Shown here: positions 1 through 64,000 of the stretch, piece by piece | Numbering within the stretch: the first letter of the stretch is position 1 | How the letters are laid out: the number at the start of each line of letters is the position of its first letter | IMG/VR virus record: IMGVR_UViG_3300033562_000245 | Coordinates: 54,499 to 118,498 of that record | Reading direction: 5' to 3' (one strand) | DNA: 64,000 nucleotides | Source of the DNA: a virus | Program-made: the position numbers and the translations under genes | Notes under the pieces: generated by a model | Told to the model about the DNA's origin: nothing | Databases searched by the model: none | What the model saw: only the letters and a program-made list of their open reading frames with translations

Positions 1-380
1 CAAAGGTCCCAGTTCTCATCTAGTAGCTTAATGAAGCCTTCATTATTACCTCTTTCTTTATACCTTTGGATATACTCATTTTTTAAAGTTATATGCGGAT
101 ATAAAAGAATAAATGGAAGATTCTCTTTAACCAAAGCTTCTCTAACGAGCTTATGACTTGAGACGCAAATATAGTCAACCTTTCCGATTTTTTCTTTAAT
201 ATGGGAAATATAATTCCCAGGAAAAAATTTCTTATCAAATTTACTAGAATCGGAATCTAAAACCGTATCAGGTATCCCATCAGCACTATCAAAAAAGTGA
301 CTCTTTCCTGTACCAGGAAAAGCTGATATTATTATTGTATCTTTAATTATAGATTCAAGCGGCTCTATTTTTATACCCAT
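1..380 (-). CDS. P-loop NTPase / nucleotide-kinase-like phage protein (3' end truncated by window edge)
   Basis: Not in ORF track. Manual translation from ATG at 380: MGIKIEPLESIIKDTIIISAFPGTGKSHFF...VSSHKLVREAL...RYKERGN; Walker A FPGTGKS; G-rich RBS upstream. Confidence 0.75.
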   Translation of the reverse strand, partial: MGIKIEPLESIIKDTIIISAFPGTGKSHFFDSADGIPDTVLDSDSSKFDKKFFPGNYISHIKEKIGKVDYICVSSHKLVREALVKENLPFILLYPHITLKNEYIQRYKERGNNEGFIKLLDENWDL

Positions 381-467
381 TATACCCCCTACCTAGACTG
401 AAAAATTGAATGTGCAGAATTATTAACATATGATTGGTTAGAACATTAAAAAAATAATTTATCTATG

Positions 468-492
468 TAGTTGGGGGCAATGCCCCCAACTA
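468..492. terminator. Hairpin, terminator-like
   Basis: TAGTTGGGGGC-AAT-GCCCCCAACTA just downstream of 497..1321(-). Confidence 0.7.
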
Positions 493-496
493 TCAG

Positions 497-1321
497 TCAA
501 ATCAATAGGAAATATAAAGGCTGAACACTTCTAACTATAACGGCAGCATCTTCATAAAAGAATTCATAATAAAGAATTGACCCTGATAATACGATTACAG
601 CTACACACACAGCGTCTTTTTGTGTCTTTTCATAAGCTATAGCTACTGTATTTAAACCCTCTATAAATGGTAAATGAGTTTCTGAATAGGTAAACCCCGG
701 ACAGCTTTCCGAATTGATATGAAGAAAATTAACCTCGCTTTTAATAGCGCAATTCAATTTTAATTGTATCTTTTCTTTTTTAACTGTACTATCTTTTTCT
801 ACCAATAAAGAATCTATTATAGAGTCCAGAGAATGTGTATATATAACCATGCTCTTTTCTATTTCATAGTTCCATTCGATCTCTGCTTCTGTTTTTTTAT
901 TTTTAAATAATTTCTCAACTGTATTAATATAATGATTAAAGTCAGGTATTATTATTAAATGATCCTTTTTAATCAGTTCAGGAAAACATTCAAACATTAA
1001 ATTAGTAAAAGTTTCTTCTTTAAACGTAACAGAATGCAGGATTGTTTTATTTATGTTTAATACTAATAACCCATCGTTAATGTTATTATCTTTCTTATTT
1101 GAATTTACCAGAAAATTCCACTTATTATCTTTGTAATATAGAAATTTAGATCGTTTACTAAACATAGAACTTGTATATGTCTTTATAAGTTTAATCGCAT
1201 CTTTCCTTAGAACTTTAACATTCTTTTTAGGCGATACTATTTTCACCTTATTGCTTTCTAATTTATCTAAATCTATAAATCCATCTAAAGATAATAAATC
1301 TACACTTTCTTCGTCCGACAT
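497..1321 (-). CDS. Hypothetical protein (274 aa)
   Basis: Long ORF in a minus-strand run; no motif recognised. Confidence 0.7.
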   Translation of the reverse strand: MSDEESVDLLSLDGFIDLDKLESNKVKIVSPKKNVKVLRKDAIKLIKTYTSSMFSKRSKFLYYKDNKWNFLVNSNKKDNNINDGLLVLNINKTILHSVTFKEETFTNLMFECFPELIKKDHLIIIPDFNHYINTVEKLFKNKKTEAEIEWNYEIEKSMVIYTHSLDSIIDSLLVEKDSTVKKEKIQLKLNCAIKSEVNFLHINSESCPGFTYSETHLPFIEGLNTVAIAYEKTQKDAVCVAVIVLSGSILYYEFFYEDAAVIVRSVQPLYFLLI

Positions 1322-1348
1322 ACCATAAATCCTTTTAGAATTGTCTAT

Positions 1349-1546
1349 TTATCTTTTTCCGATAGCCCATATTCTATTAAAGAAACTTATCTTTTTAATC
1401 GGCTTTCTTGTTGTTATAGGTTTTCGCATGCAATCGTACAGCATAACATCTAATTTTCTACTTTTCTTCTCTAGCTGAGTCAAGGCTAAATGTAATTCTG
1501 GCGTTAGATAGTTTGTTACTGAGTGACATGGCACACATTCTTTCAT
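1349..1546 (-). CDS. Hypothetical protein (65 aa)
   Basis: ORF fills the gap between co-oriented genes. Confidence 0.5.
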   Translation of the reverse strand: MKECVPCHSVTNYLTPELHLALTQLEKKSRKLDVMLYDCMRKPITTRKPIKKISFFNRIWAIGKR

Positions 1547-1589
1547 TTTTATTCAACGTCCTGTTTGTTTGAAATACCTCGATTAAAGT

Positions 1590-2165
1590 TTAGATACTTC
1601 TTTCCACGTATCGAATAAAATTCACAGGGAATAATTTGTTATACTTGCCTATTACTTCTGTTGAAGTCTGCTTGATCTGAGTTTTGTGTCCGGCTAGACT
1701 AATATTCGCACGATCTATTAACTTTGCAGCAGTCTCTACTAAAAGCATAGCGCTCAAGAATTCGTTGTCCAAAGCAATATTAAGATTACTAATATCTTCA
1801 GTGCTCAATTCTGCAACGGTAGAAACAGAATTTCCACCAAAAGTATTAAAGGAGTTAATAGTCTCTACAAGATCTAAAGTGTAATTCTTTTCTCTCTTAA
1901 ATTTAATATCTTTCGTACGCAAATACGTCGCCGAAGTAAGTTTCTTGTTTACTATTTCCCATGAAGAAATAGATACATCTCCGTTATTAAGCATAGCATC
2001 GAAAGTCATTTTAACTGCTTTTTCTATCGCAGACTTATCGGCATTCTCTCTTGTTTCCGGGCTAAGTTGAAACTGGATATATTCTACCAATAAATTAATA
2101 CAAACACCTTCTTTTATTAGATGTTTCGTCTTGTCCATTACAATCTCATTCGCGTCTATTCCCAC
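1590..2165 (-). CDS. Hypothetical protein (191 aa)
   Basis: ORF with GTG start and AGGGG RBS, divergent from the polymerase. Confidence 0.7.
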   Translation of the reverse strand: MGIDANEIVMDKTKHLIKEGVCINLLVEYIQFQLSPETRENADKSAIEKAVKMTFDAMLNNGDVSISSWEIVNKKLTSATYLRTKDIKFKREKNYTLDLVETINSFNTFGGNSVSTVAELSTEDISNLNIALDNEFLSAMLLVETAAKLIDRANISLAGHKTQIKQTSTEVIGKYNKLFPVNFIRYVERSI

Positions 2166-2190
2166 AATTAGATCCCCTTATGTTTTTATT

Positions 2191-2198
2191 TATATTAC
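2191..2198 (+). promoter_or_regulatory. TATATTAC phiKZ-type early promoter motif
   Basis: Exact octamer ~75 nt upstream of the DNA polymerase start; same motif at 20128, 29760 and 34697. Confidence 0.55.
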
Positions 2199-2270
2199 AG
2201 TCGAAAGTATATTTTTAAGAACTTTTACTATAGAATAGCTAAAATTATCGATAACTAATGGAGCTCTATC

Positions 2271-4397
2271 ATGAATAAAAATATAGATTTAACTTCACAA
2301 AATTCTAATAAAAAGAATTCAAGGGAAGATGTTTTAAGAGAGTATTTTACAAACGTTTCTACTTTTGTTTCAACAATGACCGAGGACGATATAAAAGATG
2401 TCGAATCTTTTATGCGGGGTCATTTAAAAGAAAAGATACAGTACCCAACAATAAGAAACGTACAACGAAAAGGTGGGCAGTTAAAGACGGTAGATGAAAA
2501 TCTATATAGTTTTACTAAACGTACTAATGATGCGTTCCATATAGTTTCACCTAGCGGCAGTAGTTATAAAAGAATAAGTAAAATGTATGGGCTTATAGCT
2601 AAATTTATAAGAAGCTTAGTTGATAAAAGAGACCAGGCTAAAAACAGAATGAAGGTATACGAAAAAGAAGGAAAGAAAGTACTTGCTGAAAACGAGAATT
2701 ATAACCAAGCTAACGCTAAGATAAATAACAATGCGTTATCTGGCGCTACTCTATCAGAATTTAATCTGTTTTATGATGCGGGTAATTATAATAGTATTAC
2801 ATCTTCTGCTCGAACTGTTGTCACCGCATCTTTTACGAATATAGAACAGCTTCTCGGTGGTAACTTTGCTTTCTTTGATATCGATCAAGTAATCAACCAC
2901 GTAGTTCTATGTCAAAGAATAAAGCCCTCTGATGAAGTTATCCAACAAACTATAAATAAATATAGATTGTACACACCTACCGTGGTTGACGTTATAAATT
3001 TCTTATTCGAATGTATTGAAATGTACATACTTCCTACGGATTTTATTCCCGTTAAAGAAACTATAACTGAGTTGTGCAATAAATTAAATCAACATACTTT
3101 AATTTTTATTTATTATTATAATAATTTAAGTCATATTTTCTTTAAGAACTCGGCTATATTTAAACCTTGGGTTAAAAGATTTATGGATATTAACTCAGCA
3201 GACAAGATCACAACCAATCCGTCTGATCTATTAGAAATAGATGAGGATATATTAGCTATAGCTACTGTCTGCAACGCATCTTTATTTGAAGGAAAGAAAA
3301 CAAAAGATCTAATTGATAACTTCCCAGAAACTGCATGTAAAATAGCAGATATAAATAAACATAGGCAAAAACAAATAGATGCTATTGGTTTGCTGTTAGA
3401 CACCTTTATTTACTCTAGTCATGTTTCTCCTAATTTACATGTACAAAAGAAAATGATGAGAAAGACAGTTGTTATAGCAGATACCGATTCTAATTTTTTC
3501 AGTACCATCAATTGGGTTAGATGGTACAGTAACAATGAATTTGAAGACATACCTGAGAATGATGAAATAACTATGCTTGTTATTTATTTGGTCACTAAAA
3601 TAACAGCAGCAATGCTGTATAAATTAGCTATGTCTTTAGGTGCGGAAAAGGATAAGGCTAAACTTCTTATAATGAAGAATGAATTCTTTTATAAAGTTCT
3701 TCTTACTATTTTGGATATGAAGAAGCATTATGTTGGTCTCCAATCTATTAAAGAGGGATTTATACTACCTAAACCTAAATTAGATTTAAAAGGTGTAGGA
3801 TTAAGAGGTAGTTCGATATGTAAAGAATCTACCGATACGTTTAAAGATATTCTAATTAACGATATCCTACATAAAGGTATAACAGGGAAAATAAGCGGTC
3901 AAGATATAATCAACAAAGTTGTTAATTTTGAATATGCCGTATACGATTCTCTGTATAGAGGAGAAACAACCTATTTAAAAAATACAAGTATTAGATTACC
4001 GGAGGATTATAAAAATCCTGGCGCAGCTGCCTATAAATATGCCGAAGCATGGAATGTTATTTTCGATGGTATATATGATAAAATTATGTTACCTACAAAA
4101 TCAACTATAGTCCCTCTTAACAAACCTTCTAAGCAGTTTATGGACAACTTGGAGGCTACCAGCCCTATCGTATTTAAGAACTTTAGCGCTTCAATCAGAG
4201 ATAATGGATATCCTTCTTTTATAGCAATCCATCCTCTATCAGAAACAGTGCCTAAAGAATTACTACCTTTAGTTGACGCAAGACCTATCGTTTATCACAA
4301 TTTATCCGGCGTATACAACGTACTTAGAAATATAGGTATATGCATAGGGTACTCAGATAAAGAACTTTTATTTTCAGATATTTATGGGAGCAGATAA
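2271..4397 (+). CDS. Family B DNA polymerase catalytic subunit (phiKZ gp50-like)
   Basis: Motif C-like VIADTDSNF, then KKHYVG and DLKGVGLRGSS; no N-terminal exonuclease recognised. Confidence 0.85.
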   Translation: MNKNIDLTSQNSNKKNSREDVLREYFTNVSTFVSTMTEDDIKDVESFMRGHLKEKIQYPTIRNVQRKGGQLKTVDENLYSFTKRTNDAFHIVSPSGSSYKRISKMYGLIAKFIRSLVDKRDQAKNRMKVYEKEGKKVLAENENYNQANAKINNNALSGATLSEFNLFYDAGNYNSITSSARTVVTASFTNIEQLLGGNFAFFDIDQVINHVVLCQRIKPSDEVIQQTINKYRLYTPTVVDVINFLFECIEMYILPTDFIPVKETITELCNKLNQHTLIFIYYYNNLSHIFFKNSAIFKPWVKRFMDINSADKITTNPSDLLEIDEDILAIATVCNASLFEGKKTKDLIDNFPETACKIADINKHRQKQIDAIGLLLDTFIYSSHVSPNLHVQKKMMRKTVVIADTDSNFFSTINWVRWYSNNEFEDIPENDEITMLVIYLVTKITAAMLYKLAMSLGAEKDKAKLLIMKNEFFYKVLLTILDMKKHYVGLQSIKEGFILPKPKLDLKGVGLRGSSICKESTDTFKDILINDILHKGITGKISGQDIINKVVNFEYAVYDSLYRGETTYLKNTSIRLPEDYKNPGAAAYKYAEAWNVIFDGIYDKIMLPTKSTIVPLNKPSKQFMDNLEATSPIVFKNFSASIRDNGYPSFIAIHPLSETVPKELLPLVDARPIVYHNLSGVYNVLRNIGICIGYSDKELLFSDIYGSR

Positions 4398-4399
4398 CA

Positions 4400-4990
4400 A
4401 TGACACCGACTAAACCAAATAGTTTGATAGACGAAGAAAATTTAGAATCATTATTGAGCTTTGAGCTTGAGTCTAAAAAAGAATACGAATTTTATAAAAA
4501 CACAGACAGACCGCCAAGTAAATATGAAATCGAGATATACGACACACTACAAGAATATACAAAAAGTAGAGACTCTATCGTTCTAGTCGATGTACTAAAT
4601 ATCCTAGAAATAAAACCTCCACTAGATATCGAGGTATGGTATCATGTCACTATAGAAGAAATATATAAGAGGGTAGAAAAATATAAACTCGGCGATAATA
4701 AAATGGAAGAAATGGTAGCTCTAAAAAGAAAACAAAGACAAGAGCAATGCAATGAAGTCTCCGATTTAGTATACGAACAGGCGGTCGCTAAAGTTCCTTT
4801 TAAACAAATAGTACTTAATTTAAAAGAAAAAGGATACTTAAGAACAGATCTAACTACCGATTGGTGTAATGCCGACGTAGTCAGTATTTTGGCTGTCAGA
4901 AAAAGAAAAGGTCTACCCTCTACTACATTCTCAAGAATCCATGCTGGTAGCAACTACGGTATTAATTTTCAAAAAGGCTGGGCTCAATGA
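4400..4990 (+). CDS. Hypothetical protein with C-terminal recombinase-type HTH
   Basis: C-terminal KQIVLNLKEKGYLRT...WCNADVVSIL resembles recombinase DNA-binding helices. Confidence 0.5.
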   Translation: MTPTKPNSLIDEENLESLLSFELESKKEYEFYKNTDRPPSKYEIEIYDTLQEYTKSRDSIVLVDVLNILEIKPPLDIEVWYHVTIEEIYKRVEKYKLGDNKMEEMVALKRKQRQEQCNEVSDLVYEQAVAKVPFKQIVLNLKEKGYLRTDLTTDWCNADVVSILAVRKRKGLPSTTFSRIHAGSNYGINFQKGWAQ

Positions 4991-5442
4991 TGGTATTGGT
5001 GTTGTTATTTTGTTTTGCTTTATCTGTTTACCTTCTACCTGTAGCAAAAAGATTGCGGACAGAACGAGAAAAAAGAATTAAAGAAGACATAGGAAATGCA
5101 GTCCCGATCTTTTTTAATGTGATCGGCGCACATCCGATAGACGCAGATGGAATCTTAATAGTTATAAAAACTACTAAGACAATTCTAACGTATTATATCG
5201 GAACAACAAGTATTAATAAAATTCAACTTATCTGTACATCAGATAACGCACCCGAGCGATACGTTTTAGTTCTCAATAAAGATGTAAAATATCTAACTCT
5301 TTATTTTCAGAACAATAAGCAATTAGAATTTTATTTCGATCTTGAAAGTAAAAATTGGATACATATTGAAGATGATTATTCTGACGAATCTAATAAATCT
5401 CGCGATTTAATGGTAGATTCGGCAATATGTTCTATCCATTGA
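4987..5442 (+). CDS. Membrane-anchored protein, paralogue family A
   Basis: N-terminal hydrophobic helix; C-terminal YLTLYFQNNKQLEFYFDLESKNW. Confidence 0.65.
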   Translation: MMVLVLLFCFALSVYLLPVAKRLRTEREKRIKEDIGNAVPIFFNVIGAHPIDADGILIVIKTTKTILTYYIGTTSINKIQLICTSDNAPERYVLVLNKDVKYLTLYFQNNKQLEFYFDLESKNWIHIEDDYSDESNKSRDLMVDSAICSIH

Positions 5443-5466
5443 AAATGAATAATAAAAGGAGTTAAA

Positions 5467-5874
5467 ATGAACATCTATGCTGCTATTACTTATTTCTCTA
5501 TAGTAGGCGTCTTATTTTTGATATGTATTTCCTATTACCGAAAAATGTTCGTAGAAGTAACTATATACCCTATTAAGTATATAATCGGCGAATGTGAACA
5601 AATAGACAATATGACAATTATTAGGACAATAGGTGTTACACATGTTTATATAACAAATAACACAGGAGAACTAATAACAACTAAGGTTCCCATACATAAA
5701 CAAATTATGAGATACATCGGAGTTTATTATAACGGTTATAAATATTTAGTTATATATTTGATGGATAACACTACTGTATATTTTAAATGGGACTCTTCTA
5801 TCAAAAGTTGGGTAGAAGTGTCAACCGTATTTTTAGAAATTACAACGTATAAAAACAAAAAGGAGTTCACTTAA
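5467..5874 (+). CDS. Membrane-anchored protein, paralogue family A
   Basis: N-terminal TM; YLVIYLMDNTTVYFKWDSSIKSW; AAGGAG RBS. Confidence 0.65.
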   Translation: MNIYAAITYFSIVGVLFLICISYYRKMFVEVTIYPIKYIIGECEQIDNMTIIRTIGVTHVYITNNTGELITTKVPIHKQIMRYIGVYYNGYKYLVIYLMDNTTVYFKWDSSIKSWVEVSTVFLEITTYKNKKEFT

Positions 5875-5876
5875 AA

Positions 5877-6296
5877 ATGTTAAAAGAATATCGTTATTAT
5901 ATTTTCTCAACCTTAGCAGTACTCACCCAAAGTTATTTATTGTTATCAAATACAATGCCCCAGAAACTGCATATGATGCTCACAATAAATGCGTTGTTTA
6001 TTTGTTTTTATATTTTAGTATTAAAGAATATTTTTATTAAAGTTAGTATCATCGACGACGGTGACGTTGGTATTAATTTAATAAAGATAAAAATATTAGA
6101 CTCTTACTACGTATTCTTTAATACACAATCAAACACTCCTAAATTCGTCTGTAAGACGAATCGAGAGATCAAAGAATTCCATTATAATAAGATCAGATGT
6201 GGCCGGCCTCACCTCGCTCTTTATTATAGTAATGGTGTACGGATATCCTATAAGTACGAAAATGACAAATGGAAGAAACAGCTTACAAACAACTAA
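5877..6296 (+). CDS. Membrane protein, paralogue family A
   Basis: Two N-terminal hydrophobic segments; HLALYYSNGVRISYKYENDKW. Confidence 0.6.
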   Translation: MLKEYRYYIFSTLAVLTQSYLLLSNTMPQKLHMMLTINALFICFYILVLKNIFIKVSIIDDGDVGINLIKIKILDSYYVFFNTQSNTPKFVCKTNREIKEFHYNKIRCGRPHLALYYSNGVRISYKYENDKWKKQLTNN

Positions 6297-6317
6297 CAAT
6301 ATACACTGAGGCCAATT

Positions 6318-6821
6318 ATGTTTTCCGTCGACGTCCCCACCGCGAAATATAAAAAACTAAGAATAAAAATGAGCTACTCTAAGCCGGGCCATTCTAAACC
6401 ATACATTAGTACATCTTTTATAACCTATCCTAGCGAATACCAAATAGGGGATGAAGGAGATATAGCGGTCTGCGAGTATAAAGTAGGTATAAGTTTCATA
6501 GCTTTTATACCTGCGATATATCTTCCAGATAATAAAAAGGTCATAATGGTATTAGTAAAAAATAGAAAAGCTCATAAATTTTTACCGTACGCTGAAGGTA
6601 TAGACGACATCGACGATTCGTTCATCAATGAAAATGCCACTACTATTATTCTATCTAGAAATTATAAAGACTCGTTGAGACGATTGATATTTTCTAAGGA
6701 TCTAAATAATAATTGGAACTTTAACCATTGTCAAGTTATTAGACTAAATCCAGATCTAATATTAGCAGGGGCTTATATAGAGCAAATAGAAGAAAAAGTA
6801 ACTTTTAGATTTCCTAACTAG
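6318..6821 (+). CDS. Hypothetical protein (167 aa)
   Basis: ORF with GAGG RBS. Confidence 0.65.
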   Translation: MFSVDVPTAKYKKLRIKMSYSKPGHSKPYISTSFITYPSEYQIGDEGDIAVCEYKVGISFIAFIPAIYLPDNKKVIMVLVKNRKAHKFLPYAEGIDDIDDSFINENATTIILSRNYKDSLRRLIFSKDLNNNWNFNHCQVIRLNPDLILAGAYIEQIEEKVTFRFPN

Positions 6822-6862
6822 AACAATTAAACATTTTAACCGAGATAAAAAGGAACTGTAAG

Positions 6863-7288
6863 ATGAAAACAATCATAGGGATTGGTGGTGGACTAATATA
6901 TGACCCGAACGAGTGTATCTTTATACATACGAATAAACATCAAGAAACCACAGCATTTAATAAGAAGCTAGTAGGAAAACTAGTTACCTCTATTAAATAC
7001 CACAAATCAAAACCTAAAGAAAAAGTTAAAAAGGTTAAGAATTATTTAATCGTACTTTTGGATAGTGATCATAAAACATTACTTCAAGTAAGTTTCACAA
7101 AGAAGAATGAATGGTTATCGGCCACAGAGACACTTATGTCTAGTGATTTACGATTATTCGCTAGTGAAGGATACATACCAAGACCTTGGACCGAACCTCC
7201 ATTCGGATTCCCGACGGTACCCCAGGACACGCTAAACTCTAAAACAAATTTCGACCATCAGATCCGTCCGGAACTAGTAAAATACTAA
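6863..7288 (+). CDS. Hypothetical protein (141 aa)
   Basis: ORF with AAGGA RBS. Confidence 0.65.
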   Translation: MKTIIGIGGGLIYDPNECIFIHTNKHQETTAFNKKLVGKLVTSIKYHKSKPKEKVKKVKNYLIVLLDSDHKTLLQVSFTKKNEWLSATETLMSSDLRLFASEGYIPRPWTEPPFGFPTVPQDTLNSKTNFDHQIRPELVKY

Positions 7289-7314
7289 TAACACTTCTCA
7301 CCAAAGGAACTAAA

Positions 7315-7788
7315 ATGCAAGAAATGCCTATTATAGAAAATGCTATCGTTACTGTAGAAGATAGCGTAGGAATAGAAATTCCTACCCAAGAAGTAGAGGA
7401 AACTCTCGACGTAGAAACAATGGGAAAGAAACTAAATAATATTAAAAAATTAGCTAAGATCCTTCGTTCTGCCACCGGCAAAACATCGCAAACAAAGAAA
7501 CCGAAATTTCTAGTTCTTGAACTGGATGAACCAACTTCAGGGTCATTCTATGACGTGTTCCGTGTTGGAAAGGATATGACTTTCCCTCAAGACCCCGGAT
7601 CAGCTTTCAACATAAATAAAATTTCTCTTCGTGGCCTAGTTCTTTATAAATCCAGAGGTAACACCCCTCTAAAAAGAAATGATACTGTTTTGATTGAAAC
7701 TGTGTGCGGGGGAAATAGTGTCGATATTTTTGCTTTCAAAGTTATAGAATCTATAGGCCGGAAAGTTCGTCTTGTGATTATGTCATAA
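7315..7788 (+). CDS. Hypothetical protein (157 aa)
   Basis: ORF with AAGGA RBS, followed by a hairpin. Confidence 0.65.
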   Translation: MQEMPIIENAIVTVEDSVGIEIPTQEVEETLDVETMGKKLNNIKKLAKILRSATGKTSQTKKPKFLVLELDEPTSGSFYDVFRVGKDMTFPQDPGSAFNINKISLRGLVLYKSRGNTPLKRNDTVLIETVCGGNSVDIFAFKVIESIGRKVRLVIMS

Positions 7789-7795
7789 ACTTACC

Positions 7796-7827
7796 TATAG
7801 ACGAGGTCCGAATGGACCTCGTCTATA
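7796..7827. terminator. Hairpin, terminator-like
   Basis: TATAGACGAGGTCC-GAAT-GGACCTCGTCTATA. Confidence 0.75.
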
Positions 7828-7855
7828 ATTTCATTTTATCATAAAGGAGATTATT

Positions 7856-8233
7856 ATGGGGAGAGAAATAAATAAATGGATCGTTGGTGTTGTTTGTCTT
7901 ATATGTCTTATTTTATTCGTGTGTGAAGTATCTAAAATTGAACATAAAGAAGATGTGGACGCATCAAAAATAGAATTCCATACGTTCAATGAAATCGGCA
8001 CTCCTATCACTATAGGATTCGATGGTGACGAGATTGTCTCTATTAGACTGAATGTAGAAACAGAACCAGTTGGCAATAAAGTATCCACTGAAGAAACTAG
8101 TGTACATTTTATGCAAATAAAATCCGTTATTAAAGGGATCATAGTAACTAAAAACAACATTACTCATTATATCCTTGTAGGTAGTACTATGAAAAAAGAA
8201 GAGATAAGTAAAACATTAAATTTAGATTACTAA
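7856..8233 (+). CDS. Exported/membrane-anchored protein (family B-like)
   Basis: N-terminal hydrophobic helix WIVGVVCLICLILFVC; AAGGAG RBS. Confidence 0.6.
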   Translation: MGREINKWIVGVVCLICLILFVCEVSKIEHKEDVDASKIEFHTFNEIGTPITIGFDGDEIVSIRLNVETEPVGNKVSTEETSVHFMQIKSVIKGIIVTKNNITHYILVGSTMKKEEISKTLNLDY

Positions 8234-8317
8234 TATATCGTTACATTTTTAGATATATATTATTATATTGATTATTAGAGGAAATTAAAACATTATAATT
8301 TTTAAAAGGAGTCTATT

Positions 8318-8731
8318 ATGTATACCGGTGTCACTAAACGAGCTAAAAGGGATTTATTAATTGCGTTTCTTAGTTCATTTACGCTTATAATTTATGTTGC
8401 TTATATGATGAGAAGTCAAAATACACAAGCTGATAGATACGACATTTATGTATATAGTTATAAAACAAAATTAACTGTTATAACTACTTTTGACAGCTAT
8501 ATATCCACAATGGATGTATACGAAACTGACGGAACGATAACAGAATATCCTATTACCGGAAAAGTATTTGTCTTTATTCCTAATGAATCTGGAGTAGGTT
8601 CTATCTCCATACAGAATAAAGATAAAACTGGGGATGTAATCAGGATAGGTGATAGGATCAATAAAGAACGGCTTTCAAAACTAATGTATCCGTATATACT
8701 TATAAACAATCAACCAATTAAAGGAAATTAA
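8318..8731 (+). CDS. Membrane-anchored protein, paralogue family B
   Basis: N-terminal TM; C-terminal DVIRIGDRINKERLSKLMYPYILIN shared with 9244..9639. Confidence 0.7.
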   Translation: MYTGVTKRAKRDLLIAFLSSFTLIIYVAYMMRSQNTQADRYDIYVYSYKTKLTVITTFDSYISTMDVYETDGTITEYPITGKVFVFIPNESGVGSISIQNKDKTGDVIRIGDRINKERLSKLMYPYILINNQPIKGN

Positions 8732-8736
8732 AAAAA

Positions 8737-9231
8737 ATGAAATCTTTATTCGTAAGTTACACATTAATATGTCTATTTTGTTTTAGTTCTATTGCCTCAG
8801 CCTTGGATTTCCCGCCTCCAAGTTCGCACGGAAAATTCAACAACGGGATTAAGAAACAAGTCGTTCGTGTCTCAAAAAGTCCTAATATAAAAGTTTTGAA
8901 ATACAGCACTAAAAAAGGGACGGTGTATTTCACGCTGTACAAAGAAAATACTGTTGTAAATATGAACCTAGTACTAAAAAATAAGAAAGTTCCTTTGGAT
9001 GAGCATATGACTTTTAATAAAAGCAACCCCAAATCAATTTCTGTAGAGTATTGCATCTGCTGGAACTGCGGCGGATGGCCCCATCCGGACGGTACGTGGG
9101 AGGTAACCGTAGGGGACGATAACAACGAAAATGATTTAGATTGGATGATGCAGTCTTTGTATTTAAACAAGTATAATTCACAACAGCAATATTTAAACAA
9201 ATCATCAAAACAATACATAGATAATAAATAA
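8737..9231 (+). CDS. Secreted protein with a Cys cluster
   Basis: Signal peptide ending SSIASA-L; CICWNCGGWPHPDGTW. Confidence 0.6.
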   Translation: MKSLFVSYTLICLFCFSSIASALDFPPPSSHGKFNNGIKKQVVRVSKSPNIKVLKYSTKKGTVYFTLYKENTVVNMNLVLKNKKVPLDEHMTFNKSNPKSISVEYCICWNCGGWPHPDGTWEVTVGDDNNENDLDWMMQSLYLNKYNSQQQYLNKSSKQYIDNK

Positions 9232-9243
9232 GGAATTAAATCA

Positions 9244-9639
9244 ATGAATAAAATAATCGCATGTTTGGTCCTCGTACTACTGACAGTCTCGTGCGCGAGT
9301 TTGCAGAAAAAAGAAGCAAGCAATATACCTACGGTCAGCTATGTATTTGCTTATCAAGACAACTACACAGTAATCACAACTACCGACGATATAGTTATCC
9401 ATATAACTAACACACAAGGAAAACATCTTATACCTCCGGTCTTTGAACCGACAGGTAATAAATTTTTATATGAAGATACGACTTCTGATAAAAAAAGTAG
9501 CCGCTTCGTAATTAGTGCTATACGGATCGTACATAAAGATCTATCTCAAGATATTATTAAAGTAAATGACCGTATCGATAAAACATGGGTAGTTAAACTT
9601 ATGTATCCGTATGTGCTTATCAATGAAGGCAGTAAATAA
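9244..9639 (+). CDS. Lipoprotein, paralogue family B
   Basis: Signal MNKIIACLVLVLLTVS-C; DIIKVNDRIDKTWVVKLMYPYVLIN. Confidence 0.7.
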   Translation: MNKIIACLVLVLLTVSCASLQKKEASNIPTVSYVFAYQDNYTVITTTDDIVIHITNTQGKHLIPPVFEPTGNKFLYEDTTSDKKSSRFVISAIRIVHKDLSQDIIKVNDRIDKTWVVKLMYPYVLINEGSK

Positions 9640-9672
9640 CAATTTAAATAAACAATCAAAGGAAATTAAAAA

Positions 9673-10521
9673 ATGGAAACTGTTGCACTTATTGTTATTA
9701 TCATTGCATGTGCATTAACTATAATAGTCTTACTACCGAAAACTATTACAACACTAATAGATCATTTTTGTTCAGAAGATGATGCTGAAGAAACTAAGTA
9801 TGTTAAAGTTAACCATCAAATGGCTTACGAAAGAGAAGAGAATACTATAACGTTTTATTTTGATACCTCTCTTGAAGACAGCACTATTAAAAAGATGAAA
9901 TCCATAAGAGAAATTCTTTCTATAGTTGAAGTATTCGACTCCAAGAAAATGGCTATTAAGATTTATAAAAATAAATTATATTCTTGGGATGAGTGTGAGT
10001 CTATAATCGTCGCTCATATCGGTAGTATATTTCATAAACAATTATTGAAAAATGATTTTGACGGCGATGAACTTAATAGCGTTCCGCAAGGCTTCCGATT
10101 TCGTAACCCTGATATCAAATTTTGCCCGCTCGACCTTCAAAAAGAAGTTACGGAAAGAACTAAAACTTGGGCATCGGAAGGGTTCCCGAATAAGTTTGCA
10201 GGTTTATTGTCCGCAGTACCTGAAGATTTAATCACCGAACTAGCAAAAGATATGCCTGCTCTAAGCGATGAAGAGGTTACTGAGTTTGTGAACAACATAC
10301 CTAGTATGACCGTTGAATCCGACCCGGAAAACCAACAATCGGTTGAAGATGATGATAAAACATGTGACGAAGTCTATGAAGACGGACCGGACATATATAC
10401 ATGCGACTGTGAACGAATGATTAACACAGATCCTGATCCAGGCCTATACTGCTCTAAATGTGGAGGAGCTTTAACAGTAAAAAGAGTTCGTGCTAGAAAC
10501 GATATTATGACATCGTGTTAA
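9673..10521 (+). CDS. Membrane-anchored protein with C-terminal Zn-ribbon
   Basis: N-terminal TM; CDC...YCSKCGG near the C-terminus. Confidence 0.6.
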   Translation: METVALIVIIIACALTIIVLLPKTITTLIDHFCSEDDAEETKYVKVNHQMAYEREENTITFYFDTSLEDSTIKKMKSIREILSIVEVFDSKKMAIKIYKNKLYSWDECESIIVAHIGSIFHKQLLKNDFDGDELNSVPQGFRFRNPDIKFCPLDLQKEVTERTKTWASEGFPNKFAGLLSAVPEDLITELAKDMPALSDEEVTEFVNNIPSMTVESDPENQQSVEDDDKTCDEVYEDGPDIYTCDCERMINTDPDPGLYCSKCGGALTVKRVRARNDIMTSC

Positions 10522-10557
10522 TTTAAAGTAAAATAACTAATAATATCGAGGTAATCT

Positions 10558-10950
10558 ATGGGAGTAAAATTTGAAACTCAGTTGCAGGTTGTAGTATTTG
10601 CTTGTGAGTTTATAGTAAAAAATTCTAATTACAAGAAAAAGAAGTCTAAACAATTTGCTCAGCCAATGTTTGCTCTTGGGGCTTTGCTAGAGGCATGTGA
10701 AGTTTTACATAAAGATCTTTGGTTGTGGAAATCACAGACCGGCGAACAGTCAGCCAACTATCCTGGCTTTCATTATCTGGAACATGCCCTTGAGCATCAG
10801 AAAATGAAAGTTCCGTTTAAAGACTTTATTATGATTTACAATTCGGCTTTTAATTGGCTGTATCATAAAAAGAAACACGATTACAATGCCGAAGAACATG
10901 CCGATAAGAAAAAAGGTATGGCTATGAAAATAGCAAAGATGTTAAAGTAA
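10558..10950 (+). CDS. Hypothetical protein (130 aa)
   Basis: ORF with GAGG RBS. Confidence 0.65.
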   Translation: MGVKFETQLQVVVFACEFIVKNSNYKKKKSKQFAQPMFALGALLEACEVLHKDLWLWKSQTGEQSANYPGFHYLEHALEHQKMKVPFKDFIMIYNSAFNWLYHKKKHDYNAEEHADKKKGMAMKIAKMLK

Positions 10951-10955
10951 TTTAG

Positions 10956-10978
10956 AGGTTGGGGTAAAACCCAACCTT
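10956..10978. terminator. Hairpin, terminator-like
   Basis: AGGTTGGG-GTAAAA-CCCAACCT. Confidence 0.65.
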
Positions 10979-11019
10979 TATAATCTGTTAATTTTTTAAA
11001 GGAATTTGGAAATATTTAG

Positions 11020-11397
11020 ATGTCGGAAATTATACCAATCAAAGATAATACTTACAAAGTAATAATTAGGGTAGGAGCTCTTATAAACCACAGTACTCTT
11101 TTTTATTATTGGCCTGATTGTAATAAATCGCCACACCCAACAGAAAACTTAAGGCCTGCTAGAGAGAATAATTTAAAATACCCTCATCAGATATTCGATG
11201 GTAAATTCAATGGTATCGGCTGGGATTGTATACGGATAGGTTACGGTAAACTAAGAGAAGAATGTCTTACGATTCCGTTGGTCGTTGATGTGTTCGGTAA
11301 TGGTTCGATACACGTATTTGAAACTGACGGCGTTATGATTGTAGATGAAAAAGATATATGTCCTCATTGTGGAGAATATACAAAATTACCGGATTAA
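11020..11397 (+). CDS. Hypothetical protein, C-terminal CPHC
   Basis: ORF with AAGGA RBS. Confidence 0.6.
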   Translation: MSEIIPIKDNTYKVIIRVGALINHSTLFYYWPDCNKSPHPTENLRPARENNLKYPHQIFDGKFNGIGWDCIRIGYGKLREECLTIPLVVDVFGNGSIHVFETDGVMIVDEKDICPHCGEYTKLPD

Positions 11398-11410
11398 TTA
11401 CGGAGATAAA

Positions 11411-11815
11411 ATGTACCCCATTTATGTGCGTAAAATAAATTCTATAAAACCTAATAAAATAGATAATACTAATTTTATCTATATAGGTAGAGGGAACAAA
11501 TATTTAGAAGAATCTTTATTACATAACCCAGCTCCTATAACTAAGTTTACATCTAGAAATAGAAGTCTTCAAATTTATAGGGTATGGATATGGGAGGCTA
11601 TAAAAGCTAGACATAACGAATATAGAGAACTGCTTAGATTAGTAGAATTAGCCAACCAACATCCTATCACACTCGTATGCTTTTGTATCGATTCCGACGA
11701 AGCAACCGAAAACGAGTTTATTGAATGTCACGGACAATTAATAAGAAAAGCTATGATTTACTTAGACAATTTAAACAAAGGAAACAATAATGCAGACCAA
11801 TTCGTATTGGCGTAA
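11411..11815 (+). CDS. DUF4326-family protein
   Basis: YIGRG...S.L.NP...LVCFC...CHGQLI signature; start moved to ATG 11411 because of the GGAG RBS. Confidence 0.75.
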   Translation: MYPIYVRKINSIKPNKIDNTNFIYIGRGNKYLEESLLHNPAPITKFTSRNRSLQIYRVWIWEAIKARHNEYRELLRLVELANQHPITLVCFCIDSDEATENEFIECHGQLIRKAMIYLDNLNKGNNNADQFVLA

Positions 11816-12269
11816 AATACATATCCAAATTACACCAGACTCCGAACAGATGAATAAATTCGTAGAAGATATGGTCATGATATCGAACGGCCATATGGAA
11901 CAGACAATAGATGACATCTTTGATATTTTTGATATGTATAGATATGAAAAGAAAGGTACGCTGGCTTTTCAACTCAAGAGAGGATTACAGCTAATAACAA
12001 AAATCAAATATATGGAAAATAATAACAAATCTGTTTTTCATCCAGAAAACAGTACGATCGATATTGAGAGAGATATGGTAAGTCTTTTAGCAACAATATC
12101 TGAAGTAGAAGAGTTACCTCACGGTAATAAACTTCTGTTTGGATTAACTATCAGTCACGACGATATTACATTAACATTTGCTGATGATATAATTAAAGAT
12201 GGTAAAAGTATCTCTAATCTATACCTCGGAGAAACTTTTAAAGAAGCTTTTAAAGCAGTTATGTTCTAA
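11790..12269 (+). CDS. Hypothetical protein (159 aa)
   Basis: ORF with AAGGA RBS. Confidence 0.65.
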   Translation: MQTNSYWRKIHIQITPDSEQMNKFVEDMVMISNGHMEQTIDDIFDIFDMYRYEKKGTLAFQLKRGLQLITKIKYMENNNKSVFHPENSTIDIERDMVSLLATISEVEELPHGNKLLFGLTISHDDITLTFADDIIKDGKSISNLYLGETFKEAFKAVMF

Positions 12270-12343
12270 AATTCTTTTTGGTTGTTTAAATACCACCGCT
12301 ACAGTATAAATGATAAACTTCACTAATACTAATACGCGAGGTA

Positions 12344-12715
12344 TTGAAAATGCCAATTAATAAAATCGACTGTCAAGAGAAACACAGTTTCTTAAAGATT
12401 AACGACCAAAGAACAGATATTATTATTTATCTTAGAAATAAATCTTTATTAACACAAACTAGGGATCACGACTTAAGATATTTTATATTTAGTTTGATGA
12501 CCGATATAACCAAAGGTTCTTTCTTAGATGTGCCGTCTACTGAACAGCGATTAAAGATCTTAGGGTGTATAGACGAATACAAAAAATCAGAAGATTTGGT
12601 TGTTTCGTATTCTGGACAGCCTGCATCGAATAAGTTAAAATCTTTAGATAGACTAATTCAACTTATAAATGATTTTTATACGTTAGACAAAAAAGATTTA
12701 TACAACAAAAATTAG
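12344..12715 (+). CDS. Hypothetical protein (~121-123 aa)
   Basis: ORF with GAGGT RBS; likely ATG at 12350. Confidence 0.6.
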   Translation: MKMPINKIDCQEKHSFLKINDQRTDIIIYLRNKSLLTQTRDHDLRYFIFSLMTDITKGSFLDVPSTEQRLKILGCIDEYKKSEDLVVSYSGQPASNKLKSLDRLIQLINDFYTLDKKDLYNKN

Positions 12716-12723
12716 AAGTAAGT

Positions 12724-12770
12724 TACAGGCGACATACACCGGGGCTTGCGCCCCGGTGTATACGCCTGTA
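12724..12770. terminator. Long hairpin, terminator-like
   Basis: TACAGGCG-AC-ATACACCGGGGC-TTGC-GCCCCGGTGTAT-A-CGCCTGTA. Confidence 0.75.
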
Positions 12771-12781
12771 GGAGATAAATA

Positions 12782-12990
12782 ACACTTGTTTAGAGATCCT
12801 AAAGGAACGAAATAGATCTCAACAGTGTCGGGGTCCTGTCTTACTGAAGCACACGACAGATACCCCCATGAATGACAGTAGTAAATAAGACTTTAATAAG
12901 AAAAACCGAGGAAAACTTATAAAAGTAGGAAAACCTATTTATGTCCTGCCCATATCTTAGACTCAAAGTATCGGAGGCGATGAGTCGAAG
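12782..12990. ncRNA. Candidate small structured RNA
   Basis: Four hairpins (12782-12828, 12830-12866, 12924-12939, 12960-12986) and a possible pseudoknot between convergent genes. Confidence 0.35.
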
Positions 12991-13008
12991 CAAACAGTTT
13001 TATTTTAT

Positions 13009-13485
13009 TTAAGCTAATTTATTGGCTTCTTCTTTAGCCAATATATCCGCTAATTGATTTTGTATAGGTGAATCTTCTTGATGTGCTCTTGTCCAACTAA
13101 ATTTAATATCCAATCTAGCTTTTTGTTTGTCGATCTCCAACCACAATTCTTTATTCTTAACCGGTTGGCTTGTCCTATGTCCGGTCCAATTATTCTTTTT
13201 CCAGTTATGTATCCAAACGTTACTTCCCTTTACAGTATATTCACTATCACTAACCACGGCTACAGCTGCGTTATCTGGTAAATTCTGTAAGGCTTTAATA
13301 ACCCCAGTCATTTCCATTTTATTATTAGTTGTATCTTTTACTCCGCCTGACATTACTTCTTTTCTTCCATCAGGGTATTCAGTAAGAGCACTCCATCCAC
13401 CTCTGTTTCCAGATAATAGAGATCCGTCAGTGTGTATAACAATTCTATCAGAATCTTCTATTGTATTTTTTTTCTTTTTTGCCAT
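13009..13485 (-). CDS. rnhA: Ribonuclease HI
   Basis: HTDGS, TNNKMEM, SDSEY, WTRAH, NQLADILAK motifs. Confidence 0.95.
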   Translation of the reverse strand: MAKKKKNTIEDSDRIVIHTDGSLLSGNRGGWSALTEYPDGRKEVMSGGVKDTTNNKMEMTGVIKALQNLPDNAAVAVVSDSEYTVKGSNVWIHNWKKNNWTGHRTSQPVKNKELWLEIDKQKARLDIKFSWTRAHQEDSPIQNQLADILAKEEANKLA

Positions 13486-13508
13486 GATTAGTTATACCCT
13501 TAATTCTC

Positions 13509-14237
13509 TTATGCCGCCATTTGATTCTGTTGTATTTGTGGCGGAGCATATTGACCTAAACCGACGTTAAAATGTTTAAGATCGAATATATTTTCAAAAG
13601 GAATATTAATTAAAGTATTAGTAAAAGCTCCGTGTAGTGTTTTTTCCAGATCGGAAGGTGACCCCGACTCGATATACTGCTTAACAATATTTAACCATCC
13701 TGTCCTATAATATTTCCTATAGAACTTAAATATTAGTCTGTCGTACTCAGAAGGATTAACTTCAAATTCCATTGTTGTTTTTATATCCTGAACTGCATTA
13801 CTAAAAATTACGCAAAGGATACTATTAAGAACAATTAGAAATAATGTTTCAAGATAATCGACATTACGAATTGAGGTCTTGGATATCACGAAGGTTGCTA
13901 TTTTTTCTCTTAGATTAGTACTATGAATAAAGGATTGAATATAATTAGGAACATCTATATCCTCCTGTCTTGTTATCGCATTTAGTTTTCCTGCTTCATT
14001 CTTTCCACGAGTATCGTAATAAATATATTCAACAAGTAGCATACGTACAACACTTGTAAGCATAGTTGAATTATTTATTAGATTCAATACCTCGGTTGAG
14101 TCAAACGACTCCTTAATAAAACTGTTTAAATTTTGTACCGTTTGTTGTGTTATTGAATTCTGAAACGTGTACGGACTGTGAAACCTTAGAATTTTGGATG
14201 AACTACTTTCTGCATTCGCATTATTGAATACTATCAT
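13509..14237 (-). CDS. Hypothetical protein (242 aa)
   Basis: ORF with GAGGAG RBS. Confidence 0.7.
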   Translation of the reverse strand: MIVFNNANAESSSSKILRFHSPYTFQNSITQQTVQNLNSFIKESFDSTEVLNLINNSTMLTSVVRMLLVEYIYYDTRGKNEAGKLNAITRQEDIDVPNYIQSFIHSTNLREKIATFVISKTSIRNVDYLETLFLIVLNSILCVIFSNAVQDIKTTMEFEVNPSEYDRLIFKFYRKYYRTGWLNIVKQYIESGSPSDLEKTLHGAFTNTLINIPFENIFDLKHFNVGLGQYAPPQIQQNQMAA

Positions 14238-14287
14238 GGTAAACTCCTCTGTTAATGATTATACACATTATTGTGTACATAAATAAC

Positions 14288-14620
14288 GATCACTTAAGAA
14301 TGCCTAGCTTAGCACAGAGGATAGTTACTGTCCTAAGTGATCTCGTTTTGGTGTAAAATCCTTTATTCTACACCTGAATGTGTGACGGTTAATAAAAGTA
14401 AGGCGATTAACTCTCTAAAGACATTTTAACAATAGACTTATGCGGTTACTTAGAACCTGTTATTTTTGAATCTCACATGTAAAGTAATTTACATTCTGGA
14501 TTCCTTTAATTGTCATTGTTAAAATTCTCGGTATAAACCCGTTCGTTTAACTTCAAGCAATAATTATAATATCACCCTCTTCTTTCTTATAAGTATATAC
14601 ACTTCGACTGGACGTCGAGG
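14288..14620 (+). ncRNA. Candidate structured RNA
   Basis: Nested stems 14288-96/14334-42, 14350-55/14369-74, 14424-33/14515-24, 14384-88/14539-43, 14602-14620; G-U pairs favour the plus strand. Confidence 0.3.
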
Positions 14621-15039
14621 TATAATTATGTCTCCTGTAACATAAACATATACTTACAATGACTGGGCGAGAGTTAATCTATTACCTTACATTCCTCACT
14701 AAAATATAAAACTACAACTTGGCACTCTGTAGTATATAAAAACTATAACATCATAGATGTATCTAATTTCTGAATCTCGATTATCGGCATAAACCTTGTT
14801 GGATTCTCTTAATTAGTTTCGTATACACTGACCAGAGGTCGTTACCGCTAAGTACGTTTGTATTCCCTAAATTCCAAATCATCGCTGATTATAGAAAAAC
14901 TTTATTCATAAGTATCTGTAAAATAATTAACAATCAATTTATTAAATTAATAAACCAAGGTAAAACAGTAGACACTTATAATTACTTTTGTGAGTACCAA
15001 GCTGTAGTTAAATTCATTATAACCCTTTCTAAATAATCG

Positions 15040-15900
15040 TAACTTAACTTTATTTTTTATATTAGTAATATTACTTAGTTACGGCAAATTCTTTACTTTC
15101 TCCAACACTTAACTATAATAAACTTAACTATATCCCTACATATCATACCAAACAATAATTATTATTTTACATTTGTTTTAAAAATCATCAATACGACAAT
15201 GAAGCGACCACAAAGTGGTCGCATCAGTTTTGATTAAGAGATAATAGCCGGTTAGTGTTCCTACAGAACACTAATCCGGCGATAGTTTAACCCAAATGAG
15301 ATATTTTATTATACCATATCAGTCGTACGCCTACGGCTTCCTCCTTAGTTGGTATAATAAAAATATATATATATTTGTCAGTTTAATTTTAATTGTTTTA
15401 CTTAGTCAGTATTGTTTTATTCGTGTGAGGGTTTTAGTTTCTTTTTGAAACTAAAGTAACCCGAATTAGAATAAAATCAGATGATTCTTTTTCCTTCGCT
15501 TTTGCTACGGAAAAGAATTTAAGCTAAAGCTTTTTCTAAACGGTTTACCTTCTGGTACTCAACCGAGCTTCTACGAACCTCTCTGAGTACTTATATACAA
15601 TGATATTGCCATTATTCTCTGACCATCCGGAGCCGGGTCTATGACCCTCTGATGGTATACTCTACTACTCTACTACTACGTAGTAGTAGAGTAGATAGGG
15701 AACGTGTGTGCGCATGCGCGCGTATATATATAGAACGATGCGTTTATTATATAATTCGTACTCGGCATTACAACTATGAATAGTATAAATTTAAACAATT
15801 TAAAAATCAAACGATAATATTCTGAATTAGTTGCAAAGTATTTACTGTAAAAAAATAATTATCAATGAAGATAATATGCATAAAAAATATACAATAAATT
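15040..15900. other. Hairpin/palindrome array plus AT-rich tract; candidate replication origin
   Basis: At least 8 inverted repeats, ACTTAACT direct repeats, a perfect 30-bp palindrome and a 31-bp alternating purine/pyrimidine run; no ORF; lies between divergent gene blocks. Confidence 0.4.
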
Positions 15901-15923
15901 AAACTTAAAGGGTGTAGTGAATA

Positions 15924-16940
15924 ATGCCTCTCGAAAACACATATCAAATTCAAATAGATGCGCTATGCCGGATGTTTCCTGACATAGATAATTTTGTAGT
16001 CAACTATAACTCAGGTATCGAAGATGACGATGAACCGGAATATAATCAAGATATGTTTTTCAAATGTCTTGGTGTACTAGTTACTAAACTCTCTGAAGTT
16101 GGTATTTTATTCCACGATTCAAGTGAGGTTATTTCTTCCGGTGGTATGCGAGATTTTATCCCTTTGTTTGCCTTTACTTTTAATGATGATATAGTAAATA
16201 ATATACTTCGTCATGCTAGTGTTGAATTTGTAGAAGAACTGTCGGATATAATTCATTCTGATGATATCACAGATTCCGATACTATTCATTCGGTTATTGG
16301 TATGTTTAAAAATAACTTCACCTTGACAAACAGATGGGAAAATGCTGCCTACTACCACGATCTCTACTACAGCACTGAAGATTTTGTACTGTGGTTCAGA
16401 AGAATGTTCGAAAGGCTACATCAATTAGCTAGTCAGAGTACTACTGTCGACATCGAACTTAGTAATTTTTTTGCTTTAGTTTCTGGACATTTGTTCGATG
16501 TTTATAGTCTAATATGTGTTATTAACAGTAGACTAAATCTCTTGTTTACTCACGAAGAAATTGAATCGGTTATTCGAATCCACGATAGAGATTTACTCGC
16601 ATCTTCTACGGTAGATGCCCTTTCATTCGATAAAAGTTTGAATGTTTGTAACGGATACCATAACTATTCAACAGAAGGCGCTAAAGAAATATTTTCTACT
16701 CATCAATGTAATAACCCACATCACATCGAGTATTTTATAGAGAAAGGATTACAGCCTACAAAATTACAATTGGTTGTTACTATCTGCGATATTTATGAGA
16801 AGGGTATGGATTTAGAAGTATTTGAGAATAAATGCGCTGAGCTTATAGCTCTGGAGTTTCTCAATGAAGAATCTGTAAATTTAATTAAAAGTATCCTAAG
16901 TATCGTAAGAGGTATAGACTTCTCTAACTTGGTAGTTTAA
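15924..16940 (+). CDS. Hypothetical (possibly virion) protein upstream of vRNAP beta'
   Basis: 338-aa acidic ORF. Confidence 0.65.
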   Translation: MPLENTYQIQIDALCRMFPDIDNFVVNYNSGIEDDDEPEYNQDMFFKCLGVLVTKLSEVGILFHDSSEVISSGGMRDFIPLFAFTFNDDIVNNILRHASVEFVEELSDIIHSDDITDSDTIHSVIGMFKNNFTLTNRWENAAYYHDLYYSTEDFVLWFRRMFERLHQLASQSTTVDIELSNFFALVSGHLFDVYSLICVINSRLNLLFTHEEIESVIRIHDRDLLASSTVDALSFDKSLNVCNGYHNYSTEGAKEIFSTHQCNNPHHIEYFIEKGLQPTKLQLVVTICDIYEKGMDLEVFENKCAELIALEFLNEESVNLIKSILSIVRGIDFSNLVV

Positions 16941-16970
16941 TAATAAACCAATTAAAAAAGAGAATACTCA

Positions 16971-18380
16971 ATGTTTGATAAACGAGATTTTTTTATACAA
17001 TCAAGATCTAAATTTACGGATAAGTCTTTTTATATTACTTTATTTTCCGTCGTTCTAAATTTACCTGAATTTGAAGTTAAGGAATCAACTATAGTTAACG
17101 ATAGTGTTATGACTGAGGTGAATTCACATCTCGATGAGTTCGATATAGTAAAAATAAAAACCGAGAAGAAGTCGTACCTTGCATATGTCAATTTTTTAAG
17201 TTACCCTAGAGATGAGGAGGGTGGGGCGCCTCACGCAGATTTGATAATTCTATCCGATACACCGAACGAGCCTCTGTTTAAATTCTCAGAAGAAATGTAT
17301 ATCAAGGGTAACGATATTGAGAATTATCAAGGTATCGATAAAATAAGAACATCTTACGGAAGATATTTTTCTAATTATGTATTTCTAGTTAATCCCTTCG
17401 GGAATAAAATTCCGTACATCAATGGCATTTTTAAAGCAGCAGACATCGAAAAGGTTATTGTTGCTAAACTACTCGATGGAACTTTAGCCAAAGGACCTGA
17501 GGTCAGAGATGTTATTAGAAAATATACTTCAGCTATGTATCTGTTTGGTCACTTCTCTGAGATATGTGTGCCAACAAGTACTCTCAAAAGCATCGTAGTA
17601 GCTGATAACATAAAGAAAGAAAGGGAACGGTTGATTAATGTACATAAGCACGAATTAACCGATCCCGTTGTTGCTGCTAGTATCAATGCCCAATTGACTA
17701 AACTAGATAAAGAGAATCTTAAAGGTGACCCTTCAGAAAGATTTCACAATGCTCTTGGTGGTTCTTCTTGGGATATTAAAAGATCTAAGATGTATAATAA
17801 TATCGGCGGTATTCCTGCTTTTACAGATGAAGTTGGTAAAATTACTTTTATTCCTAAATCTCTAGCGGAAGAATGGGACAAGAATCATTTCGACGATACT
17901 GTAAATGAAATCTTTAAGGGATCATATAGTCGAGGGACGGAAACTGCGCTAGCCGGAGAACAAACTAAAATAGTAATGAGAATGTTCCAAGGCTCTGCCA
18001 TCATAGAAGATGATTGTGGCTCTAAAGATGGTTTAACTTTTCTTATTACTACCGACAATGCTAATTCATTCGAAGGTATGTACGAAGCAGGTACCGATAA
18101 AATAATAGATACTAAAAATATTAAAGCCTACATAGGTAAGTATCTAAAAGTAAGGTCTCCGATGTACTGTAAAACAGGATTCGGTAAGGGTGGCGGCGGT
18201 TTTTGTTTGAAATGTTTCGGTGAATTTTACAAACAAAGAGAAGTTAAAGCTCTGGGTCTTGATGGTGTTGTTTGGACATCTACATTTATGTTATTGAAGA
18301 TGAAAAACATGCACGGTGTTAAATTGACGAGTATGAATGTTATTGATAGTTTTTCGGACTATTTTGTTTCTAATTGGTAA
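16971..18380 (+). CDS. Virion RNA polymerase beta'-like subunit (phiKZ gp80-like)
   Basis: IIEDDCGS...VRSPMYCKT...FCLKCFG match the beta' C-terminal DCG / RSP.C / C..CYG Zn motifs. Confidence 0.85.
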   Translation: MFDKRDFFIQSRSKFTDKSFYITLFSVVLNLPEFEVKESTIVNDSVMTEVNSHLDEFDIVKIKTEKKSYLAYVNFLSYPRDEEGGAPHADLIILSDTPNEPLFKFSEEMYIKGNDIENYQGIDKIRTSYGRYFSNYVFLVNPFGNKIPYINGIFKAADIEKVIVAKLLDGTLAKGPEVRDVIRKYTSAMYLFGHFSEICVPTSTLKSIVVADNIKKERERLINVHKHELTDPVVAASINAQLTKLDKENLKGDPSERFHNALGGSSWDIKRSKMYNNIGGIPAFTDEVGKITFIPKSLAEEWDKNHFDDTVNEIFKGSYSRGTETALAGEQTKIVMRMFQGSAIIEDDCGSKDGLTFLITTDNANSFEGMYEAGTDKIIDTKNIKAYIGKYLKVRSPMYCKTGFGKGGGGFCLKCFGEFYKQREVKALGLDGVVWTSTFMLLKMKNMHGVKLTSMNVIDSFSDYFVSNW

Positions 18381-18399
18381 ATAGGGGTTTTTTGTAATT

Positions 18400-18705
18400 A
18401 TGGAGAACGTTAAGTATAGTCCCGATGCTTTAGTATTTATAGACGAAGAAAACATAGGTTGGCATGTTAGTATATATATCAAACTTATAAAACAATCGTT
18501 CGTCGGTATTAAAACAATCCGAATAGAGAAGCTAACGGACCCAGAAACAAACGATGAAAAATTAATAATAACACCGGAAATCGTAGATACAAATACTATC
18601 GAAAGTAGTTATAGTAAATACGTAGAACTCTTGGATCTAAGAATAGAAGATGACTCCATACCTGTGGAAATTTCATCTTTGATCTCTTTAGTTTGTAATA
18701 CATAA
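18400..18705 (+). CDS. Hypothetical protein (101 aa)
   Basis: ORF in operon. Confidence 0.6.
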   Translation: MENVKYSPDALVFIDEENIGWHVSIYIKLIKQSFVGIKTIRIEKLTDPETNDEKLIITPEIVDTNTIESSYSKYVELLDLRIEDDSIPVEISSLISLVCNT

Positions 18706-18736
18706 CAAAATAAATAAAATAAGGATAAATACTACC

Positions 18737-19417
18737 ATGGGCAACAAAGATTACAAGAAAAAAATGACCAGTGCCGAATCTACCGTTGGAACGGAGACTG
18801 TGACAGAAACAATGGAAGTAGAGACTGTTGAAGTAGAGCCTGTCGTTGAAACAAAAGAGGCAATCGAACCGGTAGTCGAGGAAGTACCAGAAGAAATCAA
18901 AGTTCCGGTTAAAGCTACAAAGGTAGAAGTAGAACTTAATGGTTTTGCAAAAATTGTTAAACCAAAGTCACCCGCAGAAAACACTCTATGTACTTTGATT
19001 GATATGTACATCGAACTTGTTGACAAAGAATCAGGCAAAGAGTCGGATAGGAAAGCTAAAGTACTTGCTATGAAAGATGTTCTTCTTTATCCCAGCAATG
19101 CTAATGTAACAAATAGTCTACCTCTTTACGATATGCTTCTTACCTTCATCGCCGAATATAGGAAAACCTTAGTTGTTGAACACAAAGCTCTTCAGAATCT
19201 TCAGTACATCAACAACAAACAAGAACTAATTCGCTTTACTACTATCTATACAGCTCTAACAAGTGTTGTAGATTGTAACGTAGGTAAAAAGAAATTTCCT
19301 CTGGACATATCCAAAATCAAAAGAGATCTTGGTGACGGCATTAGTAAAACCAAGTTCGAGTCTCTTATTGCGTGGTTGACGATCAAAGAAGAAAAACTAA
19401 ATAAACAATACGCATAG
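18737..19417 (+). CDS. Hypothetical protein, E/V/T-rich N-terminus
   Basis: ORF with AAGGA RBS. Confidence 0.7.
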   Translation: MGNKDYKKKMTSAESTVGTETVTETMEVETVEVEPVVETKEAIEPVVEEVPEEIKVPVKATKVEVELNGFAKIVKPKSPAENTLCTLIDMYIELVDKESGKESDRKAKVLAMKDVLLYPSNANVTNSLPLYDMLLTFIAEYRKTLVVEHKALQNLQYINNKQELIRFTTIYTALTSVVDCNVGKKKFPLDISKIKRDLGDGISKTKFESLIAWLTIKEEKLNKQYA

Positions 19418-19431
19418 AAAATACTGCCGTC

Positions 19432-19459
19432 CCACAGACCCCCTACAGGGGGTCTGTGG
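19432..19459. terminator. Bidirectional terminator-like hairpin
   Basis: CCACAGACCCCC-TACA-GGGGGTCTGTGG between convergent genes. Confidence 0.8.
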
Positions 19460-19480
19460 TATGGTTGAAACCATTTATGT

Positions 19481-19942
19481 TTAATTATTTATTTTTAATT
19501 CTTCAGGTGAGATTTCTGTAAGCTCTATATTTTCCAAGAACTCGTCAGCTTCTTCTACATTGGAATCTTCTAGAGGAGCGCCTGATGCTTTAATCATCTC
19601 TATACCACGAAGTTCCTTTAAGATACTAATAGATTGTTTTGACATCTCATCAAAGTTATCACTATTTTTCTTAGATAGATTCAATTTAGTCTGATTAACG
19701 ATATCTCCAACATCTGACTTTAGAAGAGAATCTAGAGTGCTTACCATAGCTATCTGCGCTTCTAATAACTTCCCATTCTTACTGTCGTTAGGAGATATAC
19801 ACAATTCATCCAAAGCGCCCATAAGTTTATCTATAATTTTCCTTCTTCTTGAAGCATTTTCTAAAACTTTGTCGTTAACTTTTATAAATAATGTATCTAT
19901 ATCTGGTGAGTTTGTATTGTTTATAATAATAGGTTCGCTCAT
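19481..19942 (-). CDS. Hypothetical protein (153 aa)
   Basis: ORF with AAGGTGA RBS. Confidence 0.7.
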   Translation of the reverse strand: MSEPIIINNTNSPDIDTLFIKVNDKVLENASRRRKIIDKLMGALDELCISPNDSKNGKLLEAQIAMVSTLDSLLKSDVGDIVNQTKLNLSKKNSDNFDEMSKQSISILKELRGIEMIKASGAPLEDSNVEEADEFLENIELTEISPEELKINN

Positions 19943-20126
19943 GAATCACCTTCTTTATAATTAATTTAAATGTAATCGTATTACAATACCTGATTGTTTT
20001 TCTATAAAATAGTCTTCGGTGTGCAGGTTATTAATATTTTAATTTTGATATATATTTTATATATACGTACCGTAACAATACTACGTATACGATGCTCACG
20101 CATCAGCTCCCATTGGGGGTTGAGGC

Positions 20127-20147
20127 ATATATTACCTAAGTAGAACT
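20127..20147 (+). promoter_or_regulatory. Promoter element ATATATTACCTAAGTAGAACT (copy 1)
   Basis: 21/21 identical to 29759-29779; contains TATATTAC. Confidence 0.65.
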
Positions 20148-20275
20148 AACTGTCAATTGTCTATCGTAAGTAACAATTTTAAATTCCCCGAGGAGTGCTG
20201 TTAAAGTTCACCGTGGCAAAGTGAACACAAATCATTCGAAAGCAAAAAGCTTTCGGTATAAATCTAGGAGGTTTT

Positions 20276-20968
20276 ATGTTAAATACTATTAATTCAAAAG
20301 AGAAAAACAATAAGACGTTTAGAATTTTTCTCATGTTAACCGCATTAAGTTATATAGTTGTTGGGTGCGCGTCATTCAAAAGTTTAGAGAACTATAACAA
20401 CAATGCTCTATTACAAAAGCCACTAGCACAGTTAGTGGAAAATCCTGATTATAAAGAATCTCAACCAGCTGTAATCTCACCTGCGATACCTGATCGCATA
20501 TATCGAAGCTCCGATAGTTCCTTTGTTATCGACGAATCATGTAAAATTATTAAGAAGTTCGAGAAGTTTGCACCGAAATCCTACAGGTGTCCTGGAGGGG
20601 CACTAACTGTCGGGTATGGCTTTGACATCAAACGTGTTAAACAAAGAAAGATGTCCAAGAGTGAAGCCGATCGGCATTTGAAAAGATTGGTAAGAGATAC
20701 TAAATCTTTTATTGAATCTCAATTAAAATACAGTAAATTAACAAACAATCAGATGATAGCTCTGGTATCATTTGTGTATAATGTAGGGGAACCTAATTTT
20801 GTAAAAAGTGATATGTTGCGATTAATAAATAAAAATAAGATTAGCAAAGCTGCTAAAGAATTTAATCGTTGGGTATATGCAGGATCAAAATATAAAAAGA
20901 AATTAAACGGTCTAGTTAATAGGCGACAAATTGAAAAATCGCTATTCACTAGTTATAAGTATACATAA
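20276..20968 (+). CDS. GH24 (T4/P21-type) lysozyme with lipoprotein signal
   Basis: FEKFAPKSYRCPGGALTVGYG catalytic loop; ALVSFVYNVG; lipobox IVVG-C at residue 31. Confidence 0.9.
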   Translation: MLNTINSKEKNNKTFRIFLMLTALSYIVVGCASFKSLENYNNNALLQKPLAQLVENPDYKESQPAVISPAIPDRIYRSSDSSFVIDESCKIIKKFEKFAPKSYRCPGGALTVGYGFDIKRVKQRKMSKSEADRHLKRLVRDTKSFIESQLKYSKLTNNQMIALVSFVYNVGEPNFVKSDMLRLINKNKISKAAKEFNRWVYAGSKYKKKLNGLVNRRQIEKSLFTSYKYT

Positions 20969-20980
20969 CAAATTAATACA

Positions 20981-21011
20981 GGTATCGGGTCCCAAAAAGG
21001 GATCCGGTGCC
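20981..21011 (+). terminator. Hairpin between the lysozyme genes
   Basis: GGTATCGGGTCCC-AAAAA-GGGATCCGGTGCC with G-U pairs. Confidence 0.6.
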
Positions 21012-21033
21012 GAATTCTCATTGGGGTGTTTAA

Positions 21034-21621
21034 ATGTCATATAAAAAATATTACATTGTTGAAGAGTATGATGTATTTGATGGTAATTATATTTTAGGTA
21101 TGGCTTATTTTCTCATACAGTGTTTTGAAGGATTTAAATCGACTTTATCTATAAATCCGGCGGATGGTGGTTATGATATTGGGTACGGATTTACTTGGAT
21201 AAACCACGGAAAGCACTTACAAAATATCTATGTCTTCGATGGGAAAATATCAATAGAAAGTGCCAATAACTATTTATATAAACTTGTAGCAGCCGAGTAT
21301 AACCATCTACAAAAATTAATGTCAATCCATAAATTTTCTTTGTCGGCAGGTGAACAGATAGCATGTATTTCATTAATTTATGCGGTAGGTGAGAACGGGT
21401 TTGAAAAAGGCAGCGGAAGTTGTTTCATCTCTAAAAATAAAGCAGCCCTTAGTGATTCCTTTGTGCGAGTTAGAAGGTATCAAACAGCTAAAGGTATCGT
21501 ACAAAAAGGTATGGTAAGAAGGAGAGGTTTAGAGAAACAAATATTCGATGCTCCTGATAATATTTTAGATTCTGTAGTTAGAAGGATAATTATAGCAAAC
21601 ACACCAAAAAGACGAAAGTAG
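21034..21621 (+). CDS. Divergent GH24 lysozyme paralogue
   Basis: FEGFKSTLSINPADGGYDIGYGF; ISLIYAVG; GMVRRRGLEKQIF. Confidence 0.75.
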   Translation: MSYKKYYIVEEYDVFDGNYILGMAYFLIQCFEGFKSTLSINPADGGYDIGYGFTWINHGKHLQNIYVFDGKISIESANNYLYKLVAAEYNHLQKLMSIHKFSLSAGEQIACISLIYAVGENGFEKGSGSCFISKNKAALSDSFVRVRRYQTAKGIVQKGMVRRRGLEKQIFDAPDNILDSVVRRIIIANTPKRRK

Positions 21622-21688
21622 AAATTTAATTTTTATTAACATTATATGTAATTCAACTAAATCATAACCTGTACGTCAAGGAGAAAGC

Positions 21689-24124
21689 ATGTCAAAAACC
21701 AGGCAATATGATGATAGTAGTATAGTCACCCTACAGGGTCTCGAAAAGATAACCCAGATGCCTTATGTTTATGTTGGAGATCTTGGAAGTCACACTTCAT
21801 TATTAAAAGCTATAGGGGAAATAGTTGATAATAGTTTAGATGAAGCAGACCACGGGGATGAGAACTTTATCATCGATATTATTTTTTGGACAAAGGATGG
21901 CAAGTATCAAGTAGCCGTGATAGATACAGGGGCGGGTATCCCCGCTCCGAGACTCCACGACTCTTTTACAGAGATAGCAACGTCAGGCAAATATGTTAGG
22001 AAGGGACAAGATAACCAAGCGTATAGACGATCAGCAGGTACTTATGGTATCGGAGCTAAAGCTACAGCAGGACTGTCAAATATCTTTTGTGCTATTACTC
22101 ATAATTCAGATAAGAAAGGATTGCTTGTAATAGAACACGCAAGAGTGACGAAATCTGAAGTTAAAGATTCTAAAACTCCAGATACAGGTTTGATTGTTTT
22201 TCACGAACCCTCTGAAACTTATTTCCAGACGATACCTGAGTTTATGTCCGGTGACGGGTTTAAAGCCTTCCTAGAATACGTTGAAGACTTATCGGTTTTT
22301 GAAGAGAAGGCTAACATACGTGTTCGGGTTGTTGAGAATGAGCTGCTAGATCCTGATACAATTAAAGAATCAAAAATAGATGTATTATGGAAATTCTTTA
22401 AAGAATATACAGGAGGAGAAGTTGTCTTTCAAACAAATAAAGCTACAACAATCGTAGAGTATATGAGAAAGAAACTCAATATGCCTAATGAATTGTTTAG
22501 TATGTATGTTGAAGAAGACAAAAGTATACCAGAAAGAGATAAGAAGCTTTGGTTCAAAATAACAGCCGTGCTGGCAGAAGACTACGATACAAGTTATCAG
22601 ACTAAATTCCTATCTTCTGTTAATAATGTTGCCATCAAAACAGCCGATAGCCATCAGGTACTGTCCCTGATGAATGTTATCAAAGAGAAGTTAGTTGTAT
22701 ACGAAGAAAACCCTAAAATTCAGAGATTTATAAAGGAAGGATATAAACTTCCTATGTATTTCTGTATCAATGTTTATTTTAAAGGGGCGGTATACTTGGA
22801 TCTAGTTAAGACTCGATTTAGGGATCAAGAATTTGCTTCTCAGTACTATTCCGCTCTCAGTAAAATTCTCAAAGGGCATGACCACTCGAACCGGTTAGCG
22901 GAGCTATACGTCCTTCTAAAGAATAATATCGTGATGCAGTATGAAAGATTTCTTACTTCTTCTTTAACCACCAATGCTGGGGGTATCAAGAATCTAGGAG
23001 CGAAATTAAAGAACTTTGATAAGTTTGCTCCTTGTAGAAGTAAAGATCCGAACATTGCCGAATTATTTATAACAGAGGGCGACTCTGCATTCGGTAACCT
23101 AAAGAATATAAGGAATAGCGAGTATCAGGCAGTTGTTGCATCCAAAGGTAAACCTATAAATAGTTTTAAACATGAAGCAGAGGATACTTTTAGCAACGAT
23201 GTATTCCATGATTTATCTTTAATCCTTGGTATTAAACCCGGGGATCCGATCGAAAAGATAAATTTTAAGAATATTAACATTGTTGCGGATCCCGATGCGC
23301 ATGGCGGGCATATAGAAACATTAATTATAGGAAATCTATATGCTCTCAATCCTCTTATTATAGATAACGGCTGGGTGAATATTATTACATCACCTGAGTA
23401 TCACGTTAGTTATAAAAAGAAAGAACTATTTATTAAGGATGCTGTTGCTTTATTTGAATTTAAGGTTAAAGCTTTTTGGCAATTCTATTTTAGATTGTTC
23501 ATTCAAAGTACAAAGACAAAAGCTATCACGGAAGTTGTTGATGATGAAGAATTTAAAATTACTTGTTCTGTTATAGACTATCTTGGTTCTACTATAGAAG
23601 AAGTTGCTAAAGATCTTGTGCTTGAAGCTAGTTTACTTGAAATGTTTATTAATGTACATGCGCATATTAAACCTAATCAAATAAACACAGAAAAGATAAA
23701 AGAGATTCTAAAATATGATAGGGTTGTCTACACAAAAGATACGAACAGTCTTATTCTTATTCGTGAAGAAATGGAGATACCGGTTATCTTAGACGGGCTC
23801 TATGAAAACATAGAAACTAAAATCTTACCTGTGTTTAACGATTATAGTAAAAAATATTGGAATATATTAGTATCCTTGAAAAGTAATCCCGCGGTAACTA
23901 AAGTCCCTATAACTATTGTAGATATGTGTAACTTAATGAGAGATACATCTAAAGATATAGATGTGTTTAAATTTAAAGGTGTTGGTACTATGAGTGCTAA
24001 GAATTTAGAACCTACGGTAATTGATCCTTTAACTAGATCTTACATTAAGATTAAGTCTATAGGGAGTGTACAAGAAATTGAAGACATGCTCGGAAGAGAT
24101 GCGTCTAAACGTAAACATCTATAA
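21689..24124 (+). CDS. gyrB: Type IIA topoisomerase subunit B (GyrB/ParE-like)
   Basis: GHKL motifs EIVDNSLDE, DTGAGIP, GTYGIGA; TOPRIM LFITEGDSA and DPDAHGGHI; FKGVGTM. Confidence 0.9.
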   Translation: MSKTRQYDDSSIVTLQGLEKITQMPYVYVGDLGSHTSLLKAIGEIVDNSLDEADHGDENFIIDIIFWTKDGKYQVAVIDTGAGIPAPRLHDSFTEIATSGKYVRKGQDNQAYRRSAGTYGIGAKATAGLSNIFCAITHNSDKKGLLVIEHARVTKSEVKDSKTPDTGLIVFHEPSETYFQTIPEFMSGDGFKAFLEYVEDLSVFEEKANIRVRVVENELLDPDTIKESKIDVLWKFFKEYTGGEVVFQTNKATTIVEYMRKKLNMPNELFSMYVEEDKSIPERDKKLWFKITAVLAEDYDTSYQTKFLSSVNNVAIKTADSHQVLSLMNVIKEKLVVYEENPKIQRFIKEGYKLPMYFCINVYFKGAVYLDLVKTRFRDQEFASQYYSALSKILKGHDHSNRLAELYVLLKNNIVMQYERFLTSSLTTNAGGIKNLGAKLKNFDKFAPCRSKDPNIAELFITEGDSAFGNLKNIRNSEYQAVVASKGKPINSFKHEAEDTFSNDVFHDLSLILGIKPGDPIEKINFKNINIVADPDAHGGHIETLIIGNLYALNPLIIDNGWVNIITSPEYHVSYKKKELFIKDAVALFEFKVKAFWQFYFRLFIQSTKTKAITEVVDDEEFKITCSVIDYLGSTIEEVAKDLVLEASLLEMFINVHAHIKPNQINTEKIKEILKYDRVVYTKDTNSLILIREEMEIPVILDGLYENIETKILPVFNDYSKKYWNILVSLKSNPAVTKVPITIVDMCNLMRDTSKDIDVFKFKGVGTMSAKNLEPTVIDPLTRSYIKIKSIGSVQEIEDMLGRDASKRKHL

Positions 24125-24135
24125 AAGGAATTGAT

Positions 24136-25002
24136 ATGGTACATATAGACAGCAACGGTATTATGAGAAACGACTGCCTTAAGGATATAGGGTATGGTTT
24201 GGATACTTCTGAATCGAACATTAAACTTATTAATGCATTAACTGAGATGGCTTCTGCTTCTAAATTACGTAATTTCGAATTTAATGCTCGCGAAAGAATA
24301 GATAATTATTGTAAACCGGGGTGGGAGAACCATGTAGCATCGTGTTGTGATGATTCAAGTACGTTTCTTGTAGCTTCTACATTTATTATGGGATCGATAG
24401 TTGGTTCTAAGACAATCAACATTGAGGATATAACGTTTAAGTTTGTCCTCGTCGGTCTATTGGACAATCTCATAAATACAGAAACAAGAGCCCAAAAAAA
24501 TTTTAGATACCTCGAACTTCTTTGTGAGTATAAGGACAATTACATATCGATAATCGAAGAATCTAGCGATATCGATATGGAATTCCTTACCGACACAATG
24601 AAACACTTATCTAAAATAATGTATGAGACAGGATTGTATTGGGATTTCTTGATTCTGTACGTTGGTTTGTTTAACAGCATTCTATTGAGAGGTATATACG
24701 CGCAACGGTTTATTGGTGATATATACGATTCAATCAAGGAAGGCGTATATATTACATCTAAGAATGTTATTATTGAAGATGTTATTTGTATTGACAAATC
24801 GAATTTAAAAATTAGATGCTATCAACTTTTAAATCAAAACCTAAATCTCCTTTCCGATGGAAACGGAAAAGATTTAGAGAAACATGGGTATGATTTATTG
24901 GTAAGCACGCCAATGATATTTACAGCCGCAATAATCATGGCCTTTCTAAAATCAGAGACTCAGTATGAGCCAATTAGTACGTATCTTTACGATTTAGTTT
25001 GA
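24136..25002 (+). CDS. Hypothetical protein (288 aa)
   Basis: ORF with AAGGA RBS between the topoisomerase subunits. Confidence 0.7.
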   Translation: MVHIDSNGIMRNDCLKDIGYGLDTSESNIKLINALTEMASASKLRNFEFNARERIDNYCKPGWENHVASCCDDSSTFLVASTFIMGSIVGSKTINIEDITFKFVLVGLLDNLINTETRAQKNFRYLELLCEYKDNYISIIEESSDIDMEFLTDTMKHLSKIMYETGLYWDFLILYVGLFNSILLRGIYAQRFIGDIYDSIKEGVYITSKNVIIEDVICIDKSNLKIRCYQLLNQNLNLLSDGNGKDLEKHGYDLLVSTPMIFTAAIIMAFLKSETQYEPISTYLYDLV

Positions 25003-25047
25003 TGTTTTTAACGGAGATAAAAACAATTTAACAAAGGAACCTGACTT

Positions 25048-25578
25048 ATGGCAAAAATATTGTCTGAGGAAGACATTACAAAGATGCAGGAACAATTCGG
25101 AACGGAGGGAGACTATTATGCACAAATAATGTTGGCCTCTGATATTGGTGCTCCTGTATATACAAAAGGAGATATTTCTAAAGTTAGAGGTATCCTCGAT
25201 AAACTTCTTAGATACTTCTTTATAAAAAAGAAAATATCTGTTAACAAGTTTAAAATGGCAGTGTTTAGTTATTGTCAGTATCTAGGCATCGGACACCCTG
25301 CTTATGTTGGGTCTTCAGAGAATACCGAATACACTAATATAAAAAGGACTATAACTTCTGATAATTCCAAATATGGTTTAACCTTTTCTACTTTCAGAAA
25401 AGTAACTAATAACATACTTGGATATCAAATAGAAGATATGACCGTTAAATTAAGAAATGTCGGGACAGGAGAATCCGTGACTGTTTCTTTATCAGAAATT
25501 AACGAGTATCTTAAATCAAACGATTACAATTTTCCTGATATCAAACTGAAAGAAGAGAATAATAATGAGCCTACTTAA
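25048..25578 (+). CDS. Hypothetical protein (176 aa)
   Basis: ORF with AAGGA RBS; overlaps the gyrA-like start. Confidence 0.7.
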   Translation: MAKILSEEDITKMQEQFGTEGDYYAQIMLASDIGAPVYTKGDISKVRGILDKLLRYFFIKKKISVNKFKMAVFSYCQYLGIGHPAYVGSSENTEYTNIKRTITSDNSKYGLTFSTFRKVTNNILGYQIEDMTVKLRNVGTGESVTVSLSEINEYLKSNDYNFPDIKLKEENNNEPT

Positions 25579-27883
25579 ACCGGAAGCAGAAAACATTATA
25601 CAGCTTGAAGATGCCATTGAGCAAGAAGAGATCGATGCTGGCAGCTTCGTGTCAATGAGGATGGCCGAGTTTACTAAAGACCAGCAAAAACACATTCTCC
25701 CTGATTCTAGAGACGGGCTGATGTCTGTGACAAGAAGATTTCTTTGGCAATGTTACGCCTACAGTAATAAATTGACAGGATTTCTGAATATAATCCCAGA
25801 CACAGCTAAGCTCCACAACCATGGTGACACTTCTATACGAAATTCTATAGATGTTCATATGCAACCGTGGAAAACCCCTATAACCCTATTATTCACCGAT
25901 GGTAATAAAGGCACTTATTCGGGAGATAATGCTGCAGCCTCTAGATACTTAAGAGGATACGTATCCGACATTGCAATGGATATTTACTTTAACAGAATAA
26001 ACAAAAAAGTAATTCCAATGGAGGATGCTGAGGTTGGTGAGGGTGTAGAGCCTATACACCTAATACCAATAATTCCAGCAGGATTAGTGAATAACGACAA
26101 GACTATAACACCCGGTCATAAGTTCGTAAACATACCTATCAATATAAATGATATGTGTGAACTTACTCGTGATTATATCGGGTACAAGTCTAAAGGTCAT
26201 GAGTATCCGTTAAAAAGAAGATCGGTAACCGATAAATTAGTAAAGTATCTTTTACCTGATATTCCGGCTGCAGGCTTATTGAGAAATTTTAAATTGCTAA
26301 TGAAAGAATATAAAGACGGTAATTTTAATTATCCTGTAGTAATAGATGGGGTATTAGAAATAAGTCCAAACAGTATTGTAATAAATACGATACATTCATA
26401 TTCTTTAGCAAACAGAAGAAAACTTATAGAATTAAAGGAAATGGTAGACAATAATTCTTTCTTCTCAAAGAATTTTTCTGAGTTCGCCGACATGGCTGAT
26501 AAAAATAGTATTTATGGTAAACATACATTTAGTATGAAGAGAGGAGTTGAACCGTTTGTTGTTCTCGATCAACTAAAAGCTTTTTATGGTTTCACTACAT
26601 CTATTCGACCATTTAGAAACTTCCTTAATAGGTACCGTCAACGTCAGGATATGAGCCAATTTGACATCCTCGAAGCCTGGTACGAAGTACGCTATAAGAG
26701 TGTAATTCATCAACTTAAGTTAGAACAGATTGCGGCGATTAACAATGTAAGAAGGTTAAAGGCCCTTATAGTAGCACTTCGTCACTCTAAACAGATATTT
26801 GAGATATTTGATACTTCTGAATCTTTGGACTCTGCCTTAAGATCTATCGTAATGGCTTTTCCAGAACTAACAATGTATCAAGCTCAATATCTTGGGGATA
26901 TCAAACATAAAGAATTAACGAAACACAGTAGACAAAGTTTAATGGAAGAAATAGAGAAAGCAGAGAAAGACTTACTCGATATCAACAATAAGTTGAGTAA
27001 TATAGATTCTCTGATATTAGACGAAGTAAATTTCTTTCAAAAAAAATATTGTAAGCAGAATAAAACTAAGACTTTCTTTAAAGGAGTAGATTTAGGCAAG
27101 TCAGAACGGTTTATCAAAGTACCGAACTTTATTTGTGTATGTCAAATAAGAGATATAGGTTACCAACAATGTTTTGATTGGGAAGAAGTTAATGACTGTA
27201 TCGTCATAAATCAAAGTAAAGTTGAAGTTCTTATGTATCCCAATAAAGACGTATACAAATATATGATTGATTTAAATCGGGAACGTGTAATAGATGACGT
27301 CGATCTTGATTTGCCTCAAATATTTGCAGCAAGCAAATTCGAATACGCTGATAAACCTCTGCTTAATACTGTAGTATTAACCGCAAATAAGAAAGTATTT
27401 CTTAAGAAAGGTCTCATACGTAATACTGAATTAGACAGTAAGTATTATTACATCGGAAATAAGTACAGAGCTTTTTATCGGGACGGGTCTATATCTGTTG
27501 AAAACTTCGAAGTTTCAGATAGAAGATTGATAACAGATATAATACATATATCCAATCATACGGACGAACATTGTATAGTAGTATATATATCACCAGTTAA
27601 AGCTGGCTATGTATGTATGGAAAAACTCACCTCAGATAAATTGAACTATTTCGATGTTAAAACTACAGAGATCTTGTATGCCGGATATGACGATGATGTG
27701 TTTTTATCTATACCCAAACACTGTATTAGTAAACTTAAAGATAAGTATTTACTGATAAAGAATATTAAGGGTTTATTTAAAGATAGATCTAAAATAGATT
27801 TTACATTAGGGAAATATGATTTCAAGAATGTAGAATATAAGAAGTCAAATATCAGGCACATTAACGTATTAGAAATAGTTTAA
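25565..27883 (+). CDS. gyrA: Type IIA topoisomerase subunit A (GyrA/ParC-like)
   Basis: LPDSRDGL...RR, HNHGDTSI, GNKG, AAASRY (catalytic Tyr). Confidence 0.85.
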   Translation: MSLLKPEAENIIQLEDAIEQEEIDAGSFVSMRMAEFTKDQQKHILPDSRDGLMSVTRRFLWQCYAYSNKLTGFLNIIPDTAKLHNHGDTSIRNSIDVHMQPWKTPITLLFTDGNKGTYSGDNAAASRYLRGYVSDIAMDIYFNRINKKVIPMEDAEVGEGVEPIHLIPIIPAGLVNNDKTITPGHKFVNIPININDMCELTRDYIGYKSKGHEYPLKRRSVTDKLVKYLLPDIPAAGLLRNFKLLMKEYKDGNFNYPVVIDGVLEISPNSIVINTIHSYSLANRRKLIELKEMVDNNSFFSKNFSEFADMADKNSIYGKHTFSMKRGVEPFVVLDQLKAFYGFTTSIRPFRNFLNRYRQRQDMSQFDILEAWYEVRYKSVIHQLKLEQIAAINNVRRLKALIVALRHSKQIFEIFDTSESLDSALRSIVMAFPELTMYQAQYLGDIKHKELTKHSRQSLMEEIEKAEKDLLDINNKLSNIDSLILDEVNFFQKKYCKQNKTKTFFKGVDLGKSERFIKVPNFICVCQIRDIGYQQCFDWEEVNDCIVINQSKVEVLMYPNKDVYKYMIDLNRERVIDDVDLDLPQIFAASKFEYADKPLLNTVVLTANKKVFLKKGLIRNTELDSKYYYIGNKYRAFYRDGSISVENFEVSDRRLITDIIHISNHTDEHCIVVYISPVKAGYVCMEKLTSDKLNYFDVKTTEILYAGYDDDVFLSIPKHCISKLKDKYLLIKNIKGLFKDRSKIDFTLGKYDFKNVEYKKSNIRHINVLEIV

Positions 27884-27885
27884 CC

Positions 27886-27909
27886 GAGAGGGGCCATCAG
27901 GCCCCTCTC
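27886..27909. terminator. Hairpin, terminator-like
   Basis: GAGAGGGGCC-ATCA-GGCCCCTCTC. Confidence 0.75.
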
Positions 27910-27940
27910 TATACTATTAATATATTTTTTGTAAGGTATC

Positions 27941-28627
27941 TTGACAATGGCAAAATTAACAGCGTCGGAAAAGAGAAAAAAGATAGAGAACCGAGTTTTA
28001 ACGGCCATGTCTATAGCCGACAAAACAAAGAAAAACTATAATAGATATAAAGCTATGTTTGAAGCTATGAACGATAAAGATTTTAGCGGATTTATGGATG
28101 ACATAGTTAAAGGAGATTATCAATTATATTATCAATCGCCCAATATGAATAACAATCCAATGGTAATGAGCGATCTCATAGCAGCTGCTGAATATTTAAA
28201 TTTAAAACTAATGCACCATTTGATCATACATGATAAAGCAACAGATAAAGAATTTATAACCCCAGAAGAATACTTAGTAATTAAAGCTCCTGTAAGAAGA
28301 GCCCAGCAGTATTTTAATAAGAAAATTAGCGTACCTAAATCAGATACTAAAGTTGACTTTATGTCGGGCCAGGTTACCGGGGAATCAAGAGCAGCAAATA
28401 TGTCAACACCAGAAATATTGATTCTCAATCAGCGAGGGTTAAAAGAAACAGCCAAAGAACTTGTAAAAGTTAGAGGTGGTGACTTAACAGCTTATAACGA
28501 ATTTGAAAGAACTTGTGTCGAAACAGGATCTGTATCATTGGATGCGTTAGACCCTAATTCGAAATCTGTTTCGGCAGATACATTAAAGATATTACTTAAA
28601 GGAATTATGATTGACTCAAATATTTGA
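27941..28627 (+). CDS. Virion RNA polymerase beta C-terminal piece (phiKZ gp149-like)
   Basis: RRAQQYFNKKIS...GQVTGES...PE...ELVKVRGGD resembles the RpoB C-terminus (GGQR.GEME...E..T.KSDD). Confidence 0.75.
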   Translation: MTMAKLTASEKRKKIENRVLTAMSIADKTKKNYNRYKAMFEAMNDKDFSGFMDDIVKGDYQLYYQSPNMNNNPMVMSDLIAAAEYLNLKLMHHLIIHDKATDKEFITPEEYLVIKAPVRRAQQYFNKKISVPKSDTKVDFMSGQVTGESRAANMSTPEILILNQRGLKETAKELVKVRGGDLTAYNEFERTCVETGSVSLDALDPNSKSVSADTLKILLKGIMIDSNI

Positions 28628-28682
28628 GCCGGCATATAAGATCGATAGTAATATATAATCGATTAACATAGGAGAATTTATT

Positions 28683-29624
28683 ATGGTGGCAGATTTAGTA
28701 CCTAGTAGAATGAAAGGATGTGCTGTTTACGAATCTAATTCAGCTCCAGTCCCTGTAGAAGCGTATAAAAAACCGGCATGGGGGAAAAGTGCAGAAACGT
28801 ATCTGAAGGATGCATCTAATAAAGTAGGCGAGTCAGTAAAGGCGATAACCAGGACAGCCAAAGTAGCGACGGCTACAGTTATAAGTAAACTAACTAATAA
28901 TAAATTTGTTAGTTTTATAAAAAATTTAGCAGGTAAATTAAAATCTGCCTTTATGATGGTAGCTAATGCAGTTTCTTGGATTGTAGGTGTTGCCAAGTCC
29001 GTTGTGAAAATGATAAGTGATACTGTTAAGGCGGTTCACGATTTGTCGGCAACACTGGTTGCTTTGATAAAGCAAAGCGGAATATGGCAACTAGCTAACT
29101 CATTATGCGGAGGTCTGGATCTTTCTGGTATTGCAGCTAGTATTGCTAGTATTCAGACTCAAATGGATTTTGATAAAGTATTAGATTTTGCTCTTGAGGG
29201 TCTAGATAGTTCTCTTCTGGGCAATATAAAAAATTGTCAGTTGTTTACTCCCGGCAGTGTAGATAAATTAAAAGCGGCTCTTAAAAATGTTTTCTCAGAG
29301 TCTAATTTTATAATGCTTGATTGTATGAAAGATGTTGCCGGCTTCAGCGACGACCCTAGTATAAATAGAAAACTAAGAGGTGCTGCTAAATTCATGTCTG
29401 ACGATTCTTTAAATGCCGACGCATTAAACAATATCGCAGAGTGGATGGATACTACAAATGATTTTATGTTTCTTGTTGAAAATAATGATAGATTCCCTAC
29501 AAAGAAAGTTTATGATCTAGCAGGCACTGAAGATTTAGTTACTTCTGTTCCAAAATACTGTGAGGCGGTACTCGGTACCATTGATGCTCGTATGTTAAAG
29601 GCCACAGCCGCATATATAGGATAA
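28683..29624 (+). CDS. Hypothetical, probably virion structural protein (313 aa)
   Basis: ORF with AGGAG RBS; amphipathic helical N-terminal half. Confidence 0.55.
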   Translation: MVADLVPSRMKGCAVYESNSAPVPVEAYKKPAWGKSAETYLKDASNKVGESVKAITRTAKVATATVISKLTNNKFVSFIKNLAGKLKSAFMMVANAVSWIVGVAKSVVKMISDTVKAVHDLSATLVALIKQSGIWQLANSLCGGLDLSGIAASIASIQTQMDFDKVLDFALEGLDSSLLGNIKNCQLFTPGSVDKLKAALKNVFSESNFIMLDCMKDVAGFSDDPSINRKLRGAAKFMSDDSLNADALNNIAEWMDTTNDFMFLVENNDRFPTKKVYDLAGTEDLVTSVPKYCEAVLGTIDARMLKATAAYIG

Positions 29625-29636
29625 TATAGAACAACA

Positions 29637-29661
29637 GACCTGCGGCTAAACGCCGCAGGTC
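29637..29661. terminator. Hairpin, terminator-like
   Basis: GACCTGCGGC-TAAAC-GCCGCAGGTC. Confidence 0.75.
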
Positions 29662-29758
29662 ACCTACATAAAATTTTAAGTATTATCACAATTATTTAAT
29701 ATAGTTGTTTTGTTGTATCGAGTAACACGCAGCCACAATTACCATACCGAGTTTATGT

Positions 29759-29779
29759 ATATATTACCTAAGTAGAACT
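29759..29779 (+). promoter_or_regulatory. Promoter element ATATATTACCTAAGTAGAACT (copy 2)
   Basis: Identical to 20127-20147; upstream of the operon containing the nvRNAP beta subunit. Confidence 0.65.
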
Positions 29780-29854
29780 TAGGCAAAAAATCAAGGTAAT
29801 TTCTAATTACCTAGCACAAATTATAATTAAAATATACACATAAAGAGGTGGGTA

Positions 29855-31012
29855 ATGGGATATAGAAAATCAGACTGTGAAAAATATTTTATATCGGATG
29901 CTCATCATTCAGGTCCGATATCTACAACAACGAATGGTTTTTATTTTGAAATGCTTGTTTATAATAATACCGGTTTTCCGATAGGTATCGTAGATAAGCA
30001 TAACGGTAAACATAAAGTAGCAAATATTAAAGGTGTGGGTCGAAATGATGTTGTAACAGTAATATATCGCCGGGCTATAAATGTAAGCCGAAAACAACAT
30101 TCACAGGATATCCCTATTCCGACCGTAACAATCGAGATTCCTTATTCGATTCTATTAAACGAACCCGTCTACGTTAAAGAGGTTGATCTTTTATTTTGTA
30201 ACGAAGGATCTCTTGACGGTTTCAATCATCCGCACAAAGCAGCAGGGCTGGATGAGATATTAGACGAATATTTTAAGAAGATCCAGAACGGTCTAAAGGT
30301 CCCTACTATAAAGGTATACGGTAACGATACAACAGGGAAAATAAAGAATGCTAGTATGTATATCTTCAATTCTTTTTGTAACGTATCGTTTACTAAATGG
30401 GAAAATAGTGAGGATTGTGTAACCATCGTATTTCCTGACCAAAAAGGTAATCATTCTCATTATAAAATACCTCTTGACACTGTTATTAAATCAGATGGGA
30501 AATTAACAGTACAAACAAAAGACGGCAATTTCGATTTATATCTTGCCCTAGAAAGAAATACCATTAAAACTTATCTAGAAAAAGAAGAACGGGAAAAGAG
30601 TTCTTTAGAAGAAATTCTTAAGGAAGAAAAGTTTAAGTTGGTAGAAGAAAATAAAAAGTATAAGAAAAAGATTGAGGATTCTGTAAGAGAAGAGTTTAGA
30701 ACAAAAACTGTTGAACTAGAAAAAGAAATTCAAGATCTTAAAGAAGCAAACGAGAAAAAGATAAAGGACTTACAAACTATTATTGAGCTTCAAAACATTA
30801 CTATAGAAGCGAAACGAATCCAAGCCAAAGAAGAGAAAGAAGAATTTGATAGAGACGAGGCCAAAAAAGATAGAAAATCTTCAGAGAAAACTAGAAAAAA
30901 GAAAGAGTATAGCTCATCTTTGGACAAATGGTTCACGATCCTAAAAATAGTAGCATCTGTTACTTTAGCCGTAATAGGATACTTCGCCGGAAAGAAAACA
31001 AAGTTTGCATGA
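29855..31012 (+). CDS. Coiled-coil protein with C-terminal membrane anchor
   Basis: E/K-rich heptads at about aa 240-350; terminal WFTILKIVASVTLAVIGYFAG. Confidence 0.7.
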   Translation: MGYRKSDCEKYFISDAHHSGPISTTTNGFYFEMLVYNNTGFPIGIVDKHNGKHKVANIKGVGRNDVVTVIYRRAINVSRKQHSQDIPIPTVTIEIPYSILLNEPVYVKEVDLLFCNEGSLDGFNHPHKAAGLDEILDEYFKKIQNGLKVPTIKVYGNDTTGKIKNASMYIFNSFCNVSFTKWENSEDCVTIVFPDQKGNHSHYKIPLDTVIKSDGKLTVQTKDGNFDLYLALERNTIKTYLEKEEREKSSLEEILKEEKFKLVEENKKYKKKIEDSVREEFRTKTVELEKEIQDLKEANEKKIKDLQTIIELQNITIEAKRIQAKEEKEEFDRDEAKKDRKSSEKTRKKKEYSSSLDKWFTILKIVASVTLAVIGYFAGKKTKFA

Positions 31013-31030
31013 TAGAACAAGGGGGATGTT

Positions 31031-31255
31031 ATGTTATTTTCCAAGGCTTATTTAAAAGAAAAAGAAGAATTAACGGAAGATATGAATAGGTGTAAATCCG
31101 GATTGGAGAGGGCGAAAATACTCAACGAAATAGATATCGCTGTGGACTATCAAAGGATGATTTGTTCTTATGAAGCAATATTAGAAAATCTTGAAAGAAT
31201 GAATAAAAACATGGTCGGTCGACTCATTTACACTTTCGTTACTCGGGGAGAATAA
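31031..31255 (+). CDS. Hypothetical protein (74 aa)
   Basis: GGGGGA RBS; fills the operon gap. Confidence 0.55.
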   Translation: MLFSKAYLKEKEELTEDMNRCKSGLERAKILNEIDIAVDYQRMICSYEAILENLERMNKNMVGRLIYTFVTRGE

Positions 31256-31256
31256 C

Positions 31257-32831
31257 ATGTCGTTAATGACGCAAATGCTAAACAGTTGTTCCGATGATTT
31301 AAAGGATCTGAACTATGATTTTCTATTAAAATATAGAAAGGAGAAGTTTGAGTACATTAAATTAAACATCGAAAATATCTTTAAAGAAGCTCTCCAGCTA
31401 CTAGAGCCTTACGGATTTAAGTATCGTCGATGCGTAGACCTAACGCCGGACGAAACTTTAGATTTTATTATCGGCAAGTTTAATAAGTACAACAAGAATA
31501 AGGACAAGTATTTTGAAGTACATGTTAATACCCTGAGGTTAGTCAAGTACGAATTTATATTTCAAAATACTGTGGTAGAAACTTACATAAGTGTGCCGTA
31601 TCTTAAGGATCATAAAATAAGTTACGGTGGCGTTAGCTACTATCCAGATCTCCCAATACTGGAAAAATGTACACATGTAAATAAAGGCGCAGGACTTGTA
31701 CTTGTAAAAGTATCTAGAGCTCCGTTGATGTTTTGGAAAACCATGGAAAGATCTTTTGTTGACATACATAAGAATATCTTCCATGAAATAATTATAACTA
31801 CCAAAATTCACACAGGTATGCCGAAAAATAAAGCTAAGCTACTTCCTTTGCTGGTTTACCATTTGGTTGAAGGATGGGAAAAAGCGACCAGTAGGTACGG
31901 ATTCAAACAAGACGAAATCGACTTCGTACTTGCCGATAAGGTATCTATGGACGATCTTTATTACTTATACTTTAGAATAAATGACAGCATATTCATGAAG
32001 ATAAGTAAAGAGTCTTTTCTTAAAGATATCAACAAGAAGAGATTTGTTTTCAGTGTTTTGGTTTTGCTTGAGAAATTTAATATTAACTACAGCATTGAAA
32101 CATTGAAAGATCCGAACGCAATAATTTGGTTTCTTATCCTTGGGAAGTATACCTACGCCAATGAGGACATGAAAGACAATAACCACGTAGTTGTAGACTC
32201 GGCTAAAGATCATGTTCTTACAAATAGAACCATGATGGACGGCGTTACTCGTAAAGCCTTTAAGAAAATAAACATAGAGTTTGGGGACTTTCCTGACTTT
32301 CTGTATAAGGTGTTTACTAACATTGACGAATGGTTTAGTTCGTACGACCCGGCCGATCTTTATGATAAACGAATAGTGTATGCGTCTATATTTTCAGTTA
32401 TAGATAGGAAAATCTATACGAAGGTGTATCAAACACTAAAGGCTATTAAAAAGAACAATGGAGCCATGGACATTAAGATGGCTGAAAAGTTTAGATACAA
32501 TGGTGTGTCTGGGGACACTTGGTATGTGGCATCGTCTATATTCCAATCGAATCCTATGAGATACAACAGTAATGACGGACTAGGAGTCTTGAATCATAGA
32601 TTTTTATCTATTAATTCAGACGAAGCTGGGGGGACGAAGAAAACTAGACATACACCTATGGACGTTCAGTTAGCCCACCCTAGTAGATTGGCCGTTGTTG
32701 CCGCAACAACAGTACCGGCATCAAGCCCCATAGTTTCAGGGTCTATAAACGCTTTTCTAAATGTAGATAGCGATGGAAATTTGATCATTCCCGACGACAT
32801 TAAAGAGTATTTGAAGAACGTTTACCAATAA
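31257..32831 (+). CDS. Non-virion RNA polymerase beta N-terminal subunit (phiKZ gp123-like)
   Basis: ISVPYL...SYYPDLPILE RpoB-like N-terminus; C-terminal HPS...PASSPIVSG resembles the RpoB H.SHYG..CP.ETP region; size about 520 aa. Confidence 0.7.
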   Translation: MSLMTQMLNSCSDDLKDLNYDFLLKYRKEKFEYIKLNIENIFKEALQLLEPYGFKYRRCVDLTPDETLDFIIGKFNKYNKNKDKYFEVHVNTLRLVKYEFIFQNTVVETYISVPYLKDHKISYGGVSYYPDLPILEKCTHVNKGAGLVLVKVSRAPLMFWKTMERSFVDIHKNIFHEIIITTKIHTGMPKNKAKLLPLLVYHLVEGWEKATSRYGFKQDEIDFVLADKVSMDDLYYLYFRINDSIFMKISKESFLKDINKKRFVFSVLVLLEKFNINYSIETLKDPNAIIWFLILGKYTYANEDMKDNNHVVVDSAKDHVLTNRTMMDGVTRKAFKKINIEFGDFPDFLYKVFTNIDEWFSSYDPADLYDKRIVYASIFSVIDRKIYTKVYQTLKAIKKNNGAMDIKMAEKFRYNGVSGDTWYVASSIFQSNPMRYNSNDGLGVLNHRFLSINSDEAGGTKKTRHTPMDVQLAHPSRLAVVAATTVPASSPIVSGSINAFLNVDSDGNLIIPDDIKEYLKNVYQ

Positions 32832-32922
32832 CTTGCTTTATAGTTTATCGGAAAAATTATAACGCGTTGAGTAACAATATAACCAGGCTTTTAACTTGTT
32901 AAAAGCTAACTAGGAGATAAAA

Positions 32923-34437
32923 ATGCATAACGTTATTAAAGCGAAAATGATGCAGGCGATGAATATCGCTTTGTTTCAATCACCTCAGTTCGGGCATTTA
33001 GATGCCAATCTAAAGTCACGAGTCTATCAAGCATTTATGGCAGATGCTGATACGCTGATTCAACAGACTATTATCCCTAAACATATACAACAAGGTTTAG
33101 ACGATAACATGATCAACAACTATGCTATCATGTATATCAATGAAGCGGTAAAGATTCTGACTCAACAGAACCAATTCAATATCGGCAATATGTATCAGCA
33201 ACAGGGTATGTTTAATTCGGCACAGCAGATCCCTGGCGGACAGTACCAGGTAGCCCAATTTCAAAACATGTTCAACTCACCGATACCGCAGTCTGTACAG
33301 TGCGCGAATCAAATGATGCCAGCGCCTCAGCAAACATTTCAAAATCCGTCAAACAAAGGAGCAGAAAAAATGGTCGTAGTAGAAGATGTCAGCTCATGGG
33401 AACTTGGTGATTCTGAATCAGTAGTAGTCGACAATCAGATTGTTAGAATTACACGAGTTCCTGCCGAAGTTAACGGAGAGAAAGTGTTTGTTGGCGACGC
33501 CATTGTAAAATGTTGTGTGTCGGGATACAACGAAGCAATTAAAATCGTTGCCCCTTATATCAAAACTAAGAAGCGTCTGTTGAATATCGATTACATTCAA
33601 TCGATCCCTGTTGCAATTGACAATACAATATTTTCTGCCTTGAGAAACGAATATAACTCAAGACTGGAAATACTGGGAGGTCTTCCGACCGTGTCGTCCA
33701 TGAAGAAGTTGTTCGATGTTCTATTCGATTTCATGGGAGGCATGTCAGCCAAACAAGCCGAAGAACTAGAACGATATTTTATGTCTATTCTTAGGCCCCT
33801 TATCAGAAGTACAATTATCCATCCTGATAAACTGCGACAATCAATTATCACCGAAAATCTCAAAGATGTATATGAACTTCTTGATGACATTGAGACTAGA
33901 GGATATTTTTCGGATTGTGATTTTTATGATAATGTATTGATCATAGTTCTTATGAAAGGACTGATCGATTCTATCGATGCCAACAATTCGTTACTAACGG
34001 TCGACCACCTTGGCTCCAGGTTGGATATGATCAGATCAATGTACCATCATAAAGTAATCAATACAAATCTAGATAGCCAGTATTTCTTTGTATCGGAAGA
34101 GGACGCGGTGAAAGATCTTACTCTCAAGAATAAGTATATTGAAGTATGGGATGCTCTCAATAAACTTGTTGTTTGTTACACAACATCGGGCGTCATTTAC
34201 TCAAATATCGTTCCGAGTGATATGCAGTATAAATGCGGCGAACCTGGGTTTGAACCGTACGCTTTCACAGAACCGAAGAATATCATAGAAGGACTAATTT
34301 CACGTACACATCCAAATACATATTATCGGAAAAATAATATCGTATTGGAATTTTCCAAATTTAAGAAGATCGATTGCGTTTACGGTAGAATTTTGGATAA
34401 ATCTGTTAGAATTGCCGCAAATGAAATCGAGTACTAG
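32923..34437 (+). CDS. Hypothetical protein with a Gln/Met-rich linker
   Basis: 504-aa ORF with AGGAG RBS. Confidence 0.75.
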   Translation: MHNVIKAKMMQAMNIALFQSPQFGHLDANLKSRVYQAFMADADTLIQQTIIPKHIQQGLDDNMINNYAIMYINEAVKILTQQNQFNIGNMYQQQGMFNSAQQIPGGQYQVAQFQNMFNSPIPQSVQCANQMMPAPQQTFQNPSNKGAEKMVVVEDVSSWELGDSESVVVDNQIVRITRVPAEVNGEKVFVGDAIVKCCVSGYNEAIKIVAPYIKTKKRLLNIDYIQSIPVAIDNTIFSALRNEYNSRLEILGGLPTVSSMKKLFDVLFDFMGGMSAKQAEELERYFMSILRPLIRSTIIHPDKLRQSIITENLKDVYELLDDIETRGYFSDCDFYDNVLIIVLMKGLIDSIDANNSLLTVDHLGSRLDMIRSMYHHKVINTNLDSQYFFVSEEDAVKDLTLKNKYIEVWDALNKLVVCYTTSGVIYSNIVPSDMQYKCGEPGFEPYAFTEPKNIIEGLISRTHPNTYYRKNNIVLEFSKFKKIDCVYGRILDKSVRIAANEIEY

Positions 34438-34464
34438 ATTTAAATAATTAATACGTATTAGTTA

Positions 34465-34490
34465 ACCCACCGGATGCGCATCCGGTGGGT
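34465..34490. terminator. Perfect 26-bp palindrome, terminator-like
   Basis: ACCCACCGGATGCGCATCCGGTGGGT. Confidence 0.75.
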
Positions 34491-34696
34491 ATTATAAATT
34501 ATTAATAAAAGGATTTTAAAATGGATATTAAAGATATTTTCAAAGGATTTTGCATTTTTATGCACAAAAAGAACATATAAAAAAATAAGTTATCTTTAAA
34601 TAGTTTAAAAGTAATAAGACCAACACACTTAATTTTGCACATTGATTAAAGTAACGATAGAAGCTCGTTATTTGAGGATCATTGTATTGATAGGTC

Positions 34697-34705
34697 TATA
34701 TTACC
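34697..34705 (+). promoter_or_regulatory. TATATTAC(C) promoter motif upstream of the ncRNA candidate
   Basis: Motif 6 nt before GGG at 34711. Confidence 0.55.
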
Positions 34706-34710
34706 TTTTT

Positions 34711-35412
34711 GGGATTTGGGGAATAATCGGATAACCCTGATATCGACATGAGTACTGCAGTACTAAGGTGTTGATAGCTCCACATAGACGGCCTCGCCAA
34801 CTACCGATTAAAAGTTAGGAGAGAGCTAAATGCCGAGGAAGTCTTCTTACGAAGGCGGGTATGTATGTGCACGTATATACTTTAATAACTGTTACTGAGC
34901 ACTCAAGTTACCCTGATGCATTAGGCAATGGACGGGTTTATAAAGTGTTCCACATTCGTAAGTTTCGTCGATGCTCCGAATGTGAACAGGGGTGTTGGTA
35001 AAAACAACATCGCCTATCGACTTCTAAAAGCTCACTGGACGGGGATGAGAATGTCGAGCGGGTTAATTGGGCTACCATTAACCTCCCCAAACAAAGCGAC
35101 GGCCGCAGGGGTGAGAACGCCAGTCGCGTTTCGACGCATAAGCTTTAGTAGCATTAAATTGTGAAAAGCCCGTTGGAATGCCCTTGTATACATCGGTATA
35201 GATAAAGAGCACGCGAGTTACTTTGTCTATTCCACACCGAAAGGTCAAAACATAGAGTTCGCGGATCTCCTGTATTCTTAGAATAGAAGCTTGAACATTT
35301 GTTCTTGCTAATTACCTCTTGTTACACGAGAGGTAGGTTCGACAAAGTCGGAAAATCGTTTTAAGGTATAGGAAAGTATGTAGCTAGCCCACGGCGTTCG
35401 CCGTGGGCTAGT
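34711..35412 (+). ncRNA. Large structured ncRNA candidate (~650-700 nt), with an RNase P-like P4 signature
   Basis: GC-richer than flanks, no credible ORF, more than 12 helices, nested long-range pairings, G-U pairs on plus strand, promoter motif upstream and hairpin terminator 35383-35412. Confidence 0.7.
35383..35412. terminator. Hairpin, terminator-like
   Basis: GCTAGCCCACGGC-GTTC-GCCGTGGGCTAGT. Confidence 0.8.
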
Positions 35413-35447
35413 CTATAATTAATTAACGTTAATCATCGGAGGTTACC

Positions 35448-36089
35448 ATGCAAAAAGAATATTGTGCTGACTTAATCCAGCTGTTAGGTACTCTCCCTAA
35501 CGATATGATTTGGATTACAGACGAACATCTTAAAACAAAGTACATAAGTCCTAATGTATTGCTTATAAGAGGCATCTCTCAAGAAGAGGCGCTGGAAGAA
35601 AGATTCGAAGATAAATTCACACCAAATTCACAAGAGATTATTTCTAAAATCATGGAAAGTGTGAAGTTCAGTTTAGAAAATAACACTCCTCACAAATTAA
35701 ATACAATAGCCAGCGAAATGTACAGAAGTGATGGAACGATAATGGGCGTCGAAATATCGTTTCAAATTAAAATGCAGGACGGAAAGGTTAAGTATATTGC
35801 TGGGGTCACGAGAGATGTTAGTGATAGAATATTGACGGATAAACTTAATGTTACTATAGAATTATCCAAAATGTTTTCTGATAAACTAAGCCAACCTATA
35901 CATGTTCTCAACGGAATTTCTACATTGATAGGAGATATGGTTCCAGCAAAATATGTGGAGTTAATGCAAAAACAACTAGATACTCTAACAGAAGTTGTTA
36001 GAGCTGTACAGCGTGTTAACTATGAAGATCCATTAACGGATCCTTTGTACTTGGCGAGGTTAAATAAGTTAAACGATATTAATTTATAA
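35448..36089 (+). CDS. PAS/PAC sensor domain with a degenerate His-kinase DHp segment
   Basis: MIWITDEHLKTKYISP...RSDGTIMGVEISF...IAGVTRDVSDR; then SDKLSQPIHVLNG; no HATPase domain; GGAGG RBS. Confidence 0.85.
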   Translation: MQKEYCADLIQLLGTLPNDMIWITDEHLKTKYISPNVLLIRGISQEEALEERFEDKFTPNSQEIISKIMESVKFSLENNTPHKLNTIASEMYRSDGTIMGVEISFQIKMQDGKVKYIAGVTRDVSDRILTDKLNVTIELSKMFSDKLSQPIHVLNGISTLIGDMVPAKYVELMQKQLDTLTEVVRAVQRVNYEDPLTDPLYLARLNKLNDINL

Positions 36090-36102
36090 AGGAGAGAAAA
36101 TT

Positions 36103-38271
36103 ATGCTTTATTTTACTGACCAACCAGAAAAACTTTTTGACACGAAAACAAACTGGGGGCGACCGATTGAAAACTTAAAGCTGACGATCGTTCGCATATC
36201 GAACCGAGATGTCAATGAGCTTCTCGAATTCAATGAAGACGGTATCGTTTATATAGAATCCGCAAAGAGATATTTAAATGCGATTCTTTCGGATATGTTT
36301 GGTTTAGGTAATGGATCCGAGGATAGGGACGATATCGATAAGGTTGAAATAAAAGAAGATACTGTTATTATCCTTGTCGATGAAGACGATGATTCCACCG
36401 ATCTAGAGTTTATTTTCTACGTAGCTAAGGTAGAAAGCGGGTATGTAAAAGACGCCGTCGATGACTTCGAAGAAGAAGAGTGTGAGGAGTCAAGAAAACC
36501 CGGAGCCACGTTCTCGAAACTTTGGAAAGAGTTTCTACACAGCACCGCAAAAGAAGCAAAAACAACTAAAGCCGATGACGTGAATGAAATCATACGAGTT
36601 CCGATCGGATTTACCAATCATTATAATGTCACTCTTGACAAAGCCAACGCTGATTGTGAGATTTATTTTACAGAAGCCGGGCATGTGTCAGTAAATCCAA
36701 AACCTGGAGATGTTATACCTTATCAGAGTAATTCGCCTTATATGCAAATACAGAATGGGTATTTAAAGGGTCCTTTAAATGCGCCTTATGGTTTCTTGCC
36801 ACAGTTACCAATGACTGGATACATCTTCTTTGATAACGACAATACGTGGAAAAGTTTCGATGAAAGAGTTACAGGTCGATCCTTGGATCACGTAACCAAA
36901 GAAACTGTACGGCTTTGGGTTAGCCTCTATGTCAGCGGTACTTGGGATAAGGTATTGCAGCGCGATGAACAAGAAACATCATGTCACACATCTCCAGATT
37001 ATTTGGCCGGCGATCGTACTATCGAGACGGCGATACTTAGCGCAAAACATGTAGGTTACGACACCGAAGATTCGTCACGTAATGCACTACATAGCCAATT
37101 AAAAACGGCAGTCATATGTGCGATAAGAGAAATAAAAAATCCGGCACCGCCTCTTCGTTTTATAACCCAGAGATTAGGGAACACTTACTCTTACCAAAAT
37201 GTATTGAAGGCTGTTTCTGATTTGTGCGTACAAGGGGATCTAGAAAGAGTTATAATAAGTCCGTATGAGGTAGGGTATAAACTCGTCAAAAACGAAGACA
37301 AGCGTAGCGGTGCAGAACAACCAATTCAAGAAATTGATCCGAGTGATATGGGTGTTATCGTGAAGATGTTTTCTTCTGATAAAAGAGAAACGTGTAGCGA
37401 TGAGGAAAAGTTACTATCTACAGCCGATTATATAACTACACCTTCTAGTGTTAAGACGGTCGGAAGTCACGTAAAACAAACAATGTTTGGCGAATGCCCG
37501 GCATCATCACCCACCTCTATTTCGTATAGGAAAAAAGTAGGCTCGGATGAAGGCCCAGAAGAACCGGTTTTTGATAAAGAACTGTTGTATGAAATGATCA
37601 TGGATATGGTAACATACTCAAGAGATCAGGTCATACTTCATTACGAAGTTCTTCACAAAACAAGGAAAAGATACAATCATCTGGTAGTGGCTGCGGCTCT
37701 TGATGGACTATGCAAAAGAGGTGAATTGGTACGTGAGCGCACATCACCTTACGAAATTAGATATAAACTCGCGAAAAAAGATAAAAAGGAGAGTGACCTA
37801 ATAAAGGAGAATATAGAAGTTAAGGGATTTATAACCAGAGTAATCCAAGCCATAAATATCCCAGTTATAAACGAACAGGAACTTTTTCTTTTTCTAGGAC
37901 AGAAGTATGACGCGGGTGTTATCAGGCAAAATCTCGGCCAGCTTTGCCAAGAAGGTATGTTGGAAAGAGTTCCTGTAGACGGCGATTGTTTTGGTTATAG
38001 GTTTAAAGAAGTTTTGGACGAAAAACAAAAAATTTCTACCGGATTGAGATCTTTGATTATGAACACAATCAAGGAGTCTCCACACCAGACAGCATCAGCG
38101 GATGACGTCATCTATAAAGCAAAAGATACATACAGCCCTTCGATTGTAACCGAAATACTTACTGATTTATTCCTAACTGGTTATTTGAACCGTAAGGAAG
38201 ATGGGCCGCAAGGAACAACGCGTTACGAATTCACAAAAAAGGGACTACAGTCCTTTGTTTTTCGAGGTTAG
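36103..38271 (+). CDS. Protein with four tandem winged-helix-like repeats
   Basis: Repeats L.DL...G.LER....Y.(Y/F) at about aa 340-395, 495-555, 575-630, 650-715. Confidence 0.7.
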   Translation: MLYFTDQPEKLFDTKTNWGRPIENLKLTIVRISNRDVNELLEFNEDGIVYIESAKRYLNAILSDMFGLGNGSEDRDDIDKVEIKEDTVIILVDEDDDSTDLEFIFYVAKVESGYVKDAVDDFEEEECEESRKPGATFSKLWKEFLHSTAKEAKTTKADDVNEIIRVPIGFTNHYNVTLDKANADCEIYFTEAGHVSVNPKPGDVIPYQSNSPYMQIQNGYLKGPLNAPYGFLPQLPMTGYIFFDNDNTWKSFDERVTGRSLDHVTKETVRLWVSLYVSGTWDKVLQRDEQETSCHTSPDYLAGDRTIETAILSAKHVGYDTEDSSRNALHSQLKTAVICAIREIKNPAPPLRFITQRLGNTYSYQNVLKAVSDLCVQGDLERVIISPYEVGYKLVKNEDKRSGAEQPIQEIDPSDMGVIVKMFSSDKRETCSDEEKLLSTADYITTPSSVKTVGSHVKQTMFGECPASSPTSISYRKKVGSDEGPEEPVFDKELLYEMIMDMVTYSRDQVILHYEVLHKTRKRYNHLVVAAALDGLCKRGELVRERTSPYEIRYKLAKKDKKESDLIKENIEVKGFITRVIQAINIPVINEQELFLFLGQKYDAGVIRQNLGQLCQEGMLERVPVDGDCFGYRFKEVLDEKQKISTGLRSLIMNTIKESPHQTASADDVIYKAKDTYSPSIVTEILTDLFLTGYLNRKEDGPQGTTRYEFTKKGLQSFVFRG

Positions 38272-38286
38272 AGAGAGTAAGTAACG

Positions 38287-38318
38287 TTAACTAGACGGGT
38301 ATGCTCCCGTCTAGTTAA
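38287..38318. terminator. Hairpin, terminator-like
   Basis: TTAACTAGACGGG-TATGCT-CCCGTCTAGTTAA. Confidence 0.75.
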
Positions 38319-38371
38319 TACAAATTCTTTACATCTATCTAAAAGGAACATAACAACAGGAGAAAAAGTAT

Positions 38372-38593
38372 ATGCTAACTAAAGAAGAACACCTAGATCG
38401 GTGTAAAAAACGAGCTTTGGAATATGTGGATAAAGGGGATCTCCAACGAGCGTTTGCTTCAATGATTTCTGATCTGAGTGCGCACCCTGAAATATCCGAC
38501 CATATAGCGATTGGATTTGGGGTGGCGATAATGCGCTCAGGAGGGTTATTCGACGCCAATTCTATGAGAAAATTCATAGAAGATTTTAGATAG
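38372..38593 (+). CDS. Small hypothetical phage protein (73 aa)
   Basis: AGGAG RBS; compact helical sequence EHLDRCKKRALEY...ASMISDL..HPE. Confidence 0.7.
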   Translation: MLTKEEHLDRCKKRALEYVDKGDLQRAFASMISDLSAHPEISDHIAIGFGVAIMRSGGLFDANSMRKFIEDFR

Positions 38594-38627
38594 TACTTAT
38601 ATATTGGGGAAAGGGTGGGGGATTAAA

Positions 38628-39227
38628 ATGGCATCTATTGTTAAAGAAGAGGATACCAGAGAAACACTTAAATATAGACTGATTAAATTAACACAACAGT
38701 CAATTCTAACCCAAAAAGAAAATGCGGAGTTAAAAGTAAAAGTAAAAGTTCTCCAAGAACTATTAGCAGCTAATGAAAAAAGAACATTTGATTTTTTAAC
38801 TAATATTTTTAAAGAACAATTAGAAAAGGGGGTGTTGGGGAGTAGTCCTTTAAATGGTACAATAGGTAAAAAGCAAATTGAATCGCAGGAACTTGAGCCG
38901 AATAACTGTAGTCCGTCAGAGGCGGGCTATGAAAAGAAATACGCTGATATAGAGAAAGAGAAAAAATTCAAAGTTGCTTATTCACTTGTGACAAATAAGA
39001 TCCTTAATTTCGAGTCGGATTCTTTTAAACACGTCGATCTGACCAAGGCCCTAAACAAGAACCATTGTAGGTCAGAACAAATATTGAAAGTACTAAAGGA
39101 TTTACACAGAAATGGATTTATTACCAGTGTAAAGATGGATAAGGTGAGTAGATCTGGAAGACCGTCGTCACCTTCTTATCGCATCACTGATAAATTCTCT
39201 AAAGAGTTTAAAAAAGAATTTTATTGA
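38628..39227 (+). CDS. Coiled-coil plus C-terminal winged-helix protein
   Basis: QILKVLKDLHRNGFITSVK...SGRPSSPSYRIT; start moved to ATG 38628 (GGGGG RBS). Confidence 0.65.
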   Translation: MASIVKEEDTRETLKYRLIKLTQQSILTQKENAELKVKVKVLQELLAANEKRTFDFLTNIFKEQLEKGVLGSSPLNGTIGKKQIESQELEPNNCSPSEAGYEKKYADIEKEKKFKVAYSLVTNKILNFESDSFKHVDLTKALNKNHCRSEQILKVLKDLHRNGFITSVKMDKVSRSGRPSSPSYRITDKFSKEFKKEFY

Positions 39228-39229
39228 AC

Positions 39230-39256
39230 TATACCTGGGCCCGATGCCCAGGTATA
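39230..39256. terminator. Bidirectional terminator-like hairpin
   Basis: TATACCTGGGC-CCGAT-GCCCAGGTATA between convergent genes. Confidence 0.8.
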
Positions 39257-39278
39257 ATACATATTTATTTTTTTTAAC

Positions 39279-41174
39279 TTAATCGGGAATCTCTACTACG
39301 TCATCAAAAAATTGCTTACTGTCTGCTATTATTTCTGCCATACGTGTAGAAAGATTTGGTTCTTCACCTGTATCCAATTCAAACGTTATAATAAAACAGT
39401 CAGTATCGGCACCTATTCTGTGGATACGATCACTAGTCTGTAAATATTCATGATACCTAAAAGGTCTGTTCAAGAATATTAATGTATTGGCCGCTGTTAA
39501 TGTCACACCGGTTGATAACATATTAATACTAGCAATGAGAGGATTGATTTTAGGATTAGTTTGAAATTCATGAATATGGGCCGCTACGTCAGATGCCGTT
39601 TTACCGTATACAGGAATAGAATGGTATCCCTTACTTATAAAGTATTCATTAGCTGTTTCGATAGTGTCTGTGTATGATGTAAATAATACTGTCTTTTTTA
39701 TAGCTTCATCAACATAAGAAGTTATATCAGAATGTTTAAGTATATCACTTGTCATTTGCATACGTTTGCGAGTAAACAATTGACCTATAACTTCACCTTG
39801 AACTTTTAAATTTACGTATTTAACAGCAGCCTTACAATTATTAAAAAGTTTCTTCAGATCATTGGGAAGGATAGGAATGATAACTTCTTTCTCATACTTA
39901 TTAATAGTTTGTATAAGCATTCTATCGTTACTATTTAGTACCGATACAACCCTACTATTAAAATCTTCAACGGTACTTATATAAAATTGAAATTCTCTAT
40001 CGTTTTTAAATTTTGAGATACTTTTCAAATACCCCATAACGATATAGAAATCTTTTTTATAAGAAGCCATCTTATCGGCATGGAATTTCATACGTGTTTT
40101 TATAAATTCGGCAACTTCTTTTTTGATCGTAGTAGCCGTATAATCAGATCCGTTTGGAAGTTTAATTTTAACCGTTGACTCATATTTTTCAGGTAAAGCT
40201 AATACTTCACTCTTAAGTTTCCTATGCATCATAGATTGAAGTCTAGCCCTAAGAATATCAGTACCTATATTCGTATTGAGACCAAATGCTTTCTTAAAAA
40301 TAATAACAGCTTCTTTATCAAAGAAATTATCAATAGCAAGTAGTAGAGGTATGATTTCTACACCAGCATTCTTCAGAGGAGTTCCGCTCATCAATAGCAT
40401 ATCGACAGTTCCGGTTCGCTCCCGAAGCTCAATAAGTTTATTAGTTCTCCCTGACGCCATACGTAAAAAGTTGTGACTCTCGTCTACTATAACTCCAACG
40501 CTATCGCCTAATTTATTTAAGATGGGATCAAGTTTATCAATAGCTTCGTAGTTTACGATAAAAAAATCATAACTTGTATTTAGGGTACTTTGTCCCGAAA
40601 CAAATATCTTTTTGGTTTTATTAAAATACTTTTCAATATGATGAACCCAAACAGTTTCGAGAATCGATTTTGGGGCTAGAATAATAACCTTCTTTTTACC
40701 GAGCCCGACCATTAGTATTAAAGAGGTCAGTGTTTTTCCAAGCCCCTGATCAAAAGAAAGTAGAGCCCCATTTAAACAAGCCCTTTGTCTAATTATATCG
40801 TAATTTTCAACGAACTCAGTCTGATAAGGAAGAGGTGTACAACTCATCTCTGCATGGACCAACTTAATATCAAATCTATTTGTATACGAACTGCTAGCCG
40901 CAATCCCTACCCAAGTATTATTAAATATTTCACCGCTTAGACTCATAGGGTAGTTAAACTTATCTAATAAATATAATAACTCAGGAATAAAAAACTTATG
41001 GACTTTTACAGTTCTGTTGTCCCAGGATATAAAACCTAGCGCTTCATATAAATTAGCAAGTCTACTAGTACCATAGAATCTTCTTAGTTTGGCAGTAAAT
41101 GTCTTCATAGGGAACCCGCTAATAATGTATGAATTACCAGTTTCTTTTATTTGTTTAAAAAAATTAGCAAACAT
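39279..41174 (-). CDS. SNF2-family (SF2) helicase
   Basis: DQGLGKT, VIVDESH, MSGTP, TGVTLTAA, QTSDRIHRIG. Confidence 0.92.
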   Translation of the reverse strand: MFANFFKQIKETGNSYIISGFPMKTFTAKLRRFYGTSRLANLYEALGFISWDNRTVKVHKFFIPELLYLLDKFNYPMSLSGEIFNNTWVGIAASSSYTNRFDIKLVHAEMSCTPLPYQTEFVENYDIIRQRACLNGALLSFDQGLGKTLTSLILMVGLGKKKVIILAPKSILETVWVHHIEKYFNKTKKIFVSGQSTLNTSYDFFIVNYEAIDKLDPILNKLGDSVGVIVDESHNFLRMASGRTNKLIELRERTGTVDMLLMSGTPLKNAGVEIIPLLLAIDNFFDKEAVIIFKKAFGLNTNIGTDILRARLQSMMHRKLKSEVLALPEKYESTVKIKLPNGSDYTATTIKKEVAEFIKTRMKFHADKMASYKKDFYIVMGYLKSISKFKNDREFQFYISTVEDFNSRVVSVLNSNDRMLIQTINKYEKEVIIPILPNDLKKLFNNCKAAVKYVNLKVQGEVIGQLFTRKRMQMTSDILKHSDITSYVDEAIKKTVLFTSYTDTIETANEYFISKGYHSIPVYGKTASDVAAHIHEFQTNPKINPLIASINMLSTGVTLTAANTLIFLNRPFRYHEYLQTSDRIHRIGADTDCFIITFELDTGEEPNLSTRMAEIIADSKQFFDDVVEIPD

Positions 41175-41178
41175 GTAT

Positions 41179-41424
41179 TTAACCTATATCCGATAAAAAT
41201 AAGACCAGTTCGGCAGGGGAGCAAAACTCTTTGAGTTCGGCAATTTCATCGTCGAAATTTAATTCGTTAGTGAATCTTTCAAAGGCAGACTCATTGTGTT
41301 CGGCTACCTGTAGATCGATACCGTCAACTATATTAGCACAAATATCATTTAAATTATAAAATTTATCATTATTTACAGGAGAATCTTTTAGTGCTTTATT
41401 TATAATATCAAAAACATTAGACAT
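41179..41424 (-). CDS. Small acidic hypothetical protein (81 aa)
   Basis: GAGGT RBS; abuts the helicase start. Confidence 0.65.
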   Translation of the reverse strand: MSNVFDIINKALKDSPVNNDKFYNLNDICANIVDGIDLQVAEHNESAFERFTNELNFDDEIAELKEFCSPAELVLFLSDIG

Positions 41425-41480
41425 AGTTATACCTCGTTATAAAATAATTGTGATTGTAAATAGTTCTTATATTATAAACC

Positions 41481-41561
41481 GAAACACGTAGAATAATTGT
41501 AAAATTACCTGGGGTAAAAACCCCAGGTAATTAGAATGAGACCCGTGTGTTAGTTAACGAG
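41481..41561 (+). repeat. Direct repeat copy 1 flanking the HNH gene (includes terminator 41503-41532)
   Basis: Near-identical to 42149-42231. Confidence 0.9.
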
Positions 41562-41648
41562 GTAAAGCCTTTATTTCTTTATACTAATCCACCTAATATA
41601 ATCTAGGTAATGGTGTTGTATTTATAAATAATAATTAATGAGGGTGTC

Positions 41649-42164
41649 ATGACCGAAAGAAGAAACAAAAGGAACGATATAGTTTTACCAGAAGAGTTTC
41701 AGAAAAAATTAATTGAATTATATCCGGACGTAAATAAAATCTATCCTTATTTACATAAAAAAAGTAACAGAGTGGCACTACGATTGTTAAATAATAAAGA
41801 TCACATTAAAGGAACTTATTTGTCTAGGGCATCATTAGAAGTTAAATTAGGGAGGAGATTAACAAAAAACGAGACTTGCGACCACATAGATGAAGACAAG
41901 ACTAACGACCACCCTGATAATTTACAAATATTAAGCAGGGCACAAAATACTAGTAAAGGACATGCAATGGGTCATTGCCAGGCACCACCACTACACATCG
42001 GAGAAAATCAATGGCAAGCAATCTTAGATCCTGACAAAGTAAGAGAAATTAGAAGGTTGAAATCAGAAGGGTCTTCTGTTGGATCGATATCAAGAAAATT
42101 CGGTATGAAACCGCATAGTATTTATGACGTCACAAGACGTAGATCGTGGAAACACGTAGAATAA
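41649..42164 (+). CDS. HNH homing endonuclease with C-terminal HTH
   Basis: TCDHIDEDKTNDHPDNLQILSRAQN; GEN...AIL...VREIRRL...SISRKFG...SWKHV. Confidence 0.9.
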   Translation: MTERRNKRNDIVLPEEFQKKLIELYPDVNKIYPYLHKKSNRVALRLLNNKDHIKGTYLSRASLEVKLGRRLTKNETCDHIDEDKTNDHPDNLQILSRAQNTSKGHAMGHCQAPPLHIGENQWQAILDPDKVREIRRLKSEGSSVGSISRKFGMKPHSIYDVTRRRSWKHVE

Positions 42165-42231
42165 TATTAATTAATTACCTGGGGTTTTTACCCCAGGTAA
42201 TTAGAATGAGACCCGTGTGTTAGTTAACGAG
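42149..42231 (+). repeat. Direct repeat copy 2 (HNH 3' end, terminator 42172-42203, 3' end of 42220..43044)
   Basis: Near-identical to 41481-41561. Confidence 0.9.
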
Positions 42232-43044
42232 ATACAAATTTCCGTTTCCAAGCGTAATTGTTTGGGTGCTAGATACCAGATCACCGTTACCCTGAGAAGT
42301 TCTATGGATCGATAGTTGAGTATAGATACTTTCTGTGTAAGTAACAGTCCCTGCATTCGCAGCCTGGCCTATTACATTTATTTTATCTTCTCCTGAATAG
42401 ATGCCGATCTCGGAGATTCTACCGTATCTATTGTCGCCTTCAAAGAGAACGTTCACAGCTTCCATAATCTCTTCTTGAGTTATAATGATTTGGGCATTTA
42501 CTTCCGCTACAACTTTGTTCTGTCCGAGAGTATTGGGCTCACCCACAGGGATGACAGGGACAGGGGTTAAATTAGGAATAATAGTGTAGTCACTAACTTG
42601 ATTGTTGACGTCCACTAATTTTAGATTAACGCCCATCGGCATGGTAAGTACTTTTAGATAATAAGCAACATATGTAATGTTATTAATAGTAAGTATAACA
42701 CGCATTCTATATTGAGCTCTCTCTAACGCGGTTAGATCTTCATCGAGAGGTCTGATTCTCCAAGGAATAGGTTGATACAGATCTTGATTATTAGCAGATG
42801 GTACATATGTGTTTATTAGATTGCCTGTGTTACTATTATAACACCCACTGATACCTATGCCGGCGTATCTTAATCCGGGATACGACACTGGAAGACTAAG
42901 TTTTTCAATATTGTATTTAGCGTTTAGAGTCGTATTTAGAAGAGGACTTGCTGCGGTAAGTCCGAGAGGTATTTTCGTTTCTTCCATGAGACGATTCATT
43001 ATACCTGTAATCGTATTTACGGTATATTCTGTTTGTACGGCCAT
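42220..43044 (-). CDS. Virion structural protein, probably baseplate (phiKZ-like)
   Basis: Y.GIGI.G N-terminus; RISEIGIYSG motif typical of tail-collar/baseplate proteins. Confidence 0.6.
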   Translation of the reverse strand: MAVQTEYTVNTITGIMNRLMEETKIPLGLTAASPLLNTTLNAKYNIEKLSLPVSYPGLRYAGIGISGCYNSNTGNLINTYVPSANNQDLYQPIPWRIRPLDEDLTALERAQYRMRVILTINNITYVAYYLKVLTMPMGVNLKLVDVNNQVSDYTIIPNLTPVPVIPVGEPNTLGQNKVVAEVNAQIIITQEEIMEAVNVLFEGDNRYGRISEIGIYSGEDKINVIGQAANAGTVTYTESIYTQLSIHRTSQGNGDLVSSTQTITLGNGNLYLVN

Positions 43045-43107
43045 TAAAAACTCCTTTGCTTTGAGAAATTTTGTTTCTCTCTATAACTTACTTCGTGTAT
43101 TTAAAGT

Positions 43108-45411
43108 TTAAATATCAACAATCGTGTTGATATCGTCGTCTGACATATTTGTATTTAACGCATAATCGTTTAGAATTTCATTTGAATGTTCTATATACCA
43201 TTTCACACCTGTAGCACCCGTCGGTACCGCCGAATGAGCAAGAATATTAGAAAAAGAAACGTGCATGCTGTAGTTTGTCATCCCTTCACCGGTTACTTTT
43301 ATTTCTGAAGGTGTAATTACATTCGTAACCTGAGAATTAACATCGTTGAAACAATTAACCGTAGGGGTTGCATTCTCTATCGTTACACAGGACCTCACTG
43401 TAACGCTCCCATCTAAATAAGACATATCGTCTATAGGTATAGTATTAAAAATACGAGCTCCTACACCAATATCTGTATTACGGACAATATTCATTTCATT
43501 GTCAATATCGGAACTGCTGTCAACATATTTCCCGTGTAACGGTACGTTTAAGTAAGAATCTTTTGTTGTTTCCAAGAAACCTACAGTATAACTACACAAA
43601 GAAACAAATAGCTCCTTGAGTTTTAAATATTTACTATCTAAAACATTTCCATTATTTACAATATCGCGATCGATACTCGACGGGAATATTATGTCTGCTA
43701 AGTCGGATATAAACTCTTCCGATTCAATCTGAGTATTACCCTTCAGACTATTAGTGAGATTTACTAAATCCGGATCTTCTTCGAACCATTCTCGATACGT
43801 AGCGTAACCAGGAACCAAATTAATAGGTAAACTACCTGTCAAAAGATATGGTTGGTACGTATGTTCTATTGCCTCATTTAACAAACCGTCGGAAAGACTT
43901 CTTTGATATATAGAAGTATTATAAATAATTTGAAATTTAGAATCTAAATATTTCATAGCATCAAACGGAGACTGATGTGACATAGAAGAATTCATATTCA
44001 ATAATTCAGGCAACATTCTTTCTATGTATGTATATTTTATTCCGTTATATGTCATTTTAGCATTAGTAATATTCAAACAATCTTTAAATATCGTATCGGC
44101 AGCCATCGATGAGGGTATTCTCATGTCTATTAACGCATCTAAACTTTCAGGGTTACTTAAATTTAATTCTATGTGTATACAGTAATTAAATAAAGCCAGA
44201 GCCTTTCCTACGTCCAATGTTTTAGAATTAGTAGAATTATTAAAACTAAATCGAATATTATAATCTAAGCACCCTTTGCTATATTTATATATATAGTTTT
44301 GAATTATAAATCTAGTATAAAGTGATTGATATTCTAACCACATTGTTTTCTTATCTATTTCTATAATTCTTGTTGGGTGATACGTCGAAGTATTCTTGCT
44401 AAAGAAATCATCGGTATTTTGAATGTCATCTAACGTACCTGTTTGCCGTAGATTATTATCAACTTCTCTTCGTATTATGGATGCGATCGACTCATACGAC
44501 GATGCAGTATTCTCCAACGGAGGTGTGTTTGCATTAACATCCTCAGATATAATTTCAGGAATGGCTAACGGGTTTTCGATCCCGTCCCCATAATTTAGCA
44601 TTATAGATTTTTGTTTGAGTACAACATTATAAGTATTCAACAGATTATCCGATAACAATTGTAGATTACTATTCTTACCTCTATTTCTTGTTAGATAATC
44701 TATATTTTTATATAACCAATATTGCTGATTAATACTTAAAACAGTTCTATAGTCTTTGAGTCCGTTAGAAGTTAAATAATTCCATATATGTTCTACATGT
44801 ACTTCTGGGGTTCTAATATTTTTAATTCTTTGAAGATACAAGTTTAAAAATAAAATTTGCCACAGAGAAGACCACAGCAACATAGGATAAGTATCTGCAT
44901 ATAAAAAAGCTTCTACATACCAAATATTTTTAAATTCAGTTACCGTATCGATCATACATTGGAGCATCGACGGTAATTCATTTTTTTGTAAAAGCGATTG
45001 GTCGTATTTTAATATCGTAAAATCTTCAGCCTCTATCGCAAAGTCTATCGAGTCCACAGGATATATTATAGATTCGGCTAAATGTTTTTGGGTCGGATAT
45101 TGCATACACAAGTCGTCTAATTTTATACTAGGGAGTCGATATCTTTCCAGAGTGGTGGGGTTGGTATTTGATAGATTTTTAGAGAACAATACTTGTTGTC
45201 CGGTTTCTACGCTATTAACATACATAAGTGTATTATAAGGACTATACTCACCACACATATTTAGATAGTAAGGGTTATCTTCGTCGTTTAAATAAGCTAA
45301 CCCATTATTAAGCATAGTTTGATCTTTTATTCTATTTGCTATAAAAGAATGTTTTATCGTAACAGATCTTAGGAAATTATATATCTCTGAGGTATATAGA
45401 TCTAAAGCCAT
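43108..45411 (-). CDS. Virion structural protein (phiKZ gp128-like position)
   Basis: 767 aa; DNPYYLNMCGEY; YL.RNRGK; head-to-head with the portal-like gene. Confidence 0.6.
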   Translation of the reverse strand: MALDLYTSEIYNFLRSVTIKHSFIANRIKDQTMLNNGLAYLNDEDNPYYLNMCGEYSPYNTLMYVNSVETGQQVLFSKNLSNTNPTTLERYRLPSIKLDDLCMQYPTQKHLAESIIYPVDSIDFAIEAEDFTILKYDQSLLQKNELPSMLQCMIDTVTEFKNIWYVEAFLYADTYPMLLWSSLWQILFLNLYLQRIKNIRTPEVHVEHIWNYLTSNGLKDYRTVLSINQQYWLYKNIDYLTRNRGKNSNLQLLSDNLLNTYNVVLKQKSIMLNYGDGIENPLAIPEIISEDVNANTPPLENTASSYESIASIIRREVDNNLRQTGTLDDIQNTDDFFSKNTSTYHPTRIIEIDKKTMWLEYQSLYTRFIIQNYIYKYSKGCLDYNIRFSFNNSTNSKTLDVGKALALFNYCIHIELNLSNPESLDALIDMRIPSSMAADTIFKDCLNITNAKMTYNGIKYTYIERMLPELLNMNSSMSHQSPFDAMKYLDSKFQIIYNTSIYQRSLSDGLLNEAIEHTYQPYLLTGSLPINLVPGYATYREWFEEDPDLVNLTNSLKGNTQIESEEFISDLADIIFPSSIDRDIVNNGNVLDSKYLKLKELFVSLCSYTVGFLETTKDSYLNVPLHGKYVDSSSDIDNEMNIVRNTDIGVGARIFNTIPIDDMSYLDGSVTVRSCVTIENATPTVNCFNDVNSQVTNVITPSEIKVTGEGMTNYSMHVSFSNILAHSAVPTGATGVKWYIEHSNEILNDYALNTNMSDDDINTIVDI

Positions 45412-45536
45412 CGAGATCTCCTTAACTTACTATTTTGTATAACAAAATAGGAATCATTTAAATTCCTCGTTTTATTTTCATGGGTTATAGTTTAATCTCT
45501 TTTACTTGAGATGACGGATAGCTGCGGAGATTCACA

Positions 45537-48389
45537 ATGAATGACAAAAATCTTATCGTACGAAGTTTAGATAGATTACGTACAATATTTTCATCAGGTA
45601 TGAATACAATTTCTCCCGATGAAAATGTTCTAACTAAGCCATCTAACTCGTTAGTAATTAAAGGCGTTTATAATCAAAATGAATTAAAATCGTTGTATAA
45701 AAAAAATATAACGAATTCAGAAAATCTTTCAGGCACAGGTGCTGATCTATATACTTTCTTAAAAGACACCTCTTTAAATACCAATGAAGTTATTAAAAGA
45801 AATAACAGCATTGCGAATTTAATCCCCGAAATAAACCCAGCAAAGAACGTTTGGGTTACATGCCTTTTGTCTCCTACCGACTTACAAACAGACTCTGTTG
45901 GTTTCTCTTTAGATGTTGATTATGTATCCGAAGAAGTTCGTAAAGATATAGAAAAACTATATAGTAGTTTATTTAATGACGAATTAAAGATAGATTCTAA
46001 ACTGGCTAAATATATAGGTGATTGTTTGTTTGGAGCAGGATCGGCTCCTGTATTAGTTCTTCCTAAGCACAATCTAAATATGCTTAGATGTGCTATTGAT
46101 ATAAAGAATATCGGGCAAATAACAACCGAATCTATTAATCAATATGATAAGTATTATAACCAGATGAACGAAAAACATGATTTAGATAATAAATCTATAT
46201 TGTCTAAATTAAAAATAATGAATCCAAATGGATCTAATCTAGGCATAGGTCTAGAGAACATGAAGATCGAGTTAAATAAAACGAACCCGAACCTTTATGA
46301 TTACGTAACCGACATTGATTTTAAAGAGATACTCGATTCAATTCCAGCAGAAACGGGGGTTGAAAAATTAGGGTATGCGAAGTCCCTTATAAAGGACGTC
46401 AATAGTTGGTTTATTAAGTATAATAGTCATATTGTAGTTAGTAATAACCACAGTGTTATTACGGACAGAAAAGAAGCTGTTAATAAAGTTCTTGATGATA
46501 TGTCAGGTATACTTAATGTTTCAAGTAAGAAGGAAGCTGCTAAAGAATATAACGATATGTTTCAAAGCAGGCATCAGATGCAGACCTCTACTACTACGAG
46601 ATCTACTGTAATTCTTTCTGATAGAATTACAGACAATAAAGACGATATTCCCATCTTGTTGGATATACCCTCTGAATGTGTAATACCTGTATGTCAGCCA
46701 GGATTTAACGATGAACATCTTGGTTACTTTGTTCTCGTAGAGCAGTGGGGAACTCCGATGTCTAAAGCTTTAATGACGGGCTTTGAATCACGATTCTCTT
46801 CTAATCTTGTTGACATGGCAGTCACTGCCGTTTACGGGCAGGGTGGACAGGCAGGCCAAAAAGATGGTAGGATGAATAACATTCAAAAATACAATGCCGC
46901 ATTAACTGTATTTGATATAACCATCTCTAAATTGCTAGAAAATAAATTAAATGATTTTGGTTTGCACGGAATGACTGTTGGTAGATATCAAACAATCAGT
47001 AGATGTTTATTTCATCATCTTCTTCAAGAAAAAGATGTTGGTTTAATATTTGTTCCTAAATCATTGATGACTTATTTTGCTTTTGATTATAGAGCCGACG
47101 GTACAGGTAAGTCTCTATTAGAAGACATAGAATTTATGTTATCTATGAGATCTACTCTTCTTGTATCTAAAGTTCTTGCTATGACTAGAGCTGCTGTGGA
47201 AAAAACAGAGATTGAAATTGACATGTCGAATAATCTCCAAGCATTGCAGACTATGAATATATTCAAGAGCGCTTATTACACCAAAAACTCATTGAAACTA
47301 TCCAATGACCCGGACATGATTGTTAGGAATATTTTGGATTCTCGTTTAAGGTTCAAACCAAAGAATCTAAAAGGTTTAGAAGAATACTCTATAAATACCA
47401 ACGTAGAATCTACCCCAACAGTTAAACCTGATGAAGAACTATTGGAGCACTTCGATAAGTTTATTTATATAGCCTTTGGGTTCCCGAAATCGGCTCTAGA
47501 AGAGAATGAGAATTTAGATCGGGTAGCATCGCTAGCATCAAGAAACATATTCTTTGCTAATGAAGTAAGATCTAAACAAAAGGTTCTAATTCCTCATATT
47601 AAGAAGTTCACTTTTACGTATGTTACTCATTGTAGAATATTTAAAGATAAAATTCTAAGTATCCTAGAGAAGCATTACATCATCGACGATGAAACAGAAG
47701 AAAAAGATTTAGATCCGACAGTATCTAGTCACATCCCTGTGGATAAAGAAAATCCACCAGAAAAACTAGATGATGTTGATTCTTCTGATGAATCTGAAGA
47801 CGAAGACAGTGACGACAATGAAGAAGTGGACGACAATGATCTTGCAGTTAAACCCAAAGTAAAAAATGAAGACGGGAAGAAGATTGTTACTATCAAAGAC
47901 GAAACTTATATAAAAGCTATAAGTAGAGATTCTAATAAGAAAAAAGGTAAAACTATTTCTTCCCAGAAAGAAAAGATTACCAGAGAGCAGGCTGAGACTA
48001 TATTCTCTAAGATAATTAAGGATATAACCCCAACGTTACCTTTCCCGAACATATCAAAAGGGAAGGCTCAATACGAGGAAGTTTCTAATTATATTAAGGC
48101 CGTTGGAGAGATAGTAGATGCGCTATACACAGACGATATGATATCTGTAGATAACGAAGGAATTAAAACTCAATACGCCGCTTCTAAATCTATAATCAAA
48201 GCTAGTTTAATAAAGAAGTTTATCAGCAATATAGGTAAACAAGATCTGTTCGATATACCTGAATTGGCAGATCTTGATATTAAGAAATTAAGTGAGAATA
48301 ATCAAATTCTTCTTAATACGCATAAGATTCTTAATGACGAAATTAAACAGTTAGATATAGCTTCAGCAGGACAAGATTCGGGATATTAA
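45537..48389 (+). CDS. Probable portal protein (phiKZ gp129-like)
   Basis: 950 aa; FGAGSAPVLVLP, GYFVLV...GTP, YFAFDYRADGTGKSLLED; synteny. Confidence 0.6.
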   Translation: MNDKNLIVRSLDRLRTIFSSGMNTISPDENVLTKPSNSLVIKGVYNQNELKSLYKKNITNSENLSGTGADLYTFLKDTSLNTNEVIKRNNSIANLIPEINPAKNVWVTCLLSPTDLQTDSVGFSLDVDYVSEEVRKDIEKLYSSLFNDELKIDSKLAKYIGDCLFGAGSAPVLVLPKHNLNMLRCAIDIKNIGQITTESINQYDKYYNQMNEKHDLDNKSILSKLKIMNPNGSNLGIGLENMKIELNKTNPNLYDYVTDIDFKEILDSIPAETGVEKLGYAKSLIKDVNSWFIKYNSHIVVSNNHSVITDRKEAVNKVLDDMSGILNVSSKKEAAKEYNDMFQSRHQMQTSTTTRSTVILSDRITDNKDDIPILLDIPSECVIPVCQPGFNDEHLGYFVLVEQWGTPMSKALMTGFESRFSSNLVDMAVTAVYGQGGQAGQKDGRMNNIQKYNAALTVFDITISKLLENKLNDFGLHGMTVGRYQTISRCLFHHLLQEKDVGLIFVPKSLMTYFAFDYRADGTGKSLLEDIEFMLSMRSTLLVSKVLAMTRAAVEKTEIEIDMSNNLQALQTMNIFKSAYYTKNSLKLSNDPDMIVRNILDSRLRFKPKNLKGLEEYSINTNVESTPTVKPDEELLEHFDKFIYIAFGFPKSALEENENLDRVASLASRNIFFANEVRSKQKVLIPHIKKFTFTYVTHCRIFKDKILSILEKHYIIDDETEEKDLDPTVSSHIPVDKENPPEKLDDVDSSDESEDEDSDDNEEVDDNDLAVKPKVKNEDGKKIVTIKDETYIKAISRDSNKKKGKTISSQKEKITREQAETIFSKIIKDITPTLPFPNISKGKAQYEEVSNYIKAVGEIVDALYTDDMISVDNEGIKTQYAASKSIIKASLIKKFISNIGKQDLFDIPELADLDIKKLSENNQILLNTHKILNDEIKQLDIASAGQDSGY

Positions 48390-48399
48390 AAGTATAGAC

Positions 48400-48429
48400 T
48401 ACCTAGCTGGGCGCAAGCCCAGCTAGGTA
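48400..48429. terminator. Bidirectional terminator-like hairpin
   Basis: TACCTAGCTGGGC-GCAA-GCCCAGCTAGGTA between convergent genes. Confidence 0.85.
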
Positions 48430-48443
48430 ACTATATTTCTATA

Positions 48444-49292
48444 CTACACGGCTGCAGCAATTACGTCGCTAATATCCCTAGCAAGACCTGTATTTTTGAT
48501 GTTCTTATTAACACCAGTAATACCTGTCCCTAGTTTTCTGTAGTTAACTGTTTCTAGTTGCATTGTTTGCCATAGCAACTGGCCGATAGCATTAGTATCG
48601 GCATTATGAATCTGGTAACCGGCAAAGTTGATACTTCTTTCGGGTACATGGGTACCTGTCATTTCAACCTTAGCACCAAGCTCACCAGTAGTTTTAGGCC
48701 AAATGTTAGTAATGATGTAGGACTGAAGAAGTCTGTTTGCCTGGAAAGTCATATCCGGCTGCATTACAAACATAGTAAGACCGAATAACTGATAGTCATA
48801 AGTCTCATCTCTATTGATTGTATTTTTCAAGCCGATGGCATCCGTATCAGGATCCTGGATATCAGTCAACCATTTCCACATAGCATTCCAAACAACGTTG
48901 CCAATGTACTCTGGCCAGGTGCCGTTTGGAGAAGGCTGGGTTCTTTTGGATTTAGTGGGCATTTCAAGAGACTGGCCGTCACGACCAATTTCGGTACCGG
49001 CTTCATCCAAACTGTACATCAAGTCAATACCTGACCAACTTTTTGCACAAGACTCAAACAGTGTTTTGAGAAGGAATGCAAACGATAGGTTATTATCATA
49101 CATTCGAGGTGTTTCTGTTACAACAACCAAAGCTCTAGGAAGAACTAGAGGAGAGGATGCTGCCATTGTACTGTATATAGGGCCAGTACCGTACTGACCA
49201 CCTGCCGCCGCTAAGTTTGCAATTTTACCTGCCGTTGCGGCCCCTTGGGCTTGGGCCTGGCCTATAAAATCAATAGCTAAATTATCACTCAT
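48444..49292 (-). CDS. Tail tube protein (phiKZ gp30-like)
   Basis: 282 aa immediately downstream of the sheath; IGRDGQSLEMPTKSKRTQPSP..TWPE..GN...W..W. Confidence 0.75.
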   Translation of the reverse strand: MSDNLAIDFIGQAQAQGAATAGKIANLAAAGGQYGTGPIYSTMAASSPLVLPRALVVVTETPRMYDNNLSFAFLLKTLFESCAKSWSGIDLMYSLDEAGTEIGRDGQSLEMPTKSKRTQPSPNGTWPEYIGNVVWNAMWKWLTDIQDPDTDAIGLKNTINRDETYDYQLFGLTMFVMQPDMTFQANRLLQSYIITNIWPKTTGELGAKVEMTGTHVPERSINFAGYQIHNADTNAIGQLLWQTMQLETVNYRKLGTGITGVNKNIKNTGLARDISDVIAAAV

Positions 49293-49382
49293 ATTAAACC
49301 CCTTTTTCTTTGAGGAGTCTAATATGGTTATAAACGTTTTGTGATTTATAACACATATTAGAAAGACCCTCCGTAAAAATTA

Positions 49383-51407
49383 TTAAATTGCTGTATATTT
49401 TTGAGCAATAACATCGACGTAATGAACAGTAGAGGCTTTTGCTTTCTGAAGACCGATTTGAATGTGGTCGATGTAACCGATATTCGCTTCATCTGCTGTT
49501 TGGTACACATTAACAGTGGAACCGCAGCGACCATTTAGCATAGTATTGAGCAAGTTGGCCGCCAAAGCTTTAGTGTTATAAAAACGAGTATCCGATTGTT
49601 CATCAGACCCTGTTCTCTGTGCCCATACTTTATAAGCAATCTGTTTAGCGAAACAGATCATGAACACAAATTCAAGATCCAACAGAGTACTAGTATCGTA
49701 CGGATAGACGCTTCTAAGTCCCGCATAAAACAACTGAACATCGTCATAATACTGACAGTAATTCAAACCAGCATTCCAAAGAGCCGTTTCGGTTTTAATA
49801 CTAGACGGAGTCCAGTTCAATTTAGTAAACAGGTCGTTGATGTTGTTAGGTGCCGGTGACATTCTAGAGTAGATAGTAGTTCTATTGAACCTCTCTGAAA
49901 ACTTAGAACACCACCAGAAAGTACCTGCAGGTACGACAGTATTTTTAATAGAATTGTTAGGAACTCCTGATTGACAGAAAATACCAACTCGTGTTGCCGG
50001 CGTACCAAACAAAGCAGACTCTCTCATAAGAAGAGCTCTACTATAAAGAGCCTGACCAACAGCTAGGTCTTCAGCTTGTGTCAATTCCGCAAGAGGAACA
50101 CCAAGAACGTCGGCGTACTGATAAGTACCAAGGATAGCTACAACATCTTCTCTGGTAGCGAGAAAGTCGAGCATTGCATATTTTACTGGTAGGCAGTATC
50201 CGGGATCATAAATAACGGTCATCGGATATCTAGCGGCATCGCGAATATCAGGATACGTATTAAGATTATAAACGTCCTGAAGCATTTCGAATTCGTTAGC
50301 AGTAGAAATATCACCATCACTACCACCGGTCATAAAATGGGTAATATTCTGAATCATATTAGCGCTTGTACCGGTATCAATTTCGATCGTATCGTATTCA
50401 AACTCGGTAAAAGGATTAATACATGACATCAAGTTCAATACACCAGCAGTAGTGTCGTCAAATAGATCGCCCAAGGACGCTTTTTCTGCCGCCGTCATTG
50501 TATCAGCAAGAAGTTGACAAATTGTAATATAGTTATTGTTATATGCGTGATAGTCAAATGAAATAAGATTATCAGCATAATACCGAGTCTGAAGAATATC
50601 GTTAATGCCGACATTCATCGACAACTGAGTGTCAATAACATCGGGAGCTAGAGTAAAACTATTCTCGACAGCGTCAAAAGCATCTCTGACATAATCTACA
50701 GTAGAAGAATTATATTCTCTAGATTTAATCCTCATGGCCCAACGTAGATTTTTCAACACTTCTAACTTGTCAGTTGTATTCTGTGCCGGGTTGTAATACA
50801 ATTCGATACCTGTATTATTTCCTGTCAGTCCTCCGGATTTTTCTTGTAGAGCTAGAATTGGATACTTTACATAAGTACCGTCAAGAGGAATAACAGTAGT
50901 AGTAACCTCAAGAGTATCAAAAGTCTTTCCTGTAGGAATATCTCCTATTGACCAAGAAATACTATACCCAGGAAGAGTGACAGGATCGTCGTTGGTATCG
51001 AGAGCCGGAACCCAGTCGCCAGTTGCATTCAATACTCTAGACCCATTGGCTGCTTTTGTATACTGAGGGATCTCAGATGCTTTGATCGTCAAATAAAGAA
51101 CAAGTCTTGATTTGGCAGCGTCATCAGGAATCAGTCTCATCATCCAACAACCGTTGTTTTCGAAAGAAGCTTTTGCATACATAGCAGTTCTTGTAAAGTA
51201 AGTTGTATTACTTTCATTGAACGTTTCTGCGCCGAATTCTTTCTTCGCGTCGGTAAAATTGTAATAGTAATTCAATCCCGGTTGCCCTTTTTGGGCGATG
51301 AGCGCATAAAAAGGTTTATCGAGAGGGAGTGGGGTTTTGATTGTGCCGACGTTGGATGCGGTTTCATCTTTAACGTTGACAATCACCTGTGGTGCTAATC
51401 CGGCCAT
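49383..51407 (-). CDS. Tail sheath protein (phiKZ gp29-like), 674 aa
   Basis: True start ATG 51407 with GGAGG RBS (MAGLAPQVIVNVKD); FMTGGSDG, IYDPGY, YAGLRSVY; myovirus sheath C-terminus. Confidence 0.85.
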   Translation of the reverse strand: MAGLAPQVIVNVKDETASNVGTIKTPLPLDKPFYALIAQKGQPGLNYYYNFTDAKKEFGAETFNESNTTYFTRTAMYAKASFENNGCWMMRLIPDDAAKSRLVLYLTIKASEIPQYTKAANGSRVLNATGDWVPALDTNDDPVTLPGYSISWSIGDIPTGKTFDTLEVTTTVIPLDGTYVKYPILALQEKSGGLTGNNTGIELYYNPAQNTTDKLEVLKNLRWAMRIKSREYNSSTVDYVRDAFDAVENSFTLAPDVIDTQLSMNVGINDILQTRYYADNLISFDYHAYNNNYITICQLLADTMTAAEKASLGDLFDDTTAGVLNLMSCINPFTEFEYDTIEIDTGTSANMIQNITHFMTGGSDGDISTANEFEMLQDVYNLNTYPDIRDAARYPMTVIYDPGYCLPVKYAMLDFLATREDVVAILGTYQYADVLGVPLAELTQAEDLAVGQALYSRALLMRESALFGTPATRVGIFCQSGVPNNSIKNTVVPAGTFWWCSKFSERFNRTTIYSRMSPAPNNINDLFTKLNWTPSSIKTETALWNAGLNYCQYYDDVQLFYAGLRSVYPYDTSTLLDLEFVFMICFAKQIAYKVWAQRTGSDEQSDTRFYNTKALAANLLNTMLNGRCGSTVNVYQTADEANIGYIDHIQIGLQKAKASTVHYVDVIAQKYTAI

Positions 51408-51787
51408 AATTAAATCCTCCTGAACAGAGATAATCACAATGAACAATGATATGAGAAAATCTCTATTAATTTCAAAGACCAAGCTTTGAGTTTTTTGTTC
51501 GAGCTTGGCTCGAAACCAATAGTTGTTTGCCGACAGAACATATAGTTCTATTAATGTTAATAATTTGACATTCTCTTCATTTGAAAAATGAGAGATTCCC
51601 ATCGAATTAAATTCTCGAGGCAATCCCGGCTCGCCCGACCGTTCAAACTATTAAGTTATTTTTATTATTAAAAACCATAACTTGGTTTTCGTTTCTGGTT
51701 TTTAATAAACATTATTTAATAGTTTCATCCCTATCTAAACCTAAAAGAAGGGTTTTAATGTTTTTTTAATAATATAAGGACAAAAAG

Positions 51788-52819
51788 ATGTTTACTAAAC
51801 CAACAATAGAAGATACTCAAATCGGGGTAAACACAGCAATTAAAATGCAAATGAAGGAAGCAGCAGCTTTCTTATTGCAATACTATAACATGGTAGCTGT
51901 AGAGAACAACGACCTCACGACATTAAAAAACCTAAAGAACTTTAGTAATTCTTCCGTATCAAAATTATTCACCCATATTGTCGACGCCAATAAATTAGAT
52001 AAATTTATATGCCTTGACTATAGTAGATTGAAAAATATTAGTATACCGGAATTATTAACTTTAGGTGCTATTACGATAGACGGTTCTAATGACACAACAT
52101 TGTCCCGAAATTTACAAAAAGTATGGTGCAACATTACTCCGTACATACGTAAAAGAACATCTATGTCAGAGAATATCATTTATACCGATGTAAACAAAGT
52201 ACATGAATTGTTTATAAGAGGTGCTATCAGTAAAGCTTATAATAGCAGTACGGATATCTATTTAAATTCTGATATCGCAACGCTACTTATAGAATCATAC
52301 GCATTAACTATTACGGGACTTTTAGCTACAGCATACAATCTAAATTCATTACAAGATAGGGCTATAATCACTATACTATTTGCAGCGTTTATGGCACAAA
52401 GAGTTAATCCCGGCGGAAGTTTAGATATGCCAGAAATGCTTAATAAATGTAAAAGATTATACGGACCATCGACTGGTGTTGATATTTCTATCCTACCTCA
52501 CTTTATGAAATTTAAAGAGAATCCGAACACTCCTTTAAGTATCTATGACGTATGCGCTATATTGAGCGAACACGGTCCTATTAGAATGAAGACATTCACA
52601 GTTAATCATTTGAATTCTTTGTTCTCTAGAGGATCTGCTGCTGACACCCAAATAATGCTGATAGCGTTAGAATACCCTCCGTATTACATGATGCAATTGT
52701 TGTTACTAGCTGATAATTATAAAAATTATACTTTAGCCTCAAATCACAACAATAAAAAATATGCTCAGGCTTTGGCCGAGAAACTAATGACTTGTAGGGA
52801 ATTTATCCCTGCTTTATAA
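51788..52819 (+). CDS. Virion structural protein (phiKZ gp28-like position)
   Basis: Divergent from the sheath; ALEYPPY motif; synteny. Confidence 0.6.
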   Translation: MFTKPTIEDTQIGVNTAIKMQMKEAAAFLLQYYNMVAVENNDLTTLKNLKNFSNSSVSKLFTHIVDANKLDKFICLDYSRLKNISIPELLTLGAITIDGSNDTTLSRNLQKVWCNITPYIRKRTSMSENIIYTDVNKVHELFIRGAISKAYNSSTDIYLNSDIATLLIESYALTITGLLATAYNLNSLQDRAIITILFAAFMAQRVNPGGSLDMPEMLNKCKRLYGPSTGVDISILPHFMKFKENPNTPLSIYDVCAILSEHGPIRMKTFTVNHLNSLFSRGSAADTQIMLIALEYPPYYMMQLLLLADNYKNYTLASNHNNKKYAQALAEKLMTCREFIPAL

Positions 52820-52838
52820 TAAACCAGGGAGATTATAA

Positions 52839-55430
52839 ATGGATACGAATACTATCTGCGGTATATTAAACGAATATCTCTTTCGGAAAGTTTGGAATCA
52901 GAATTATGAAGATTCTAAATTATCTGCAAGATTATTTCGTTGGATAGAAAAATCTGTGAACGGGGGTATTCGTACCCCAACAGGAACTGTTTATCTGCCT
53001 ACTTTAAATGAACCGTATTATGTTTTTATGGTTAATTTTACTCAATTAAGTTATAAAGATCTAAATCTAACGGAAGCCTGGACAGATCTTGCTACTATAA
53101 ATAACGCATCAGATTATGAGATACGAATAATTAATAGAGGACACGTTCTCTACGGTAAAGAAATCTATCTATGTAGATACGGTGCCACGAATGATATATT
53201 TTTAGTCGTAAGTAAAAAGATGTTCCATGCGATATGTGGGCCAAACAACGAAAGAGATGCGAGTGATAATTTTATCCATAAAGAAAAATTTACTAACATC
53301 CTAGTCAGAAAAGAAACAGCTTTCGTATCTGTTAAAAGTATCCACATAGAAACTATACAGGATAGAGTTACAGCATTAGGTTACTGTAATGAAGTAAATA
53401 CTTGTATACTTCTTAACGGCGAAAAACAGAACAGTGTAACATACGAAGCATTGGTTATAGGCAGTTATCTAGAGGTTATTAACGATACCAATATCGTTGT
53501 AAATTATACGTTAGATTTGAGTGTTAGTAAACCAACATTTATATCTCAAGATGATAATAAACTATACGTTTTATGTCACACACCTAAAGCACAGAATCCT
53601 GCTAATCATGTTCTTACGTCCAACCTATTAGAAGTATACGTTTTTGCTAAACACAGTGATAATACGTTATCTGACGGTCTACTTTTATTCAGTGAAACAT
53701 TAAAATTAAAACATGTTACTCACAATGATTTTGCAATTCCTAATGACTTATTGGTAGCATATAGTCAATTGATAGGTAGCGGCGAAATTGTATTAAACGT
53801 ACAATGTAAAATTTATTCTAATACTCATACTTTGATTAGAGATAAAAATTATATTGATCTTCTATACAAACATAGCGATTCCGAGATACTAAATTTTCTA
53901 AACGGTATCGGTTTGGCTGTATTTAGTTTCTGGACGTCCGGTGTATTGTCAGCTAGTAATTATGTTAAATACTTTAATGCGTTTCCTACATTTGTAGATT
54001 CTACCAATCTAGATACGTTTATAGATACGTTTGGGTATCAACAGATCTTAGCGATATTAACTGACCGTATAAGAACATTTACTTATAATGAAACTGTTCA
54101 ATATCCATTTGTCGTACAACCACCATCTTCATTTATAGGCGATACGTTACCTGTTCTTTATAGAAACGGTATTAAGGTATCGTACGACGACGTGGTGGTA
54201 TCTAAATTATTAGATAATTACATTTCTATCGAAGTGCCCTTATTAAATCTTGTTAATGGTGATAAATGGATAATAGAACTGTTTGAGAAAACAAATTTAG
54301 GTGTTGCTGAATTTACTCCTTTATTATCAAATCATACGATTGTTATGCAATCTAATCATTACGACGTATACCAAAGAGAAGCAATACCTTCTATAAAAGG
54401 TGTAAACGAAACATTCGAATTTGGTTATACGCTTAGCAGCGATTATGTGATAATAGAAAACGGAACAAACTACTCCTATCTATTTGACGACACTTCTTAT
54501 AGTAAACAATACATATTTGTACCTAAATCGGGCATTGATGTTTATATAAAAGATTTAGAACAAAGCGTATTTAACGTCGACCCCTTATATGTAACTTTAG
54601 ACACTGCGGTCATAGGACAGGGATTTAAAATTCCTTTGTTGGGCGTAAACACCACCGTCGTTACTTTAAACGGAAAAGAATTGGTCTCCGGTGTAGATTA
54701 TAAATTAGTAGAAATAAAAGACGGGACTAAAATAGTGGCTTACCAAGTTGTTATTTATAACGCTTTATATCTAACTAACAATAGTAACGTGGTTGAGATT
54801 ATTGCCGATAAGTCGGAATCATATAAAACTGTTAACTTTTTTAATAGTGACGTTGAGAATTTTATTCCTAATGTATTCAACTGGTTTGATACTATCAGTA
54901 CAGCTACGTGTGACGGCGCTCAAATATACAGTGCAAGTTCAGACGGGACAGGTTTGGTTGTATTGGATAGTCATAGATCCGGGGCTCTTATCGGAACTAG
55001 AACTATATTCTCGGAGTCTACTCAACAGTTTATAGCTACTTATAAATCAGACGAAGCTGATTCGGTGTATAATTCTTTAGTTACTTATTTTATACAGAGA
55101 AACCCGCCGTATACAGGACTTGTAACTATTCCTTATGCTCATGTTCTTTATAGTATTAAATTGTGTATGATTATACGAGACTTATTAAACAGTAGTTTAG
55201 AGTTAGCGTACGATCCTGATCCACAAAGAATGTTAAATCAAGTCGCAGATTATAACTATTTAGATGCCTACGATATAATCAACGACTCATTAGACAAAAG
55301 ATTTATTGATTACAATCCTCTATACAGAGAAATACAAGTTATAAATCCTGCGTTATACAACATAATAAATCATATCGGTAAAACTATAATTGACGATCCT
55401 ATTACTTATACCGACGGTGCATTGACATAA
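52839..55430 (+). CDS. Virion structural protein (phiKZ gp27-like position)
   Basis: 863 aa, VWNQNYED N-terminus; synteny. Confidence 0.6.
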   Translation: MDTNTICGILNEYLFRKVWNQNYEDSKLSARLFRWIEKSVNGGIRTPTGTVYLPTLNEPYYVFMVNFTQLSYKDLNLTEAWTDLATINNASDYEIRIINRGHVLYGKEIYLCRYGATNDIFLVVSKKMFHAICGPNNERDASDNFIHKEKFTNILVRKETAFVSVKSIHIETIQDRVTALGYCNEVNTCILLNGEKQNSVTYEALVIGSYLEVINDTNIVVNYTLDLSVSKPTFISQDDNKLYVLCHTPKAQNPANHVLTSNLLEVYVFAKHSDNTLSDGLLLFSETLKLKHVTHNDFAIPNDLLVAYSQLIGSGEIVLNVQCKIYSNTHTLIRDKNYIDLLYKHSDSEILNFLNGIGLAVFSFWTSGVLSASNYVKYFNAFPTFVDSTNLDTFIDTFGYQQILAILTDRIRTFTYNETVQYPFVVQPPSSFIGDTLPVLYRNGIKVSYDDVVVSKLLDNYISIEVPLLNLVNGDKWIIELFEKTNLGVAEFTPLLSNHTIVMQSNHYDVYQREAIPSIKGVNETFEFGYTLSSDYVIIENGTNYSYLFDDTSYSKQYIFVPKSGIDVYIKDLEQSVFNVDPLYVTLDTAVIGQGFKIPLLGVNTTVVTLNGKELVSGVDYKLVEIKDGTKIVAYQVVIYNALYLTNNSNVVEIIADKSESYKTVNFFNSDVENFIPNVFNWFDTISTATCDGAQIYSASSDGTGLVVLDSHRSGALIGTRTIFSESTQQFIATYKSDEADSVYNSLVTYFIQRNPPYTGLVTIPYAHVLYSIKLCMIIRDLLNSSLELAYDPDPQRMLNQVADYNYLDAYDIINDSLDKRFIDYNPLYREIQVINPALYNIINHIGKTIIDDPITYTDGALT

Positions 55431-55483
55431 AAAGCTTTACGCTTGTTAATTTGAGCAAATAAAGCGAACAAGGAGATTTTTGA

Positions 55484-57130
55484 ATGATTGTTTATAATCC
55501 CCAAACACCTGGTGTATATCTATCCAGTCAGATATATGTCAGTGAGATAGATCACGATCCGCAGACATCGTCCAAGATAGTCCCTGCTGTCGGTAGCATC
55601 GTTTCTTTTCCTGGTGGTATAATTAAACTCGTATCCGCTGTCGACAGTATTACTCTCGATAGTACTTTTACCGATGTTATAATTCCTTACGACAACGATC
55701 GTTCGCATGAGGTGGTTAACTTCGGTAAAGATTGTTTAATGTTGTACTATGACATCCGTCAAATACCTACACGACTAACCGTCGATAATAAATTAGTTCT
55801 TATGGGAGAAAATTCTGTAGGTTACAGAATCCTTAGAACAAATCTCGACGGGTCTACCGAAGTTATTTCTATTAAATTAGATAACAATGGAGACGTAGTT
55901 AATAACGGAGGAATAATTCCTATTACAGAAACGTCCGTTAATCACATTCTTGTTTGTGCTAACGGTTATACGAACCATACATTAACTGACGGTGAGTTAG
56001 TTAAAATGGAAGTAATCGACTCCGCAGGTACGGTAACTATGGAGATCCATTTGATCACCAAACAGTCTGCCATACTGAATACTCTTGCACTCGCTTATAA
56101 TCCTATCGTAGGATTCGATGCTGAGTGTAGTCAGATTGTTGGAAATGACTGGGTACTATATCTAGATCAGAATCCTAATGAAATTTCTATATACCCGTAT
56201 ATGTCATATGCCGACGGTTCAAAACAAATGACGCCGGTCGATAATATGAATACTTTTATGTACGGATTCGACGCTATCATTACAGATTTTCCTGGTGCAA
56301 AATATGAGATACTTATTAAGCATTTTCTTGGGCCCAATGATTTAGCAACCATAGATCAGGTGGCGGACAATACAAGATTTGTAACCTTGGTCAAAACCCT
56401 AGTCATTGACGCCTTAGAAAAATATACCTATAGTAAACTAATTCCTGTTCCGGTATGGAATACCTCCAATAGTACGTATTCTCTACGGTGGTTGGCTTAT
56501 TATGAAACGAGAAATTCTATTACAGATGTGACGAACTTAATCGAATATGTAGCCGGTTTCTCTTTTATAAATAATCAGTTTAATACTGAACAAGAAATTC
56601 AAGTTACTGTACCTTATACGAACCAAAACGGAACAACGGCTATTTTCACTAATACGTTTTGGTTGACGCTGACGACACCGGGTAGTATAGAACCATTCCT
56701 AATTAAGAGTTCTGTTAATGGTATTGCTTACGGTAGTCAAAATGCTAATTACAGTAGACCGAGACTGATGTATGATACCGATCTACAGCAATATTTTATT
56801 CCTAGTGTTGTGTTTCCAACGGCCCAGTCGTTCTTGACGAACTTTTATTATAATGCATCTCCGCCTTGGCTAACCACATTAGAAACACAAGCCCCTGTTC
56901 CCACGCATTTCACAATTAGAAATTCAGCATCTTTGAATACGATACTAATGACGCCCATCCCAATTGAACAATACAACGGTATCATAACATTGATTTCTCC
57001 TACCGTACCTAGTGCTTTTGTGGACGGAACAGTTATAGTTGAATTCCTAACAGCAACTGTAGCAGGTTATAATGTTCTCTACGGTGTTCCTGTAGAAGTG
57101 TTTACTTCTATTACCGGTTATGTTGGATAA
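55484..57130 (+). CDS. Virion structural/baseplate protein (phiKZ gp26-like position)
   Basis: 548 aa; VPAVGSIV, RLTVDNKL, NFYYNASPP; synteny. Confidence 0.6.
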   Translation: MIVYNPQTPGVYLSSQIYVSEIDHDPQTSSKIVPAVGSIVSFPGGIIKLVSAVDSITLDSTFTDVIIPYDNDRSHEVVNFGKDCLMLYYDIRQIPTRLTVDNKLVLMGENSVGYRILRTNLDGSTEVISIKLDNNGDVVNNGGIIPITETSVNHILVCANGYTNHTLTDGELVKMEVIDSAGTVTMEIHLITKQSAILNTLALAYNPIVGFDAECSQIVGNDWVLYLDQNPNEISIYPYMSYADGSKQMTPVDNMNTFMYGFDAIITDFPGAKYEILIKHFLGPNDLATIDQVADNTRFVTLVKTLVIDALEKYTYSKLIPVPVWNTSNSTYSLRWLAYYETRNSITDVTNLIEYVAGFSFINNQFNTEQEIQVTVPYTNQNGTTAIFTNTFWLTLTTPGSIEPFLIKSSVNGIAYGSQNANYSRPRLMYDTDLQQYFIPSVVFPTAQSFLTNFYYNASPPWLTTLETQAPVPTHFTIRNSASLNTILMTPIPIEQYNGIITLISPTVPSAFVDGTVIVEFLTATVAGYNVLYGVPVEVFTSITGYVG

Positions 57131-57143
57131 TAAATAAATATAC

Positions 57144-57167
57144 ACCGACCCCTTATAAAGGGTCGGT
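57144..57167. terminator. Hairpin, terminator-like
   Basis: ACCGACCC-CTTATAAA-GGGTCGGT. Confidence 0.7.
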
Positions 57168-57191
57168 AGTATAAAATTCTTGGAGGGGTCA

Positions 57192-58496
57192 GTGATCCTA
57201 TGTATAGTAAAAGAAGATAAACGGGTAATTGCTTTTGATAAGTCATATATGACATTCCCTGAATTAACATCTTCTATAAAACCGTCAGATAATTATTATG
57301 TCATCTCTCAAGTAGATGGAATATTATACTCAGCTAATTTATCTCTTATACTAAACAGATGCCCTAGTACTATAAACACCTGGGATTTATTTGAAACGTA
57401 TTTAACAACGGGTTTATTAACAGGCGCTGTTAAAAGATCACCTAGAATAAATTATGTTTGGTCAAAGCAGGGAGAAAAAATAGTTTCTATTGCTCCGCCT
57501 ATAGAAACAACAACAAATATTATCTATAGAAGCAGCAATTCTGCGGCTATATATCCGTTTGATACATACAACGATATCGTAGCCGATTACGGCTCAAGAA
57601 TCAATCCCGGGGTTAGAAATATTTCTGGTTTGAGATCGATGCTAACAGATGTTATATTTAGAAAGGTGAATCCAACCAACACTCTAGATTTTAATAACAC
57701 AATACCTATTATAAACGGTATGTGCATAGCACCTGTCGTATACAACGAAGAATTGTATGCGCCTTATGGGACGAATTATTTACTTAAAGAAGAGAATAAA
57801 AATATTCTTTTAATGGACCTATCTCCACTTGGTGATATAGAAATTGTTAGGTTAAAAGATTGTACACCAAACACATCCCCAGTTTTTAATTTCTTAGAAA
57901 TTATTCTTCCGATTACACATTCATTAGCTAACAAATCTGTTATTTTAGTTCTGGGTGGTAGGATGTTTTTCCAGGATGAACTATATATTCCTTCTGACAG
58001 ATTAATATCTATTTCTTTAAAACAACACAATATTCATAATGTTTTAATTAGTAATAGAATATGGGTTAAAGATTATGATACCCCGTATACGATGACAAAA
58101 TCTAATTTATCTTATTATATAAACACTCAAATATGGGATACCAACGATTATAACAATTTTATTGTTATTATTGATAACCCCAACGTTAAAACATCTGAAT
58201 ATTCGATAAGCGAATCGTTTCAAAGATCCCTACTAGAGAAAAGTAATAATTTATTTACTATAGATAAGAATAACTCTAAACAGGGATTTGTAATTAGATT
58301 AAGTAATAGGGATATTATAGATTACACATGGATTAAAAAGAGATCTAGAGATCTTATTATGTTTACACCTACTCCAAATATAGTAATTCCTGATGAAGAT
58401 ATTGGATATATAGAAACTTCCGCCGTTAAAACTTATGGTAATAGAGTTGTTGATTCCGGTTATGTCTATAAAAATATCTTTTCTGTTGATTCATAA
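57192..58496 (+). CDS. Probable virion structural protein
   Basis: Start moved to GTG 57192 (GGAGG RBS); IPIINGMC, VILVLGGRMF. Confidence 0.55.
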   Translation: MILCIVKEDKRVIAFDKSYMTFPELTSSIKPSDNYYVISQVDGILYSANLSLILNRCPSTINTWDLFETYLTTGLLTGAVKRSPRINYVWSKQGEKIVSIAPPIETTTNIIYRSSNSAAIYPFDTYNDIVADYGSRINPGVRNISGLRSMLTDVIFRKVNPTNTLDFNNTIPIINGMCIAPVVYNEELYAPYGTNYLLKEENKNILLMDLSPLGDIEIVRLKDCTPNTSPVFNFLEIILPITHSLANKSVILVLGGRMFFQDELYIPSDRLISISLKQHNIHNVLISNRIWVKDYDTPYTMTKSNLSYYINTQIWDTNDYNNFIVIIDNPNVKTSEYSISESFQRSLLEKSNNLFTIDKNNSKQGFVIRLSNRDIIDYTWIKKRSRDLIMFTPTPNIVIPDEDIGYIETSAVKTYGNRVVDSGYVYKNIFSVDS

Positions 58497-58541
58497 ACGA
58501 TATTAAGAACTTTTTAAATCAGGGAATAAAAGGAATTCGGA

Positions 58542-59228
58542 ATGCTTAATGATGGAAAATATTTTAAAAGAGATAAGGTTACTAATAAGGTTTATTTTAT
58601 AGGCACAAAATTAGAGATCTTCGTTTCTGTTCGTTTTGAAAACTATAAATGTCTGAAAACAGATAATGACCTTACAACTCTTGCTCTCTTTGATATGATT
58701 ATCGATGATAAAATAGAAGATGCTTTCTTTTTACCCGCAGTTATTACAATGGAACCTTCGTCTATGAAAACTGTTACGGTGGGTGATAATAAATTTATTA
58801 AAGCTACCTTTCAGTACGGTGATTGTTTTATAGCAAATACAGTAGTATCAAAGACGACAGACTTCGGGTATGTAATATTCTATGAGCTAATTAACAGCGG
58901 TAATAGGTCCAAGCACCTTACTTATGACAAGATAGCAAAAATCTTTGATATACTGGGTAATGTTTGTGACGTTAAAGCCCAAACAAATAGAAAGACTGCG
59001 GAATTACTTATGTCGTGGATATATAGAGACAAAAAGAACTTATCTATCTTCTATAGACAAACAGACATGAAAGAACCCCCGCAAGAATTGATGTTTAAAG
59101 ATACAGCCCACGCGGCGATATCTGCTACAGGTAAATTAATAGGAAACTATTGGGATGATTCTATTCGATCTGCTATAGTTAACCCTGCTACAGACCTTAG
59201 CGATGTAGAAGAAAATCTTAGATCTTAA
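58542..59228 (+). CDS. Conserved hypothetical protein (phiKZ gp174-like position)
   Basis: 228 aa directly upstream of the head protease; AAGGA RBS. Confidence 0.55.
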   Translation: MLNDGKYFKRDKVTNKVYFIGTKLEIFVSVRFENYKCLKTDNDLTTLALFDMIIDDKIEDAFFLPAVITMEPSSMKTVTVGDNKFIKATFQYGDCFIANTVVSKTTDFGYVIFYELINSGNRSKHLTYDKIAKIFDILGNVCDVKAQTNRKTAELLMSWIYRDKKNLSIFYRQTDMKEPPQELMFKDTAHAAISATGKLIGNYWDDSIRSAIVNPATDLSDVEENLRS

Positions 59229-59240
59229 GGAATTTAAATT

Positions 59241-60053
59241 ATGGCCGGTTATTCGATGGAAATACTATCTATGAAGGTAAAGAACGGTAAATCCGTCAAA
59301 GCCCTCAAACCTGATAGTTCTGGATTTTATAGAGGACTGCCCGTCCTTGTTTTAGGTAAAGGTTCTCGTAATTGCGATTATGAGGTTGAGTCCCTTAAAG
59401 AATCTATTTTTGGTCTCGAATCTAACTTTAGAAAACGAGTAGAAGAATGCAACTGCGAAGGTGAACAAGGCCATCCTTTTTTCAGTGGCCCCCCTGAGGC
59501 TCAGTTTGCTCGTCTATTCTTTATAGATAAGACTAGAACAAGTCACAATATCTTTAACGTTAGACCTGTAAAAATGGACAGCGGCGATACTCTTGTAGTT
59601 ATGGATGTTAAACCTTCCGGTCCTTATTACGATAGCATGAAGAGAAGTTTGGAGGATCCTGATATTAATACTGCATTCTCTATGCGCGTATTTTGCTTCC
59701 CTCCGACTCAACAATCTAATGGTCGACTATTAAAGAAAGTAAGAGAATTTGTTACTATCGATCATGAAGGAACTCCTGGATGGGAAGAAGCTTCTAAGCG
59801 GTACATCTCTTCTGGTGTTAATAGTATGGAGACTTTACACACTCAAGATTGCTACGTATCGGACATGATTAAGATTGTTACATCAAGTACAGCTTTAGGA
59901 CATGAAGCGGTGAATAACCAATTGTTCGATATACTACAATCGGATGAAGTTGTCCTTGAAAACAAATCATTTATAATCGACAAGTTGAATAATAAACTTT
60001 ATAATAAAAAGGGTCAGCCTCTTAATCCTTTTCACACTTTCTATAATCTTTAA
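59241..60053 (+). CDS. Prohead (head maturation) protease, phiKZ gp175-like
   Basis: GEQGHP (catalytic His), VKPSGP, AFSMR (catalytic Ser), VTID...PG. Confidence 0.88.
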   Translation: MAGYSMEILSMKVKNGKSVKALKPDSSGFYRGLPVLVLGKGSRNCDYEVESLKESIFGLESNFRKRVEECNCEGEQGHPFFSGPPEAQFARLFFIDKTRTSHNIFNVRPVKMDSGDTLVVMDVKPSGPYYDSMKRSLEDPDINTAFSMRVFCFPPTQQSNGRLLKKVREFVTIDHEGTPGWEEASKRYISSGVNSMETLHTQDCYVSDMIKIVTSSTALGHEAVNNQLFDILQSDEVVLENKSFIIDKLNNKLYNKKGQPLNPFHTFYNL

Positions 60054-60073
60054 TAGGGATCGGAGTTTACATT

Positions 60074-60790
60074 ATGTCTGACCTTGTTTTTGAAACCAGA
60101 GACACTCTGGATAATTTTGTATCATCTATAGATTTGTCATTGTCTATCAGCACAGAAAGTATCGGTACGGAAAACTCCGGATATAAACCAGTTCCTAGTG
60201 TCGGAGAATCTACAATATTCTTTCAGTTGCCTGCCGATATGGCTAAATGCACTATTACCGCCGTAGCTAAAGATGACGGCGGACTGGTCTATAACGTGCT
60301 ATTGTATGGCGTAATCGCTAATCACAAAGACTATATGTCTTTATCTAGAATGTGTTCTAAGAGCACAGAAAAAGATGATATTGATATTTATGTACATTCG
60401 CCCGGCGGTAGCGTTACGGTAGCAGCAGGACTCTTATCTAAACTGGCTAACTTATCGGCTAATGTAAGGTTTATTGCTTTCGGTGATGTTATGTCCGCAG
60501 CTACTTTATTTTTTACTAAAGCTTTCGATAGTATGAAAGTTTGTAAGTACGCTCGGTTTATGTATCATATGTCATCGACTGGCGGTATGTCTCACACTGC
60601 TAAATTAATAGAAGATAATAAGAATATTTTTGAATATATATCTGATTATTTAGTAGAAGCAAATAAATCAGGATTACTTACGACAGATGAGTTGGATACT
60701 ATTATAGATAAACGCCAAGATGTATTTATACTAGCCAACGAAATGTGCAAAAGACTAAATCAAGAAATTTATACAAAAAAGGAGTTTTAA
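60074..60790 (+). CDS. clpP: ClpP-family serine protease (catalytic Ser and His intact)
   Basis: IDIYVHSPGGSV...GDVMSAAT...ARFMYH. Confidence 0.85.
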   Translation: MSDLVFETRDTLDNFVSSIDLSLSISTESIGTENSGYKPVPSVGESTIFFQLPADMAKCTITAVAKDDGGLVYNVLLYGVIANHKDYMSLSRMCSKSTEKDDIDIYVHSPGGSVTVAAGLLSKLANLSANVRFIAFGDVMSAATLFFTKAFDSMKVCKYARFMYHMSSTGGMSHTAKLIEDNKNIFEYISDYLVEANKSGLLTTDELDTIIDKRQDVFILANEMCKRLNQEIYTKKEF

Positions 60791-60794
60791 TACA

Positions 60795-61619
60795 ATGAGA
60801 AACATTTTTGATAATATGATATTCATGGAAGAAAACATCACTAAAGAAAATACAAGTGATGATATTGTTATTCCTGACAACAAAGTTGATAAAGTTGATA
60901 AACAGAACGAAGGCGACGTAATTCCTGACGATACCGATATCGACGAGCAAATCAATGCTATCTGTGCCGAGGCTAGCCGTCTCTCACTGGCAGACGGTGA
61001 CGTTATCGAAGAAGACGAAGGCAAAACCACAGACGTAGTTCCAGAAGACAGTGTTGTACCTGAAGATGCCGACGTAGAACCTAACGACGAAGAAACGGCA
61101 CCGGTAGAAGAAGGTGATGTTGAATTTGATACCGACGAAGTCCCCGAAGAAGAAGAAGCCATCATCAACGATAAAGATTTAAAAAAGAAATCTAAAGTTT
61201 CTATGATCTTCATGGCCGACGATGACACCGACGAAGAAGAAGCCAAAGACGGCGATGATGACGATGCTGCTGACGACATCGATACTGACAATACGGACGA
61301 TGATTCCGATGATACTTCAGAAACGGACGATGAAGAAGATGAAGAAATAGACGTTGATGAAGTAGAAGATGACGTCGAAACAGAAGAAACAGACGACGAT
61401 TCATTCGATCCTGACGGTGATGGCGATGACGACTCTTCTCCTGAAACAGATACCGACGACGACGACGGCGTTTCCCCAGAAACGGACGACGACCTAGAAG
61501 AAGACGAAGAAGAAGGTGATGTTGTTTCTGATGACGACGATGACGATGACAACGAAGAGCTTCTTGAAGACGAAGAAACCGATGACGATGTTATTACGGC
61601 ATCTAAGTCAAAAAAGTAG
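60795..61619 (+). CDS. Extremely acidic D/E-rich protein
   Basis: AAGGAG RBS; long poly-D/E tracts; basic C-terminal tail ASKSKK. Confidence 0.8.
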   Translation: MRNIFDNMIFMEENITKENTSDDIVIPDNKVDKVDKQNEGDVIPDDTDIDEQINAICAEASRLSLADGDVIEEDEGKTTDVVPEDSVVPEDADVEPNDEETAPVEEGDVEFDTDEVPEEEEAIINDKDLKKKSKVSMIFMADDDTDEEEAKDGDDDDAADDIDTDNTDDDSDDTSETDDEEDEEIDVDEVEDDVETEETDDDSFDPDGDGDDDSSPETDTDDDDGVSPETDDDLEEDEEEGDVVSDDDDDDDNEELLEDEETDDDVITASKSKK

Positions 61620-61723
61620 TCTGTGTAGAACCATCTAATAACGATCTAATAGGTATAGAAGCTCTAGGTGGTATATACACTGACACCACAGTTGACGAAT
61701 GTGATCTTAAAGAAACTAATTTT

Positions 61724-62323
61724 GTGTTAGATAAGCCTTTAGTTAATTGCTCAGGAAAAGATGGACAATTCCTTCCTCAGCAAGCTAAGAGTGAAAACTA
61801 CATAGAAAAAACTACCCTAGCAAACGGCACATTAAAAATAGATTCTTATATTAATGACCCGCACGGTACGTTTGTTCCTTTATTTCATATTCTTCTTGCC
61901 TGTAAAGAACATGATACCGTAAATATATATTTAAATTCCGGTATCTATTCTGACGATGCTTCTCTAATCTTAGGAAGCATGGATCTATGTAAAGCTATAA
62001 TTACCGTACATGTGGGTTTCGTTGTTGGTTTTTACGGAACATGTATCGTTGCAAGTGCAGACAAAACTCAGTATACTGAAATGTCTGCTATTAGTCTAAA
62101 CACACCAAAGGAGTTTCTAACTCTTAGAGGTATGACTAATTTAGAACAACAGATCACGTACATTAAGAACAGTACTCAGCAATACATAGATATTTTAGTA
62201 GATCGTGGTTTCTGCACAACAGATGAAATGAACGAGATTATCTCTAAGAATAAAAGTATGTTGTTTAAACGTGACGACTTGGCACGTCGTTTAAGCAATT
62301 GTTCATCGGACAACTCTTTATAG
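61724..62323 (+). CDS. ClpP-fold paralogue lacking catalytic Ser/His (ClpR-like)
   Basis: DTVNIYLNSG; ungapped alignment to 60074 puts Gly at the Ser position and Asn at the His position. Confidence 0.6.
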   Translation: MLDKPLVNCSGKDGQFLPQQAKSENYIEKTTLANGTLKIDSYINDPHGTFVPLFHILLACKEHDTVNIYLNSGIYSDDASLILGSMDLCKAIITVHVGFVVGFYGTCIVASADKTQYTEMSAISLNTPKEFLTLRGMTNLEQQITYIKNSTQQYIDILVDRGFCTTDEMNEIISKNKSMLFKRDDLARRLSNCSSDNSL

Positions 62324-62355
62324 AAGCATGAAAGCCGAAGGTTGTTTGATGATCG

Positions 62356-62454
62356 TTTTCCTTGGGTCACCAGCGGGGCGCAGGCCCCGCTGGTACTTTC
62401 GGATTATACTCTTACCTTTAATTGTCCACGATGACAATAAACCCAAAAGGAAAA
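62356..62454 (+). promoter_or_regulatory. Branched stem-loop upstream of terL (terminator/leader)
   Basis: Outer stem 62356-67/62441-54; inner ACCAGCGGGGC-GCAG-GCCCCGCTGGT and ATTGTC-CACGAT-GACAAT. Confidence 0.5.
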
Positions 62455-62536
62455 TTATGCTTTTTATTTTGTATAACGAAATAACAACCGCAGCTTTGCC
62501 TGCATCAACTACGATAAAATTTAAGGAGGTAAAGCT

Positions 62537-64000
62537 GTGATCCTATACGCCAATGATTATACCGATCAAAGATGTTACGTCCATTTAAACACAAAAAATA
62601 TTAGTGCTCTACGAATAGCTAAACTATTAAAAGAAATGGGCATTAAAAATAATAAGTTTATGTTGGCTATTACTCAAAAAGAATTATTCGACATAGACCC
62701 CCACAATCTTAAGGATTCTAGCTCAGAACTAAAAGCTAGAATAACTTTAGAATGTAAGATTAATCCCTGGTACTATTTAAGAGAGATTATTAGGGTTCCT
62801 GCTTCGGGTGTACTTGATGGTATTCCTTATGAATTCAACAGAGGTAACTTATGTTTAACATGGGTTACATATAACTCTGTAAATATAATGATAGTAATGC
62901 CTAGACAGGTTGGTAAATCTATAGGTACGCAATCTATAGTAAGTCAGCTAATGTATGTTTCTGGTACTAACTATAACACCGGTGCTTTTGCTAAAGATGA
63001 TTCACTTCGTCAGCAGAATGTTATTCGTTTAAAAGAAATGAAGGAAAGTATCCCTAATTATATATTACTACCTTCCACCGCCGACACAGATAATAAAGAA
63101 GGATTGAGTTATAAAGCTCTTAATAATAGTTATAAAACTTTTATAGCTCAGAAAGATCCTAGAGCCGCTGCTAAACAAGCTAGAGGTGAGACTTTCCCAT
63201 TTGAACATTGGGACGAGTCCGCTTGGTATGATAATATTTGGGAATCGTTTCCTTCTGCAACAAGTGCTATGTCTGCAGCTAGGGATCAAGCTTTAAAAAT
63301 GAACCTACCTTCTGCTATAGTTCAAACAACCACATCAGGTAGAGTCGATGATAAGCGAGGTAAGTGGGCATACGATTATGGAATGAGCGGATTAAAATTT
63401 AATGAAATGCTTTATGATTGTGTCGACAAAGCCCATCTTCAATCGTTAGTAGAAGAGAATAGTACTAACGGCAGTATCTATGCTGAATTTAATTATAAAC
63501 AATTAGGTAAGAGCGAAGCGTGGTTTAGAAAGAATACCGAATCTATATCCAATCAAGATATCATCGATATGGATTATAACAATATCTGGTTGGTCGGTAA
63601 ATCGGGTTCTGTTCTACCTACAGAATTACTAAATAAACTTCTACAAATAGAGCCTTTATTCTACACACAAAGTGATAGTATTTTTGTAAGGTGGTATATC
63701 GATCAAAAGACTAGATACTCTGAAGACTTCAAAATGAAGACGCTTATAGCAGGCATCGACATCTCCGATAACGTCGGAATTGACTTCACTACACTGACTA
63801 TAGTGGACCCTACTAATTTATCTACGGTTGCTACATTTAGAAGTAATAGTAGTAATATTACTTTGTTTGTTTTCTTAGTCGCAAGTCTAATGGAAGAATT
63901 CCCTCAGCTACTAATAAACCCAGAACGAAATAGAAACGGTGGTTTATTTATAGACAACTTAATCATAGTTCTACGTAATAAACGTATTAACTTTACTAAA
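62537..64000 (+). CDS. terL: Terminase large subunit (phiKZ gp25-like), 3' end truncated by window edge
   Basis: Not in ORF track. GTG 62537 with GGAGG RBS; MILYAND...MGIKNNKFML...NPWYYLRE; MPRQVGKS; RGE...HWDE; nuclease GIDISDNVGIDFT. Confidence 0.92.
   Translation, partial: MILYANDYTDQRCYVHLNTKNISALRIAKLLKEMGIKNNKFMLAITQKELFDIDPHNLKDSSSELKARITLECKINPWYYLREIIRVPASGVLDGIPYEFNRGNLCLTWVTYNSVNIMIVMPRQVGKSIGTQSIVSQLMYVSGTNYNTGAFAKDDSLRQQNVIRLKEMKESIPNYILLPSTADTDNKEGLSYKALNNSYKTFIAQKDPRAAAKQARGETFPFEHWDESAWYDNIWESFPSATSAMSAARDQALKMNLPSAIVQTTTSGRVDDKRGKWAYDYGMSGLKFNEMLYDCVDKAHLQSLVEENSTNGSIYAEFNYKQLGKSEAWFRKNTESISNQDIIDMDYNNIWLVGKSGSVLPTELLNKLLQIEPLFYTQSDSIFVRWYIDQKTRYSEDFKMKTLIAGIDISDNVGIDFTTLTIVDPTNLSTVATFRSNSSNITLFVFLVASLMEEFPQLLINPERNRNGGLFIDNLIIVLRNKRINFTK

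What the first reader, a model, noticed from the sequence alone, without database searches (positions are those of the whole stretch)
34711..35412. Large (~650-700 nt) structured non-coding RNA with its own promoter and terminator
Seen: GC-enriched, ORF-free stretch starting 6 nt after TATATTACC and ending in a 13-bp hairpin. Local helices include 34742-34775, 34841-34856, 34946-34987, 34991-35011, 35061-35083, 35096-35127, 35201-35227, 35236-35245 (GAAA tetraloop) and 35313-35335. GACGGGTTT (34931-39)/AAGCCCGTT (35166-74) closes a multi-branched domain. ATAGAC (34784-89)/GTCTAT (35225-30) is a further long-range pair. Wobbles are G-U on the plus strand. Known: large phage-associated ncRNAs of this size exist (ROOL, GOLLD). 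Inference: a member of such a class or a new one; I cannot assign it by eye.
Basis: partly seen in the sequence, partly recalled or inferred. Interest (0 to 1): 0.9.

Follow-up and report, generated by a model that had tools for sequence, protein, structure and literature searches.

The report
Orphan large RNA candidate, jumbo phage
A 700-base, gene-free, GC-rich stretch of an uncultured phiKZ-like giant phage, framed by an early-promoter motif and a strong hairpin, most likely yields a large folded non-coding RNA. No relative of it was found anywhere, so its fold and job remain unproven.

Summary
The physical observation holds. Window 34711-35412 is non-coding: no open frame under any stop reassignment, no 3-base periodicity, and codon scores near zero. 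It is the GC-richest feature of its neighbourhood (0.44, against 0.22 in the adjacent spacer and 0.33-0.42 in neighbouring genes). It starts about 10 nt after TATATTACCT, the published phiKZ early-promoter core, and ends in a perfect 13-bp hairpin.

Its two long-range helices are disfavoured.

Folding beats shuffles on the + strand (z -4.0 without the terminator; - strand -1.8). However, 3 of 27 control windows of the same genome do as well, so the thermodynamic support is modest.

It is not ROOL, GOLLD, RNase P, an intron, or the RaK2-type large RNA family that this scan found earlier in other jumbo phages (on other DNA, unrelated to this one).

No homologue was found. The only relative phage (77-82% protein identity) lacks the whole island, and the neighbouring proteins are orphans. 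No covariation test is therefore possible, and no RNA-seq run is available.

Best reading (about 0.5): an early, about 0.7-kb structured RNA released by termination upstream of a PAS-protein operon. This is the architecture of phiKZ 5'UTR-derived RNAs, at 3-10 times their size.

The parts
34465..34490 (+). Terminator-type hairpin that closes the upstream RNA-polymerase-like operon (the 504-aa gene ends at 34437)
   Evidence: A 13-nt perfect inverted repeat (I1). The relative L003 keeps it, with a compensatory C-G to U-A change.
34491..34696 (.). AT-rich spacer (GC 0.22) between the terminator and the promoter motif
   Evidence: It holds only a 19-codon mini-ORF whose codon score is about 0.
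34697..34706 (+). TATATTACCT, an early (virion RNA polymerase) promoter-like motif; the predicted start is near 34711
   Evidence: TATATTAC is the published predicted phiKZ promoter core (PMC7058600, Table 2). Jumbo-phage early motifs are centred near -10 (PMC7598289). TATATTACC occurs 4 times in 118 kb, 3 of them intergenic on the + strand ahead of co-oriented units. L003 keeps GTATATATTAC at the orthologous operon start.
34711..35183 (+). Predicted 5' domain: about 12 hairpins enclosed by the long-range helices 34715-34722/35084-35091 (p 0.88) and 34711-34713/35181-35183 (p 0.66)
   Evidence: This is a single-sequence prediction only.
35195..35264 (+). Linker hairpins: 35195-35233 (z -3.95) and 35237-35264
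35268..35373 (+). Predicted 3' domain: three hairpins on a four-way junction, closed by a stem of 16-18 bp
   Evidence: -38.8 kcal/mol, z -5.8, with 0 of 200 shuffles as stable. The boundaries were chosen after the fact.
35383..35412 (+). 13-bp GC-rich hairpin with an AU-rich tail and no U-run: the 3' end of the RNA, or a partial terminator
   Evidence: -26.8 kcal/mol, z -8.1. Hairpins of the same style stand at other operon ends: 29637, 38293, 41512 and 62371.
35437..36089 (+). GGAGG ribosome site and the PAS-domain gene, 35 nt after the hairpin, with no promoter motif of its own

Best explanation
The stretch is the gene for an early-transcribed, non-coding, heavily base-paired RNA of about 0.7 kb.

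Proposed mechanism:
1. The phage's virion-packaged RNA polymerase starts about 10 nt after TATATTACCT, near 34711.
2. The transcript folds into a large 5' domain (34711-35183) and a compact three-hairpin 3' domain (35268-35373).
3. Most polymerases stop at, or the 3' end is protected by, the 13-bp hairpin at 35383-35412. This releases a stable RNA.
4. A fraction reads through into the PAS / 722-aa / 73-aa / 207-aa genes, which have no promoter motif of their own.

This is the architecture of the phiKZ '5'UTR-derived ncRNAs made by premature termination', but 3-10 times larger.

Shown from sequence: non-coding status, GC enrichment, the promoter motif, the hairpin, and strand-specific excess folding.

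Inferred: transcription, the exact ends, the fold, and any action in trans. One candidate is a scaffold or decoy that perhaps works with the co-inherited orphan proteins.
For: NOT CODING
- Every frame has mixed stops; none opens under any single-stop reassignment, and GC at the three codon positions differs little.
- Local period-3 power is 0.46-1.85. The median for coding windows is 3.57, and only 7% of them fall below 2.
- Codon log-odds of the internal ORFs run from -0.31 to 0.19. Real genes score 0.31-0.55.
- Stop-to-stop pieces hit no Pfam or PHROG family.
- There is no residual similarity to the genes that fill this site in the relative phage.

COMPOSITION
- GC is 0.442, against 0.223 in the adjacent spacer and 0.25-0.41 in other intergenic regions.

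FOLDING
- 67% of bases are predicted paired and 13% of pairs are G-U.
- z is -6.1 with the terminator. Without it, z is -4.0 on + and -1.8 on -.
- The 3' domain has z -5.8.

BOUNDARIES
- The promoter core is identical to the published phiKZ motif and lies at the expected distance.
- The motif is enriched in intergenic + strand sites and conserved at an orthologous site in L003.
- The hairpin is of the same type as other operon ends.

PRECEDENT
- phiKZ makes 17 candidate 5'UTR RNAs by premature termination, some with more than 90% termination (PMC10914365).
Against: - No homologue was found, so there is no covariation and no evidence of purifying selection. The only other copy is the same phage at 99.9% identity, with an identical RNA region.
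- No RNA-seq holder is available.
- The thermodynamic signal is not exceptional for this genome. 3 of 27 control windows reach z <= -3.8. GC-corrected local stability of the body is only mildly low, with mean z -0.69.
- The hairpin lacks a U-run, so whether it terminates transcription is unknown.
- A relative with 77-82% protein identity lacks the whole island. The RNA is therefore dispensable for this phage type.
Confidence: 0.5

Rival explanations
1. It is purely a cis-acting 5' leader or attenuator. The 700 nt exist only to control read-through at the 35383-35412 hairpin into the PAS / 722-aa operon, and the released RNA has no function of its own.
For: Only 35 nt separate the hairpin from the PAS start codon, with a ribosome site but no TATATTAC motif. 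All island genes are co-oriented. phiKZ 5'UTR terminators show two read-through modes. GGGCUA at 35069-35074 repeats part of the terminator's 3' arm and could in principle compete for the 5' arm. This comes from my own reading and has about a 0.16 chance expectation.
Against: Known leaders and riboswitch-type attenuators are several times shorter. GC enrichment and pairing run along the whole 670 nt, not only next to the terminator. No match to any Rfam cis-regulatory family.
Confidence: 0.2
2. It is a functionless or DNA-level element: a remnant of foreign, GC-richer DNA brought in with the island (for example a dead promoter-gene-terminator moron), or a replication or packaging site.
For: The island 34438-42200 is absent from the close relative L003. 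The neighbouring 722-aa gene is also GC-elevated at 0.40. The folding excess is within the range of some coding windows. An AT-rich tract lies directly upstream.
Against: There is no period-3 signal even locally, and no protein similarity, so any coding past is ancient. There are no iterons or direct-repeat arrays and no turn in cumulative GC skew. The excess structure is strand-specific and G-U pairs are on the + strand. Dense phage genomes rarely keep 0.7 kb of junk. The GC content is higher than that of every neighbouring gene.
Confidence: 0.2
3. It is an RNase P-like ribozyme.
For: The 7-bp helix with a bulged U can be drawn, and the 5' strand resembles GAGGAAAGUCC. The 9-mer is expected only 0.0035 times in 702 nt, but this was noticed after the fact.
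Against: No RNase P model matches, either in cmscan at E<=10 or in single-family searches with the bacterial A, bacterial B and archaeal models, whose controls detect distant RNase P RNAs in 11-13 of 14 genomes. Both strands sit in more stable local hairpins (p 0.64 and 0.98). Forcing the helix costs +18.5 kcal/mol. No P2 partner follows the 3' strand, from my reading. The 118 kb held contains no phage tRNA to process.
Confidence: 0.02
4. It encodes one or more small proteins, for example the 78-codon ORF 34928-35164.
For: ATG-started ORFs of 46-78 codons exist in the stretch.
Against: Codon log-odds are about 0. There is no periodicity, no family match and no good ribosome site.
Confidence: 0.03

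Closest known systems
phiKZ 5'UTR-derived ncRNA candidates made by premature termination (ONT-cappable-seq; PMC10914365)
   Same: A phiKZ-type phage. A phage promoter is followed by a structured untranslated RNA, a hairpin terminator just upstream of a co-oriented gene, and probably partial read-through.
   Different: Those RNAs are under 250 nt (71 and 141 nt in the validated cases). This one is about 700 nt with some 18 predicted hairpins. Expression has not been shown here.
ROOL (RF03087) and GOLLD (RF02032), the large ornate RNAs of phages and prophages that form RNA-only cages (PMC12286853)
   Same: Phage-borne, 0.55-0.85 kb, non-coding, richly branched and of unknown function.
   Different: No covariance-model match. 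It is not next to tRNA genes. It has no family of homologues, and multimerisation is untested.
Multi-copy large RNA family of RaK2/121Q-type jumbo phages
   Same: An ORF-free, GC-shifted gap of about 0.7 kb with a promoter and a terminator, in a jumbo phage.
   Different: A profile HMM built from the three RaK2 copies does not find it. A covariance model of their conserved core scores at most 9.8 bits here, against 161-185 bits for true copies. It is single-copy here, in another phage lineage, and has another promoter type.
Bacterial RNase P RNA (RF00010 / RF00011)
   Same: A P4-like 7-bp helix with a bulged U can be drawn between two distant segments.
   Different: No model match, the rest of the topology is missing, and stable local hairpins compete for both strands.

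Membership tests
ROOL (RF03087) | Match to the family covariance model | tested here: not met
   No match at the gathering score in 64 kb, nor at E<=10 on 686 nt. The single-family search was also empty, but its controls rang nowhere, so that call alone is uninformative.
ROOL / GOLLD | Often located next to tRNA islands in phages or prophages | tested here: not met
   ARAGORN finds no tRNA in the window or in the whole 118-kb contig. The contig is only about 46% of the genome.
GOLLD (RF02032) | Match to the family covariance model | tested here: not met
   In the single-family search, 14 candidates were scored and none reached E<=10.
ROOL / GOLLD | Homo-oligomeric RNA-only assembly | not testable with these tools
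   This needs native gels, SEC-MALS or cryo-EM of the transcript.
RNase P RNA | Match to the bacterial A, bacterial B or archaeal covariance model | tested here: not met
   The controls ring in 11-13 of 14 genomes.
RNase P RNA | P4 helix with a bulged U formed by conserved regions I and V | tested here: inconclusive
   The helix 34839-34846 / 35286-35292 can be drawn. Forcing it costs +18.5 kcal/mol, and both strands lie in local hairpins.
RNase P RNA | P2 and P1 3' strands directly after the P4 3' strand, pairing with the 5' end | tested here: not met
By inspection, no complement to 34777-34789 follows 35292.
RaK2-type jumbo-phage large RNA (this scan) | Sequence or structure similarity to the conserved core | tested here: not met
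   An nhmmer profile of the RaK2 copies (279606-280344, 191252-191990, 6815-7523) finds nothing at the RNA, even with --max and E<=100. The covariance model R1 scores at most 9.8 bits with filters off.
RaK2-type jumbo-phage large RNA (this scan) | Several diverged copies per genome | tested here: not met
   Only the copy itself is found in the 118 kb, by BLAST and by nhmmer.
phiKZ-type 5'UTR-derived ncRNA | Phage promoter, then a terminator inside the 5'UTR of a co-oriented gene | tested here: met
   TATATTACCT at 34697, the hairpin at 35383-35412, and the PAS start codon at 35448.
phiKZ-type 5'UTR-derived ncRNA | Short transcript (under 250 nt) that accumulates over the full-length mRNA | tested here: not met
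   The length here is about 700 nt. Accumulation cannot be tested because no RNA run is available.
Group I / group II intron | Model match and interruption of a host gene | tested here: not met
   No Rfam match. The upstream 504-aa gene aligns over 100% of its length with its 515-aa homologue and has its own terminator.

The most novel reading that the evidence does not exclude
This is a lineage-specific, early-expressed giant RNA of a phiKZ-like (probably nucleus-forming) phage. It adopts a defined three-dimensional fold and acts in trans in the first minutes of infection. It would act either as an RNA-only assembly like ROOL and GOLLD, or as the RNA partner of the co-inherited orphan proteins (the PAS protein and the 722-aa protein). 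That would make it a new class of ornate viral RNA. Earlier notes of this scan report other unrelated large RNA candidates behind early promoters in uncultured phiKZ-like phages. I could not check those notes.
Probability: 0.3. Interest if true: 0.75.

Novelty: new variant of a known kind. Interest (0 to 1): 0.5.

Why it matters
Large structured RNAs without a known job (OLE, ROOL, GOLLD) are rare. Each new one has revealed unexpected RNA architecture.

None is described for phiKZ-like phages, which transcribe with their own polymerases and wall off their DNA. An abundant 0.7-kb RNA made by the injected polymerase would be a new player in the earliest stage of infection.

The RNA is a singleton, so comparative methods cannot validate it. 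Only direct biochemistry on the transcript can settle the question, and this limits the present value of the finding.

Tried and rejected
HOMOLOGUE HUNT (all empty)
- blastn 'distant' against 50,697 phage records.
- Protein-anchored scans of IMG/VR and of JGI metagenomes.
- Upstream 504-aa protein: one relative only, and its locus L003 lacks the island.
- PAS protein: none. 722-aa protein: none, by word search and by full phmmer against 1.84 billion representatives.
- Exact 20-23-mers of the RNA: 3 metagenome hits with unrelated flanks, consistent with chance; 0 in IMG/VR; 0 in GTDB genomes.
- nhmmer and BLAST against the rest of the contig and L003: nothing.
- The nearest isolated phages share only 23-27% identity in the tail sheath. 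The 524-aa polymerase-like protein has no tblastn hit. I therefore did not run single-sequence models on them.

SEQUENCING RUNS
- One DNA run of a microbial-mat metagenome holds the stretch. No RNA holder is listed.
- Laid contigs show one identical contig over 32869-35341 and no variant in the RNA.
- A joint 31200->36374 rests on a 21-letter side, so I disregarded it.

NEIGHBOURS
- The ESM Atlas and permissive Pfam searches give only weak winged-helix hints for the 722-aa protein: TM below 0.3 and pTM 0.19.

OTHER POINTS
- My first genome-wide stability scan timed out and was redone at 106 nt.
- I recalled RF01998 as GOLLD. It is in fact group-II-D1D4-1; GOLLD is RF02032.
- The resemblance between the RNA's terminator (CTAGCC...GGCTAG) and a hairpin after the SNase gene of L003 led nowhere, because the bodies share nothing.

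Full report
CONTEXT
The window is bases 54499-118498 of a 118.5-kb IMG/VR virus contig, estimated 46% complete. Its genes mark an uncultured phiKZ-like jumbo phage:
- a phiKZ-type tail sheath and virion proteins, and a PHROG 'polymerase' family in the operon just upstream of the finding;
- a two-subunit topoisomerase II and an SNF2 helicase.

The phage is far from isolated phages. Tail sheath identity is 23-27%, and the 524-aa polymerase-like protein has no tblastn hit. The only sequencing run that holds the stretch is a microbial-mat metagenome.

THE OBSERVATION
Between the 504-aa gene (ends at 34437) and the PAS-domain gene (starts at 35448) lie 1010 bases without a credible ORF. They are laid out as follows:
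- a perfect 13-bp hairpin at 34465-34490;
- a very AT-rich spacer (GC 0.22);
- TATATTACCT at 34697-34706;
- about 670 bases at GC 0.44;
- a second perfect 13-bp hairpin at 35383-35412;
- 35 nt later, a GGAGG ribosome site and the PAS start codon.

The body is GC-richer than every neighbouring gene (0.32-0.42) and falls in the top 1% of 665-nt windows of the contig.

IT IS NOT CODING
- No frame opens under any single-stop reassignment, and GC differs little between the three codon positions.
- Local period-3 power is 0.46-1.85 in all six windows. Coding windows have a median of 3.57, and only 7% fall below 2.
- The internal ORFs have codon log-odds near zero, against 0.31-0.55 for 22 genes.
- No stop-to-stop piece hits Pfam or PHROGs.
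- The genes that occupy this site in the relative phage have left no trace.

A recently decayed gene is therefore unlikely.

FOLDING
- RNAfold gives -238.7 kcal/mol for 34711-35412 on the + strand (z -6.1) and z -2.8 on the - strand.
- The terminator alone contributes much of this. Without it, z is -4.0 on + and -1.8 on - with 60 shuffles.
- 67% of bases are predicted paired, and 31 of 237 pairs are G-U. These would be A-C mismatches on the other strand.
- The model prefers a 5' domain closed by 34715-34722/35084-35091 (p 0.88) and a 106-nt three-hairpin 3' domain (z -5.8).

Controls temper this picture:
- 27 other 665-nt windows of the same contig average z about -1.5, and three of them reach -3.8 to -5.75.
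- After correcting for GC, 106-nt windows of the body are only mildly stable: mean z -0.69, with 15 of 16 negative.
- The extreme values genome-wide belong to terminators, and the RNA's own terminator ranks first.

The excess structure is real and strand-specific, but on its own it is not proof.

BOUNDARIES
- TATATTAC is the published predicted phiKZ promoter core, and it also lies inside the 201phi2-1 consensus (PMC7058600, Table 2).
- Early motifs of RNA-polymerase-encoding jumbo phages are about 10 nt long, AT-rich and centred near -10 (PMC7598289).
- TATATTACC occurs four times in the 118 kb. Three are intergenic, on the + strand, and ahead of co-oriented units. About 0.3 intergenic occurrences are expected by chance.
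- Two of those sites share TATATTACCTAAGTAGAAC.
- The relative L003 keeps GTATATATTAC at the orthologous start of the polymerase-like operon while its flanks diverge.
- Perfect GC-rich hairpins with AU-rich tails close other units at 29637, 38293, 41512 and 62371.
- The hairpin at 34465-34490 is conserved in L003 through a compensatory pair.

KNOWN FAMILIES
- Rfam 15 gives nothing at gathering scores in the whole window. At E<=10 on 1.5 kb or on 686 nt it gives only terminator-type noise.
- Single-family searches of the contig with RNase P (bacterial A, bacterial B, archaeal), ROOL, GOLLD and a group II intron domain are empty. The RNase P controls ring in 11-13 of 14 genomes.
It competes with stable local hairpins, costs +18.5 kcal/mol and lacks the surrounding RNase P topology.
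- Earlier notes of this scan describe a multi-copy large RNA family in RaK2-type jumbo phages. I located three copies in RaK2. I then built a profile HMM and a covariance model of their conserved core. Neither recognises this RNA: at most 9.8 bits, against 161-185 bits for true copies.
- So this is not that family. The scan has not found this RNA before on other DNA.

HOMOLOGUES
None was found.
- A JGI contig (L004) is the same phage at 99.9% identity. None of its 10 differences falls in the RNA region.
- The only relative (L003, from a Logan assembly) shares 52%, 77% and 82% identity in three proteins. After the conserved terminator it carries a 56-aa gene, a staphylococcal-nuclease-like gene and a 157-aa gene. 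These stand in place of the whole block from the RNA through the PAS, 722-aa, 73-aa and 207-aa genes to the SNF2 and HNH genes.
- The PAS protein and the 722-aa protein have no relatives, even by full phmmer against 1.84 billion representatives.
- Protein-anchored and RNA-pattern scans of IMG/VR, JGI metagenomes and GTDB genomes returned nothing, or chance hits only.
- The SRA word index finds one run. Its contigs show no variant copy at 80% identity or more.

Covariation therefore cannot be tested. No RNA run is listed.

INTERPRETATION
The best-supported reading is a transcribed, non-coding, structured RNA of about 0.7 kb, made from an early promoter and ended or stabilised by the 13-bp hairpin, with some read-through into the PAS operon.

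This mirrors the phiKZ 5'UTR-derived RNAs produced by premature termination (PMC10914365), except for its size. Its size and branching resemble ROOL and GOLLD (PMC12286853).

I give this reading about 0.5. A purely cis-acting leader gets about 0.2, and a functionless or DNA-level remnant of the acquired island gets about 0.2. RNase P, a known family, or small proteins together get under 0.1.

What the RNA does is inference only. It is expressed with, and was inherited with, a set of orphan proteins in an accessory island. A scaffold or decoy role early in infection is therefore the most economical guess.

Noticed in passing
window 34438-42200: The RNA and the PAS, 722-aa, 73-aa, 207-aa, SNF2 helicase and HNH genes form an accessory island. 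The relative phage L003 (77-82% identity in conserved proteins) has three other genes at this site, including a staphylococcal-nuclease-like one. The 722-aa protein has no relative among 1.84 billion representatives.
   Followed up: partly
window 14238-15295 (gap to 15923): About 1.06 kb has no ORF of 40 codons or more on either strand. It is AT-rich (0.31) and lies between divergently oriented genes. There is no Rfam match and no repeat array. It may be a divergent promoter zone or an origin.
   Followed up: partly
window 20128-20146 and 29760-29778: The identical 19-mer TATATTACCTAAGTAGAAC stands ahead of two + strand operons (the topoisomerase block and the polymerase-like block). It looks like an early promoter plus a shared initial transcribed sequence.
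   Followed up: partly
window 34465-34490 vs L003 11579-11604: The terminator hairpin after the 504/515-aa gene is conserved between the two phages, with one compensatory C-G to U-A change.
   Followed up: yes
window 39301-39917: The same metagenome run holds a second contig that is 83% identical to part of the SNF2 helicase gene, at about half the depth. This points to a diverged relative of that gene in the sample. That contig does not cover the RNA.
   Followed up: no
G000:C1:7500-8165 and 16443-16893 (outside the window): A GC 0.50 stretch inside an 1877-aa ORF folds with z -4.6. Separately, a 451-nt gap at GC 0.43 has no ORF of 80 aa or more.
   Followed up: no
Rfam accession in earlier notes: Several earlier notes of this scan cite GOLLD as RF01998. 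Here RF01998 is group-II-D1D4-1 and GOLLD is RF02032.
   Followed up: yes
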